The position numbers and the translations under genes were made by a program. Below, in pieces: positions 1-64,000 of a stretch of DNA of 64,000 nucleotides; the stretch's first letter is position 1, and each line of letters begins with the position of its first letter. The DNA comes from Podarcis pityusensis (Eukaryota), in NCBI GenBank assembly GCA_964106645.2, contig OZ067040.1; one strand, given 5' to 3'. The notes under the pieces were generated by a model. That model searched no databases. It had not been told where the DNA came from and was given only the letters and a program-made list of their open reading frames with translations.

Positions 1-384
1 AAAACCACCTCACACTCAAGCTTTGTGTATTATGCAGCATGCAAGTAGTCAAGGTACCATAAACCTTTTTGAAACCATTAGTGCTGGCTTGAAGCATTCT
101 GCCATTAAAGCCTCTGCTGAAATATGCAGCAAAAGAAAGCATCTAGCCCGGAGGTTGAATCAGGATAATGCTGCCCTCACCAGTACTGCTCTTTATAAGC
201 AGGTATGGATGTACTCAGTGTTTTGCTACCTTTTAATTATTTAAAGTTTACCTACTAAGAGAAGCACAGGTGCCATTTTGGGTGAGCAGCAGGGTATGTA
301 ACGGGCTCTCTTAAGGGATTAAATAATTGGCAACTTCTCAGCTGTGCTGACACCAAGCCTGACTCATAACAAATTCATCCAATT

Positions 385-800
385 GTTTATTTTATTTATT
401 AAATTTACATACAGCTCTTCATCTGAGGATCACAGGCCATTTTACAGTACAAAAACACAAAAATACATAACATAACTAAACAGTACCCCCTCCCAAGACA
501 CACAGAGTTTAAAAAAGGCCATAGATGATATAATACGCCAAAATCTTGGGTGACGAAGTGTGTTTTTGCTTGACACCTAAATATATGTAATGAAGGCACC
601 AGGTGAGCATCCCTGGGGAAAGCCTTCTATATGGGGAGCCGCTACAGAAAAGGCCTGTTCTCATCCTGCCACACTCTGCACCTCTCACAGAAAAGGAACA
701 TAAAGAAGCGCCTCAGATTATTATCACAGCGTCTGGGTCAGTTCATATGGGGAGAGGTGGTCCTTGACGTATTGTGGTCCTGAGCTGTTTAAAGTTTTAG
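385..800 (-). mobile_element. L2-type LINE 3' fragment, degraded
   Basis: (TTTA)n tail; minus-strand AFSVAAP-like ORF2 C-terminal remnant shared with other L2 copies in the window. Confidence 0.6.
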
Positions 801-2470
801 AGAATCCTGCCCCCTGCCTTCTTTTAAAAGGTATCTGAAGCTAAATTTAGGGTACCACAGAGGATTTATCATAGTAAAATTGTCATCATCTTTTACTTCA
901 AGAGAAATATGAGTTCTGAAAGCTTTTTGAGGAGGAGTGGATCAGGGAGGAAAAATCTTTTCCCCCTTCCTATAATCATAAGGGCTACAGCCTTACTTGG
1001 TTGTAAATGAAAACTGAAGAGGGCCACCAAAATTATGGGTGCCTGAACAACTACCGCAAACCTAACACACCCTACTGTTATCTGTTCTAAATAATACATG
1101 TAGGCCAGCTGTAGAAACTGACACTCATTATACTTTCTTGGACGGCGATATCACAGCATAAATGATAACTTTTAAAAATAAATCACATACAACCATATGT
1201 GCAAATACTGGAATATTTTTTGGGGGGGGGGGTTAGAATCATGGAAAATTCAGCATTGCTCTGTAAACAGGTTAGAGAAGATAGCTTATAAATGTTTTAA
1301 AATACTTTCACACTTACACAAACATTTGAGATTGAACTCAGAGTTTAATTGGGGATTTGAACTCTATTTGAAAGTATTAAGACAACCTGAATTACAGATT
1401 CCTTATAAATGTATTTTATTCTTATGGTAGTACAAAAATTAACTGTTTCCCTTCTGGGTTTTTAGAAGGTTTGCATTTTTCAGAGTTAGAAGGTACACTG
1501 AAAAAGGCTTATGGGAAATATCTGCAGGGCAGACTATTCTGTATTCACCATATGCACAGCATTTCTTTCCTTAAACATTTTATTAACCTTCTGCTGATGC
1601 AAAATGATTGCTGATCAAGCAATAGATGGGGGGTCAGTCCTGCAATTATGTTTTGAATTCTATTCAAACATATCTCACCCAGCATGAAAGGGTGGGGATG
1701 GGAGTTGATAAAATGAGTTGTTCTTGAAATGGGGTCTTTTAGAAGAACAATTAACCTACAATAACTGTTCTGGCCTCATCTTAAGCCCCTGAATAGTAAT
1801 CCTTCCTCATTAACTTCAAGTCTAATTAGCACCAGTAATGAAAACTGCTTCTGAAATAATCATAAGGTCATGCTCCCTCCATCTACAAAGTCTAATAATA
1901 CCAATTAGTGCACTGGCCATTTTAATTTAACCACATGGCCATCCAGTTAGTCAACAGACATGGGCTGGGGGAACCTGTGCACCTGGGATAAGTCACAGCT
2001 TGGAATTAGTGAGCAGACTTGAGTCAAGCCACAGGTATGGCCACATTTTGGCTGGATCTAGAGACATCAAAGAAGCGTTTCTCTTTTGTCTTTCTTCCCT
2101 TCTCCTTGTCATCTGGTGTTTTTTTTTTCTGTTAATGCTCACAGCATTTCTTCTGTGTCGTCTTAAGCATGGCATACAACTTTTCTCAAACTATACACAG
2201 CAAGTGGTCTTAGGGAGCAGTGGGTAGGTCAGTTGTAGCCTGTTTGGGGTGTTGTTTTTGTACCAAGCATTTTATGACTGTCAGATATACCTAGAATTTA
2301 GCACCTGCACTATTACTTATCGGAGATTCTTGTACTCAAAAATCCATAAATAAATGTGCCTGTTTTATTTTATTTTTAAAGAAAGCTGTTGGGGGCTACT
2401 AGAATAACAGCAGAACTGGAGGCCTGGGTTCTTCTTGAGAATGTTATTTGATTTTCTAAAAGATATAGGG

Positions 2471-2605
2471 CAGGCATAGGCAAATTCGTCCCTCCAGATG
2501 TTTTGGGACTACAATTCCCATCATCCCTGACACTGGTCCTGTTAGCTAGGAATCATTGGAGTTGTAGTCCCAAAACATCTGGATGGCCGAGTTTGCCTAT
2601 GCCTG
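2471..2605. mobile_element. 135-bp palindromic hAT (Charlie-like) MITE
   Basis: TIRs CAGGCATAGGCAAA / TTTGCCTATGCCTG; perfect 8-bp TSD ATATAGGG (2463-2470, 2606-2613) with central TA. Confidence 0.9.
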
Positions 2606-3177
2606 ATATAGGGCCTGAAGAGGACCCCTTTGGTGAAGTGTGAGCTCATGAAGAGCTTCTATTTTCTGCTGGTCTAATACTCCAAGTGAAGATATTTCAA
2701 CTAGGTGAAATGTGACCCATTGATTGGATCAACTAATAATTTGTTGTAAGCTTCAGATTTGCAAGTTTTTCTTCAGGTATGGGCAATCAGGGTGGAAAAA
2801 AGAAATCCTACAAATGCAGCTAAACTGGAAGATACCTGGCTGAGGCTAGTGCTCTGTGAACAAAGGATTATAAAATCATATTGTAGTAATTAATAAGATT
2901 ACACTCAGTTAGACTTTGCCCAGAGGAACAGTTATTTCTGCCTTATGGAGAATATGTGATGGAAATTTTCAATATTGCAATCACTTAGTTTGATAAAAGA
3001 TATAATTTAATTTACTACATATCTCTCAGTATACGAGATACAATAGTGCTGCTGACATTTCATAGCAGACTTGAACAGGTACTAACTGAATGGTGCTGAA
3101 GGCCAGCTCAGGAAAAGTGTGCACAGGATCGCATCCTTGGAGATGTTGGCACTGGACCTTGGATGGGCAGATCTGTC

Positions 3178-3211
<34 letters not shown>

Positions 3212-3580
3212 CTTTATTTATATCCCGCCCTCCCCAGCTGAAGCCGGGCTCAGGGCGGCTAACAACAATAAAACAGTATAAAAGTACAGCATAAACAACA
3301 CTCTAAAATCATTCATTATAAAATTAATTAATTCAAGCCACTGGCAACCATTGGGCCAGAGCTCCGCGAAGATTGCCGAGGGAGGGAGTCAGGCTGTGCC
3401 CTGGCCAAAGGCCTGGTGGAACAGCTCTGTCTTGCAGGCCCTGCGGAAAGATGTCAAGTCCCGCAGGGCCCTGGTCTCTTGTGACAGAGCATTCCACCAG
3501 ATCGGAGCCACAGCCGAGAAGGCCCTGGCTCTAGTTGAGGCCAGCCTAACTTCTCTGTGGCCTGGGACCTTCCAGATGTC
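3178..3580 (-). mobile_element. L2 LINE 3' end with (TAA)n tail
   Basis: Track ORF 3389-3631 contains TRARAFSAVAPIWWNAL...FRRACKTELFHQAF, an L2 ORF2 C-terminus; microsatellite tail 3178-3210. Confidence 0.85.
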
Positions 3581-5370
3581 TATTCTGGGCCTGTCTATTC
3601 TTATTTCTATTAATTTCCTCAGTTTCCCCATCTTTCAGTACTCCACAGTTCAGTACTCCACATTTCTGCATCAGTTTGCAATTTAATTATTTATTTAAGA
3701 AGCGCTTGTGAAAATTCATCGGCATTTTATTACAGATTTCTCCTAGTATAACACATTTTTGTATGTTAGTTTCGCTAATATGGGCATTTTTTTGCATACT
3801 TTACCCTGGTATATGCATTTTTGTACACATTACTTGGCTTACTTGGCTGGAGGACTGCACTGCAAAATTTGGAGATGTGCAAATTTGGAAGGATCACTGT
3901 GCTTCAGGTTTAGTTCAAGTATTGTTTCAAAAAGTGCGAATTAGGTAGGTTTACCTTTAAATGCAAACTGAATCAGATTTATTCCCAATGTTTTATTTTT
4001 GTAACTAAAAGCAGCCTCCTGGAAAGAAATTATGGAGGGGAGATGCAGCTTAACTCTTCCCCTTCCAGGCATTTTTGTGCATTCAAAAGCCATATACACA
4101 TTCCTCAGTATGCTTTTTATTTCACAGGGATAAATATATAGGTACCTGTCTCTTACCTGCTGCAGGACAAAAAGCAGCAGGAAGTTACCAATTTTTGGTA
4201 GAAAATGTCTGGAAGGAAAAAGATTTCATACCACCTGCTCATCCTTCACCGCTATTCACAGCTTCTTGTCACTGCTTTCAGTTAAAACAAGGACATTTCT
4301 GAGAAAATACACACATAGTAACATGTAATTTGGCTCTAAAATGTAGACAGTAAAAGCTACACTTTCAGTTGACACCAGCCAATCTGTACACACAAATTGA
4401 ATTCTATGGGATTATGCCCATGGTTTGTTTGTTAAAAGAAAAAGGGAAAAAAACATAGATTAGGTCACATTTGTAGTCTAGGTGCATGCTAGTGCCATCT
4501 TATGGATGTAGCCAGAACTACTCAATTAAAAGGAATGAATAAACTTGTACGGTCATTTATCAGTTTCTGTCAGCGCCTCCTTTCTGTTTTATCCCAATTT
4601 GGAGAATTACCTCTTTCTTGAACTCTCAGTTCCCAGCAATGTGTTTGTATAAGAGGTTCACCTTTCATACATACAGAAGTTTACAAGCTTATGGAGTATT
4701 TAGCCAACTCATGTATTTCGGAGAAAAGTGTTTAAATAATAAGATTTTAAAGCCTCGCTATCATTCAAAGCTGGTTTAGAGGAAGGCAGCATCCTGTGAT
4801 ATTATGAACTGATTCTGATTGCTTCCAGAGGCATGCTATGGCGCAGTGCTGCATCTGTGAACTGTTTTGCATTAGGGACAAGGGTCCCTTTCTTTGCACT
4901 TCATAATGATGAATGTGATTCCTGAAGAGTGGTTCTCCGGTTCCAACCTCAGCATTGATGTATTAGCTGCCTTCTGTGCTCTCACAACTCCACTTCAGCC
5001 CCCAAGGAAAAGGATGTGGCAAACAAAACGTCTGCACTGTTCTGAAGGTGCCCTGCTCTACCAGACCTGGCGAAACCTATGTATATATCTAGGGTGTGGT
5101 CACCACACTGACCACATTGTGTAGAAGCTAACTCAGCTGCTGTCACTGAGGAGCAAAAAAACCCCCACACCTTAGAGCAGGAGCTGCCAGCCTCTTGTGT
5201 CCTGTCGCTGGAAAGGAGCTGTTGCGTGGCCCCCAACCAAATGCAAGTTCATAATAAGGTAATAAATTGCAAGGATGTAACAATGTAAGCGAGGCCTGCT
5301 GGATCAAGCCCAAGTCCCACCTAGACCAGCATACTGCTCTCACAGTGGCCAACCAGATGCCTCTTAAATT

Positions 5371-5988
5371 AGGTAAAGGTAAAGGGACCCCTGACTATTA
5401 GGTCCAGTCGTGGCCGACTCTGGGGTTGCGGCGCTCATCTCGCTTTATTGGCCAAGGGAGCCGGCGTACAGCTTCTGGGTCATGTGGCCAGCATGACTAT
5501 GCCACTTCTGGCGAACCAGAGCAGCGCACGGAAAACAACGGAGAAAGGTTGTTTTCTGCTGCTCCAGAGAAGCGGACACGGAGCAATGGATCCAAACTAC
5601 AAGAAAGAAAGATTCCACCTAAACATTAGGAAGAACTTCCTGACAGTAAGAGCTGTTCGACAGTGGAATTTGCTGCCAAGGAGTGTGGTGGAGTCTCCTT
5701 CTTTTGGAGGTCTTTAAGCAGAGGCTTGACAACCATATGTCAGGAGTGCTCTGATGGTGTTTCCTGCTTGGCAGGGGTTTGGACTCGATGGCCCTTGTGG
5801 TCTCTTCCAGCTCTATGATTCTATGATTCTATGAAATGCCGTTTACCTTCCCACTTTCGAACTGCTAGGTTGGCAGGAGCAGGGACCGAGCAATGGGAGC
5901 TCACCCCTTCACGGGGATTCGAACCGCCGACCTTTTGACCGGCAAGTCCTAGGCTCTGTGGTTTAACCCACAGCGCCACCCACGTCCC
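5371..5988 (-). mobile_element. Sauria SINE (Squam1) interrupted by a CR1 insertion
   Basis: tRNA-like head (box B GGTTCGAATCC on minus), (ACCTTT)n tail, ~14-bp TSD TCTTAAAT(T/G)AGGTA at 5362-5375 and 5990-6003. Confidence 0.9.
5535..5834 (+). mobile_element. CR1 LINE 3' end nested in the Sauria SINE
   Basis: Encodes RFHLNIRKNFLTVRAVRQWNLLPRSVVESPS (CR1 ORF2 C-terminus); ends in (TTCTATGA)n. Confidence 0.92.
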
Positions 5989-6703
5989 ATCTTAAATGAG
6001 GTACTAGCTTTCAAATGAAGTAACTAAGAAGTGGAGTGCTAATCAGATAGCTTAAGAAAATGGGCTGAACCAGAGTTCCTTAGCACACTTTGAAATCATC
6101 AGCAGACAGCTGCCTAACATAAATCAGACGTTCCCTTTGAATTAACAGTGGATCTTTATCAACTCTAGGAGTTGATAACATACTGTTCTGAGTCTTATCA
6201 AAAAGACTCGTGTGTATGTGTGTATTTGATTGGTTTTGTTTATTTACTCTGGCCAATGCAGGTGAAATAAAATGGTGAGCATGCAACGTAGCTCAGCATC
6301 TCTTTAAAAGGACTCCAAGTGCATCCAAAATATTCAGGTAATCATGCGTCAAGAGAATCAGAAGTGCTACTTGCCTAGGATTACATGAACATGAAGAACG
6401 CCACAGACCAATAAGAGAGGCAGTTTTAGGGCAGCACAACCAGTTCCCCAGCACTGGACACCAAGCAGAGAGGATGCCTTGTAAGCACTTGCCCTGATGT
6501 GGGAAGGAGGCATGAAGGCTCTAGGACCCTGCAAGAGCCCACGGTGCAAGAACTGGGGGAGGAGCAAATGTTGGCCTAATCCAGGGCGCCAAAGCACCAA
6601 AGTCCATCCTTGCTAGTAGGATAATTTTGGTTAACAACGTTGGATTAAAAAAAGGCTTCGGGCGAGAGGAAGGTGGTTCAGTGTTTGTGTGCTGTGTGTA
6701 CGC

Positions 6704-6730
6704 TGTGTGTGTGTGTGTGTGTGTGTGTGT
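6704..6730. repeat. (TG)n microsatellite
   Basis: Direct reading. Confidence 0.9.
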
Positions 6731-7975
6731 GCATGTGTATGTGTGCACATGTATGTCTGTGAGCCCTTTAGCAGGTGTTATTTGAAAGCAGTGTGCTGGT
6801 TGTTGTAAAACTTGTACTGAAAGCAAGTAAAAGTAACTTATCACATATAATGTAAAGTGGGATACCAGAGTCATGCTTCTCCTGTTGCAGAATCTTTTCA
6901 CAACCATGGTTTTCAGCATAACAGTTCCAGAACAGCCACCATCAAAATAGCCCTGTTGCCATTAATGTACAGGCACAGTTTACTGGCTTCTGCCACCTGT
7001 CCCTCGCCACATCAAATAATATTTTGATTAAGGCCTCCATTTCGTGTTATGTGCATGAAGCAGGGAGGGGTTCACACAATTTATGGGCTCCAGGGTTATG
7101 CTGGTGGCCCCAGCCCTGATGTCTCACATTGAATGCTAACATCTGAAGAGGAGAAGCCTGTGTATATAGGCTGGCTTGCCCTTTTCAGATATCCATGCTC
7201 AACATGCAGACACCAGAAGGCATGAGTAGGGAGATGTGACTGTCAGGGTAGTTCAACATCCATTTAATCACATAGAGCCCCCTTGGCATGAGGTGGTTTT
7301 AGCTCAGGGCGCATCACCAGGGGTATAAGGCTCAGCAATGGAACATAGCTCAAGGCTATAGCCTAAAAGCATTTGACGCAGCAATGTTGCTACAGCTATG
7401 CTGTGAGTATGGTCATTGCCTGTATGGAACCCTGTATAAGCAGCATTGTCTAGGAATTCTATATATGCTACATTGTGTTCTGCTGAATGAAGAAAGGCAG
7501 GATATAAATGTAAATCTATGCAGTTAGGAATATTGTGTAGTGGCTTGTTCACTCAACAGGTTGTAGTGGTGTAGCATGCATTTTGCTTACATACTCTGGG
7601 CCATGCCCCTGCCTCAACCTAGAAAAGCTCCCACCATGTAGTAGTGAAGCACAGCCACCGTTGTCATGGACTTGCCATGGACCATCATGAGCCTTCTTTG
7701 TGGATGTGAGGTTAGGACATTGCTTTCCGTTTAGCCCTGCCTCTTCTCCCTTTTTCCATCTCAGCTTTTACCAGTTGGTCACCTTTCCATCCAGTTTACA
7801 TCATGGTTCACTGTAAACTTATTGGTGTAGGGTGCATCGTGTTGCTTAGCTATGTGTCTGCTGTTCCTTACAAAACCTGTGTTACTCTCACACAGACATC
7901 CACCCAAACACACTGTGTGCAATTATATGTCCCATTTTCTGTGTGGCATCTCAGTGAGACTTAAACACTTTCCCA

Positions 7976-8046
7976 ATGTCTGTCTGTCTGTGTGTGTGTG
8001 TCTGTGTGTGTGTGTGTGTCTGTGTGTCTGTGTGTGTGAGAGAGAG
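7976..8046. repeat. Interrupted (TG)n/(GA)n microsatellite
   Basis: Direct reading. Confidence 0.9.
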
Positions 8047-11000
8047 GGGGGGGAATGTGTGCGCTGTCACCATATGGAATACATGTGGAGGCCTCTTACC
8101 TATGGGTGTGACTTGGATGTTGAGACTGGAATGGCTGGTTATGTGTGGACTGCAAGGGAAATTAAACTCTTTTCTGAGAGGAAGCCTTGAGGTTGGTGGC
8201 TTCATGCATCACTTCACTCGCTGCCCTTCTCACTGCTAGTCACTGGCGCCTCTGACAAGGGAGGCACTGTGGACTCTTCTTGGCAGCATTTTGGCAGCAT
8301 CCTTCTGTATTGTGTGTGGGAGGAGGTGAGGACCAGGCTCCATAACATCATCATAGCCTCCTTACTGCTTCTGCATGTTGATTGATGCCCTCCATGCATG
8401 AATATGATGTGATATTGTCAGTACACAATGCCATTATTGACTGGTGCTGCTGTAGTTGCCACTGTGGGAATGTCTGTCGGTGTTGCTACATTATTTCTTG
8501 TATACTACTGTTCATGGTTGGTTTTCGGCTTTTGCTGCTGTGGGTACGTATGATTGAGACTAGAGGAGGTGCGCCTATGGTGTAGTGGATTGGCCTGTTA
8601 TTCTCAAAATGCATTTCTTGCCTAAATATTTAAAGACATAAATAACCTCCAGCTATTCCACCTTGTCATTTTAAGCTTTCTGACATTTATTGTTCTGAAG
8701 AGAAGAAAGGTCAAACTTATCAAATCTGCATTTATGCTTCCATGACATTTTTCTCCAACCAAATTTTTCTGAATTACAGAGGCAAGACAAATGTAGCTCA
8801 TTTCAGAAAGGACCTTTTTCATCTATGCATGGCCGCCTATGCCGTAGCACACATTTCTGAATATTCTTTGTATAAGGGAAGAGTAATAATTCTATCAGTT
8901 CAAGAGAAATTTGGGAAACAGTCTTGTGAGGTAGAGATTGCATTCCAGTTCTGCCACTGACCCATCAACAGTGTAGTCCTATACATGTGTACTCAGAAGT
9001 AAGCCAGGGTGAGTCAAGGGGATTTACACTCAGATCCGTGTGTACAGTGCATAGGGTTGTAGCCGAAATACCTTGGGGAAAGGAATTTAGACCTCATTTT
9101 CCAAACATAATGACTAGTTTTAGAGTGCCTTCCTTTCAGGTAAACAAACATACAAAGTGGTTTGAATGCAGCATTCAGATGCTTTGAGCAGCAGGTATGC
9201 ATGCAGAGTTGTTGCCTCCTGTTGATTTCTAGCTATAATTATATTTCTGCTAAATATTTACATAACGCAGTGTCCCTTGAGGGACTGCAAATTTTCAGAA
9301 ACAGATGTACAAAATAGCCCCAGCTAAAGTAATCACTTGAAAAGAAATCTTGTAGATTTTCCCATATATTAAACACTGTTCTGACTTGGCTGGTACATTG
9401 TGCAATATATTTTTACCTATCAATATTTTAGCAGGTTGGGTTACTGTTAAGAATTCTAACAAAAGGCAGCCGAATGATAAGCAAACGTAAAATTATACTT
9501 CAGGAAGCAAACTTCAGATTCCTTGGCACAAGTCTGTGTTTCCAAGTGTGATGCTCAGAGCCAGAGACAAATCCATATCACTGGCCTTCAAACAGGAGCT
9601 TGAACTTTGAATATCAAATATACATAGTGACCTTCGCATAAGCAAGTTGCAGACCGAAAAACGTTTGCTGAAATTAGGTGGCAAATAACTCTGACAAGCC
9701 AGAGACATCCATAAGCTACAGATAGGCAGCGTGCAAACAGGGAACAAGGCTACGGTTTGTCAAATAAATTGTTTTTCATGAAAACTGCTCAGGAAGGGAC
9801 GGCAGTGGGGAGGAGGGGTATAACTCACTACGTTTCAAAAGGACATTTTATTGAACAGATCAGAGAAAATTCAGGCATCCTGGCTGCTGAATCTACTTGT
9901 TCTCCTAACTAAACAAGACGGAAGCATGTATTAACTGGAAACTTCTCCAGAGCCAAGTCTATTTATATGAAACAGAATTCCAACTCTTGGAAAAGTCTTG
10001 GAGGGATCATGGATGAGAACCTGCTCAGGCCAGGTCTCTCTTTGGAATTGATGCTAGTTAAGCAAACGGAAGCATAATAAACAACATGCCAGGAGCAGTG
10101 CATATTATAGGTAATGACAATGGGGAAGATAATCCAATGGTCATAGTGCTGCCTTGGGAGCTTCCTTGTCTTCTGAAGACACTTTGCATCCATGAAAACA
10201 AAGCTTTTCTCTGCCACGTTTCCCCAAATGTAAATGTGAATAACTGCATCTCTTTACTATACAGGAATACAGCCTGTACCAACATTTTGGTACACCTATG
10301 ACTTAAATGTCACGTTTAACTATTCCAGCAGTTTAGAGGGAGACGGACATACAAATACTTATGATAGACACCAAGATAAGTCAGAAATTGAGGGCTATAC
10401 AGTTCTGCACTGCTTAGAAATTCCACCAAGCTCAGGTTATGCAGAAACTGCTCTTCATGCATAGTTCATAGTGCAGTTAAATTGTTCTCTGAACCTTACT
10501 TCTGTGGAGACCATTGAAAACCAATGTGGTCCATTGGGTAGTTGTTGTTTCTATAATTTAAACTTGGGTTCAAATCCAAGTTGAACTCATCTGTAAATTG
10601 AGAATGTTAATTACTGACAAAAATGGGCTATGTAGAACATGAACCAACTAATGGTAGAAATACAGAGACACACTGCAATTGTATACACTAACATCCTATG
10701 GAAGTCAATGGGAACTGAGCAGGTTTGAAGGCAATAGTTGCAAAAGTCATTTGCATATTCATATGCAGGTGATTAATAACTGGGCCAACTGAGAATTTTC
10801 ACACTTTAAACATTAAGCATGCCTACACATTAGACTGACATCAATGAGAATCAATGGGGGAAATATTCCTTTTGAACTACAGGAAGATTACCAGCTGAGG
10901 TTGCCTTGCATCTGAAGTTATACCCCATTCAAATGAGGCAAATACAACAGAATTAAACACAACCAAAATAATTGCACAGAGCAGATTTGTAAGAGCCATA

Positions 11001-12014
11001 GTGAGACAGCAGAATGAGGTAGTTATTGCCAGTAGCTTTCAGGATCTCACTCACAGTTTAAATATTTCACTCTTAGCACAATTTCTATTGTCAGGATTAC
11101 AAAATCAAACAAAAGGAATAGCAATAAATTAATTATCCATCATGATTATTATCATATGATCCAAGCCAGGGGTGGGAAATGGCCAGCCTGTTGAGACCAT
11201 GGAGGGTCATGGAGCCTCACCACCTGAACTGCAGCTTCTACTTCTTAGCCCCCCATCCTACCCCATCATTTAGGTTTGAAAACCTAATTCACACCTATAG
11301 AAGACTACCTTCAAGCATAATTCCAGCACAGGAACATTTTCAGTGGAATTGCAGCTGGGGAAGGAGTTAAGATTTAATAATGACTTTGCACTAGATATAA
11401 ACTGATTTGATAGTTTTTTCTGTTCTCCAGGGCAGGGAATGCTGGGGAGCTCTAGCAGAGAATTCTGAGCACCTTAATCAAACTACAGTTCACTGGCTTT
11501 TTTGTGGGAGGCCATGCTAGTTAAATTGGTAAAACCAATATATGTGGGTAAAATACGTAGCTATAGCATTAGTATCTAAAGATTTGTATACACACCACCT
11601 GTTACAGTATTACTCTAGTGCAATTGCTATCAGCCCCGAATTGTACTGGAAGTTGGCTGAATTTACTTCCTAACAGAGTCTCATTTGCTCCCAGACATGT
11701 TATATTTCTCTACCAGGGTGTCATAAAAATGGCCTATCCATAGCACATGATCAACGTCCTATCCATAGCATATAGGACATAAAGATACCTAACCGCAAAC
11801 TAAGAGTGTCTGGTGGCTTCCAGGATTGTGTATGTTTCCTGATCCATGGGGGTCCCACCCACAAGGACAGGTGATGGTCCAAGCAAGGGGGAGGTCTGTA
11901 GCCCCAAGATTCAAAGCAAACAGGAAGGCAAGGCAAGGAAAGTTCAGCACCTTGGTGAGGGACCAGTGTGTGGGTTTGAGGACCACTGTTAGTGAACCTG
12001 CAGAACATCTAAGT

Positions 12015-12150
12015 CAGACATAGGCAAACTCGACCTTCCAGAAGTTTTGGGACTACAACTCCCATCATCCCTAGCTAACAGAACCAGTGGTCAGGGATAA
12101 TGGGAGTTGTAGTCCCAAAACATCTGGAGGGCCGAGTTTGCCTATGCCTG
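12015..12150. mobile_element. Palindromic hAT MITE, same family as 2471-2605, opposite orientation
   Basis: TIRs CAGACATAGGCAAAC / GTTTGCCTATGCCTG; perfect 8-bp TSD ATCTAAGT (12007-12014, 12151-12158). Confidence 0.9.
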
Positions 12151-13183
12151 ATCTAAGTTGTCTCAGCAATGCCCTGAAGCAAAGGGCAAATCTTATAGCC
12201 TGGGCTAGGTAGAGGCTCCATTCCCTGAGTGCTACATATGGTCAGTTAAAGGGCCCTTTACCACAGAAGTTGATGTCTTCTAGACCCTCGTATTTCAGTT
12301 TGTGGGGATCTCAGAGCTCTCTTGATCTTCCAAGGAGTCTGTGATCCAAACATCAGGGTCTGATTCAGAGGAAGAGATGCAGACTCCAGTGTCCATGACT
12401 CCATGTGGCATAGAAAAGAGAGTTGATCCATCTCATCCTTGGGACTGCCATTGTCAGAAGACTTTCTCTCCAAGGATTCCTAGATTCTACATGATATGGA
12501 AGAAATACTACCACCTGCCACAGTGTTAACTTTTTGGCGGCTTATCCATAATGAATTTTAACTGTGCTATATTTCGCACTGAATATTATGTGAAGGAATA
12601 TAATGTTAACAAATCCTAAGGCTAAACCCTAAAGGGTAGGGCTATTGTGGAGTCTGCCAGCAGCTATTCAAAATCAGCAAGGCCTAGATTTAGGAGGGCT
12701 CCTACACAGGTACAACACAAAAACATGGACAAAAGGAGGAGCCCATCCTTCTAAAACTGATTACCAGGGTGGTGCCAAGAACAGCGATCTATGGAGAGGG
12801 AGCAGGCAGGCATGCAAAACCACCCTCTTTTTTCAGAATTAAAGACCATGGAGGGGGGTAGCACCTGAAGGCAATGTGGAAGACAGGGCATCAAAGGATG
12901 ATTCAGGAACAAAGCATTCTGAGAGTTACTGCATAGTGAGCCACAGTGACCTACCTCAAGCTACCTAGGAGAACATTCAGGCAGAGAATTTTCTTGGTGT
13001 CAGGAGAACTGTCAACATATTCTATTTCTAGAAGTCAATTACTGTGCCTGTCCCTCTGCTTTACCCCACTAGCCCAAATAACAGTCAGCACTGGCAGCAA
13101 AGTCCAAATGGAAGATTGCTGGGCAGCAGAGGAAGGTCATTTCACAACACCATGCAAAATTTCATGCTTTTTCTTTGTGAGTA

Positions 13184-13411
13184 CAGTGGTACCTCTGGTT
13201 GCGAACGGGATCCGTTCCAGAGGCCCGTTCACAACATGAAAAGCCCGCAACCTGAAGCGCCATATCTGCGCAGGTGTGCAGTGCGATTTGGCGCTTCTGC
13301 GCATGCGTGAGTGGCGAAACCCAGAAGTAACCGTTTCCGGTACTTCCAGGTCACCATGGGACACAACCTGAAAAATGTAACATGAAGCAAACGTAACATG
13401 AGGCATGACTG
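13184..13411 (+). mobile_element. Tc1/mariner (Tigger-like) MITE, family 1
   Basis: CAGTGGTACCTC ... GAGGCATGACTG ends, TA on both flanks; related to 57160-57419. Confidence 0.85.
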
Positions 13412-15244
13412 TACTACTTTTGGTTTAGCACTAAACTGAGCAACCTAAATACCCAATAACTTGCCATGGGTGCAAGATGGAAGTACTTATACATCCATGC
13501 AACTAATTCCAGCTATCCCGTTTGAAGCAGTTGAATTTCATATACTTTTCATTAATATTGCATTTTCTCTGTGTCAGATCTTGAACGTAAGGTTGATATA
13601 TTTATTTACTATGTTGCGCAAGGGTGTTTTAACATACACATTTGCCTTTTTCTTCTAATATGGCTATTTTAGCATTGGCAGTATCAAAAAGACAGATGAA
13701 TCCTGCTCATGTAAGTATAAGCAATGTCCTTTCATTCCAATTTGGAAAGTTTCAGCAGGGCTTGGAGTAGAATGAAAACCATCTGCTAATACCCATGTCT
13801 GCTTGCATTCTCCAATCCACTCTACCATGATCTGAGATGAAAGTATGCACCTACAGACATTCCCAGGCCATGCAAGACCTATCAGCATATGTTTTATAGC
13901 TTCCAGGATGTGAAAAGGCTGATGACATCATGAACTACTTGATGTGCCAAAGACCTACTTCCAGATTTCTCTGGACATCTCCAGGTTATGTTAAACCTTA
14001 CATTGCAAGTTGTTTCAGACCAAAACCCACCAAAATGCAACAGGTCCTAAGTCAGAAATCACTCTGCACTAGTTGGCATCCTGGTCAGAAATCTAGTTGT
14101 AAACATCAATCAATTCCATCTATATACTGGTCTCCAACCATTTCCTACTGTTTACTTTGTTCAGGTTGGTATATGTCTGCACCATATTTTCTTATTTCCA
14201 TGCTAAAATCTAGTGGCCAGTTCTGACTACTTAAAACCTGAGGAACTTCACCACTCATGGTATGTAGAAAGTCTAAATAGGAACCAAAAGCCTAGACTGA
14301 GGGAATCCTCCAGCACAACATTCCAGGTGCTTTTGAAGTGTGAGCATAGCAGTAACTCTAACAAAAATGCAATTACACTCCCATGGCGCCAGAACAGCTT
14401 CAGACATAACCCCATATTAAATTAGTATTAGTCTACATGTGTGCTATAGATTAGGAAGAAATGCACCCTGAAGTCTCAAATGGACATACTATGCATTCCT
14501 ATTAGGAACACTGTTCAACATCTCAGTCTGTCTCATACATCAAAGTGGCATGACCTTCTGAATTGTCTCTAGATTGGCTTGCACTGTCTGTGCTTTAATA
14601 TGCACCCCTATACACATACACTTTTGAATATATTGGTAACAATTCATCAGTAAATCCTCCTTACTATCTACAGATTACTGAAACATCCTAACAAACTTGC
14701 TTCAAGGAGCAAATGAAAACATTTCTGGCACTATAACAAGCAGCTTTGTCTACAGTATAGATGAAATACATGGCCCAGTGGTTTATAGATCATTGCCTGA
14801 TATAGATCATACATTCACTGGTGCTGGGCTAGAGCTGTCCTTCCAAGGTGGAGGAGCATGCTCACCCACTCCCCTCCACCACGCTAATGTGAGCAGGGCA
14901 ATCTACTCACAGAAATGCCCTATCACACAGACAGGCCTAGTCCAGGTTGTCCTTTCTCCCCAACAGCGTGTGTTCATGAGTGAGGAAGGAGACTGTGTGA
15001 ACTTGACATCCATACGAATAGATGTTTGTGTGGAGCACGTGACTCACATGTGATGCCATTTGCATGGTGAAGGAATTAGAGGTAGCCCCCTCTTCCACCA
15101 TGCAAGAGCGGAACTGTCCCTGGCAAATGTAAGAACCAGGACTTCGTTACTAGAATTATCTAAGGTTATAACGTTTTCTGCATCTTCAGAGTTTGCCATT
15201 GCTAAATCTTAAGGACCTCCTGCCTGTAAACTGGCCCTGTAAAG

Positions 15245-15506
15245 CAGGAGGCAGCAAACTTTTTCAGCAGGGGGCCGGTCCACTGGCCCCTCAGACTTTA
15301 TGGGGGGCCAGACTATATTTTTTTGGGGGGGGGGGAATAAAAATGAACGAATTCCTATGCCCCACAAATAACCCAGAGATGCATTTTAAATAAAAGCACA
15401 CATTCTACTCATGTAAAAAGACGCTGATTCCCGGACTGTCCACGGGCTGGATTTAGAAGGCAATTGGGCCAGATCTGGCCCCCGGGCTGTAGTTTGCCTA
15501 CCCATC
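15245..15506 (+). mobile_element. hAT-Charlie MITE, OposCharlie1(OC1)-like
   Basis: CAGGAGGCAGCAAACT ... AGTTTGCCTACCCAT ends; imperfect 8-bp TSD CTGTAAAG/CTGTAAGC; homologous to 59076-59395. Confidence 0.75.
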
Positions 15507-18500
15507 CTGTAAGCTGAGAACATTACTGAAAGCTGCAAACATCCTTAGAAAAAGTCACCATGGCAAAGGTTGCGAACCCCAGCACAGAACCCCCATACAC
15601 AAGGGATGTTATGCTTAACTGTTGAGAATTGAGCATTTCATCTAAGGACTTTTGTTGACACATTCTGCGGGGTGTTCCATAGAGCTTTTGCAGCCATCCT
15701 TTAAGATGGCTTTTCTTGCAATCTTTCACTGTCTTCTTAATAATACTTCCCACACACGCTGAGGATTATCCTTCATAGAAATCTCTTCCAGAGTGATTTG
15801 TTAAATAGGGAAAGGATATAGACTTTAGCTAAGCAATTTTTTAAAATAACCTTCAGTGGGTTCTGAGTAGAGGTTGGAGTGACAGTTGAGGCAACAAGAA
15901 CATTTACTGGAACTTCTTGCTCATTTGAGAGGCAGAGTTCAGCTACACTTTGCTTCCCAGACCATCAATATTTTAATCTCAATCTACACAAAGAACAACT
16001 TTGCCAGCCTAAATAAATAAATAAAGTCAGGTTAATTATTAATCTCAACTTCTGGCAATTGTGAACTCCTCACTAAACACGCAATAAGGAAAAGGCTACT
16101 GTTTACCAATGAGAGTGTAAAGGCTTTGCATTGTTGACTTTAGGATTGCATTGTTTGCAACATGTTTCCTATTAAGCTGAACAACTGCTTACATGTTTTG
16201 CAAGGAAGATCTCAGCTATGCCCTTTCTGCAACAACTTGGCTCCTGCAAACAACATTGGTAGCTCTTGTGTGTAGATGAGCTGCTGCTTGTAGATTGTGT
16301 TATTAACAAAGCATCAATTAAATATGCCTTCAAACTAAATGCATGGTCATACTTAATCACGGAGCAAATATAATATATTTGAAGATATAACTAACAGCAG
16401 GTCTGAACTACTGTCAATCCCAGCAACAGAATCACTCAGAAGAATGGTAGGTAACATATGGAAAGAATATAACCCACAGGCATCCCAAATAGTAACCAGA
16501 AGGATCTGTGGGATCTGTTTCTCTGAAAATCACATCTTTGATTGTTCTGGAATTGAGGGCAGAGCTTCAGCAACATGTTTTTTTAAAGTGTCCACAGGAG
16601 GTCCATCACCATAGCTCAAAAAACTGAGTAAAAGCCCTGCTTGCCCAATTTATTTTGGTTAGAATGCTTTCAATCTTGATTGTGCCCACTGAAGTCCTAT
16701 CAGCAATTTTAAACTTTCTGGACCATTTATTCCTATATAAGACAGAAGGTGGATGCTTCAGCTTTCATTTCCGAACCAATCGGAATATACAACTCTCTTG
16801 AAAGATGTATTTAAGACTGCTCTGCAGGCCATTAACTATGGGGTTACTAACACTCCACTGATTAGGGTTCTGCATTATAAAATGCTAGCTTATGTCCTTA
16901 TGGCACATTATAAGGGATATGAGGTTAATTTACACCATAATTTTACTTAAATGACAGGGAAAAGAAAAAGCTGCAGTCTAGATCGTATCCGCACTCAACA
17001 TATGGGGAGAAGAAGGGATCTCTGTGTTTTTTTAAATCAGGAAATTAAACAGGATACAATTGGAACAAGGGGGCATGCAGTTCAGTCATCTCTTGCACTG
17101 GTCTAACCTTACAGGAGTTAATGAGACTGAATCAATATATATGGTCATCAGTCAATCTCTCAGAGGAGGGGCAGGCGGTTTCTTCAGTCAGAAGAGACAG
17201 GCCCTGCCTGGTAAAGCTATTCATGGCCTAGAGAAATTTGGGAAATGATGGCATTGCAGCCACCAGGATATCTTGCTTATGCTCCCCTGAACAGAAGATC
17301 TCAGCAAGTGCCAATCTCATTCCAAAACAGAAGGTCATGTGATGGACTTTCATACTGATTTCATCCTGGTATAAAGAGTAGTGGGAGAATCAAAGTATAG
17401 GCTGAATGCAGCCTGCAGGCTGTCAACTGGCCACTACTGTCTTAGAATATAGAAGCATTCCCTTTGGAAACAAAAATGTCATTAAAAGAAGAATGATACT
17501 AAGAGGTTTCCCCATGTGTATGCTTCTCTTCCAAGAATGTGTCTCTTGTCCCTGTGCATTGACTTTATGCACTGTCTAGGCATTTTTCCTTAAGAAATAA
17601 ATTCTGGGACTTCTCAGTATACTCTGCTTGTGCATAACACACAGTACAGTCTTCACTCCATTTACTCTAAAGTTGCCCAAGGGAGCTCAGAACTACTCTG
17701 GAATCAGTAAACTGAAAACTGGCAGTCTGGTATACAATTTAATTAAACCTAAATACTTCTACTTTACAGCAGTTTAGTCTACTTCAATTCATTGGCTGCA
17801 TAAACTTAAATCAGTAGTTCAACAAAATTGAGGAGTTAGCTGTTATCCTACTTTATATCCCCAAGGTAATCCATAATGTAATTTCTGTAACCTTACAAGC
17901 AAGCTATGGGGACAAATTTTCATCTGTTTCACTGAATTAATGTGTCATACATTAAACACAAGGAATTTGAATTACACTGTATCTTACAGAAAACTTTTTA
18001 CGGCATGCTGATAACAGTAGGAATCTATTGATTGAAGGAATGTGTTTAAGACACACATACTGGAATGCAGAGATATTGATTTTAATCCAGTAATTAATGG
18101 AAAAAGAGATAAATTGAAATGAAGACTGGTCACTGGTCATTAATCAGTTGACAGCTTTAGCAGTTATAGACTTACATGAGACTAGAGAGACCAGAGAGAC
18201 TTGTGAACCACAGCTAAAGAAATACATCCTGCTTATCAACCAACCACTTCATAAAGTCTTTTTTCTAGGCTACAGTTCCTTGAAACTCAAACCACACACA
18301 ATTTTTCACAATCAAAACTTCATTTTGTATCTCTCTTTTTCCAGGGCCAAGAGATTCAAGACCCTCTCTACTCTCTGTCTTGAATAATCCTGTAAAATGT
18401 GGTTTACTTTTACTGGGTACATTTAACTGGAAATAATTCCCACTGAAATCAGTGGAACTTTCTTCTGGGTAACCAGGAACAACAGTGATTTGTTAGCCAA

Positions 18501-19076
18501 TGATACAGAAATTCAAGGAACCACTTGCATCTCCCAAGATAAAATAAACATCTAGAACCAGAGCAGTCCACAGCCCAACTGCTTCTTAGTAGACTAACCA
18601 AAGTGCTTTGGAACCAAACTAGATGCTTTTTAGACCATGGTGATAATGATTACTCATTTATTATTTTCTACAAGAGGGAGAAGGCAGCTTCCTGGTCAAA
18701 GGAAGGAAGAACTTTGCCTTCGATAACAACCCTTTATGCCACTATGTGAGGATCAAGGTTCCCAAATAGAGTACTGCAGAGCCTTATGCCCATCAGCCTG
18801 CAGTACAATATTTTTGCACTGGACACCACAAGGCCAAGCAACTAAGGGAGAAGAGGAATTTAGACAAGCACAACAGGCATGTAGTTTCCATGCAACTCTT
18901 TCAGTTCCATTCAGAAATACACACCCTTTCCTGCAGTGGTGACTGGTTATTTTAAGATCTGTGCAGAAATTTCAGGGCAGATTACAAACTCTTTCCAGTG
19001 GATTCTTGTGATAAGCTACATAACTTCTCTACAAGAAGTAGAGTCGACTTTAGAGGCAGCAGCAGAATACCTCCTA

Positions 19077-20012
<936 letters not shown>

Positions 20013-20949
20013 TCAGGCACCAGCGGGAACCAACTGGCCGCTGAGGCGGATCCTCCTGAAGCGGAGCCACCAGCAGCACACGAGGCGGATTCGCGCTCCA
20101 ATCACCGCCGCCACCAGACGCGCCCGAGACGGTCTAAACGTCCCGCCACATCCTTGTGGCAGCCTCTTCCCTGAAGAGGCAGGAGGAAGGTGGAGGCGGG
20201 GGCGCTTGCCTCGACCTCGCGCCCAGCCGCTTGCAGGCGGCGACAGGAACGCGCGCGCGCGCCCCTGACCGCCGGAGATTCGTTTTTGTTTTTGAAACAA
20301 GGGAACGGACCGCGCGTTTTCCCTCGCGCTTCGCCAAGTCTGTGGCCAAACGCCGCCGTCCGCTTGGTGTCTGGGGGGGGGGGGGCGGAACCTTCCCCTC
20401 GGCGGGTTCCTGGGGGCCAAAGAACCACTTCTCTCCGGATTCCTCGCGCCTCTGCGCACAGCTTTGAGAGTTGCAAGGGGGCGGCGCGCAGCGTCTCTTC
20501 AAGTCCCGCGTCGTCCAGACGTCTCGGGAAGCGACGGGGCCCCCGCTTCTGGCCCGCTGGCGTGACTCTCCCAGGCCCCGGCGAGCGCTCTCCTTTCCCT
20601 CCTCGCCGGGTTCTCTGGCGCAGGCTCCTTGCCCGGAGGTTCCCCCGAGTCGTTTGGCCCCGAGTCGCCCGGAACAGGCACTGAGCTCCCTTCGCAGCCT
20701 GGGCTCTTCTTCTTCGACTTCCCTGCGCCCTGGCAGGTGACGGAGGAGCTCCTTTTTGGCGGGAACAGCGGGCCTTTCGAATTACCTCAGGACTCGCCGT
20801 CGCTTTCTTCAGACTGGCCGGTCGCCGTGGCAGGTGAGACGCTCATTCTCTCCCCGTTGCCCACCCGCCCGCCCTTCCTTCTCTCGCTGCTTTTTCTGAA
20901 GGGAAGAGCGTGGTGGTTTCGCGGTTTCGCTTCCAGCCGGAAAGGCAAC

Positions 20950-21410
20950 TGCTACTTCTACTATTGCCGCCGCCGCCGCTGCTAGTAGTCGAGACTCCTA
21001 CTCCACGTTTGCTTGGCGCTTCAGCCTCGCTCTCTTCTATCTGCGGGCACCACCGCTGCGAAGATTTTTCACAGGCTCCAACTACCCGCCACAACCCTGG
21101 CATTACCCTGTGAGCGCTGACATCACGCACGAGCGCGGCTGCTGGCAGCCAATGGCCATTTCGGAGGAATTCATTATGCAAATGAACAGAGGTAGTGGGA
21201 GGGAGGCGCGAGCTGGAGAACAGCCGGCCATTGAGAAAAGCAATGAGATATACGCTCGCTCGCTCGCTCTCGTTCTCCTCTCATTCGCTCTCTCTCTCTC
21301 CCTCGTTCATTTCGCTGATGGCAGAACAGGCTGGCTGTTTTAGGCAAATGAGAGAGCCCTGCCTTGAAGGGAAATTTGCAATTGTGCACTTTCCCTAATT
21401 ATGCATTAAA
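20950..21410 (-). promoter_or_regulatory. Probable ALK core/proximal promoter (TSS roughly 20.95-21.05 kb, inferred)
   Basis: Distal edge of the island; (GCG)n tract 20966-20979; CRE-like TGACATCA 21118-21125; CCAAT 21149-21153; octamer ATGCAAAT 21176-21183; TAATTATGCAT 21396-21406. Confidence 0.5.
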
Positions 21411-21794
21411 AGATTAAGCGGATCAAGCGAAAGAAAAAAGAGGGGAACAAGTCCCTATGAAATAGGATGTGCATAGGAGGGCTTTAACTCAAGGCTTCTC
21501 TTGGTGCCCTAACAAGATATAAATCACCGTCTTCTATAGAACACAGATGAGGGAATAAAGAAGACTGTGAGGTCTAGTGTACTGGCACAGCATTGTATTA
21601 TTAACTATCTCACAAACAGAGGCAGTGAGCAGACCTGCTGCTAAGTAGTGGTGGAGGTGAGCACATGCACTTCAGAATGTGTCACACCAATGTAAGGCAA
21701 GTCTAGATCATGCCAAATGTGGCCCTGAGCTCATTTTCCCCACTCGCAGGGCAGGGGACACCAAACTCTTGAGACCTGAGGGCACATTTTAAAT

Positions 21795-22030
21795 TGTATT
21801 TGTTTATTAGATTTATATACCACCCTTCAGCATAAGATCTCAGGGTGGTTCACAGAATAAAATACAGGATAAAAACAAGTAAATAAGTAAAGCAAAACGG
21901 GGGACGGGACCCTTCCTACAAACACATTTAAAAGGCCTGGTTGAAGAGGAACATTTGCGCCTGGTGCCTACAAATATTTTATGAAGGTGCTGGGGGAGAG
22001 CATTCTACAAATGGGGAGCCACTACAGATG
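21795..22030 (-). mobile_element. L2 LINE 3' fragment, degraded
   Basis: Same layout as 385-800 (TTTA tail, CACCCTTC..CAGGGTGG stem, GGGGAGCC.CTACAGA). Confidence 0.6.
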
Positions 22031-22215
22031 GAAGATTCAGGGCCAACAAGAAGAAATACTTCATTGCACCACATATAGTGGAACTTGCAACGAAAGGATG
22101 CAGTGAAGCCACCAACTTAGATGGCTTCAAAACGTTGTTTAAATAGATCAAAATTAGCTCTAGAGGCCCAGGGATCAATCATACTTTGGACTGATCCAAC
22201 AGAGTGCTTCTAATG
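22030..22215 (+). mobile_element. CR1 LINE 3' fragment, degraded
   Basis: GGAAGATTCAGG..CAACAAGAAGAAATACTTC...GCCACCAACTTAGATGGCTT and a TGATCCA..AGA..GCTTCT tail resemble the CR1 copies at 26.5 and 40.2 kb. Confidence 0.55.
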
Positions 22216-22341
22216 AATGTTCTTCAGTGCTATTCTCTAGAGACCATTTGCTTTTGTGATCTTCTGTGAGCATTCAAGAAGACTGGGGTCAAAGCCAAAG
22301 GCACTTAACCCATCACTAGCCCTGAGCTGAGCTTGAGTTCT

Positions 22342-22522
22342 TGTAGCTCAGTGGTAGAGCATCCACATTTCATTTAGGAGGGCCCTGGTTCAATCCCCAG
22401 CATTTCCAAGTAGGGCTAGGAATGTCCTGAAACTCTGGAGAGCCACTGAGAATCAGGAGAGACAATACTGAGCTACGTGGGCCAATGGTCTGATTTGGTT
22501 TAAGACAGCTCCCAGTGATCCT
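22342..22522 (+). mobile_element. tRNA-derived SINE (Squam2-like)
   Basis: Box A TAGCTCAGTGGTAGAGC, box B GGTTCAATCCC, body CTGGAGAGCCACTG...GACAATACTGAGCTA; homologous to 31165-31350. Confidence 0.75.
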
Positions 22523-24227
22523 TTCTTTTAAAAAACCAACCCCACAGAATCTAAATTTGATGCAGTCCAGTCTCCTATGAATGTCTCCTGGGAAACAGGG
22601 CTGTCTCTACCATAGACACAGCTGCCTGGGTCCCCAGGATGTAGAATTTAGGGAGCACCCGTTATGCTGGAAGCATCCAGGGCTCTTCACTCCTTCTGAT
22701 ATGGCCAGCTCTCCACGCAATTTGTGGCGTGCCTCAAGCCACTGACAGCACAAGAGGTTCTGTAGCACATGCTCAACACAAGCTCTCACTTAACTCTATA
22801 CTAAAGTGCAAACAACAAACAAAACCACTTGCACCAGCCTTGTAAGCCAATGAGTTCAATAAGGCTATCTCAGAGAATCCTTGGAATAAATTACTTGTAT
22901 GGTTTCATACAAGTCTTTTCCAAGAAAGGAATAAAATAAGTGCAGGTGGTCCGCCCACTCCCACCAAACTGCCTGTGAGGCTCGCTGACCTTCATTCCAA
23001 CCCAATAAAACTCCCCTTCCTGCCCACTTCTGGTGACAGAGAATGGGAGGAACTAAGGAAAAGTACTGATCTCCCATGCCTTGCCCCCTTCTTTACCCCT
23101 TCAAGCCACTACACTCTATACCAGGTGCAACTAATCTGGGGAATGCAAATTTCCCATGGACTACTAACATCCATGGTTGTCTTTGGGTCTTGTTCTTGGC
23201 ACACTTCTTCTTGGGTGCTGCAGGAGAAAATACCCTTCTGTTCTTTTCTCTCTCAGTGCCACCAGAACATTAGCAGGTCCTTGCTAAGTGGTAGGCTGGA
23301 GGATTTTTGGTAGGTGAGATATAGCAGGAGTTCAGTTGGGAGGAGAAAAGCATTTGTATTATTTTCTTTTGCTTGGATAAAAATTTGAGACCAGCATTAC
23401 ATGCCCCTACAATGGCATGTAACAGAAAACATAAGTTTTCACTAGTTACAAAAAGGAAAAAGGAAAGAAAACGATTGAACCTCTACACTTGCATTTAAAG
23501 CTTTCTATTGAGCAAAACTTTCCTGACCTTTCCCCTTTGCAAAAACTAGTTGATCTAATCGAATCTCACAGGGCTGATGCCTGAGACTACCAGATCACTA
23601 TTAGGTTTAAAATTCTGAACTTCTGGAAAAATTCTGCCTATGACTTGTGTGCACACATCCGTTTTCTCTTCACCCAGTGTACTCCCACTGTTGGTTTGGG
23701 AAGCAGTGTACAAACAGCATTAGCCACAATCCACACCTATCCTGCCATTTCTATGAAATACAGTGTTTTGATCCCACCCACCCACCCACCCCAGCCCACC
23801 GCCCAAACAGCTTCAGTCCAAATTGGGGAAAAGAATAACCTAGCTACAAAAAAAGCTGGTGGTTGTGCACACAGCCTAAATCTGTTTGAAAGACCGAAGT
23901 GTAATTTTTCCCCACCTCCGTTTGGCAGAGGGTTTCATGGAAGGTCACGTATGTCTGACTTTTCCTGCCAGGTGAAGATTAATAGCCTCTGCACTGGGGT
24001 GATTTTCACACTAACATGTATTTATTCCTTCGACTTTATAAAAAATAAAAAGGTGAACATCATTTGTAAAGCATTTCCAGTGTAGGAGGTACAATGCAAG
24101 TGTTATTTCCAACCTTTGGAGAAGGTTGCCCAACTAGCTAGTCAAACACCTGGTGAGCAGCATCAACATCCAGCTTTCTGTTTCATTTAAGAAAGAAAAT
24201 AAAAGATGAGGGCTTTACAAGTAAATG

Positions 24228-24368
24228 CCTTTTACCACTGAGGCATTGCCATAACCACCAGCCACCTTTGAAGGCAACAGTTTTCTAGATAAGCCATGAA
24301 CCCTGATCTAGAAAACTGTTGCCTTCAAAAGTGGATGGTGGTTATGGCAAGGTCTCAATACTAAAAGG
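24228..24368. repeat. Long inverted repeat (~63-bp arms, 15-nt spacer)
   Basis: Inner 45 bp of the arms are complementary with 2 mismatches. Confidence 0.9.
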
Positions 24369-25754
24369 AAGAGCACTCATACTCTGCCTTTCTAGCTTTC
24401 TGACATAAGGCTGATCTTTTTCAGGTATCTTTTGGAGTATAATGACTCCTTAACTGACAAACGAATGCTGTTCCTGCTTACTTTGTGTCTTTGGTTTGGC
24501 TTCTGCTGCTTTTATTAGTTTGCTGCCTTGGGTTTTATGCAATGGTTTTAATTTCTGCTCTTTTTAGTTATGTACTTTAAGCTGCCTTGGAGATTTTCAA
24601 TCAAAAGGCAGCATAGATCTGTTTTAATAAACAAACTAAAACATATGCTCAGAGGCAGTATACTTTTCATGTCTAGACAAAAACAATAGAGGTTGCTGAG
24701 AAGTTGAGATTTCATCTGACACCAGCTCTGAAAATTGATTCCATCCTTGGGATTGTCAGCATGATTTTTCCTCTTCCTCAATGGGCTCCTGTACCTGTAA
24801 CACCTGGGTGACATGCAAACATACAGCAACTGTAGGAATTGGGAATTCAGTTTGTGGTAGTTGCTATTGATTAGATGTTTCCTTGTGTATATAGTGCCAT
24901 TGATGTACACAGTGTATGCATGCTAGTAACAGAGGGAGTAATATGAAATATCAACTTATTTTTTAATGCACACCAACAGCAGCACAAGGTACATGAGTCC
25001 TGCTTGTTTGCCCAGAGGTATAATGTGGTAAAAAATGAGATGTGAAAGAGATTGGGGCTGGGAGATTATTATTCAGATTTATTGCAAATGCATTCATATC
25101 ATAGCATGCTTTCTGGAACCAAACCCTGGCCACCCCTGGCTCAACCTACCAATTTATTTATTAATGATATTTATTCCATTTATATCCTGTCTTTCTTCCA
25201 TGATGGAAAGGCAAGGCAGTGTACATGGTATTCTTCAGCACTCTCCCAGGCTGGATGACTGCAACAGACTAAATGTGGGGTTGTCCTCAAAAGTGATCCA
25301 GAAACTTCAATGAGTCAAAAATGCAATTCAAGTTACTGCCATTTAGAACATACATAACCCCAGTTTTGAAACAGCACCATTGGTTTGTCTCCAGCCCCAA
25401 TTCAAGGTGCAGCTTGAATTGATCAAAGCAATAAACAACTGAGGTCCAAAATATCTGAAAGATTGGCTCCTTCCCTACAGACCCTCTGATGTATGAACGG
25501 GACCCTCTTAGTAGTTCCACCACCCTCAGAAATTTGGGGAGCAGTGGCCCAGAAGAGGGCATTCTCTGCGGCTGCGGCTAAACTGTGAAATTCCCTCCCT
25601 ACAGGTGCAGCTGGTACCTTCATTATATAGTTTCTCCCATTAGCTGAAGATGCACCTTTTTACCCTGGCCTTTGACACTTGAGATGTGTGTTTTAGGACT
25701 CATCTTATTTTCTTGATTATAATTTGTTTTTAACAGTTCTTAATATTGTACCAA

Positions 25755-26117
25755 GGGACGCGGGTGGCGCTGTGGCTAAAAGCCTCAGCGCCTAGGGCTT
25801 GCCGATCGAAAGGTCGGCGGTTCGAATCCCCGCGGCGGGGTGCGCTCCCGTTACTCGGTCCCAGCGCCTGCCAACCTAGCAGTTTGAAAGCACCCCTGGG
25901 TGCAAGTAGATAAATAGGGACCGCTTACTGGCGGGAAGGTAAGCGGCGTTTCTGTGTGCTGCGCTGGCTTGCCAGATGTGGCTTTGTTACGCTGGCCACG
26001 TGACCCGGAAGTGTCTCCGGACAGCGCTGGCCCCCAGCCTCTTGAGTGAGATGGGCGCACAACCCTAGAGTCTGTCAAGACTGGCCCGTATGGGCAGGGG
26101 TACCTTTACCTTTACCT
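25755..26117 (+). mobile_element. Full-length Sauria SINE (Squam1)
   Basis: GGGACGCGGGTGGCGCTGTGG head, box B GGTTCGAATCC, (ACCTTT)3 tail, perfect 14-bp TSD TTAATATTGTACCA (25740-25753, 26118-26131). Confidence 0.95.
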
Positions 26118-26135
26118 TTAATATTGTACCAGTGT

Positions 26136-26402
26136 GAGAGAGCCAGTGTGGTGTAGTGGTTAAGAGCGGTAGTCTCGTAATCTGGGGAACCAGGTTTGCG
26201 TCTCCGCTCCTCCACTTGCAGCTGCTGGGTGACCTTGGGCTAGTTACACTTCTTTGAAGTCTCTCAGCCCCACTCACCTCACAGAGTGTTTGTTGTGGAG
26301 GAGGAAGGGAAAGGAGAATGTTAGCCGCTTTGAGACTCCTTCAGGTAGTGATAAAGCGGGATATCAAATCCAAACTCTTCTTCTACTACTACTACTACTT
26401 CT
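26136..26402 (+). mobile_element. Squam3-like (Ther1/MIR-derived) SINE
   Basis: GAGAGCCAGTGTGGTGTAGTGGTTAAGAGC head, GGGTGACCTTGGGC core, (CTT/CTA)n tail; three more near-identical copies in the window. Confidence 0.88.
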
Positions 26403-26529
26403 AAATTGTTGTAACCTGCCCTGGGACTTCATACTGAAGGGTGGGTAAGAAATCTAAAGAGCAACAACCACAGCCTATTGAGTTTTGCACTTCTGCACAT
26501 ACCGAGGACACAGGTGACCGGCGGTAGGA

Positions 26530-26688
26530 ATGCTTATGAATACCAGTTGTTTGAAACCACAGGAGGGGAGAATGCTGCTGTGCTTGGGTTCTGCTTTCAG
26601 GTTTCTCACAGTTGTCTAGTTTGCATGAACAGGATGCTGGACTAGATGGGCCATTAACCTGATCCAGCGGACTCTTCTTAGTTTTCAT
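26530..26688 (+). mobile_element. CR1 3' UTR fragment
   Basis: GAACAGGATGCTGGACTAGATGGGCCA..CCTGATCCAGC..CTCTTCTTA; also seen inverted at 5285-5362, 40245-40425 and 44152-44235. Confidence 0.6.
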
Positions 26689-27018
26689 TACAACCCACAG
26701 TCTGCTGTTTGCTTAAAAAAAACACCCAACAACCTGAAATGCTGGTACCAAAAGCCTCAAAAGCTTTCTAATCTATCCAATCCCTTTTTAATTATTCCTT
26801 TAAAAAAACATTTTAACTCCCCAAGAGATAAGACATTTGAAAAATTAAATAACACCATAACAACACCGACAACTCCCCCCATAGATATTCATGTTTATTA
26901 CATATCCAGATGGCACACCTGTGAACAGTGATTATCTTCCAATTGCATTTTTTGTTCAGTGCCTTAGGGTTGTAGTCCTACTCAGGGTACACCCACTGAA
27001 GTTAACAGACATGACTAA

Positions 27019-27235
27019 TTACAGGTAGGTAGCCGTGGTGGTCTGCCGTAATCGAAACAAGATAAAAAAATTCCTTCCAGTAGCACCTTAGAGACCAACT
27101 AAGATTGTTATTGGTATGAGCTTTCGTGTGCATGCATGGTATCTGAAGAAGTGTGCATGCACACGAAAGCTCATACCAATAGCAAACTTAGTTGGTCTCT
27201 AAGGTGCTACTGGAAGGAATTTTTTTATTTTGTTT
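27019..27235. mobile_element. Penelope-like element remnant with inverted partial pseudo-LTR
   Basis: ~82-bp inverted arms 27055-27136 and 27154-27235; 12-bp TSD AGACATGACTAA (27007-27018, 27236-27247); contains a hammerhead motif. Confidence 0.8.
27137..27178 (+). ncRNA. Minimal type I hammerhead ribozyme motif
   Basis: TGGTAT (stem I 5') - CTGAAGA - A - GTGTGC AT GCACAC (stem II) - GAAA - GC - TC - ATACCA (stem I 3'); predicted cleavage after C27172. Confidence 0.78.
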
Positions 27236-28364
27236 AGACATGACTAACTTAGGTTCATTATTTCAGTTCATTTACTCTGAAAAGAACTTAGCTAGAGCCA
27301 ACCCTTAGTAGTTCTAAGGGACTTAAAAACAGCCACCTACAATTATACACACAATATAATACTTCTTTTTAAAAGTTCATGACGGAATGGAGCGGATATG
27401 ATCCCTCATTCATGAGTAGCTAAATTATTTACTTACATAAACCACACTGAGCATCATTTGAGCGAAAGTTGTGCCACAAATTTTACAATTCAATTAACAC
27501 ATGAATTATAGTTTTGGGCAATGCTGGCAACACCATATCAGTAATGGTATCCAATAACTGAGGCAGAACCAAGACACAAAACGCTTTATTTTAAAAGTAT
27601 AAAAGATAACAACAGCAAGAGGATTGAGCACCTGGGTCTGAGCTGCCCCGCATTGCTACTTCCTTTCATAGTAGGGGGTAAGGGGCCTATGGCCCTCCAG
27701 ATACTGGACTCCAACTTGAATCAACCTCAGCCAGAATAGCAACTAGCCAGAGATCATTGGAGTTGGTGCTCAGTAATATCTGGAGTTTATAGTCCCATCT
27801 GTCATAAAGGTATACTACCTACAAAATGTCTACTTCAGTAGTAGTCCTGACACCATCACCTAGCATGGCCAGTAAATTCTGAGGCTCAAAGACTCCAGTG
27901 GGCCCACTGACACCTTTGATGTGTCCACATTCCCTGCCCCCTTTTGTCTGAGTCTTGGGATTCAGCTATACAGCTGCAAATAAAATGTTTTAAGTGTGTT
28001 ATAAAGTGTAATATACAAATGTGACACTAGATGGCAACAGTGAGCTATGGCAAAATCGATGTGTTTTTCAAAACCTTTTTTTTAAAAAAAGCATTTTCAC
28101 AGTGTTTTTTCAATATGTGTGTACATTCCACCTTGGAGTATTTGGTGCAACTTATCCTTCCGCACAGACCAACACAACACTGTCAGTGGTGCCATGATGA
28201 TCTGCTACTAGTCCAATTTTGCAGACCTGGGGATCCAGCAGAAATGGCAGAATTCACATGACTGTAAGGTCTTCAACACACAAGTTGTAGTGCTAGCTGT
28301 AGGAAAACTCAGATTATAGTTTTAGCATATAATTATGTTATGGAACACTGTGCAGGGAGACATG

Positions 28365-28962
28365 TGTCAGGAGCTGGAGTTAAGAGCAGGTCAGCAATAA
28401 AAAAACACTGGTGTAGGTAAAATTAACTCTTTAGTCAAGGAAACCAAAACTATGCAGGCCTACTGATCCCAGCAACTCTTCCCGGTAGACCTTTCCCCAG
28501 TGAGGCAGTTGCAAGGCTCCTCCCCCAGGTCCTTCCCAAGCAATCTTAGACTTCTTCACTGTGTCTGTCTTTGCTCCTCCCTCTTCATACGTCCTCTGGT
28601 TCTGGGATACCAGGTGGGAGGGGAGTTGGGCACAGCAGGAGGGAGAGACTCCCTGGTTTATTCAGCAGCCTGCCTCATCTCTCCTCTCCTGCCTCTGAGT
28701 CTGGACTGCTCTGTGCCACAGCCTGCTCTCTGCCATAGCATCTTCCTGCTCACTAAACGCAGTTGCCTCTCCTGCTTCTGACACCTCCCTTCTCTCCTCC
28801 TCCTCCTCCTCCCCTCAGGATGCTCCCTTTTCTCCCCCTGACCACACATTGTCATCCCACCAACAATCCCCTGGCTCTGAGCCTTCTTACTCTGGGAGTT
28901 CCCTTGGGGGTTCCCCAGCTGGTGCCTCCCACCACTCCTCTGTATCCAGCTAGTCCATGACA
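28365..28962 (-). mobile_element. Solo LTR (598 bp), probably Gypsy-type
   Basis: TGTCA...TGACA termini with short imperfect inverted repeats; perfect 5-bp TSD ACATG (28360-28364, 28963-28967). Strand and superfamily are tentative. Confidence 0.75.
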
Positions 28963-30782
28963 ACATGACACTTTGAGCAAGGGAATTATATTCATCTTAT
29001 CATGGGGTCTGGGTTAAGTCTACATCACTTGAAGTAGTGCTGTTCTCATCAAAGTAGAACCATCCTTGGGCACACGTGCTCTTAGTGGCCACAATGGGGA
29101 AATATAGACTTACTACTTACTGTGTAATATAAGCAAATTATGAATTATTCTGTCTGTGTAGTTCCCATGAAATCATTGGGACTACACTGCTAGATGTGTG
29201 AGGGAATTGTTCCCTAAAGAATTGGCACTACATTAATTGAAGACAATGACACCGTTGCCTTTAACCTTAATGGTTCAGAATCCGAATAAACTTAAGCAGT
29301 GCAATTACACTGTGGATGAGAACTAATTGCCTCCTGGTGCTGGTGCTGCCGATTTAAATAAATTAATGCCCCTTAGTATGTGTATTTTTTTACCATGCAG
29401 GTATGCTGACTACATAGCAATTCCAGCGACATTACTCTGTTGTGTACATTACCATATCATTATGGAAAATTAGCAGTAATTACAAGTGTACAAACACAAA
29501 TCAATTTTTGTTTTTATGCAACTATGCATTACGCTGAATATATGGTATAATTACAGCCAGCACATCCGAATGTATATCCAAGCATTTTTTATCTCCCTAT
29601 GTTATAAAAAATAGAATGCTCATATTATTATAACGACACATCATGTAGCATTAATATATATATTGGACAAGATTGTAAAAGTTTATAGGACAAGGCTCCT
29701 ACCAGCACATGCACACGCACGCACACTCTACAATATTATACTATATACACTTGCATTACCTTTTGTTTTTGTATTGTACATTGCCTTGTGCACTTTTTGT
29801 GGAATTATTATTATTATTGTTATTATTATTATTATTCCAACAGAATGGTAGCTCATAAAAACAATATAAGAACACAAAACAGACCCAAGTCTGGAACCAG
29901 GTACAGGCAGTCTGTATCTGCTCAAAGAGAATACTCTTTTTATTTTGCATGCTTCACAGTTGTGCCATGCATTGTTCCCTGCTGTGCTGCTTTTTTCCCA
30001 GAGCAGTAGGTGCAACTGCAATGTGAAGCGCCTCCTGCAATATATAGCCCTGAACCAATGAGTCAGGCTGCCCTGTCTCAGTTCTGCATCCTACAAGTGT
30101 TCAATGTGCCACTTTGTCTGCTTGCAGCCTGGGGGTCAGATCTACTATAACTCCCCTATTATAACCTTTCAGCTTCACAGACTTTCAGGCTCAATACAAG
30201 GTGCTGGTTTACTTGTCCCAAACAGTTGTTGACTAGATTATCTGAAGGATAAACTACATGAACCTACTTGTATGCTAAGATCATTGGGAAAAACCCTGTT
30301 GCCCAGCTCTTTACCTTGGAAAGCGCAAAAGTTGGGGGAGCGTGATTAGGCTTTTATCAGTGGTGGCTCCCAAACTGTGGAACCTTGTATCCAGGAGACT
30401 CAGCTTGCACCATATATTTTCATTTTCAGATGGAGAGTAAAAACCATTCCAATTACAGTCTAATGCTATACATGTCTATCCGAAGTAAGCTTCCAGGTAA
30501 GTGCTGTTTTGCTGGGTAATTTATGTATATATTTTATGTGGGGGGGGGGAGCATTACAGGTAATAGAACAAGTGATATTTTACAAGGTTATTTTGTGTAG
30601 CTGTACTCTGGGAACCCTTGAGGTCAACAATTCTTATAAATATATAAATTAAATCCCCAATGGTAACTTAATGTCCAGTCTTCTCAAACATCTTTACTGC
30701 TGCTTCTACTTCTCACTAGAAAGGTTCCATCTTCTCCAGTACACAAATGACCCATTCAACTCAGTGGTGCCACCAGAGCAGC

Positions 30783-31032
30783 AGAAGAAGAAGAGTTTGG
30801 ATCTGATATCCCGCTTTATCACTACCCGAAGGAGTCTCAAAGTGGCTAACAGTCTCCTTTCCCTTCCTCCCCCACAACAAACACTCTGTGAGGTGAGTGG
30901 GGCTGAGAGACTTCAAAGAAGTGTGACTGGCCCAAGGTCACCCAGCAGCTGCATGTGGAGGAGCGGAGACACGAACCCGGTTCCCCAGATTATGAGTCTA
31001 TCGCTCTTAACCACTACACCACACTGGCTCTC
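30783..31032 (-). mobile_element. Squam3-like SINE
   Basis: Reverse-complement near-identity to 26136-26402. Confidence 0.88.
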
Positions 31033-31164
31033 GCAGGGCATCTGGGCAAAAGTCTGGGTCTCCACTAAAGCAGAATGAGCAGGACAGCCTCCATATTTTG
31101 AAGTAAGTAAAGTAATACACATGGCCATATAAAGAACCTTTGTCTTTTAAGACCCTTAATTTAG

Positions 31165-31350
31165 GGTGAGCCACAGCTCAGTGGGAGAGAATTTTCCTTG
31201 CATACCTAAAGTCCCATGTTCAATCCAGGTATGGCTGGAAGAGACCCCTGTTTGTCATCCTGGAGAGCCACTGCAAGCCAGAGTGGACAGAACTCAACTA
31301 GATGGAACAATGGTCTGACTTCATATAAGGCAGCCTCCTATGTTCCTATG
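31165..31350 (+). mobile_element. Squam2-like tRNA SINE
   Basis: CAGCTCAGTGG box A, GTTCAATCC box B, tail AAGGCAGCCTCCTATGTTCCTATG. Confidence 0.75.
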
Positions 31351-31654
31351 CTCCCGAGTCTAAAATTACCTAACTGCATCATTTGACTTTCACCCATTTG
31401 GCTCCTCTCAGAGACATCCTTTAAGGAGGGCTGGGGATGGGCATATTTCAGACTATATGTCTTTATTTCTGAGTCAAACAGCTGTATCTATCTTAGCTTT
31501 CTGGTTATAACAAACAAGAGATAGAGAGATGCTAGAATTATTTCATATTTTATGTAAAGTACCTTAAACAATAGGTAGGTAGGTATTGGTATTCAAAAGT
31601 AAGCACAACAAAGAGCCTTAAGGTATTGAGCCCTTTGGCCTTGTTTTCTGGAAA

Positions 31655-31870
31655 ACCAGTGTGGTGTTGTGGTTAGTGTGTCAGCCTAGCACCTGGGAGA
31701 CAAGGGTTCAAATACCCACTGGGTGACCTTGGGCCAGTTACTGTCTCTCAATCTAATATACCTCACAGGCTTGTTGTAGGGATTATATTGTTGTTGTTGT
31801 TGTTGTTGTTGTTGTTATTATTATTATTATTATTATTATTAATATACTGCCCTATACCCGGGGTCTCAGG
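31655..31870 (+). mobile_element. Older Ther1/Squam3-type SINE with compound (GTT)n(ATT)n tract
   Basis: CCAGTGTGGTGTTGTGGTTAG..GGGTTCAAATACC..GGGTGACCTTGGGCCAGT; microsatellite 31787-31841. Confidence 0.65.
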
Positions 31871-34389
31871 GGGAGGACAATGCATTGCACCTTGAGCTCC
31901 TTGGAGGGAAAAGGTGGAATATATATGCAATAAATAAATAAAAGCTTTCCCTCCGTTGGGTTTCTTTTACCTCTCCATAGAAATATGAAAGAACACTCTG
32001 GGGATTCCCTAGTATATGTGGCCACCCACCCTTCTTTCCCCTGCACACATCCCTGCTGCCGTCTCTGTGGGTCAATTATTTGTTCACTTTTCTAGCTGGA
32101 TTAAAAAAGGTGCCCTTTCTTGACCCATCTAAAATTCACAGGCATAGCACAACAGCCAAAAACAAATTATACTTCTTCCGCACAACCCCCAAACAGCCCC
32201 CAAATGGCAAATACTCAAATATTTTCCATAGTTACTTTGGACGTGTAAAACAGTGAAAACAATCTCTCACTCTCTTTTTTTATTTTCCTCTTGACCCAAG
32301 AGCCCTCTTTGCAAAATAGAAGAACAATAAGTTACGGACTTAGCTATGGCCCACTACTCATGGTATTCTCTGTCCTGCAATACTAAAGCAAACCAGTGTC
32401 TGCTTTCATGGGGATCAAGAGTTCATTGCCCAGATTGCTTCTGCACCAAATTCTTTAGGACTACTCCCTTGCTCATGCAAAGCGTTTTCTTTTCTAGTCA
32501 GCCTCTTACAAAAATGACATTTATTGGAGAGAATGAATTGGTGGGAACGGCAAGAAATTATTTTGAGTATTCTCTTTGAGGAACTGATTACAAGATGTTT
32601 GGCTGCTCGGTCAAATCTGATTTGCATCTATTAAAAGCAGCACTGGGGGGCTTCCTTTATGAGTTTCATTAATCTCTATTTCCAGATGTATTTCCGATGC
32701 ATGGAACATCATAGTCCTTGTTTTTGTGGGATAACCAGCCTCATATAACCTACAGGCTTTAATTAATGCATGAAGGAGTTAATGCCATAGAGAAAGCTGT
32801 CCCATCAGGCTTAGCTAGGCCATTCCCCCTCACCTTGACTTGAGGGCAATCAAGTTTTTGTCCTTTGGTCTACCATGTGAACACCAGCAAAGCCATCCTT
32901 GTGTTTGTATAGCAACACAAAGCTATTCTTGTGTTGCTATACAAATAATTTAGGAACACTTTAACAACTTTGGAATTAACCTAAGTCTTACCGCCTGTGT
33001 TTTCTGAATGCCATATAGAAAAGCACATGAATCTGACCTTTGAAAAGTTTGTAAGTAAACCATTTTTAACGTACCAAAGATGTAGTCTTCTTCTATGCTA
33101 GGGAAAGTGGAAAACTTTGGAAGGAACTCGCAAGGGCATATTTTAAAGGTTTAAACAGCCTACGCTTTGCTTTACTGCATTTTTTTGTGATTTAAAATCT
33201 CTGCTGGGGTTCTCTCACCCAAGAGTACCAGCACCAAACCTGGATCTTGGCATCCATGGAATTTTTATACCTAAATTTTTCATTGCCAACCAACAGTTTT
33301 TAGTAATGGTCTGTTGTAGAAGGAGAAGCAGGAGAGCAAAAACTCAAGGTTGCATTTGTATTTAATGGCTTGTGGGTGCAAAGAGTAGGAAAATCTGTGA
33401 GGGGTATTGCTCTCTTAGACAGTTATTTCTTTCCCCATGCAACCACTTTGTCTTGGAATATGATTTTGTTGATGTTGTTGTTAATAATGCTACAATCTGG
33501 ACCTCAATTGCTGCCTTAGCCACTGATGCACATTTGCTTTAAATGTTTTGGGGACATTCACTGTGCATACTTGGAGCCATGAAATAATACAGGTTCTCCA
33601 GGCAGAAAAAGCAAGCTAAGTAAGCCAAAGTATGATAAAAACTGCATTATGCCAAAATTCATATGTGGTCTGATTTTCAGTGTGAAAGTTGCTGGGGCTT
33701 AGCAAAAAATCAGAGACTCCTTTCCACTTTCAATGCATGTTATTGCACCTGTTCACAGCTCCCATCAACTGCTTCTTCAGCACCATTCTCCCCCACTTGA
33801 GGTATAATCCCAGCCAATCAAGGACTAAATGGTGGACCTGACAATGTCACAGTGCCATATAACAATCAGATTAGGCTTTCTGATAAGCTCTCTGAGGGCA
33901 AATAAAATCCTTCCATGGCTTTAATTCTAAATGGAGAGGGAAAGGGGGTGCATGTCTCTTGCATAGGTAATCAGGCCATTGTCCTGTGTCTTGCCAAGCT
34001 GGGCCTCCATTATCTGCAAGCACTGTGTGCCAAGACTTTAACCCTAAGCACTAATCATACATACATACTGTGTCACTAGTTGAGTCAGAATGTGGGTTGC
34101 ACATTCAGACATCCATGTCACCTATACACACTGTATTCAGGAGTTCATTCAAATGTGCATCCTCACTGAAGTATGTGACTGGATTAGGGTAAGAGGAGCA
34201 TTTTTTCTTTCCTTGACACTTCCCTTTGTGAATAATTCCATACCCTTTTCACAAAAGGGTGCAAAAATGGATGAAAAGGAAGGGCATGTTTCATATGTGT
34301 AAATGTTCATGAAATAGACTTTCCATATTGGCTCAGCCAAAAGTAAGCTGTAAAACTGGGATAAGAATACAGTTGATCATTGACCATGT

Positions 34390-34497
34390 AGGTAAAGGTA
34401 AATGACCCCTGGACAGTAAGTCCAGTCAAAGGCAACTATGGGGTGCAGCACTCATTTTGCTTCAGGCAAAGGACCTCTGGATGGTTAAGTCCAGTCC
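34390..34497 (-). mobile_element. Sauria SINE 3' fragment
   Basis: AGGTAAAGGTAAA..ACCCCTG..AGTCCAGTC..GGGGTGC, as at 5371. Confidence 0.6.
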
Positions 34498-34670
34498 AAT
34501 TTGCCTGGGTCATCATATCTGTCAGCACACTCTGAGTCAGTCATGTGTGTGTGAGCACCCTAGCTGTTCTCTGTCCCTCTCTTCTCCCCAGTCCTGTCTA
34601 AAAATATATGTGATAAAGGGAAACATCCTGAGAACTGCAGCAAAACTTATTTGACCTTATTGTGACAGAT

Positions 34671-34858
34671 AGGTCACATCTGCACCTTACGTTTAAAGCA
34701 TATTTAAACACATGTCTTCTTCCAAAGAATCCTGGGAACTGTAGCTTACCCCTCGCAGATCTACAATTACTAGCACCCTTAACAAACTTGAGTTCCCAGT
34801 ATTCTTTGGGAGGTGGCATGTGCCCGAAATGTGCTTTGAATGTGTGGTGTGACTGTAT
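34671..34858. mobile_element. Degenerate palindromic MITE (Harbinger-like, tentative)
   Basis: Imperfect inverted arms CACC..TTTAAAGCATATTT..CCAAAGAATCCTGGGAACT / AGTTCCCAGTATTCTTTGG..AAATGTGCTTTGAA..GGTG. Confidence 0.5.
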
Positions 34859-35700
34859 GTTGCGTTGGTGTGGTAAACAATGAAGGTAAGAGCAAAGAGT
34901 GGCTCTGACACTCCTCCGTGGTGTCACAGAAAAGCACTGAATGAGAATGCTGTGAGAATATGAAAACTTGCACGTAATTGGAAGGAAATGTAGATGGTCC
35001 TACTCAATGACAGCTCTAGGATTTGGGGTGCAGTCCAGGTTTTACCCCAGAAGCTGGGAGAAGCAGGGCATGAAAACCAATGATTATATTGCCTGACTTC
35101 CTGCAGAGTGAGAATGACGAGACCATTGGGGCAGTAGGCCATTTGCCTGGCTCAACATTGCCACCCTCTGGACCCAGCTTTGCTTCTACAACTGCAAATG
35201 AAGAAAAAAAACTATATGGGTTAGCATTGAAGAGGAGGCATCATGACAAAGACAAGATGCAACTTCATTTCATATTATAGCACAGAATGGAGAAACTTAT
35301 TCAGTCCAACTTATTCACTCATCCAGGCCTTCTGGGTTTATCCTTTTGAGGGCCACATGCCAGTGATTGGTAGGGCCAGAGGCAAAAGTGGGTGGAGCAG
35401 CAAATGTTGAGTTTTACTTTTGCACAGTAGACTCACTTACTCACTCACTCACTCACTCACTCACGCACACACCTTTATCCTATATCCAGACAAACAAGAA
35501 GAATTAGCAGAGTTCAAGGATGCATTCCAGCTAAGCAAAAATGTTCAATATATGCAGTAGGGCCAAGGAGGGGTTGGGTGCTGAGAGAATTCTGAAGACT
35601 AGGTAGAGAGGTGTGGAAGTCTATCTCTCACCTTCAGGCTCAAGGTTTCCCATAGCTGGGAAAAACACTGACAGAATGTTGTAACTGGGTTGCTGAGATA

Positions 35701-36665
35701 CAGTGGTGCCCCGCAAGACGAATGCCTCGCAAGACGGAAAACCCGCAAGACGAAAGGGTTTTCTGTTTTGGAGGCGCTTCGCAAGACGAATTTCCCTATG
35801 GGCTTGCATCGCAAGACGAAAGCCCATAGGGAAATGCTGGCGGTCGGGAGCAAAGACTTTCGCCCACAGCCGGCCTTCAGAAGAGGACCTCTTCTGAAGG
35901 CCGGCGGGGGGCAAAAGTCTTTGCTCCCCCCCGCCTGCCTTCCCCCCGCCTGCCCCGGGCGATCTTAAAATGCTGGCGGGCGGGAGCGAAGCGTTCGCTG
36001 CCGACCCCCAGCATTTTAAAATCTCCCCCTGTCCCGGGGAGATTTTAAAATGCTGGGGGTCGGCAGCGAAGCGTTCGCTGCCGACCCCCAGCATTTTAAA
36101 ATCTCCCCGGGACAGCAGAGAAGTCTCTGCTGTCCCGGGGAGATTTTAAAATGCTGGGGGTCGGCAGCGAACGCTTCGCTCCCGACCCCCAGCATTTTAA
36201 AACGCTGTTCCGAAGCGGGGCGGGGGGCGGGAACACCTGCCCCAGCCGCCCCACTTCGGAACGCTGTTCCGAAGCGGGGCGGGGGGCGGGAACACCTTCT
36301 GAAGGCGGGCGGGGGGCGAAAGTCTTTGTCCCCCCTGCCTGCCTTCCCAGGGGCTTTTAAATCGCCCCGGACAGCGGAGAAGTCCTCCGCTGTCCGGGGC
36401 GATTTTAAAATGCCGCCCGCCAGCATTTTAAGATCGCCCGGACAGCGGAGAAGTCCTCCGCTGTCCTGGGGTTTTTTAAAATGCTGGGGGTGGGAAGAAA
36501 AGCCCTTGTCCCCCCCCCCCCCAGCCTTCAGAAGGCGGTTTCCCTAGGAATGCATTGATTGATTTTCAATGCATTCCTATGGGAAACCGTGCATCGCAAG
36601 ACGAAAAACTCGCAAGACGAAGAGACTTGCGGAACGAATTAATTTCGTCTTGCGAGGCACCACTG
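35701..36665 (+). mobile_element. 965-bp non-autonomous Tigger-like element with GC-rich palindromic core (element A)
   Basis: TIRs CAGTGGTGCCCCGCAAGACGAA / TTCGTCTTGCGAGGCACCACTG, TA TSDs, repeated subterminal CGCAAGACGAA. Confidence 0.9.
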
Positions 36666-36805
36666 TATTGCCAGTGGGTCTCTGACAACAGTTTTCTTTG
36701 CAACTTGTTGGAATTTTTCTGGAAAGGGTAAATTCAGATGAAATGGCATTTTTACGACAATGCCATGATGCGGACACGGCAAAGAGCTCACATGCTTAAA
36801 GAGCA

Positions 36806-37134
36806 CAGATCTGAAGGAGCGTCTCCACCCCCATCGTTCTGCCCGGACGCTGAGGTCCAGCGCCGAGGGCCTTCTGGCGGTTCCCTCATTGCGAGAAGCA
36901 AAGCTACAGGGAACCAGGCAGAGGCCCTTCTCGGTAGTGGCGCCCGCCCTGTGGAACGCCCTCCCATCAGATGTCAAAGCGATAAATAACTACCTGACAT
37001 TTAGAAGACATCTTAAGGCAGCCCTGTTCAGGGAAGTTTTTAATCTGTGATATTTTACTGTATTTTTGGTTTCTATGGAAGCCGCCCAGAGTAGCTGGGG
37101 AAACCCAGCCAGATGGGCGGGGTACAAATAATAA

Positions 37135-37178
<44 letters not shown>
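36806..37178 (+). mobile_element. Young L2 LINE 3' end with (ATT)n tail
   Basis: Reads LKERLHPHRSARTLRSSAEGLLAVP...FSVVAPALWNALPSDVK...FRRHLKAALFREVF; CpGs retained; tail 37134-37178. Confidence 0.88.
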
Positions 37179-37310
37179 CTCACAATAAACACATGTCTAG
37201 AAACACCCTCTGTGTGTGAGACAGACAGAACAAGCCCTACAGGGTAATGGGCTTGTTGATGGAGGAGGAGGTGCCTTTCAATAGCAGAGACCACATAAAA
37301 TGTCAGTTTT

Positions 37311-37559
37311 AGAAGAGAAGAGGAGGAGTTTGGACTTGATATCCGACCTTCCACTCCCCTTAAGGAGTCTCAAAGCGGCTAACAATCTCCTTTCCCTTCC
37401 TCCCCCACAACAAACACTCTGTGAGGTGAGTGAGGATGAGAGACTTCAGAGAAGTGTGACTAGCCCAAGGTCACCCAGCAGCTGCATGTGGAGGAGCGGG
37501 GAAGCGAACCCGGTTCACCTGATTACGAGTCCACCACTCTTAACCACTACACTACACCA
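37311..37559 (-). mobile_element. Squam3-like SINE
   Basis: Homologous to 26136-26402 in reverse. Confidence 0.85.
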
Positions 37560-38277
37560 TGCTGGAACAAAGGAACAAAAAACAGCAAGTGTTTCCTTTG
37601 GGTAGAGGATGGACAATATAAATGGTTATTATACAAGGAGCCACTATAAAAGGACAGAAAATGTGCTTCTCTGCATACTTATGAATATCATAATACCAAG
37701 AGAACATGTACAAAGGATGACAGCTGCAGCACCCTTTCCACCCACAGCCTGCATAGCTAAGATGTAATGCTCCAAGATCAGAAAAGTCATAGGAAGAGCT
37801 TACGGAGGAAACACTAAATCAAAGGGGTACATATCTTAGGAAGCCTTGAATCGTAGACCCATTAATAAATAAAGAAGGAGGCAAATTTCAGATTTTGACG
37901 AATAATCTCCAGCGGCTGAGCTGCTGAACTATTTATTTGGTTGTTTTAATTATCTTTACTAAGGAAAGTAATAATAAGTGATATGAACAACCAAACTAAG
38001 GTAACATTTAGCAAAGTGAATGCTAGTAAGGAAATATGGGGGGGGGGGGGGCAAGATGATAGTTGTGGGATTATATAAGCCCACTTAAGAAAAAGTAATA
38101 AATTCATATTCTCTGACACTGGAGTACAGAAGTGAAGGAAAGCAAAAAGAGAACTCTTAAGAGATTCTAGGAAAGGATGGGTGAAGCCTAAGAATAAAAT
38201 GCAGATTCTTTGTAACTCTACACATTGGCCCCCATAGTAAATAAATGATGAGAGGAACAGCAGTGTATCAGATTGTT

Positions 38278-38372
38278 GGGCTGCAGTCCTATGCATATTT
38301 ACCTGGGAGTAAGTTCCATTGGACCAAATGGGAGTTATGTACTTCTGAGTGGACATGTACAGGATAACATTG
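38278..38372. mobile_element. ~90-bp palindromic MITE (other copies near 8968-9064, 38397-38481, 30453-30505)
   Basis: GGCTGCAGTCCTATGCAT..TACCTGGGAGTAAG..TACTTCTGAGT..ACATGTACAGGAT imperfect hairpin, recurring in the window. Confidence 0.55.
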
Positions 38373-38495
38373 TTGGTGTCATGAACTACATAATATTTGC
38401 AGTGTGATTCAATGCATGTTCAGACATTAGCAAATCCCACCAAGTTCAATTCATCCCTGATATGTGCCTTTAGGATTGCCTTTATATAGGATTAT

Positions 38496-38542
<47 letters not shown>

Positions 38543-38545
<3 letters not shown>

Positions 38546-39101
38546 TGGTGCCTCGCAAGACGAAAAGAATCCGTTCCGCGAGTCTCTTCGTCTTGCGGGT
38601 TTTTTCGTCTTGCGAAGCAAGCCCATTAGAGGTTTAGCGCTTAGCGCTACAGTATTAGCGGCTTAGCCGGCTTAAAGATCAGCTGATAAGCGGCTTAAGG
38701 ATCAGCTGATAAGCGGCTTAGCATCAGCTGTTAAGCGGCTTAAAGACCAGCTGATAAGCGGCTTAGCATCAGCTGTTAAGCGGCTTAAAGATCAGCTGAT
38801 AAGCGGCTTAGCCATCAGCTGTTAAGCGGCTTAAAGATCAGCTGATAAGCGGCTTAGCACCAGCTGTTAAGCGGCTTAAAGATCAGCTGATAAGCGGCTT
38901 AGCCATCAGCTGATAAGCGGTTTAGCGGCTTGGGAAAAAGGGGGGGAAAGGAAAAAAACCCCGCAGGAACTCGCAAGACATTTTCGTCTTGCGAAGCAAG
39001 CACATAGGAAATTCGTTTTGCGAAGCACCTCCAAAACGGAAAACCCTTTCGTCTAGCGGGTTTTCCGTCTTGCGAGGCATTCGTCTTGCGGGGCACCACT
39101 G
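38543..39101 (-). mobile_element. 559-bp Tigger-like element (element B), same ends as element A, minisatellite core, flanked by (TA)n
   Basis: TIRs CAGTGGTGCCTCGCAAGACGAA / TTCGTCTTGCGGGGCACCACTG; (TA)n at 38498-38542 and 39102-39119. Confidence 0.9.
38670..38930. repeat. 22-23-bp minisatellite, 11 units of CAGCTG(A/T)TAAGCGGCTTA plus a 4-5-nt linker
   Basis: Counted directly; alternating ~45-bp higher-order dimer. Confidence 0.92.
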
Positions 39102-39247
39102 TATATATATATATATATAGCCTTTATGCAAAAAAGGTTGGGAAAGGTAGTATGGGTGTGAGGTTCTCTTTTTTTACAGTTTTAGTTGTGTTTTTATATA
39201 TTGCAAGCTGCCCTGGGACATTCTATTAAATGTTGGGTAAGAAATAC

Positions 39248-39284
39248 TGTTGTTGATGATGATGATGATGATGATGATAGTAAC

Positions 39285-39319
<35 letters not shown>

Positions 39320-39325
39320 TAGTAG
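39248..39325. repeat. Compound (GTT)(GAT)n(AGT)n microsatellite
   Basis: Direct reading. Confidence 0.85.
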
Positions 39326-40244
39326 AGTAGGAAGAGGTTTACAAGCCAGCATCAGATGTCCATGACTGGGCTTAGGAATCAAATTAGAAAAGAGAATGCA
39401 ATGAGACTGGATGAATTAAATGCCTTAGAGTTAATAGTTTGATTGCAATGTTGATCCCAGAAAATTAGAGGTCCAAAAAAAGCATTTTGATATATATGAT
39501 TGGATCAGCTTCTGTGGGTGAATGAGACTGCAAGAGCTGAAGGTTAACAAACATCTTGCACAAGCAAATAGAAAGGTAGACCAGAAGCACACTAGACATT
39601 TTGCTTGCGGGGTTTCCTTAATTTCATTTTGACGTAGTTCTATTCCTATTTACGTAGCTTGAATTGCCATTTTGAGAGTTCGACCATGGCTCCAGAGCGT
39701 GACTAAGAATGGGATGACAAACCTTCTGAGGCGTGTCAGTAATGACACATCCAGCCGTTATCTGAGTTCCCACAGTAGCCATCTCACGAACCTGTTTCAT
39801 TGCAGTTAGAATGCAATCACCATGAGCAATTAAACAAACAGTCCAATATGAATAAAAGAATTTGTGACCATCAGCCCTAATTCTTCACTCTCTGCAAAAC
39901 AGGCCTCTGACATGTGCAGACAGTTCAGCCATAGCTGGTCAAAAGGCACCAAATCACTGGTTCAGTCTCCCGCAATCTGGCTAAAGCTGGTATTATTCAT
40001 GAGGCATATGCTGGGTACAGCTTGGTGTGTCCATTGGCTTTTATGGGTCTTCAGCACAACTAACTCTAGCTAGCTCAGGTCCCAGTTGCTTACCCTTCTA
40101 CTCCTGCTGCTTCTTTTAAAGATGCCGCATACACAGGTGGCAGAAAGTTGTGGCCAAGGAGAAGCCAGTCACAAACATGGGGAAAGGGTGGAGAGGCAAG
40201 AGGACCTGTGCCCTGTAATGGGACATGTGCAGTGCATCAACATA

Positions 40245-40640
40245 CTAAACAGAAGAAGGCTCTGCTGCATCAGCCCAATGGCCCATCTAGCCTAGCATCC
40301 TGCTTTCCCAGTGGCCACCCAGACGCTTGTGGAAAACTTGCAAGCAGGACCCAAGCACAAGAGCACTCTCTCCTCCAGTGGCTTCCAGCAACTGGTATTC
40401 AGAAGCATTGCTGCCTCTGATCACCTGTGTCCTCAGTATCTGGAGAAGTGCAAACCTTGCATGGCTCTTTAAAACTTGTTTGTAGAGTAGGATCGAGACC
40501 TGAATAACAAGGAATTGGCTTCACATGTTTTGACAGTGATCCGGGCCACAACTGCCACGTTTTGGATATCGGAAGCTTCATTTTCAGTTCCTTTTCTGAT
40601 GATCCCTAGCATGCAATCTGCTTTTTTGCCATAGCTGGGT
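40245..40640 (-). mobile_element. CR1 LINE remnant (3' UTR plus ORF2 fragment)
   Basis: Minus strand of 40565-40640 reads AMAKKADCMLGIIRKGTENEASDI (CR1 KKANSMLGIIRKGIEN-type motif); the 3' UTR part matches 26530-26688. Confidence 0.7.
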
Positions 40641-43600
40641 TCCTTGTTATATCTTGAAAGGAGAGCTGGTGCTATGCAGTGTCATGGGTAGAGGGCGAGT
40701 TTTCCCCCTCAACACAACAGTGCTCCCAACTGCATTACTTTGCTTTACCTCATAAAAAAATGAAAAGCACCTCTAATAAATGTGCAATGCTATCCGTAGG
40801 CATCACAATTGTTCATGGCCAAATAACAAGTTTAAGGCGCGTTGTAACTGGCAGAGCAGCAATGTGATCATCTGATTGCTCTGTTGTCTAGCCAGATCAA
40901 TTTTCAATGTGTGTGAGGAGGCAAGTTTCCACTCCTTCACTGCAGGCTGAAAATTAATCTGGCGCCATGAGATGACCACTCTGCTGCATAGCCAGCTGCA
41001 AGGCACTTTGGATTCAACATGCTGCCCGTACTGCTGCTCAGCCATGAAAATTGGCCTACATACCCACATCAGATATAGTGAAGTAACAAAGCACTTTTTC
41101 ATAGTCTCTGATCATGTTAGGAACCTGCTTGCTCTTTGCATACTGCACATTTCATACAGCTCCTCCTCTTATTAACCTGGGGTTTGTTGCTCCTTTCATT
41201 CATCACATCATGGTAATTAGTGTTTTCCATTTTGAACAGTGATCCTGCCTCAGAGCAATCTGGCCACTAATGTGGCACAATTAGTCTCTCGTTCTGTTGG
41301 ACCAATTACAGATGCTAATGTTACAATTTGACAATGTTTATGTTCTAATTAAGAGTATGGCAGCATAGAAGGCATACCCAGCCTAGCCAAACCCTTGATC
41401 CTTTGTTTGGCATTCACACCTTACTCGCAGTTATTTCTATATGCTCCTGGCACTGTATTCGGGAAATAAAAATAGATGGGTCACTGCCTGGCTTGTTTTC
41501 AAGCAAATTCATCTCCTCGAGTCCTCAGTAGCCAATGTGATCTTGTGAGGTCGACTTACTGGCCAAGGACTGAGTACACTAGGGATATCAGCAGGACAGA
41601 GACTCTAAGTAACTTAATTTAATCCATTTTTAATGCAGAAACTCTCCAGTCGCAGTACCAAAGCACTAAGAAATCACTCTGCAGCAAGTCACTCCATCAT
41701 AAAAGGTTTTGACCACCGTAGGAAAAACAAAAAAAGAAACAATAACCACATCAGGTCTCAAAATAAATGAAACTGCTATATTTACTTGAATGTAATGCAT
41801 ACCTCTTTTTTTGCCAAATTATGTTGTGAAAATTAGGGTGTGCATTAGATTTGATGGTGCATTAGATTTGCATAAATACAATATCTGTGGGCAAAAATTG
41901 TGATTTTGATACATACATCCATAGTCAGATAATGTCCTTGGTGATTAGAGAATAAGACTTGTGTGAGATCTTATTCTTATATAATATGACAATTTATTCC
42001 CACCCCTCTCCTCTCTCCACATGCTCCCCATAGAGTTCCCCAGCTCTCTGGAGCAGATGCTGAGGGCGTGTAGGAACTGCAGAGGAGGGGAGAAGAGGGG
42101 GAAGGTCCATTGTGCAAGCAGAAATATGTTGTGCATATAGAATGGCAGTGTTGGATACAACCCTATGTTTCTAACTGAGTGTGCATCTGAGAACACTCTC
42201 CAGAATCCATCACATGGTTCTGTGGTATACGGTTAGTAGGCATGTCAATTAGAAAGTGTACACAATTTGGTCTGTATACACATTTCTCAGCAGATGTGTG
42301 CTGCCAGTGTCGACTGTACAGGTCTTATTTTAGATAGAAATTTGTTGTGGGGGGAGAGAATCTAGGCTTTCTTCCCCTACCCTTCTCCTACCCACCTCCA
42401 AACAGGTCAGACTCAGAGCTAACTACACTGACCATATATCTGGCAAGTAGACATACAAAGGACCTTGTGTGCAGCCATACTTGGGCAGCTGTCTTTTCAT
42501 TGGGTGGATACAATACTTTTTGAACCATGTCTAGTCTGTGAATAAAAGTGACAAATCTCATGATGTTTCTAGGAAGCTCCATGAACCCTATATTTCTCCT
42601 ACATTCTTGGGTATTTGTTTGGCAGTAATGTGGCCATGATGTGTATTCCTCCAGAACCATTCCACAGTTAGATTATTGTCGGTTTTTTGCTGGACCTTCA
42701 GTTTCATTTTCATTAACCCTCCCTCCCTTACAGAGAGGAGTTGTCTGTGTAGCCACCTCTCCTCTGTTGTTACAGAGACACATTCCTCAGCAGCATTAGC
42801 TGTGCACCATCACACCTACTTGAAAAATCAGCCAAAACACTAGAAAGTAATATGGAAGAAATTGGTTCTCCTTCTTCAGCTCATCAAATGCTATGTTTGT
42901 GGCCAGCTTTAAGAGCCCTGAATCAGCTATCAAATGCAGACTGACTAACCGTAGTAAACCTCTCTTCCTACGTGATTAAATATCTCTTGCTAAAATAGAC
43001 AGGTAAGCTTTTGTGTTGTGACACCTGCTGATTGCAATGACTGCTTCTGCTTGTTCACCACTGGAATCCATCAATAGTGAGGACTAAAGTCTCCTGGCTG
43101 TTAATTTTAATACAGATAGAAGAGGGTCACAGGCTTGGAAAATCAAGATGGAACATCAGCATATATTGCTGGTAACAGTTGCTTATTTTCTTGCCTGAAT
43201 TAGCTGAGCAAGATTCTCAGACTTGGCTGTGGCCAATTAAACTTCTTTGCCTGTGGCCTGATGCTCACAAACGCTAACCTTGAAGCTCAGTGATTTCAGT
43301 GGCAGCTTGGAGTTCCCATTATCCCTGTGAATGAGTGCATCTTTAAATCTGTATTCCTTAAAGTGTTGTACTTAAGTAGAAAGAGCTTGATTTTCTCCCC
43401 TCCCACATATAGAGTGTGGACACCTTCATTACCATTTCCTTAATTCCATGAGTGCCTAGATGCTTGATGCCTTTACAGATCACATTATTCTTTTCATGGC
43501 ATCACAAAATCATTGGACTGTGAGGCAGTTTAAGAATATGTGGTTCATTCCTGTCTTAATGCAGTAGCTTTCATATCCAACATTCAGCATAGATTCATCT

Positions 43601-44674
43601 CTACCATCCAGACTATGGGAGAAACCTGGGTCCACCACACCAAGATAATGAATTTTAGCCAAAACACATTCAACTGCTATGGTCTGCTTCACCAGCTCCT
43701 TAGGGAAAAGTGGCCTCTTGGTAGCTTATCCAGCCAGGTGTCTTATTACATCTTTATTATGAAGCATTCCTAAGCCTATACCACTCAACTATTGCTCATC
43801 TTCACTGTTGTTGTTGTTGCTGCTGCTGTTGTTGCTGTTGTTGCAGTTGTTGTTGTTTATATGCTGCCCATATGACTGGGTTGCCCCAGCCACTCTGGGA
43901 GGCTCCCAACAAAGTATTAAAAGCACAATAAAACATCAACCATTAAAAACTCTGCTCAGTGAACTTTGGCCATCCCTGCCTCACTGCCCTGTCTTATCAT
44001 TGACTAATTTTCTATATTACACTACTATCTGTGGTCCTTTCACTTCCACCTAGACTGACAAGCCCACTCCTGTGTAACATACAGAATATGGGAACAAGCA
44101 ACGGTAGCTATTAATTTTAGACAACAGGCTTGCAAATAGACTGCAAAAATATAATAAGAGCCCTGCTGGATTTGACCAAAGTCATTTCTATTCCAGCATC
44201 CTGTTATTCATAGCGACCAACTGGATGCCTATGGGAAGTTCTGGATTCTCTCTAGATATGCTAACCAGAAACAAACAGAAACACACAATTTCTCAAGTAC
44301 CACATGCAAATTGACACTTATGAATAAAGCATGAATGCATTGTTAACTGCTTTTCCCTTCCAAATACTCATGAGCACAGACCCCAACTGCTGCCCATCAC
44401 ATTTGCTTAAAGAGGAAAGTGGAGACATGCATACAGAATTCACACGCCACATCATTCACACATATATACCGGAATACAAAACGTTGTGTGGGAATCAGTC
44501 CTGAACCCTCATAAAAAATGGAATGTGGAGGACATATGTTGAATGGAGCTATACATAATTTGGCTTGTGTAATGTATTCACCATGTGCCACACTGACAAC
44601 TCAGCTCTTGTTTGCCAAGTTATTGCCATTGCCCAACTTACAATTGGTTCCTCTGCAATGAATGACAAGCAGTA

Positions 44675-44904
44675 CAGTGGTACCTCAGGTTAAGAACTTA
44701 ATTCATTCTGGAGGTCTGTTCTTAACCTGAAACTGTTCTTAACCTGAAGCACCACTTTAGCTAATGGGCCTCCCGCTGCTGCCGCACGATTTCTATTCTC
44801 ATCCTGAAGCAAAGTTCTTAACCTGAGGTACTATTTCTGGGTTAGCGGAGTCTGTAACCTGAAGCGTCTGTAACCTGAAGTGTATGTAATCTGAGGTACC
44901 ACTG
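44675..44904 (-). mobile_element. Tigger-like MITE, family 2
   Basis: CAGTGGTACCTCAG / CTGAGGTACCACTG TIRs, TA TSDs, repeated TAACCTGA motifs. Confidence 0.9.
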
Positions 44905-45489
44905 TATGTCAGTTGTGAGGATGGAATGAAGCAACCATACATCATCTGCCAAGCAGCCTGGATCAGTTCAATTCTCTGCACCCCTGCCTGGAATTAGGCT
45001 TCATTAAACGCAATGGGTCTCACTTGTAAACAAACATGCATAAGATTGCATTGTACGACATGTTCTCCAGCCTTCAAGCTCCTAAGTCTCATGGGTTTGC
45101 ATATTTTACAGTGCATTATAAACTATGCATGGTTCGTGTTTCGTTTGTACCATGAAATTTCATGGTTACCAAGGTCATTTTAGATGATGGAACTCATTCT
45201 AATCCAAGTTCCCAACTATTGTGGAATAATAATAATCAATGCCACTTCACAGGATACTGAGAGGGGGAAAAGCATGTGAAGACCATTTCTCACAGGTACT
45301 GTATTCAGCAGCCTTTTGAAAGCATGTGCTTGGGGTGTCACAATGAAGGATTCCTATGTGTGGCGATGCATAGTCGCCACAGGCTTAGCCACAGGAAAAG
45401 TGTGTTAGTTCCTAGTTCATGATAATATATGCCCATTGAGCATTCTTCTGTCCACCACATTTACACCCAACTTCTGTGGATCTCAGAGA

Positions 45490-45675
45490 CATGTCTTTTT
45501 CCTCATTTTATCCTCAAATGAGGATACATACATGCATTTTCCTAGGAGGAAAGTTGCCCTGAGAGACACAACCAACAGCTTGCTCATGATGACCAAAGTG
45601 CTTCATGGCTGAGTGAGGATTTGAATCCAGGTCTCCTTGGTCCAAGTCCAACATAATCTCCATCATATCATGCAG
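45490..45675 (-). mobile_element. Degenerate Ther1/MIR-type SINE
   Basis: CCTCATTTTATCCTCA ... GCTTCATGGCTGAGTGAGGATTTGAATCCAGGTCTCC. Confidence 0.55.
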
Positions 45676-46771
45676 GCGCAGATGAATACTTTCCTCTCAT
45701 TGACTTCCCTTTCATTATCAGTGCCCTTTAGCACCTTCAGCCAGCAATTAATCTTTCAGCGATATGCTGCTACTGACATCTACAGTAACAAATAGATGAG
45801 TGTCCATTATAAACTCTGGCATCACATTACCGTTAATGCAGTCCCATCCACTGCCACATCAGCCCTTGTCTCTCCAGGAAGGCAATTAGGGTTGTTTTTC
45901 CCCGATTAAACAAGCTCTAATGGTTGCAGCCAATGGGCCATCTATTATCATGAATGAGTGCAATTACTATCCCAGTCACAATCAATATTTGCTTACATGA
46001 AGTTAAGAGAGATATTGAAAGCTTACAGTGTGTTTAAATGGCTGTTGACACCAGGACAATGCAGGAGCTCAAGAACGCAGAAGAATGTTACTTTAAACAA
46101 GGATAGCCTCTGACAATATTATTGAAGTCATCCGTGAAATGAACATTGGAAAGCATCGTATCTGGCATGGGGCCCCTCACATTGCACCAAGGGGAGAAGA
46201 GAGTCAGAGAAAAGGAAAGGATTGTCAAGGGAGGAAGTTAATTGACCATTTCTGAAATATCACTAACTTTGGAAATTGGACCACTGCCCTGCTCTCTTCC
46301 CCCATCCTATCTCATTCCCACACAAACTACCACATACACTAAAATAGTTTGATTATTACACATTATCTGGGTTGGGCTCTGATTTGATAATCATTGTGAA
46401 GGGACTGATATCTCAATACTGATATCCTCAACTGTCATCCACAAATATTCCATAGGCATAAGGGAAGTGAATACTGCAGTGGATGATAGATTACATTAAA
46501 CAGATCTCTTATGAGGCAAAATAATCTGGGGGATGTTGGGCGGGATAACCTGTACTAACTCACATAACAGTGTCTCAATCTGGAGTGAACAGTTTGCATG
46601 ACTTTATGCTAAGTCCCCCTCTTGGTAATTTGATTCTATCCCAGATTCTTTGTAGGGCTGCAATAGTGATATTAAATCCACACATTCCATAGACACCTGG
46701 TTGCATGGTCTAGGTAAGTTTGTGACAAAGTTAGTCAGACCAGTATTTGGCAAGATATAAAATTGGAAAGT

Positions 46772-46841
46772 GGAAGATAGGAGTGTCTGGCGTGCTCTGG
46801 TCCATGGGGTCACAAAGAGTCGGACATGACTAAACAACAAC
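46772..46841 (+). mobile_element. 70-bp 5'-truncated RTE-BovB 3' end
   Basis: GGCGTGCTCTGGTCCATGGGGTCACAAAGAGTCGGACATGACTAAACAACAAC; perfect 13-bp TSD AAAATTGGAAAGT (46759-46771, 46842-46854). Confidence 0.88.
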
Positions 46842-49564
46842 AAAATTGGAAAGTCGTCCACTGTGGCTGGCAGGGAACAAATGGAAGTTTTTCTTTTCTT
46901 TGTTAGAGAACCTATTGTGCCACACTTGGAAGGCATCAGAGGCCATAAAAATAGAGGAAAGGAACCTGCAGAAGTGGGTAGGCTAACAAGGATTTGGAAT
47001 TCTGTCAAGAAGTGTGAATGAGAACTGAAAAGCATATAGAACAAGGGAAGCCAACATGGTGCCCTCCAGATATTGGATGTGTCGTCCCAGATATATCTCT
47101 GTATCTTTCACATCTAGAAAGAATCAAGGGCCCATTCTGAGCCACTGGTATTTTTCTGGTCAAATCTGACTCTGGCCAGACATTGCCTTAAGGTCTCACC
47201 CCAATAACCAGATAGTAATCCTGTAACAATGTTGTTTTGTGTTGATGGTGAAGCCTCCAACATGGATTGGCTGAGCTGGTGTACCATATAATTGTTGAGA
47301 ATCAGATAACAATTCTGAGCCTCAGAATATTCAGTTGCTCAGGGAACAAGGCAGCTTGCAGTCCAGAACTTATATGGGATAGGAAAATTGTCTATATGGC
47401 TGGGATTGAAACCTCACATGGGGACATCTGGGGATTAGAAACAGGTCCTGGGAGTTAGGGGAGCTAAGGAAGTCAAGAGAGACAAGGAGACTGAAGAAAG
47501 AGTGCAGTGAGAGAGGAGTCTAAGAGAAACAGTAAGTAAAGGAAGAGGCTTTATTATAGGCAGCTCTGAAGAGGAAGCCTCACAGCACTTGAGGTTAGTA
47601 GGGGCTATATATTTTGATGGGGGTGGGAGGAGTATTGCAGGGATGGGGGCTGGTCAAGAGACAGAGTGGCTAAAGAAATGGGAGGGAAAGGCAGGATCCT
47701 GAAAATCAGGAACTGAGAGAAGCAGTCAGTGGTGGAATAAAACTGAAGAAAGGAGGAAATAGTGAGACCTGGAGGCAGGAGGGCTTTTGTTTGTTTCTTT
47801 CACTAGTGGCATGAATGAAACGAAGATTCCTTGGCCATTGCTGTATGGATCCTGACAGGGGAAGTCTGAAAGTACTGGAAGGGCACTTGTTCCAGTACTG
47901 AAAGTCTCAAAAATACATGATTTTGAAAAGGGATTGATATTGCCAAGACACTTAAAATGGCATAACCTTGGAAATGGATGTACTCAAAACTGATATAACT
48001 GAAACTACACAGATGGTACAGGAAAATTTGATGCTTGGTACCAATGACAAGATCCCCTACAGCCTGGCCAATTCCACCTACAAACATTGACTTTATTTGC
48101 AGCTAACTCTTACTCCAGCTGAAGACAAGGTAGTGCTAGCCATCCACCAAACCTGAGGGCAGGAAGCAAGCTTTGAAGGGACAGGGCAGGGCATGTGGCA
48201 CAAATAAATCTGTCTTCTAGTATCTCGCTGCTGCTCCCATGCATCAGCCGCCTCACTCTACCTAATGATAGGGCCTCCCTGTGAAACCATTATGGTTTTG
48301 AGGGGCTTATGGTCTCAATTTGACCTGAACACACACTATCTACATTGCCTGATTTTAATGGAGAAAATTGCTTGACTTCCACTAAAGAAGTTAATGGAAG
48401 AAAATTATGAATAAATAGCAAGTCACTTTTCAGTGCAAAGCCGGTCAATGGAAGTAAAATGAAATGCCACTCCTGGTGAAACGCAGTGGAAGGAATGCTG
48501 TCACTGGCTAAAAAGAACCTGTATTGCATCCTTATTACTGCTAACTCCTCTGATCATGCTGTTCCCTTGTGTGAATCCAGTGTGCACAACCCACTGAGAA
48601 GTAGATGTTTTTTCGAAAGCCTGAGTAAGTTGGAGGCTTAAGCAAAGTACATTCAGTAGAAATGCAAATTTTGCTGAGAGAAAATCCATAATAATTTACA
48701 GAGCCCAATTAATTCTATTAGCACCTATTAGCTTGATTTTCTTAGGTAGCAATGCATTGTTGTTCCTGTCAATGGTTCAGCTAAATGCACAGTTTGTTTG
48801 AAATATGGTGGGTCACAAGTATTGGTGGATTGCAAGGTGGTCTTACATCCTTAAAAAGAAAGCAACAGAGGCATATTTCACCCTAAAGAGTGAGCATATG
48901 GGCGAAGTGAACATGCAAACACTATAATGCCCCTTTCCACTTCCAAATAAGTCAAGTAGGATGGTAATAAACACACAGAGAGAGTTGTTTTACCCCAAAG
49001 CAGGGCTTTCTGAGACCATGGGGAAACAGCTAAGCAAAGAGATCATAAGTGACTATAGCAAAATCAATATAATATTTTGGAACATTGCCATGTCGTAAGC
49101 CAAGTGCTGCCTTAGCATTTATTCAATCATTCGTCAATAATAAGTCAGGACAAATGAAAACAGAATTTAATCAGGAAAAAAGTGTTGATACATGTTTCAT
49201 CCTAAGTATAGGAAACCTAGAAGAATCTGAAATCATCTGTATTTCTCAAATAATTGTAGCCATTATTATCCCTCCAAAACAGAAATGTTGGGTTTCCTTG
49301 GTTAACTCACAATACGATCTGAATTACTGAATGTACAGTAGTTTGCACCAGCTTTGAGTGTGATACAAGGAAAGCAAGTTAATTACTGTATGTTGCGTAG
49401 GCTACTTGCTGTTGTTCTCTAGGAACTGTCTGAAGAAATCAATAAAGCCCTATTTTCTTTCCTTTTGTTGGACTGTGAGCGATCCTGATAGCATGCATGA
49501 GAGTACAATGAGTGAACAGATTCAGATTTATTGGATCTCTGAGGAACAGTTGAAATAGATTAAA

Positions 49565-49808
49565 TCAGAGGCCGCCTTCTCCGACCTGGTGCCCTCCGTA
49601 TGTTTTAGACTACAACTATCATTCACAGCCAGCAAGGTCAATGCTCAGAAATGATGGGAGTTGTGTAGTTCACAACATCTAGAATAGGGATAGGTAATCT
49701 GTGGCCCTCCAGGTGCTGTTGGCCCATCAGCCCCAGCTAGCATGGCCAATGGTCAGGAATGAAGGGAGTTGTAATCTAACAACATATGGAGGGATACAAG
49801 CTCCCTAG
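49565..49808. mobile_element. Two adjacent degenerate palindromic hAT MITEs (older relatives of 2471; others near 27680-27800 and 56255-56385)
   Basis: CCCTCC..ATGTTTT.GACTACAACT ... GATGGGAGTTGT..ACATCT.GA motifs, twice. Confidence 0.6.
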
Positions 49809-50041
49809 CAGAAGGAGGAATAGCTGGATACTATCCTGGAGTGAATACTTTGAATAATCTTTATAAATATAACTGACAGATGGAGAATTGGAAGCTGTTT
49901 TGATTTATCTCTCATATCATTTATTTTTCATTCTTTTATTATTTTTATCATCCTCTTTCTTTTTCTTCTTTTTCCCTTGCTGATTTGTTTCTTTTGGTGT
50001 CGTCTACTCTGGGTTACTGAGGGGATTGTGTGCACATGAAG

Positions 50042-50086
50042 GGGATGGATGGATGGATGGATGGATGGATGGATGGATGGATGGAT
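50042..50086. repeat. (GGAT)n microsatellite
   Basis: Direct reading. Confidence 0.92.
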
Positions 50087-52277
50087 AGTGAAGGACCCTG
50101 TGTGAGAGGCAGGGAAGATCTCCCAGGACAGGAGACTGGAAAAAGAAAGAGAAGCTCCCAGGTGAGAGCTGGGAGGGTCCTGCCCAGATCGTGCCACAGG
50201 ATATTGACCAATAGCATCTAGCCAGGTTAGGAAGGGGAACAATCCCTTCTCAATATGAAGTCATCCTTAACCTACAGTGTAAGGGCTTCGTTTTTGAAAT
50301 TTCCTTTCTTCTGAAGTGGGGTTTTAGTATTACAGCTATTTTTTTCTATCCATTTAGCTGTCCAATCTTTCATCGATTAATATGCTAAGGCAATTTCTGC
50401 ATATGCTAATTCAAATAATTTTCTGAATTCTAGACACATATAAAGGAAATTCTACCTTGAGTTTAGTAATCACCAGAAAGTGATAGGATATTTAAGGCTC
50501 AAGTGTTTCTTTCTCTTCATCCCTTTCTAATTGCAATACTTTCCCGCAGAATCCAAAATTACTCCCTTTACTCACAGAGGTCAGAACATCAAGCTCTGGA
50601 AAAGCAACCTTAGAGAGCCCTTCCTTGTGTGGAAGGATTTTCATTGATCTTGATTAGAGGTCAAAATCAATATTCAAGTCAGAACAAAATGGATCAAGCA
50701 ACTATTTGCTTACATTTAGAAACCTCAGTGGTGCTATTCATGAAGATGATTACTGGAGGAAAGAAGAAATAACAGAAGTCATATTCGATAGTTCATTATT
50801 CATTTACTCATCAATACATATTTTGCCAATTTATCCAATGATTGGTTTACGTTGGCTGTAAATGTATGGGTGGTAAGTAATGATGTTACATCATTCTTGT
50901 TGCTATGTAGTAATAACCAGGAACAAGCACCAACCTCAAGATTTGGTTCAGTCCCTGATTTGGCACATTGAAAAACAGCCCACCTTGGTCTTAGATGCTT
51001 CATAGACTGCCCAATTTGGCTTAGAGTCTGTCCAGTTCCATATTGTTTCTTCCCCCAATCATTATAGGGAATGAAAATTAATATAACTTCTTAATCTTTT
51101 GACAGAAGTGGATGGAATTTGCAAGCTTAATTGCTCCGCCATAGTGGATAAAGCCTGGCATATTACCAAAAAAAAAAAAAAAAAAAAGGTCCAGTGGCTT
51201 TTGTGTTAGGCACATTTAAAGTTTTATTATTTTTTAAAAGGGGATGTCAATAACTTTTTATTTTGGATAGAATTTGATGAAATTTGCAGGCTCTGTCAAC
51301 CCCTTTGAAGTAATGAATGCTGCCAGATTTCAGAAGGATGGCTGCAGTGGTTTTCCTGCAAGGACAGCCATTAAGATTTTGGAATGGGTGAAATTAGGAA
51401 TCAATTTCCCCATGTGTTTTGTGGGCCATTGGCCTTAACATTGCAGACATGAGAGAGCTGAGCCTGGGTAAGAAAGCCTGCCAAATTGCAGACAAATAGG
51501 TTTGGGTGCTATTGTGTTAGGCTCCTTTAAAGCTAATTTTGAGAATAGGAAGAACTTAAAGACATTCCATCTGATTTCAAGCTCGCCTTGTCGGTTAAAA
51601 CAGAACTCTCTCTTCATCTTCTCTCTTCATCTGGGTATCTTCCTTAAGTTTAGAGACACAAGTGCTGCTGCTGCTAAACTGCTCCTTCCTCCAAGGCACC
51701 AGAATTGGAGAGCACTAGTAAAATCATTCCTCTGACCATAAGCTACAGCTGTTAGTTATGAAAGAACTCACCCTCCTTGATTCTGGTGTTTTCCCTAAGC
51801 TACAGACATAAGTTTCGATTCTGTTCCCTCCCCTCCATATTGTTTTTCTTGTATGGTAGGCTTAAAGACATAGTAGATGTTTGCCTGCAACATTTTTTTT
51901 CACTCTTTGGCTCCCTGGATTGCTTTAGAGTTCCTTGCTAAGACATGTGCAACCTTGTACAGATCCTGCTTCACCTTGGACAAACCCAACATCCACCTGA
52001 GGCAGCCTGCCTTGGCTTGGATTCATCCAAATACACCAATAATACAAGCAAACAATACAGGAATGGATGGACTGGTCCTGCGCCATCCTTACTGTGGACT
52101 AAATCATATGTACCTTGAGCCATTCCTGCAGGTGGAAGAATGGGCCTCTGGTTTCCCTTTACAATTCTAGTTGTAAATTACATGTTGTGAAGTATTCTTT
52201 GTAACACGCCAAAGGGCATTAACTTCTTCTTTTTTACACAAGAAAAAACATTCTATGCATGTGTGATTAAATAGTTA

Positions 52278-52518
52278 CAGTGGTACCTCTAGTTATGAAC
52301 TTAATTTGTTCCGGATATCCGTTCTTAACCTGAAACTGTTCTTAACTAGAGGCGTGATTTCGCTAATGGGGCCTCTTGCTGCCGCTGCGCCACCAGCACA
52401 CAATTTCCCTTCTCATCCTGGGGCAAAGTTCTCAACTCAAGGTAACTCTTCCAAGTTAGTGGAGTTTGTAACCTGAAGCGTTTGTAACCTGAGACATTTG
52501 TAACTTGAGGTACCACTG
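52278..52518 (-). mobile_element. Tigger-like MITE, family 2
   Basis: CAGTGGTACCTC / GAGGTACCACTG, TA TSDs; homologous to 44675-44904. Confidence 0.9.
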
Positions 52519-53470
52519 TAATGCCTCTCCCCCCCCCCATCTCTTTACTTTGAAGCTTCTGGGGAACTTGAAACCTTGCACACTATTTTGTGATGCTAGG
52601 TTGGCCTAGAAAAGATAGTGCTCTAATGCATATTTTGTAATTTTGCATATAGGCCCACGCAGCTATCTTTAATTCAGGATACTGATACAGAGCATCGATT
52701 GCTTTGCCTGGGACAAACGCCGAAGCCGTCGTGAACAGGGAGAAAGTACAATCTTGCTTACGCTGACATGCTATTACAACTCACTTGCAGAATTTAGCAA
52801 TGATCAATAGATGCATATTTTAGAGACGCTTGTTTAGGAGAATTATCAATAACTGCACAGTTGTAGTAGCAATGAAATGTATCTGGGGGAAAGAAATGGA
52901 CGAACATCGAGCATACGTAACTTCGCAGCTTGAACAAGCCATTACTGAAACCTAGACTAGTAGAATGATTTGTACTTGTATGCATACATAGGCTACAGGC
53001 CGCTTGTCCCATAACTTTAGTTACCAGTATAGAGATTGAGAGCAGTAATGAGAGGTGGAGAAGAGTTGCTGAATGAGAAGCAGGAAGGGGAGACGTTCCT
53101 ATGCAAAGCAGCAGGGAAGCTACTCTTGCAAGAGTGGGAAATGGGCAATATTATAGTAATAATAGGAAAGGTGGAAAGTTGTAGAAGAGGAGACATGAGG
53201 TAGCTCTCTGTTGCGAATGCGGGTGATGTGAAAGAAGTCTACAGAAGCAGGTCACCATAACACTTTAGTCTCCTGTCACACATGTAGCCTATACTTTGAT
53301 ACACCCACTTCAATTAGGCAATTCTAAGAGGTTGGAATAATCTGCCCATGTGTCAGTATAGTTGGCAGTGACCTGACATGTTGGAAGCTCTTGACTTTGT
53401 GCCTGATGTGATAAATATAATGAAAAGGGAGGAATCCAGAACCAGACACTACTACTTTGTAAAACAAAGC

Positions 53471-53504
<34 letters not shown>

Positions 53505-54152
53505 CATGCGCATCGTAGGAATACAGCAAAAACAGTTTCAGAGTCAAGGCTGGAGCTCAGGGGTATGATCAGAGCCAGTCCAGCCATTAGGCAGGGTGAG
53601 TCCACTGCTTCAGGTGGCAGAAGACCACCCAGGAAGCAGGCCATGGGTGCCCTGCCTTCTCTGGTGCCTGCACCAGTGGAGGAAAAGCACTACCGCTATC
53701 AGTGTCAATTTGGGACAATATAGTGTGCATTTTGTATGAGATCTCACCCAAAATCAGCGCAACCTTGCTCAAAATCAGCTCCAATGGCAGTGACACTTCC
53801 TTGCCAGTGGCAGGTGCAGCAGGGTTCAAGGTGGCAGCAGCGTGGGCAGCAGCAGGGGCAGATAGGTGGTGGTGGGAGCGGCTGCAGCAGCAGCAGGGCA
53901 AAACTGCACCTCCTGTTTCGCCTCAAGCAGCAAAATGAGATGTGCCGCCCCAGGTATGATACAAAGCAAAGGATAGTAACTGAGGATTGGGCAGGGTTAC
54001 TTCAAATGTTTTGGCTAACCCAATGAGATATGTGATATGAAACATACTGCTAGAGGGGAACACTCTGACTTCCCTCTGTTGACCTCTGAAATACAATATG
54101 CTAGGGCTCACAAGTGGGGAGAGTGCTGTTGCACTCAGGTCGTGCTTATGGG

Positions 54153-54488
54153 CAGCGGCAGAGCAAGCTGCTCGGGCACCTAGGGCAGCATGCATGCCCT
54201 GTGCCCAGGGGTGAGGCCAGCCACCCGCAGGGTGGGACAAGCCGGGGCAGGAAGCTCCACTGGGCCTCTGAGGAGTTTGCCTGCCTCCTCCCACTCAGCC
54301 GCCCTACAGCTGAGGGGAAGGCCGCGGGCGGACCGTTTAGGGCAGCACAGAGCCTGCGGGCGCCCCAAGCCACCGTGTCACTCTCAGGAGAGACGCATGG
54401 CTCGGGCACACTGCAGGCCCCACAGTGAGTGCTGCCCGGCACACCCGGGGCAACTCACCCCCACCGCACCCCCCTTCCTCCACCCCTG
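54153..54488. mobile_element. 336-bp GC-rich hAT non-autonomous element
   Basis: Imperfect TIRs CAGCGGCAGAGCAAG / CTTCCTCCACCCCTG; perfect 8-bp TSD CTTATGGG (54145-54152, 54489-54496). Confidence 0.8.
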
Positions 54489-57159
54489 CTTATGGGCTTC
54501 CCATGGGCACTTGGGAATGAAAATCCTGAGAGATGTACACCAGACAGTAGACCGGAGAAAGGAAATCACATTAGGTCATGCAGGAAAACAGCACTGACTA
54601 CATGAACTTAGGTGAACTAATATGTATGTGTTTGCATATGCAGCTGAGCTGGAAGAAGATCAGTGATCACAACAGCAGCAGCAGACAGTGGCAGAGGCAA
54701 ACAAGTGTGGCAATTCATATGTAATCATATGCATTTACAAGCAACATTATGAGCAGATGTATGTTTCAAGAATACCATATAATAGCCTGGCACAAAAATA
54801 GCGGAAATAATAAAAGAGGGGTGTGTTTGGTCTGGGTAGGATTTCAGGGTGACAACAACAACAACAGCAACAGAAACCTACGCATTTCTGTGAATTTAGC
54901 AAATTTCCCTTACAGGCTGTAAAAATAACAGTAGTGGGCAGTACTCAACTAAATTATTGTGCTAGTGCAATTATGAGCATAAGTACAATGAGATCTCCCC
55001 CCTTCCTCTTCCTGCACACACCCCTTGCTGTCCCCCAATCTGCTTTGTGGGGTTGGGGGGTGGAACCCAGAACAGATTTAGCAGGTGCAGGGGGGAGGGG
55101 CAGGGAGGAGGGAGGAGAGAACATTCCGTTGCGCAATCAGAAATCCTTGCACTCACAGAACTTTCACAGGGATGGTATAATTTTTACTGGGAGGCTTTTC
55201 AAGCTGAAAAGCAGGGTATAAATAATTTAAATAAATAAATAAATGGCTGCAGCGGAGGCTCGTAAATTGGGCACAAGGCTGTTGCATAAATTAAGTCAAA
55301 AAATCTGGCACCGCACCTTTACTAGACTGCAAATTTTGTTGACGTTTATGTTCTTCCAGGGTACCCAGGATTCTGAACACCAGCTTCCCTCACGGAGTTG
55401 CATTCTCAAAACCGAAACATTGAAAGGCGATTTAAAACAAACCAAGTCAATCCATATATGTTGATAGGTGAGATTTGCCTTTCATGCTGCTGGTAACCTC
55501 CCCACCATCATTTTATAGAGCATCTACTATTTAGCAACTACCTGAAAGTTTATCAAAATGAGAAAAAGCAAGAACTGTGGTTATCTTCTTTAAGCTTCCT
55601 GGCTCCATCAGGTTCTGGAATGCTAAACCAATAGACTCCTTTGAAGTTTCTCAGTATCTGGTTTTCCTGGGTATAAAAGAGCAATTGATAAAGTCGCAGT
55701 CTGAAAAGTTCAACAGAAGTGGAAAGTTGCAGAGAGAAGGAGGAGGGAGAGAAAGAAGCAGTTCTGAGCCTGCAGACTGAACCCAAATGGCACTGTTCAG
55801 TCTCACTGTGCTCTTATTTTCATGTTTATCTTCAAGGACTGGATACAAATTTAGTTTTTATCCTTTTAAAAAAGAAAGAAAGAAAATGCTGCTGAGCAGC
55901 AGTTTGTTTTGTTGCAATTAATATGTAGTTAGGGTAATGTAACGTAGGATAATGGAGTCAGAATCCAAAGTACACTTTCTGATTATTTTATCACATTCTT
56001 CTTAAAACCTGCATCACCTCTGAAATGTCTCTAGAGCAGAAATCTCTAGAGACAAAATCTCAAAGCGACTTACAAGCTGTATGTCATCAATACATTTATG
56101 GGAATGCATTCCAAGTATCTGGATAGTTCCCCTCGGTGGTTTCATGTAGATATTAAATGTAGATAAGATTGAACAACACAGAACATCTTTGGAAGAACTA
56201 CTGGGGAACTGTTTCTTGCATAAAGACCATCACAGGTGGTTAGAAAAGACACAGGGCACCTTTTCCCAACCTAGTATCTTCCAGATCTTTGGACCACAAC
56301 TCCCATCATCCCCGATCACTGCCTATGGCGGCTGGAGCTGATGGGAATCACAGTCCAAAGTATATGGAGGGTACCAGGTTGGCTTGGGGATTGTGCATCT
56401 TTCATCATTTATTCTTGGAATTGTCTGTCTCTACAAATAAGTACAGATAATTCCAGTCCCTGAGTCTTCTTACAATCTGACTTTGCAATTATACCATTCC
56501 TAGATGTGATAGACCTATTAGATTCACTGGAGGCCACAACTTAGAACTAGAGTTTTACCACTTAACTGGGGGATGATATTCTCCAGGGAGAGCAGGCCAA
56601 GCTGGTAATCATCCTTCCTGACTACTGCTGGAGCAATACTTAATCTGTAATGAATGCTGGTGCTAATTTGCCAGCTATACTTTTTCATGACCCCCAAAAT
56701 AAGCAGTGGAACTTAATAAAACAAATTTGGCTAGTTATTCATTTCCTCCTGAAAATCTGAAAATGTTTGATTTTTTTTTTGGAGTGAGACATTGATGATA
56801 AAAAAACATGCAGATTCTAAAGTTGAGTAGATGCCTTTGTGGATAAAAAGGCCTTTTCTGTGTTGGCACCCAAATTATGGATCTCTCCCCAGATGTGCAT
56901 GCCTGTTGCCAATTCTCTTATCCTTTAAGCACCAGGTGAAACAAATCCTCTTATTCTCTATGTTATTAACAGTACATATAATCTTCTGGGGTTTTATCTT
57001 CCCTTTTTAAATGTTTATCTTTTTACAGATGTGTTTTTCTCTTTTACCTGTTCTTAGCATTGCACTTATTGGGTTTTATTACTGGATACCCACCTTGTAG
57101 CTATTTTATAGCCATTTTATGTAAAAAAAAAAAAAAAAAGTTGAGGCATGCTACTAGTA

Positions 57160-57419
57160 CAGTGGTACCTCTGGATGCGAATGGGATCCGTTCCGGAGCC
57201 CCGTTCGCATCCTGAAGTGAACGCAACCCATGTCTGCACGTGCGTGCATGCACAAGTCGCGATTCACCGCTTCCACGCATGCGCGTGACGTCATTTTGAG
57301 CGTTTGTGCATGCACGAGCGGCGAAACCTGGAAGTAATGTGCTCTGTTACTTCTGGGTCACCGCAGAGCATAACCTGAAAACACTCAACCTGAAGCACAT
57401 TTAACCCGAGGTATGACTG
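57160..57419 (+). mobile_element. Tigger-like MITE, family 1
   Basis: CAGTGGTACCTC ... GAGGTATGACTG, TA TSDs; homologous to 13184-13411. Confidence 0.88.
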
Positions 57420-58738
57420 TACCTACCAAAAAGTATACTTCAAAGTGAACAATTTCAAAATTGTTTAGCAGAATATGCCTACTGCATCAGACCCCCTGGT
57501 CCATGGATTTGCTTGCGCATTGCCAATTGACCTGAAAAACAAGTATAATCAATGGAGTTAAATCCTGGAGGGTATGGATATGGTGTTTTTCATTTGCCAC
57601 TCTGGGTCAGTTTTTGGCTGATCCTTCCATATTCTACTAAGGGAGCAGATCAACTTGAGTGATGGCCTAAGCATTTTTCTTCATTTGGCTCTAATGCAAA
57701 GCACTTGTGGATCCCTCGCAGTGAAAAGGCATTATACAAGCATTATTGGTATATTATTACCCAGTCATAGACAATGTCATATTGTTTCATGACTTGTTCA
57801 ACAGGCATCAACATTTCAAAAATACCAGACAAATGTCTTTTTATTTGACCTTTTTAATGCATTGCTGTAGATCATTTGTGGGCTTAACAGCTTTCAAAAC
57901 ACTGATGTGGGTGTGCTTGTGAAACAGATATGTCCGCGCTCTCCCCCACCCTTCCTCAAATGCCATGAGAAATTATTTAAGGAAGTCTTAATGAAATGCA
58001 TCTGTCACTTATGAAGATAAATGGCCAGAGTATGGCTTTCCATTACTGGAAATGGCAGAATTAAATTAGAAAATTACAATCCTCAGCATCTTCCCTGACT
58101 TGTTTTTGCATAATGTGTTAGAAAATATGCCCACATAGGCAGAATGCTGCAGTACCAGCGGAGCATGTCGTAAAACAAGACTTTTTAAAATAGATGTTTT
58201 GTTAATTTGCAATGGAGGAATTTTCTCCTGGGGGTAATTCTGGCGTTCTCCTGGCCATTCAAATTCCCAATTAGCAAAAGAGAAAGAACTAAATTAGGAT
58301 TTGAAAGGGGGGGAACCCCAATCTCAAGTGATAATCTCTTATAAAAATCAAATCATTGGTAGCAGGGAAAAGTATTAAATGTGCTAATTTACTTAGCTGG
58401 GAGTGAGGGTGGTGTTTGGGAAAGGGAGGAAGGAAAAAAGTAAAAGCATGTGTCCCTCAATCTGGTGTGAGGAGGGATGTATGCTATCGTTCCCCCAAAC
58501 TGTGGTGGCCCCATAAAATTACAGAGGAACTCCGTGAAAACTGAGAAGTGGAAACTTGAAAATGAGATAAGAAAACAATAGTTTCTGTTCTCCTGTTGCT
58601 TGAATTATCAAGTTGGTTGTTTTTAATTGTATTTAATAAACGTGTTTGTTATAAGAGCAAATGTTGTTGACTATATCTTTACGGTTGTGTTAGTTAATTT
58701 GTTTTGTTTTGAAAAGTAATACAAAATTAGTAGCTGTT

Positions 58739-58742
<4 letters not shown>

Positions 58743-58777
<35 letters not shown>
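58743..58777. repeat. (TAA)n microsatellite (similar tracts at 29803-29835 and 53472-53503)
   Basis: Direct reading. Confidence 0.9.
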
Positions 58778-59075
58778 GACATGCGACAGATGTTATTGCT
58801 AGTAATAGAGCTTGTGCTGGCTGTTGTCGTAAATAGGGCTGCCATCCCAAGCACTTTTGCACCAGGCTGGGGGGTTTGGTTGGGCAGAGGGAGCCCTGCA
58901 GGCCTCTGCCTTCCTCTGCCCACAGAGTGATGTCAGTGGCACTCTGATGAGTTCCCCATTCTGCCTGCCAAATGTGTGGGCAGAAATACTGCTGACAGGA
59001 TGCCTGCCCGCTGCAGCCCACAAAAAGAGAGCCCAGGGAGAGGTAGGGGCTGAGCTGACCAAGGATCTGCTAGAT

Positions 59076-59395
59076 CATGGGTAGGCAAACCAAGGCCCAG
59101 GGGCCGGATGCTGCGCAATCGCCTTCTCAATCTGGCCTGCGGACGGTCCGGGAATCAGTGTATTTTTACATGAGTAGAATGTGTCCTTTTATTTAAGATG
59201 CATCCCTGGGTTATTTGTGGGGCCTGCCTGGTGTTTTTACATGAGTAGAATGTGTGCTTTTATTTAAGATGCATCTCTGGGTTATTTGTGAGGCATAGGA
59301 ATTCGTTCATTATTTTTTCAAAATATAGTCCGGCCCCCTACAAGGTCTGAGGGACAGTGGACCAGCCCACAGCTGAAAAAGTTTGCTGACCCCTG
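59076..59395 (-). mobile_element. OC1-like hAT-Charlie MITE with ~70-bp internal tandem duplication
   Basis: CATGGGTAGGCAAAC / GTTTGCTGACCCCTG ends; TSD TGCTAGAT/TGCTACAT; duplicated block 59158-59223 and 59231-59294. Confidence 0.8.
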
Positions 59396-59655
59396 TGCTA
59401 CATCCTGAGCTGGCCCCTCTGCCGTCACATGACAGCATCTGGCCCAGCTGCTGTACCTCCCCTGCTGCCCTGCCAGGGTGAGCAGCAGTCCCTGCACACA
59501 GTTCAGCCTCACTGCTCTCCAGCCACTGTTTGATTTATAGCCTAGGCACATTAGCTACAAATCTCATTATTCAGCATCCCCTCAAAACCTATGCCAATGG
59601 ATTTGTTTGTTTGTTTTGCTTTCTTGTGATATTTGAACAATGAAAAACAATACAC

Positions 59656-59719
59656 CTGATGAGCTGGACTACAGCTCACAAACCATAGTAACTTTGTTAG
59701 TCCTTAAGGTGCCACAAGG
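59656..59719 (+). mobile_element. Decayed Penelope-like pseudo-LTR fragment
   Basis: CTGATGA..hairpin..CACAAA..TTTGTTAGTCCTTAAGGTGCCACAAG resembles the 27143-27210 layout (TAAGGTGC). Confidence 0.5.
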
Positions 59720-60083
59720 TTTTCCCAGTAGTGATGTATGGAAGTGAGAGCTGGACCATAAAGAAGGCTGATGGCCGAAGAATTGATGCTTTTGAATTAT
59801 GGTGCTGGAGACTCTTGAGAGTCCCATGGACGGCAAGAAGATCAAACCTATCCATTCTTAAGGAAATCAGCCCTGAGTGCTCACTGGAAGGACAGATCGT
59901 GAAGCTGAGGCTCCAATACTTTGGCCACCTCATGAGAAGAGAAGACTCCCTGGAAAAGACCCTGATGTTGGGAAAGATTGAGGGCACAAGGAGAAGGGGA
60001 CGACAGAGGACGAGATGGTTGGACAGTGTTCTGGTCCATGGGGTCATGAAGAGTTGGACACGACTAAACGACTAAGCAACAAA
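59718..60083 (+). mobile_element. RTE-BovB LINE 3' end with internal deletion
   Basis: Encodes MYGSESWTIKKAD.RRIDAFELWCWR...LRLQYFGHLMRREDSLEKTLMLGKIEG..RRGRQRTRWLD; tail CGACTAAACGACTAAGCAACAA. Confidence 0.93.
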
Positions 60084-60827
60084 GTTTGCTGTGTGTGATT
60101 TAAGAAGGGTTGCTTTTGTGTCCTCCACCCCCACTCCCTGCCCACCGCTGCCAATAACACATATCCTAGGAATTCCCTCCCTTGCCACCCAATAGAAGCA
60201 TAACCTTCTCCACTTGTGATGCCCAGCAAGTGCACTGTCTTTTAAAAAGTCATTTACCAAACTACATCCAAGCAAACTAAAGGTACGAAGGGGAAATGGC
60301 TTACAGCTTTGCAGTGGTCAGGAAAAAAAGTGTTCAAAGAGGTAATTAAAGTGATTTGCATTTGGGAGTTTGCAGAGAAGATAAAAGGTCTACCATTGCT
60401 TTGGGTTTCTTTCCCTCCCCCCAATTCTGCCCAAGCTGTCTTTCCCAGTAATACCAAGAGATCCCTTCAAAGGGGAGGCTTGAAATGAAAGGGGAGAAGA
60501 TTGACAGGACGCTTTGTTTGTTTTGAAGTCTTTTCCACATTGCCTCTGATTCATAGAGGAGATTGCAATGCAATGCAATGAAATAGACTTTAAGGAGGTT
60601 GAGCAATCTCCAAATTCCCTTCAATTTGATTCGAAGATCCTTTTAGCAGCATGCAAAGTGTACAGGTATTACCAGAGTATATGACAGGAGCAAACGTTCA
60701 GACCTGATTCTCATGCTAATGTTCACCGTCGGGGTGGCAAGCGTAAAGGTGGCTTTTGTTCTGTAATGCAATTCATTTAAGTGTATGCATAAAGACATAC
60801 TTGTAAAGAGTATCTTACATAATGTAG

Positions 60828-60922
60828 TTTCCAGAGATGTAGCTGTGTTAGCCTGTTGAAGCAAGAACAACCGAGACTCTTACGGCACCTTAAAGTTGAA
60901 CAAATTTATTGTGGCATAAGCT
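60828..60922 (-). mobile_element. Penelope-like 3' fragment
   Basis: GTAGCTGTGTTAGCCTG..GGCACCTTAAAG..AAATTTATTGTGGCATAAGCT parallels GTAGCCGTGGTGGTCTG..GCACCTTAGAG..GGTATGAGCT at 27029-27122. Confidence 0.65.
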
Positions 60923-61883
60923 ACAGGTGTACCTGTCTTTCTATCTATTGTTACTGATATAGTTACAGGTATGTAATAGAAAGTGTGATCAGAAGTAAAT
61001 GAAATGCCAGAAGTACAGGTGGTGGTAATTGCATTATTAATAGTAGCTGATGACAAAAACAGTTGTTGATAGCACAGACATCCTGGCATTAGTGAGCCAA
61101 TTAACACATGTAATGTGATTTTTTTATTTAAAAAAATGTCCCAATGCAATCCACAAGTGATAGCACTGAATCTCTAGGTGAATTGCAATGGAGGTGTCAT
61201 GTTGCAATTTCCATTTCAAGTCCCTTTGTTCCAGGCTGCTGCTTTAAGATCACAGTCTCTCGCAGCCCCTTAAAGACTATCAAAGTTACTATGCCATAAG
61301 CTTTTGTGGACACTGGCTTGTTTGTCCTATGTAGTATGTGGAAGGGTTTTGCATAGCTCACATTGGAATATGAGATTCCAGGATGTCTACATAATATAGC
61401 TGCCAACATCTAAATCACTTAGAAGCTGGTTCATGCATTTAGCTGTACAGTATATAAACCAACACATCGTCGCTGTAATTGTCATTGTCATGAAACTGCA
61501 GGCTGCCTGCCTTTTTCCTTCTGAAAAGTTTTGCCATCATGGGCTACAGGAGAGGCACCATCTGAAAACTGAGAGGAAGGACAAGGTAATTAGGGTGGCT
61601 ACTTATGCATCACCCCCAAAAAGAGGAAGAACGAGGACACAGATCTGCATAAAATTTGTGTAAGCTACTTTACATGCAAAGACGCAAATTGATAAATTAC
61701 TGCTCTAGTTCAAGTAGAAATACCATAGTGAAGAAGGCAGTGACCAGGTGATCTGTGGAACTGCTCAGTCTGTTTCCTAGGTGCTCACTGATAATGGGCA
61801 ATTTCCAAGGCCCCGGATCTCCCTTCTTGGGGTTCCTTAACTTTAAACCCTGCTTGACCTTCAAATAGAGCCCCATTTCAAAC

Positions 61884-62488
61884 CATAGCTGTCAAGTGTC
61901 CCTTATTTGAAGGGACAGTCCCTTATTCCAGCGCCATGTCCCGCTGCTGTCCCTTATTGATGGATGTCCCTTAAATGTCCCTTAAATGATGTCCCTTAAA
62001 TTTCAAAGGAAGCAGCTCCTCTCCCTCCCTTCCTGCCGGCCAGGGAGGAGGGAGGCTCCAACTGTGTTGCTTGGCTGTGTGCTCACCCAATAAGAAGTCT
62101 AAGAACGACTGGGGGGTGGAGCTTGCATGCCTTGTGTGTGGCTAGTTAATGCAAGCTGAGGGGGTTTTTGAATGTTGGATGCCATTTTGTTGCACGTGCT
62201 GCTGCAAACTTTGCAGTGCAAAGCAGGCCGGGGAGCCATCTTAAGTTGAGGCTGCATAGGCCTTGTGGTGCATGTGATTCAGATTCTATTCAGTTGAACC
62301 TCTGGTTACAAAGTTGGTTGGACAGTGTTCTCGAAGCTACCCAGCATGAGTTTGACCAGACTGCAGGAGGACAGGAAGACTGGAGTGCCTGGAACAGGTG
62401 AAGCTGCAGGTCCCTTATTTTGGCTGCTGGTCCCTTATTTTCAAGGCTGCTGGTCGCTTATTTTCAAATCTGTAAGTTGACAGCTATG
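61884..62488. mobile_element. 605-bp hAT (Blackjack-like) non-autonomous element
   Basis: TIRs CATAGCTGTCAA / TTGACAGCTATG; perfect 8-bp TSD TTTCAAAC (61876-61883, 62489-62496); many subterminal GTCCCTTA repeats. Confidence 0.88.
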
Positions 62489-63325
62489 TTTCAAACAGAT
62501 GACTGCCCTCTGAGAAACCTTTGTTGTTGACTATGATTAGACAACTTTCTGTAGCCTTCCACCTGGGAGAAGGCACCCTTCTCTTTCAGGGTCACGTGTC
62601 TCTTATCTGCAAGTTTCAGACCAACTGCACACAAAAACATGTGAGGAGATTAAGTTCTTTCTATTTCACTCACATCAACACTTTAATGGCTGCCCCGCAG
62701 CTATCTTTCTGAAATTTGCCAGCAAATTTTATCCTATTCTGCCCCAAAGTAAAAAAAGTTATAGACATTTCCTTTCAAAAAAACAAACTTTAAAGGTGTC
62801 CAGCACAAAACCCTAAGACATATTTGCCTGAAATTTGGCAAGCTTTATCCACTACAGTTGCAAATATCATCCACGTCTGCCAAATAGAAAAAAGTTATAG
62901 CATTTATATTAAAAAATCACAATAGTGAAGGGGAGGGAATAAAACAAAATTGAACAGACCCTGAGCTGAACTAGAACCTCAGAATAAGGTGGATAATTTT
63001 CCAAAGTGCTGGAATGGGGTGTTAACTAAATTTTGTGGTTGGCTCATACTCCAGTTAGTTAATTTAGTTTAATTATGTTCAGATCTGCACTTTCATTCAG
63101 GTGGTGAGAATCAGGTCAGTTCACATCAGAAATCACGAATAATGAATTCCTCAAGCATCCCTGTTGGGGATAAGTAACAGCTGGCCCAGCTACTGCCAAG
63201 GAGGACAGCTGAGTGGCAGTGAGGACTGGTAAGGATCTTAAGGGCCAAAGAGAAGGAGGAAACATCTGCCAAGAGAAGCAAAGTCTGGCAAAGCCAGCTT
63301 GAAAGAGAAGCTGGAGCTGGCACTC

Positions 63326-63581
63326 AGAAGAAGAAGAAGAAGAGTTTGGATTTGATACCCCACTTTATCACTACCCGAAGGAGTCTCAAAGCGGCTAACA
63401 TTCTCCTTTCCCTTCCTCCCCCACAACAAACACTCTGTGAGGTGAGTGGGGCTGAGAGACTTCAGAGAAGTGTGACTGGCCCAAGGTCACCCAGCAGCTG
63501 CAAGTGGTGGAGTGGAGACGCGAACCCGGTTCCCCAGATTACGAGACTACCGCTCTTAACCACTACACCACACTGGCTCTC
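63326..63581 (-). mobile_element. Squam3-like SINE
   Basis: Reverse near-identity to 26136-26402; (GAA)n tail. Confidence 0.88.
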
Positions 63582-63626
63582 ACACTACACACACTCAGCC
63601 ATCTATGGAGCTAGAACTCAACAGTA

Positions 63627-63868
63627 CAGTGGTACCTCGGGTTACGTACGCTTCAGGTTACAGACGCTTCAGGTTACAGACTCCGCTAACCCAGAAATAG
63701 TGCTTCAAGTAAAGAACTTTGCTTCAGGATGAGAACAGAAATCGTGCAGTGGTGGTGCAGTGGCAGCAGGAGGCCCCATTAGCTAAAGTGGTGCTTCAGG
63801 TTAAGCTCAGTTTCAGGTTAAATACAGACCTCCGGAACGAATTAAGTATTTAACCTGAGGTACCACTG
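63627..63868 (+). mobile_element. Tigger-like MITE, family 2
   Basis: CAGTGGTACCTC / GAGGTACCACTG, TA TSDs; reverse complement of the 44675 and 52278 copies. Confidence 0.9.
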
Positions 63869-64000
63869 TATGGCTAAGTGTTCAAACTTATTCCCACCCT
63901 CCTGAGTGACACCTCGGGTTGTATTCAATGTAGCACTAAGGTGAACGTTCTAACAGCGCAAAGATTTCGTCTTGCGTGAGTGAATGTTCTCTTCTGCTTC

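Follow-up and report, generated by a model that had tools for sequence, protein, structure and literature searches.

A Penelope-like insertion of two head-to-head pLTR ends upstream of ALK in Podarcis pityusensis very probably carries a hammerhead locked inactive in a predicted hairpin

Minimal type I hammerhead ribozymes are a described feature of Penelope-like elements (PLEs). The sections of Cervera and De la Pena (2014; PMC4209133) cited here describe thousands of mostly single, truncated pLTR copies in metazoans, pairs of opposite-strand hammerheads 100-700 bp apart, and hammerheads with a helix I of 4-5 bp, an unpaired base before stem II, a G10.1-C11.1 pair and a palindromic 15-16 region. 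Minimal PLE hammerheads are reported there in turtle and snakes, with monomers inactive and dimers of low activity. Passages of PMC8557442 and of the report on Adineta Pen2a (PMC3846280) describe inverted pLTRs, an inverted 5'-truncated copy at the 5' end, junction palindromes, a one-sided tail of 30-40 bp and target-site duplications of about 8-10 bp; in PMC3846280, head-to-head junctions are attributed to self-priming on an antisense template. In the lizard Anolis carolinensis, the tail of the Poseidon element PAc is set by two RT start sites, and the hammerhead lies upstream of them. According to the portion of PMC11167929 used here, both strands are nicked, uncut RNA is the main insertion substrate, and the hammerhead cut only after addition of the element's protein. 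Finally, the non-LTR retrozymes, as characterized in the cited part of 10.64898/2026.07.22.740005, are non-coding, PLE-derived and equipped with a type I hammerhead.

We analysed a window of 64 kb (C3:90,148,001-90,212,000, on contig C3), which contains a 217-bp, ORF-less insertion made of head-to-head pLTR arms and bracketed by a 12-bp direct repeat (Table 1). Its hammerhead resembles those of PMC4209133 in the short inherited helix I, the extra base (A27150) before stem II, the G27151-C27164 pair (G10.1-C11.1) and the palindromic AGCU at 15-16, and its family likewise consists of very many truncated copies, often with an antisense arm nearby. The lizard family is not named in the cited sections of that report, and the window copy differs in directly abutting its own antisense arm. 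Compared with the insertions of PMC8557442 and PMC3846280, with which it shares the inverted truncated copy, the junction palindrome and the one-sided tail, the window copy has no ORF, consists of pLTR ends only and has a duplication of 12 bp. Two points separate the present element from Poseidon PAc as described: it has the CX2-5CxxC linker of Neptune and Nematis, and the first Met in frame falls within its tail, stem II being where the ORF of PAc begins. It is non-coding and PLE-derived like a retrozyme, but has one ribozyme and head-to-head arms in place of a head-to-tail tandem. We conclude with high confidence that this is a dead-end insertion of a Neptune/Nematis-type PLE, consisting of two head-to-head pLTR ends, the hammerhead of which is predicted to be hairpin-locked and inactive. 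What is directly seen here is family membership, the target-site duplication, the arm structure, the one-sided tail and the copy number.

Table 1. Coordinates of the insertion, its hammerhead motif and the neighbouring ALK exon (window positions)
Feature	Position	Strand	Remark
ALK first coding exon	19290..19949	-	ORF and ALK homologues
Left target-site duplication, 12 bp	27007..27018	.	exact direct repeat with 27236-27247
Left arm, inverted pLTR fragment	27019..27136	-	112/118 bases identical to family copy L074
Inverted repeat, two 85-nt arms	27052..27238	.	95% complementary
Junction dinucleotide TG	27137..27138	+	parent copies retaining the upstream pLTR read CAGTGTAT here
Right arm, pLTR fragment without tail	27139..27235	+	96/97 bases identical to L074
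Inherited minimal type I hammerhead	27139..27176	+	4-bp stem I, C3-A9 core, extra A, palindromic stem II, GAAA
Stem I strands	TGGTAT 27137-42, ATACCA 27173-78	+	sequence
Core CTGAAGA	27143-49	+	sequence
Extra A between positions 9 and 10.1	27150	+	sequence
Stem II	GTGTGC 27151-56, AT, GCACAC 27159-64	+	sequence
GAAA, then GC; U16.1; C17	GAAA 27165-68; U16.1 27171; C17 27172	+	sequence
A15.1-U16.1 within palindromic AGCU; C17	AGCU 27168-71; C17 27172	+	sequence
Right target-site duplication, 12 bp	27236..27247	.	exact direct repeat with 27007-27018

The 42-base motif (27137-27178, + strand, with C17 at 27172 as read from the letters) has the type I order, with a CUGANGA core, GAAA and UH. The initial annotation gave its full core and coordinates exactly, and the class proposed there, a minimal type I hammerhead of PLEs, gains support from the link to RT and GIY-YIG ORFs described below. 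At up to 3 mismatches the motif has a single match in the 64 kb (0.00 expected), and no second hammerhead core for a cis dimer was found within the window. Judged by sequence, the motif is the pLTR hammerhead of a PLE; it is real but ordinary, its class being already described in the cited sections of PMC4209133. The 6-bp stem I first annotated is real in the window copy, but only 4 of the 6 pairs are inherited, the other two being contributed by a junction TG that is foreign to the parent element. In parent copies the bases preceding CUGA are CAGTGTAT, which pair with AUAC at 4 positions before meeting a U-C mismatch; the sister family has CAGAGTAT or CAGGGTAT before the core, likewise with 4 stem I pairs. 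Among 44 core matches, GTAT occurs in 35, GTGTAT in 17 and TGGTAT in 4, these four having been deliberately picked and four further TGGTAT matches on C1 excluded. Native upstream sequence is kept in 0 of 29 distinct TGGTAT loci. On this reading of the letters, the family's stem I is 4 bp and the additional TG is junction sequence.

The 6-bp stem II of the initial annotation did not hold up, as it would close a 2-nt loop; the 14-nt palindrome folds as 5 bp with a CAUG loop. As regards covariation of stems I and II, read by eye, pair 6 of stem II changes from C-G to T-A in the sister family (4 loci), and both sides of pair 4 are changed in L189 and L193. This reading is based on 17 and 5 pattern matches, with patterns that fixed the outer three pairs, and L190-L193 are old and partly mismatched. 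The Rfam search proposed earlier returned no hammerhead model at E<=10, which is weak evidence against the class, since the minimal form is without stem III and PMC4209133, in the part cited, used a relaxed descriptor. A miRNA precursor was rejected (best Rfam score 36 bits, with a gathering score of 90), and the sub-threshold matches to miRNA-hairpin models are due to the inverted repeat.

Genome-wide searches place the motif in a large family. Exact copies number 101 for the 42-mer (control 0), 1,136 for the 30-nt core (reversed-pattern control 0) and 1,584 for the downstream 32-mer (control 0), all of which are lower bounds for family size. Copies extending upstream reach the end of a GIY-YIG frame and those extending downstream reach an RT frame. 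Two copies, L129 (C1:45.76 Mb) and L131 (C7:34.98 Mb), are complete, with a single 921-codon open frame, absent from the window copy, that encodes RT plus GIY-YIG at the C terminus, between pLTRs. Their hammerheads lie 3,010 bp apart, their pLTR pairs are 99.5% and 99.8% identical, and both pLTRs of each carry the window motif with one loop base different. Pfam matches of the protein to RVT_1 (E 7.9e-12) and GIY-YIG (E 3.5e-5) both exceed the cut-off; the protein has no exact-sequence match in the protein cluster collection. The linker CNKPRCQLC (CX4CXXC) precedes GIY-YIG in L129, L130 and L131. According to the cited part of PMC8557442, a CX2-5CxxC linker defines Neptune and Nematis; Neptune, not Nematis, has been reported in vertebrates. 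The linker motif, shared by Neptune and Nematis, points to a clade of either type. The family is young and probably still mobile, and reads of its young subfamily occur in RNA run X23. At least two other hammerhead repeat families, with a CUGAUGA core and a different stem II, were also seen (L266, L267, L269, L273 and L275; L190-L193).

The motif lies within an inverted repeat of 85 nt, a feature absent from the initial annotation. The left arm extends from inside stem II (+11, counting from nucleotide C3 of the core) to the end of the tail; because it begins within stem II, it is without CUGAAGA and forms no minus-strand ribozyme. Its extra tail is about 35 bases long, and 27019-27051 have no partner in the right arm, which runs from the first stem I base (-4, GTAT) to a T-rich short end. 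The window copy does not contain the TATA box of the element. The segment 27000-27260 folds into a single hairpin of -154.8 kcal/mol (z -21.5), and none of 200 shuffles was equally stable. The inverted repeat is thus predicted by folding models to sequester the ribozyme.

Other family junctions bear on the probable origin of this arrangement. We surveyed the first 100 of 1,584 matches to the downstream anchor, with arms on contig C1; the following counts refer to these 100 arms. An inverted partner lies upstream in 59, and among the 61 surveyed arms that reach the core, 30 have an antisense arm upstream. The 3' ends fall into two groups about 40 nt apart, 61 at +76..+107 and 38 at +120..+140. 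The 5' ends lie upstream of -10 in 27 arms, at -10..+1 in 37, at +2..+25 in 34 and at +26..+44 in 2, with a mode at -4 (10 arms). One arm in the 100 ends near the cut site (+28..+31), which indicates that most templates had not been cut, as with PAc. A long end is paired with a short one in 40 of 48 inverted loci (44 of 52 rows, 4 loci being counted twice), and the automatic finder detected a target-site duplication of at least 8 bp in only 24 of the 52 rows. Junctions differ between loci, and each insertion was therefore made anew.

The reading we prefer is priming from two nicks. The element's protein would place a nick in each strand, with about 12 bp between them, and each nick would prime copying of the RNA's uncut 5' end, from two fixed sites that are some 40 nt from each other. 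This accords with the nicking of both strands and the pair of RT start sites described for PAc in PMC11167929. One of the cDNAs may have reached the likely first base of the RNA, G at -4, while the other would have stopped in the palindromic stem II, the two being joined with TG between them. It is less probable, though by no means negligible, that an insertion of the same origin became head-to-head because a single cDNA, or an antisense template, folded back and primed itself. A palindromic stem II lies at many junctions, and self-priming is proposed in the cited part of PMC3846280, but a simple fold-back predicts exact mirror arms from the junction, whereas here the arms start at -4 and +11, and the unequal outer ends at two fixed sites seen in most of the inverted loci speak against it as well.

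The 5' ends of insertions cluster on the ribozyme's first base, not on the cut site, and in the element G(-4) follows a TATA box (TATATAA at -35) by 31 nt. For a non-native base at -5, the first 100 of 276 matches give G in 65, against about 30 expected from base composition. With G at -5, T stands at -6 in 101 of 165 (29% expected), and an extension to -7 is not significant (12/29, p 0.15). We tentatively suggest, at somewhat short of an even chance, that the mRNA starts at G(-4), with the hammerhead at its very 5' end, and is copied uncut from both nicks, the G or TG being a copied cap or the result of snap-back on stem I. This reading was not found in the literature searched. The promoter of D. 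virilis Penelope is described, in the passage cited, as TATA-less, from which the lizard element would differ. Spliced RNA is another idea for 5' ends at stem I, as TTTCAG preceding TGTAT resembles an acceptor, but the ends lie one base further, at GTAT, which fits splicing poorly. In L130, L077, L078, L090, L091, L096 and L097, ORF sequence runs directly into GTATCTGAAG, the same hot spot as the insertion 5' ends, which suggests template jumps at the RNA 5' end.

The naming of ALK as the neighbour was borne out. A minus-strand frame from 19949 has 74 matches to proteins of ALK architecture, most named ALK and ranging from reptiles to fish (best E 1e-117); the best is a wall-lizard protein, 100% identical over 88% of the query. 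The motif lies 7.2 kb (7,188 bp) upstream of the start codon, and the end of a GC-rich stretch is near 22 kb. Searches of PDB and Atlas gave no match to ALK exon 1, and a genome search with PF12810 found only a place on C1, which left the further ALK exons downstream unplaced. Two studies supplied four raw RNA runs, which share a species label with datasets containing the element; 6-12% of each was compared with 19000-28600, and the animals may lack the insertion. Among datasets containing the full element none was listed as RNA, and 14 rows guessed to be RNA were set aside as evidence. Depth was 10-42 in the insert bin and 0-0.06 in both flank bins; thus no reads of the locus were seen in the unique flanks in these runs, and ALK was silent there. 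At 27182, 488 of 490 reads have the family's A, not the G of the window copy, and therefore come from other copies. Run X23 has 217 reads that extend past 27139, upstream, into a young-subfamily pLTR, which means that uncut RNA across the 5' side of the ribozyme exists. No pile of read ends at the cut site (27172/27173) was listed, and fragmented libraries see such ends poorly. The ALK exon 1 bins (19000-19641) had zero depth, so the runs say nothing on transcripts that would diverge from the ALK promoter when it is active. Reads near 19749 and near 20966 were not taken as ALK expression, since they join via GCC repeats and may be of other genes. The tie of the ribozyme to ALK implied in the initial annotation is unsupported, there being no flank reads and more than 1,100 copies of the core, and an effect of the window hammerhead on ALK is unlikely.

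The surrounding region is itself duplicated. The window recurs about 253 kb lower on contig C3 at 99.0-99.8% identity, including the insertion and an ALK exon 1 with an identical 220-aa translation. This second copy spans at least C3:89,885,238-89,987,000; probes at C3 89.80, 89.83, 89.86, 90.005 and 90.03 Mb had no match at the offset. Two explanations would fit: a haplotype left uncollapsed, or recent duplication of the 5' end of ALK. A 250-bp interspersed repeat, presumably SINE-like, occurs in four copies that are 88-94% identical (26134-26393, 30777-31035, 37311-37557 and 63326-63585) and has heavy RNA coverage from other copies. Other palindromic elements of 120-250 bp, unrelated to the PLE stub, lie at 2460-2610, 12005-12161, 24228-24368 and 35829-36497; the first two are mutually related, and 35.8-36.5 kb is a nest of palindromes.

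Two further readings give the insertion a role or a life of its own. Transcribed stubs might supply dsRNA for small-RNA silencing of the active element. Although the stem is 85 bp long and near perfect, and the family is present in RNA, no transcription of the locus was seen in the four runs, and we consider this function very improbable. Slightly less credible still is a non-autonomous element, retrozyme or MITE-like palindrome, that copies itself and spreads as a unit. It would account for the inverted arms, the target-site duplication and the many similar palindromes in the genome, but junctions and arm ends vary from locus to locus, the sole identical junction among the loci read lies within the large regional duplication, and retrozymes, in the part of 10.64898/2026.07.22.740005 cited, are head-to-tail tandems with at least two ribozymes.

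To return to the passenger hammerhead of a dead-end insertion, folding bears directly on whether it can cut. We estimated the cost of forcing stems I and II with the core unpaired, using a nearest-neighbour model without Mg2+, tertiary contacts or proteins. The predicted cost is +1.5 kcal/mol for the isolated 42-mer, with pair probabilities of 0.54-1.0 for stems I and II, and 3.5 kcal/mol for an RNA starting at GTAT. It rises to +16.0 kcal/mol for an RNA from 27125 (12 more upstream bases), +27.2 kcal/mol for nascent RNA 27019-27178 and +37.8 kcal/mol for the whole insert, all three with stem pair probabilities of 0.0. In a plus-strand transcript the left arm would precede the ribozyme, and it would pair with the 3' strand of stem I along with GAAAGCUC and stem II. 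The hammerhead fold is thus predicted to be disfavoured by 16-38 kcal/mol in transcripts derived from upstream, which is a large margin. Between two 42-mers, pairing by the stem II palindrome has a predicted energy of -25.2 kcal/mol and pairing by AGCU one of -3.9. Since the former is far stronger, dimers formed in trans are not necessarily active ones.

These predictions run against the initial claim that any plus-strand transcript could self-cleave after C27172, as do the single core in 64 kb, the missing TATA box and the empty flanks. Least probable of all is an active cis ribozyme cutting transcripts divergent from the ALK promoter: its core is intact, its stems form in the modelled 42-mer with stem I lengthened by TG, and a transcript starting about 10 bases or less from 27139 would avoid the left arm, but that arm is predicted to oppose the fold, the copy has no promoter, cis partner or flank reads, and minimal PLE hammerheads are the poorly active class noted at the outset (PMC4209133, section cited).

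The window copy is best regarded as a dead-end passenger hammerhead that is predicted to be inactive in place, and for ALK the insertion is very likely of no consequence. Hammerheads that look intact need to be folded together with their flanks. The many junctions of this family form a natural record of how PLEs integrate and of what the ribozyme is for; if the mRNA does start at the first base of the hammerhead, the stubs record the life cycle of the element.
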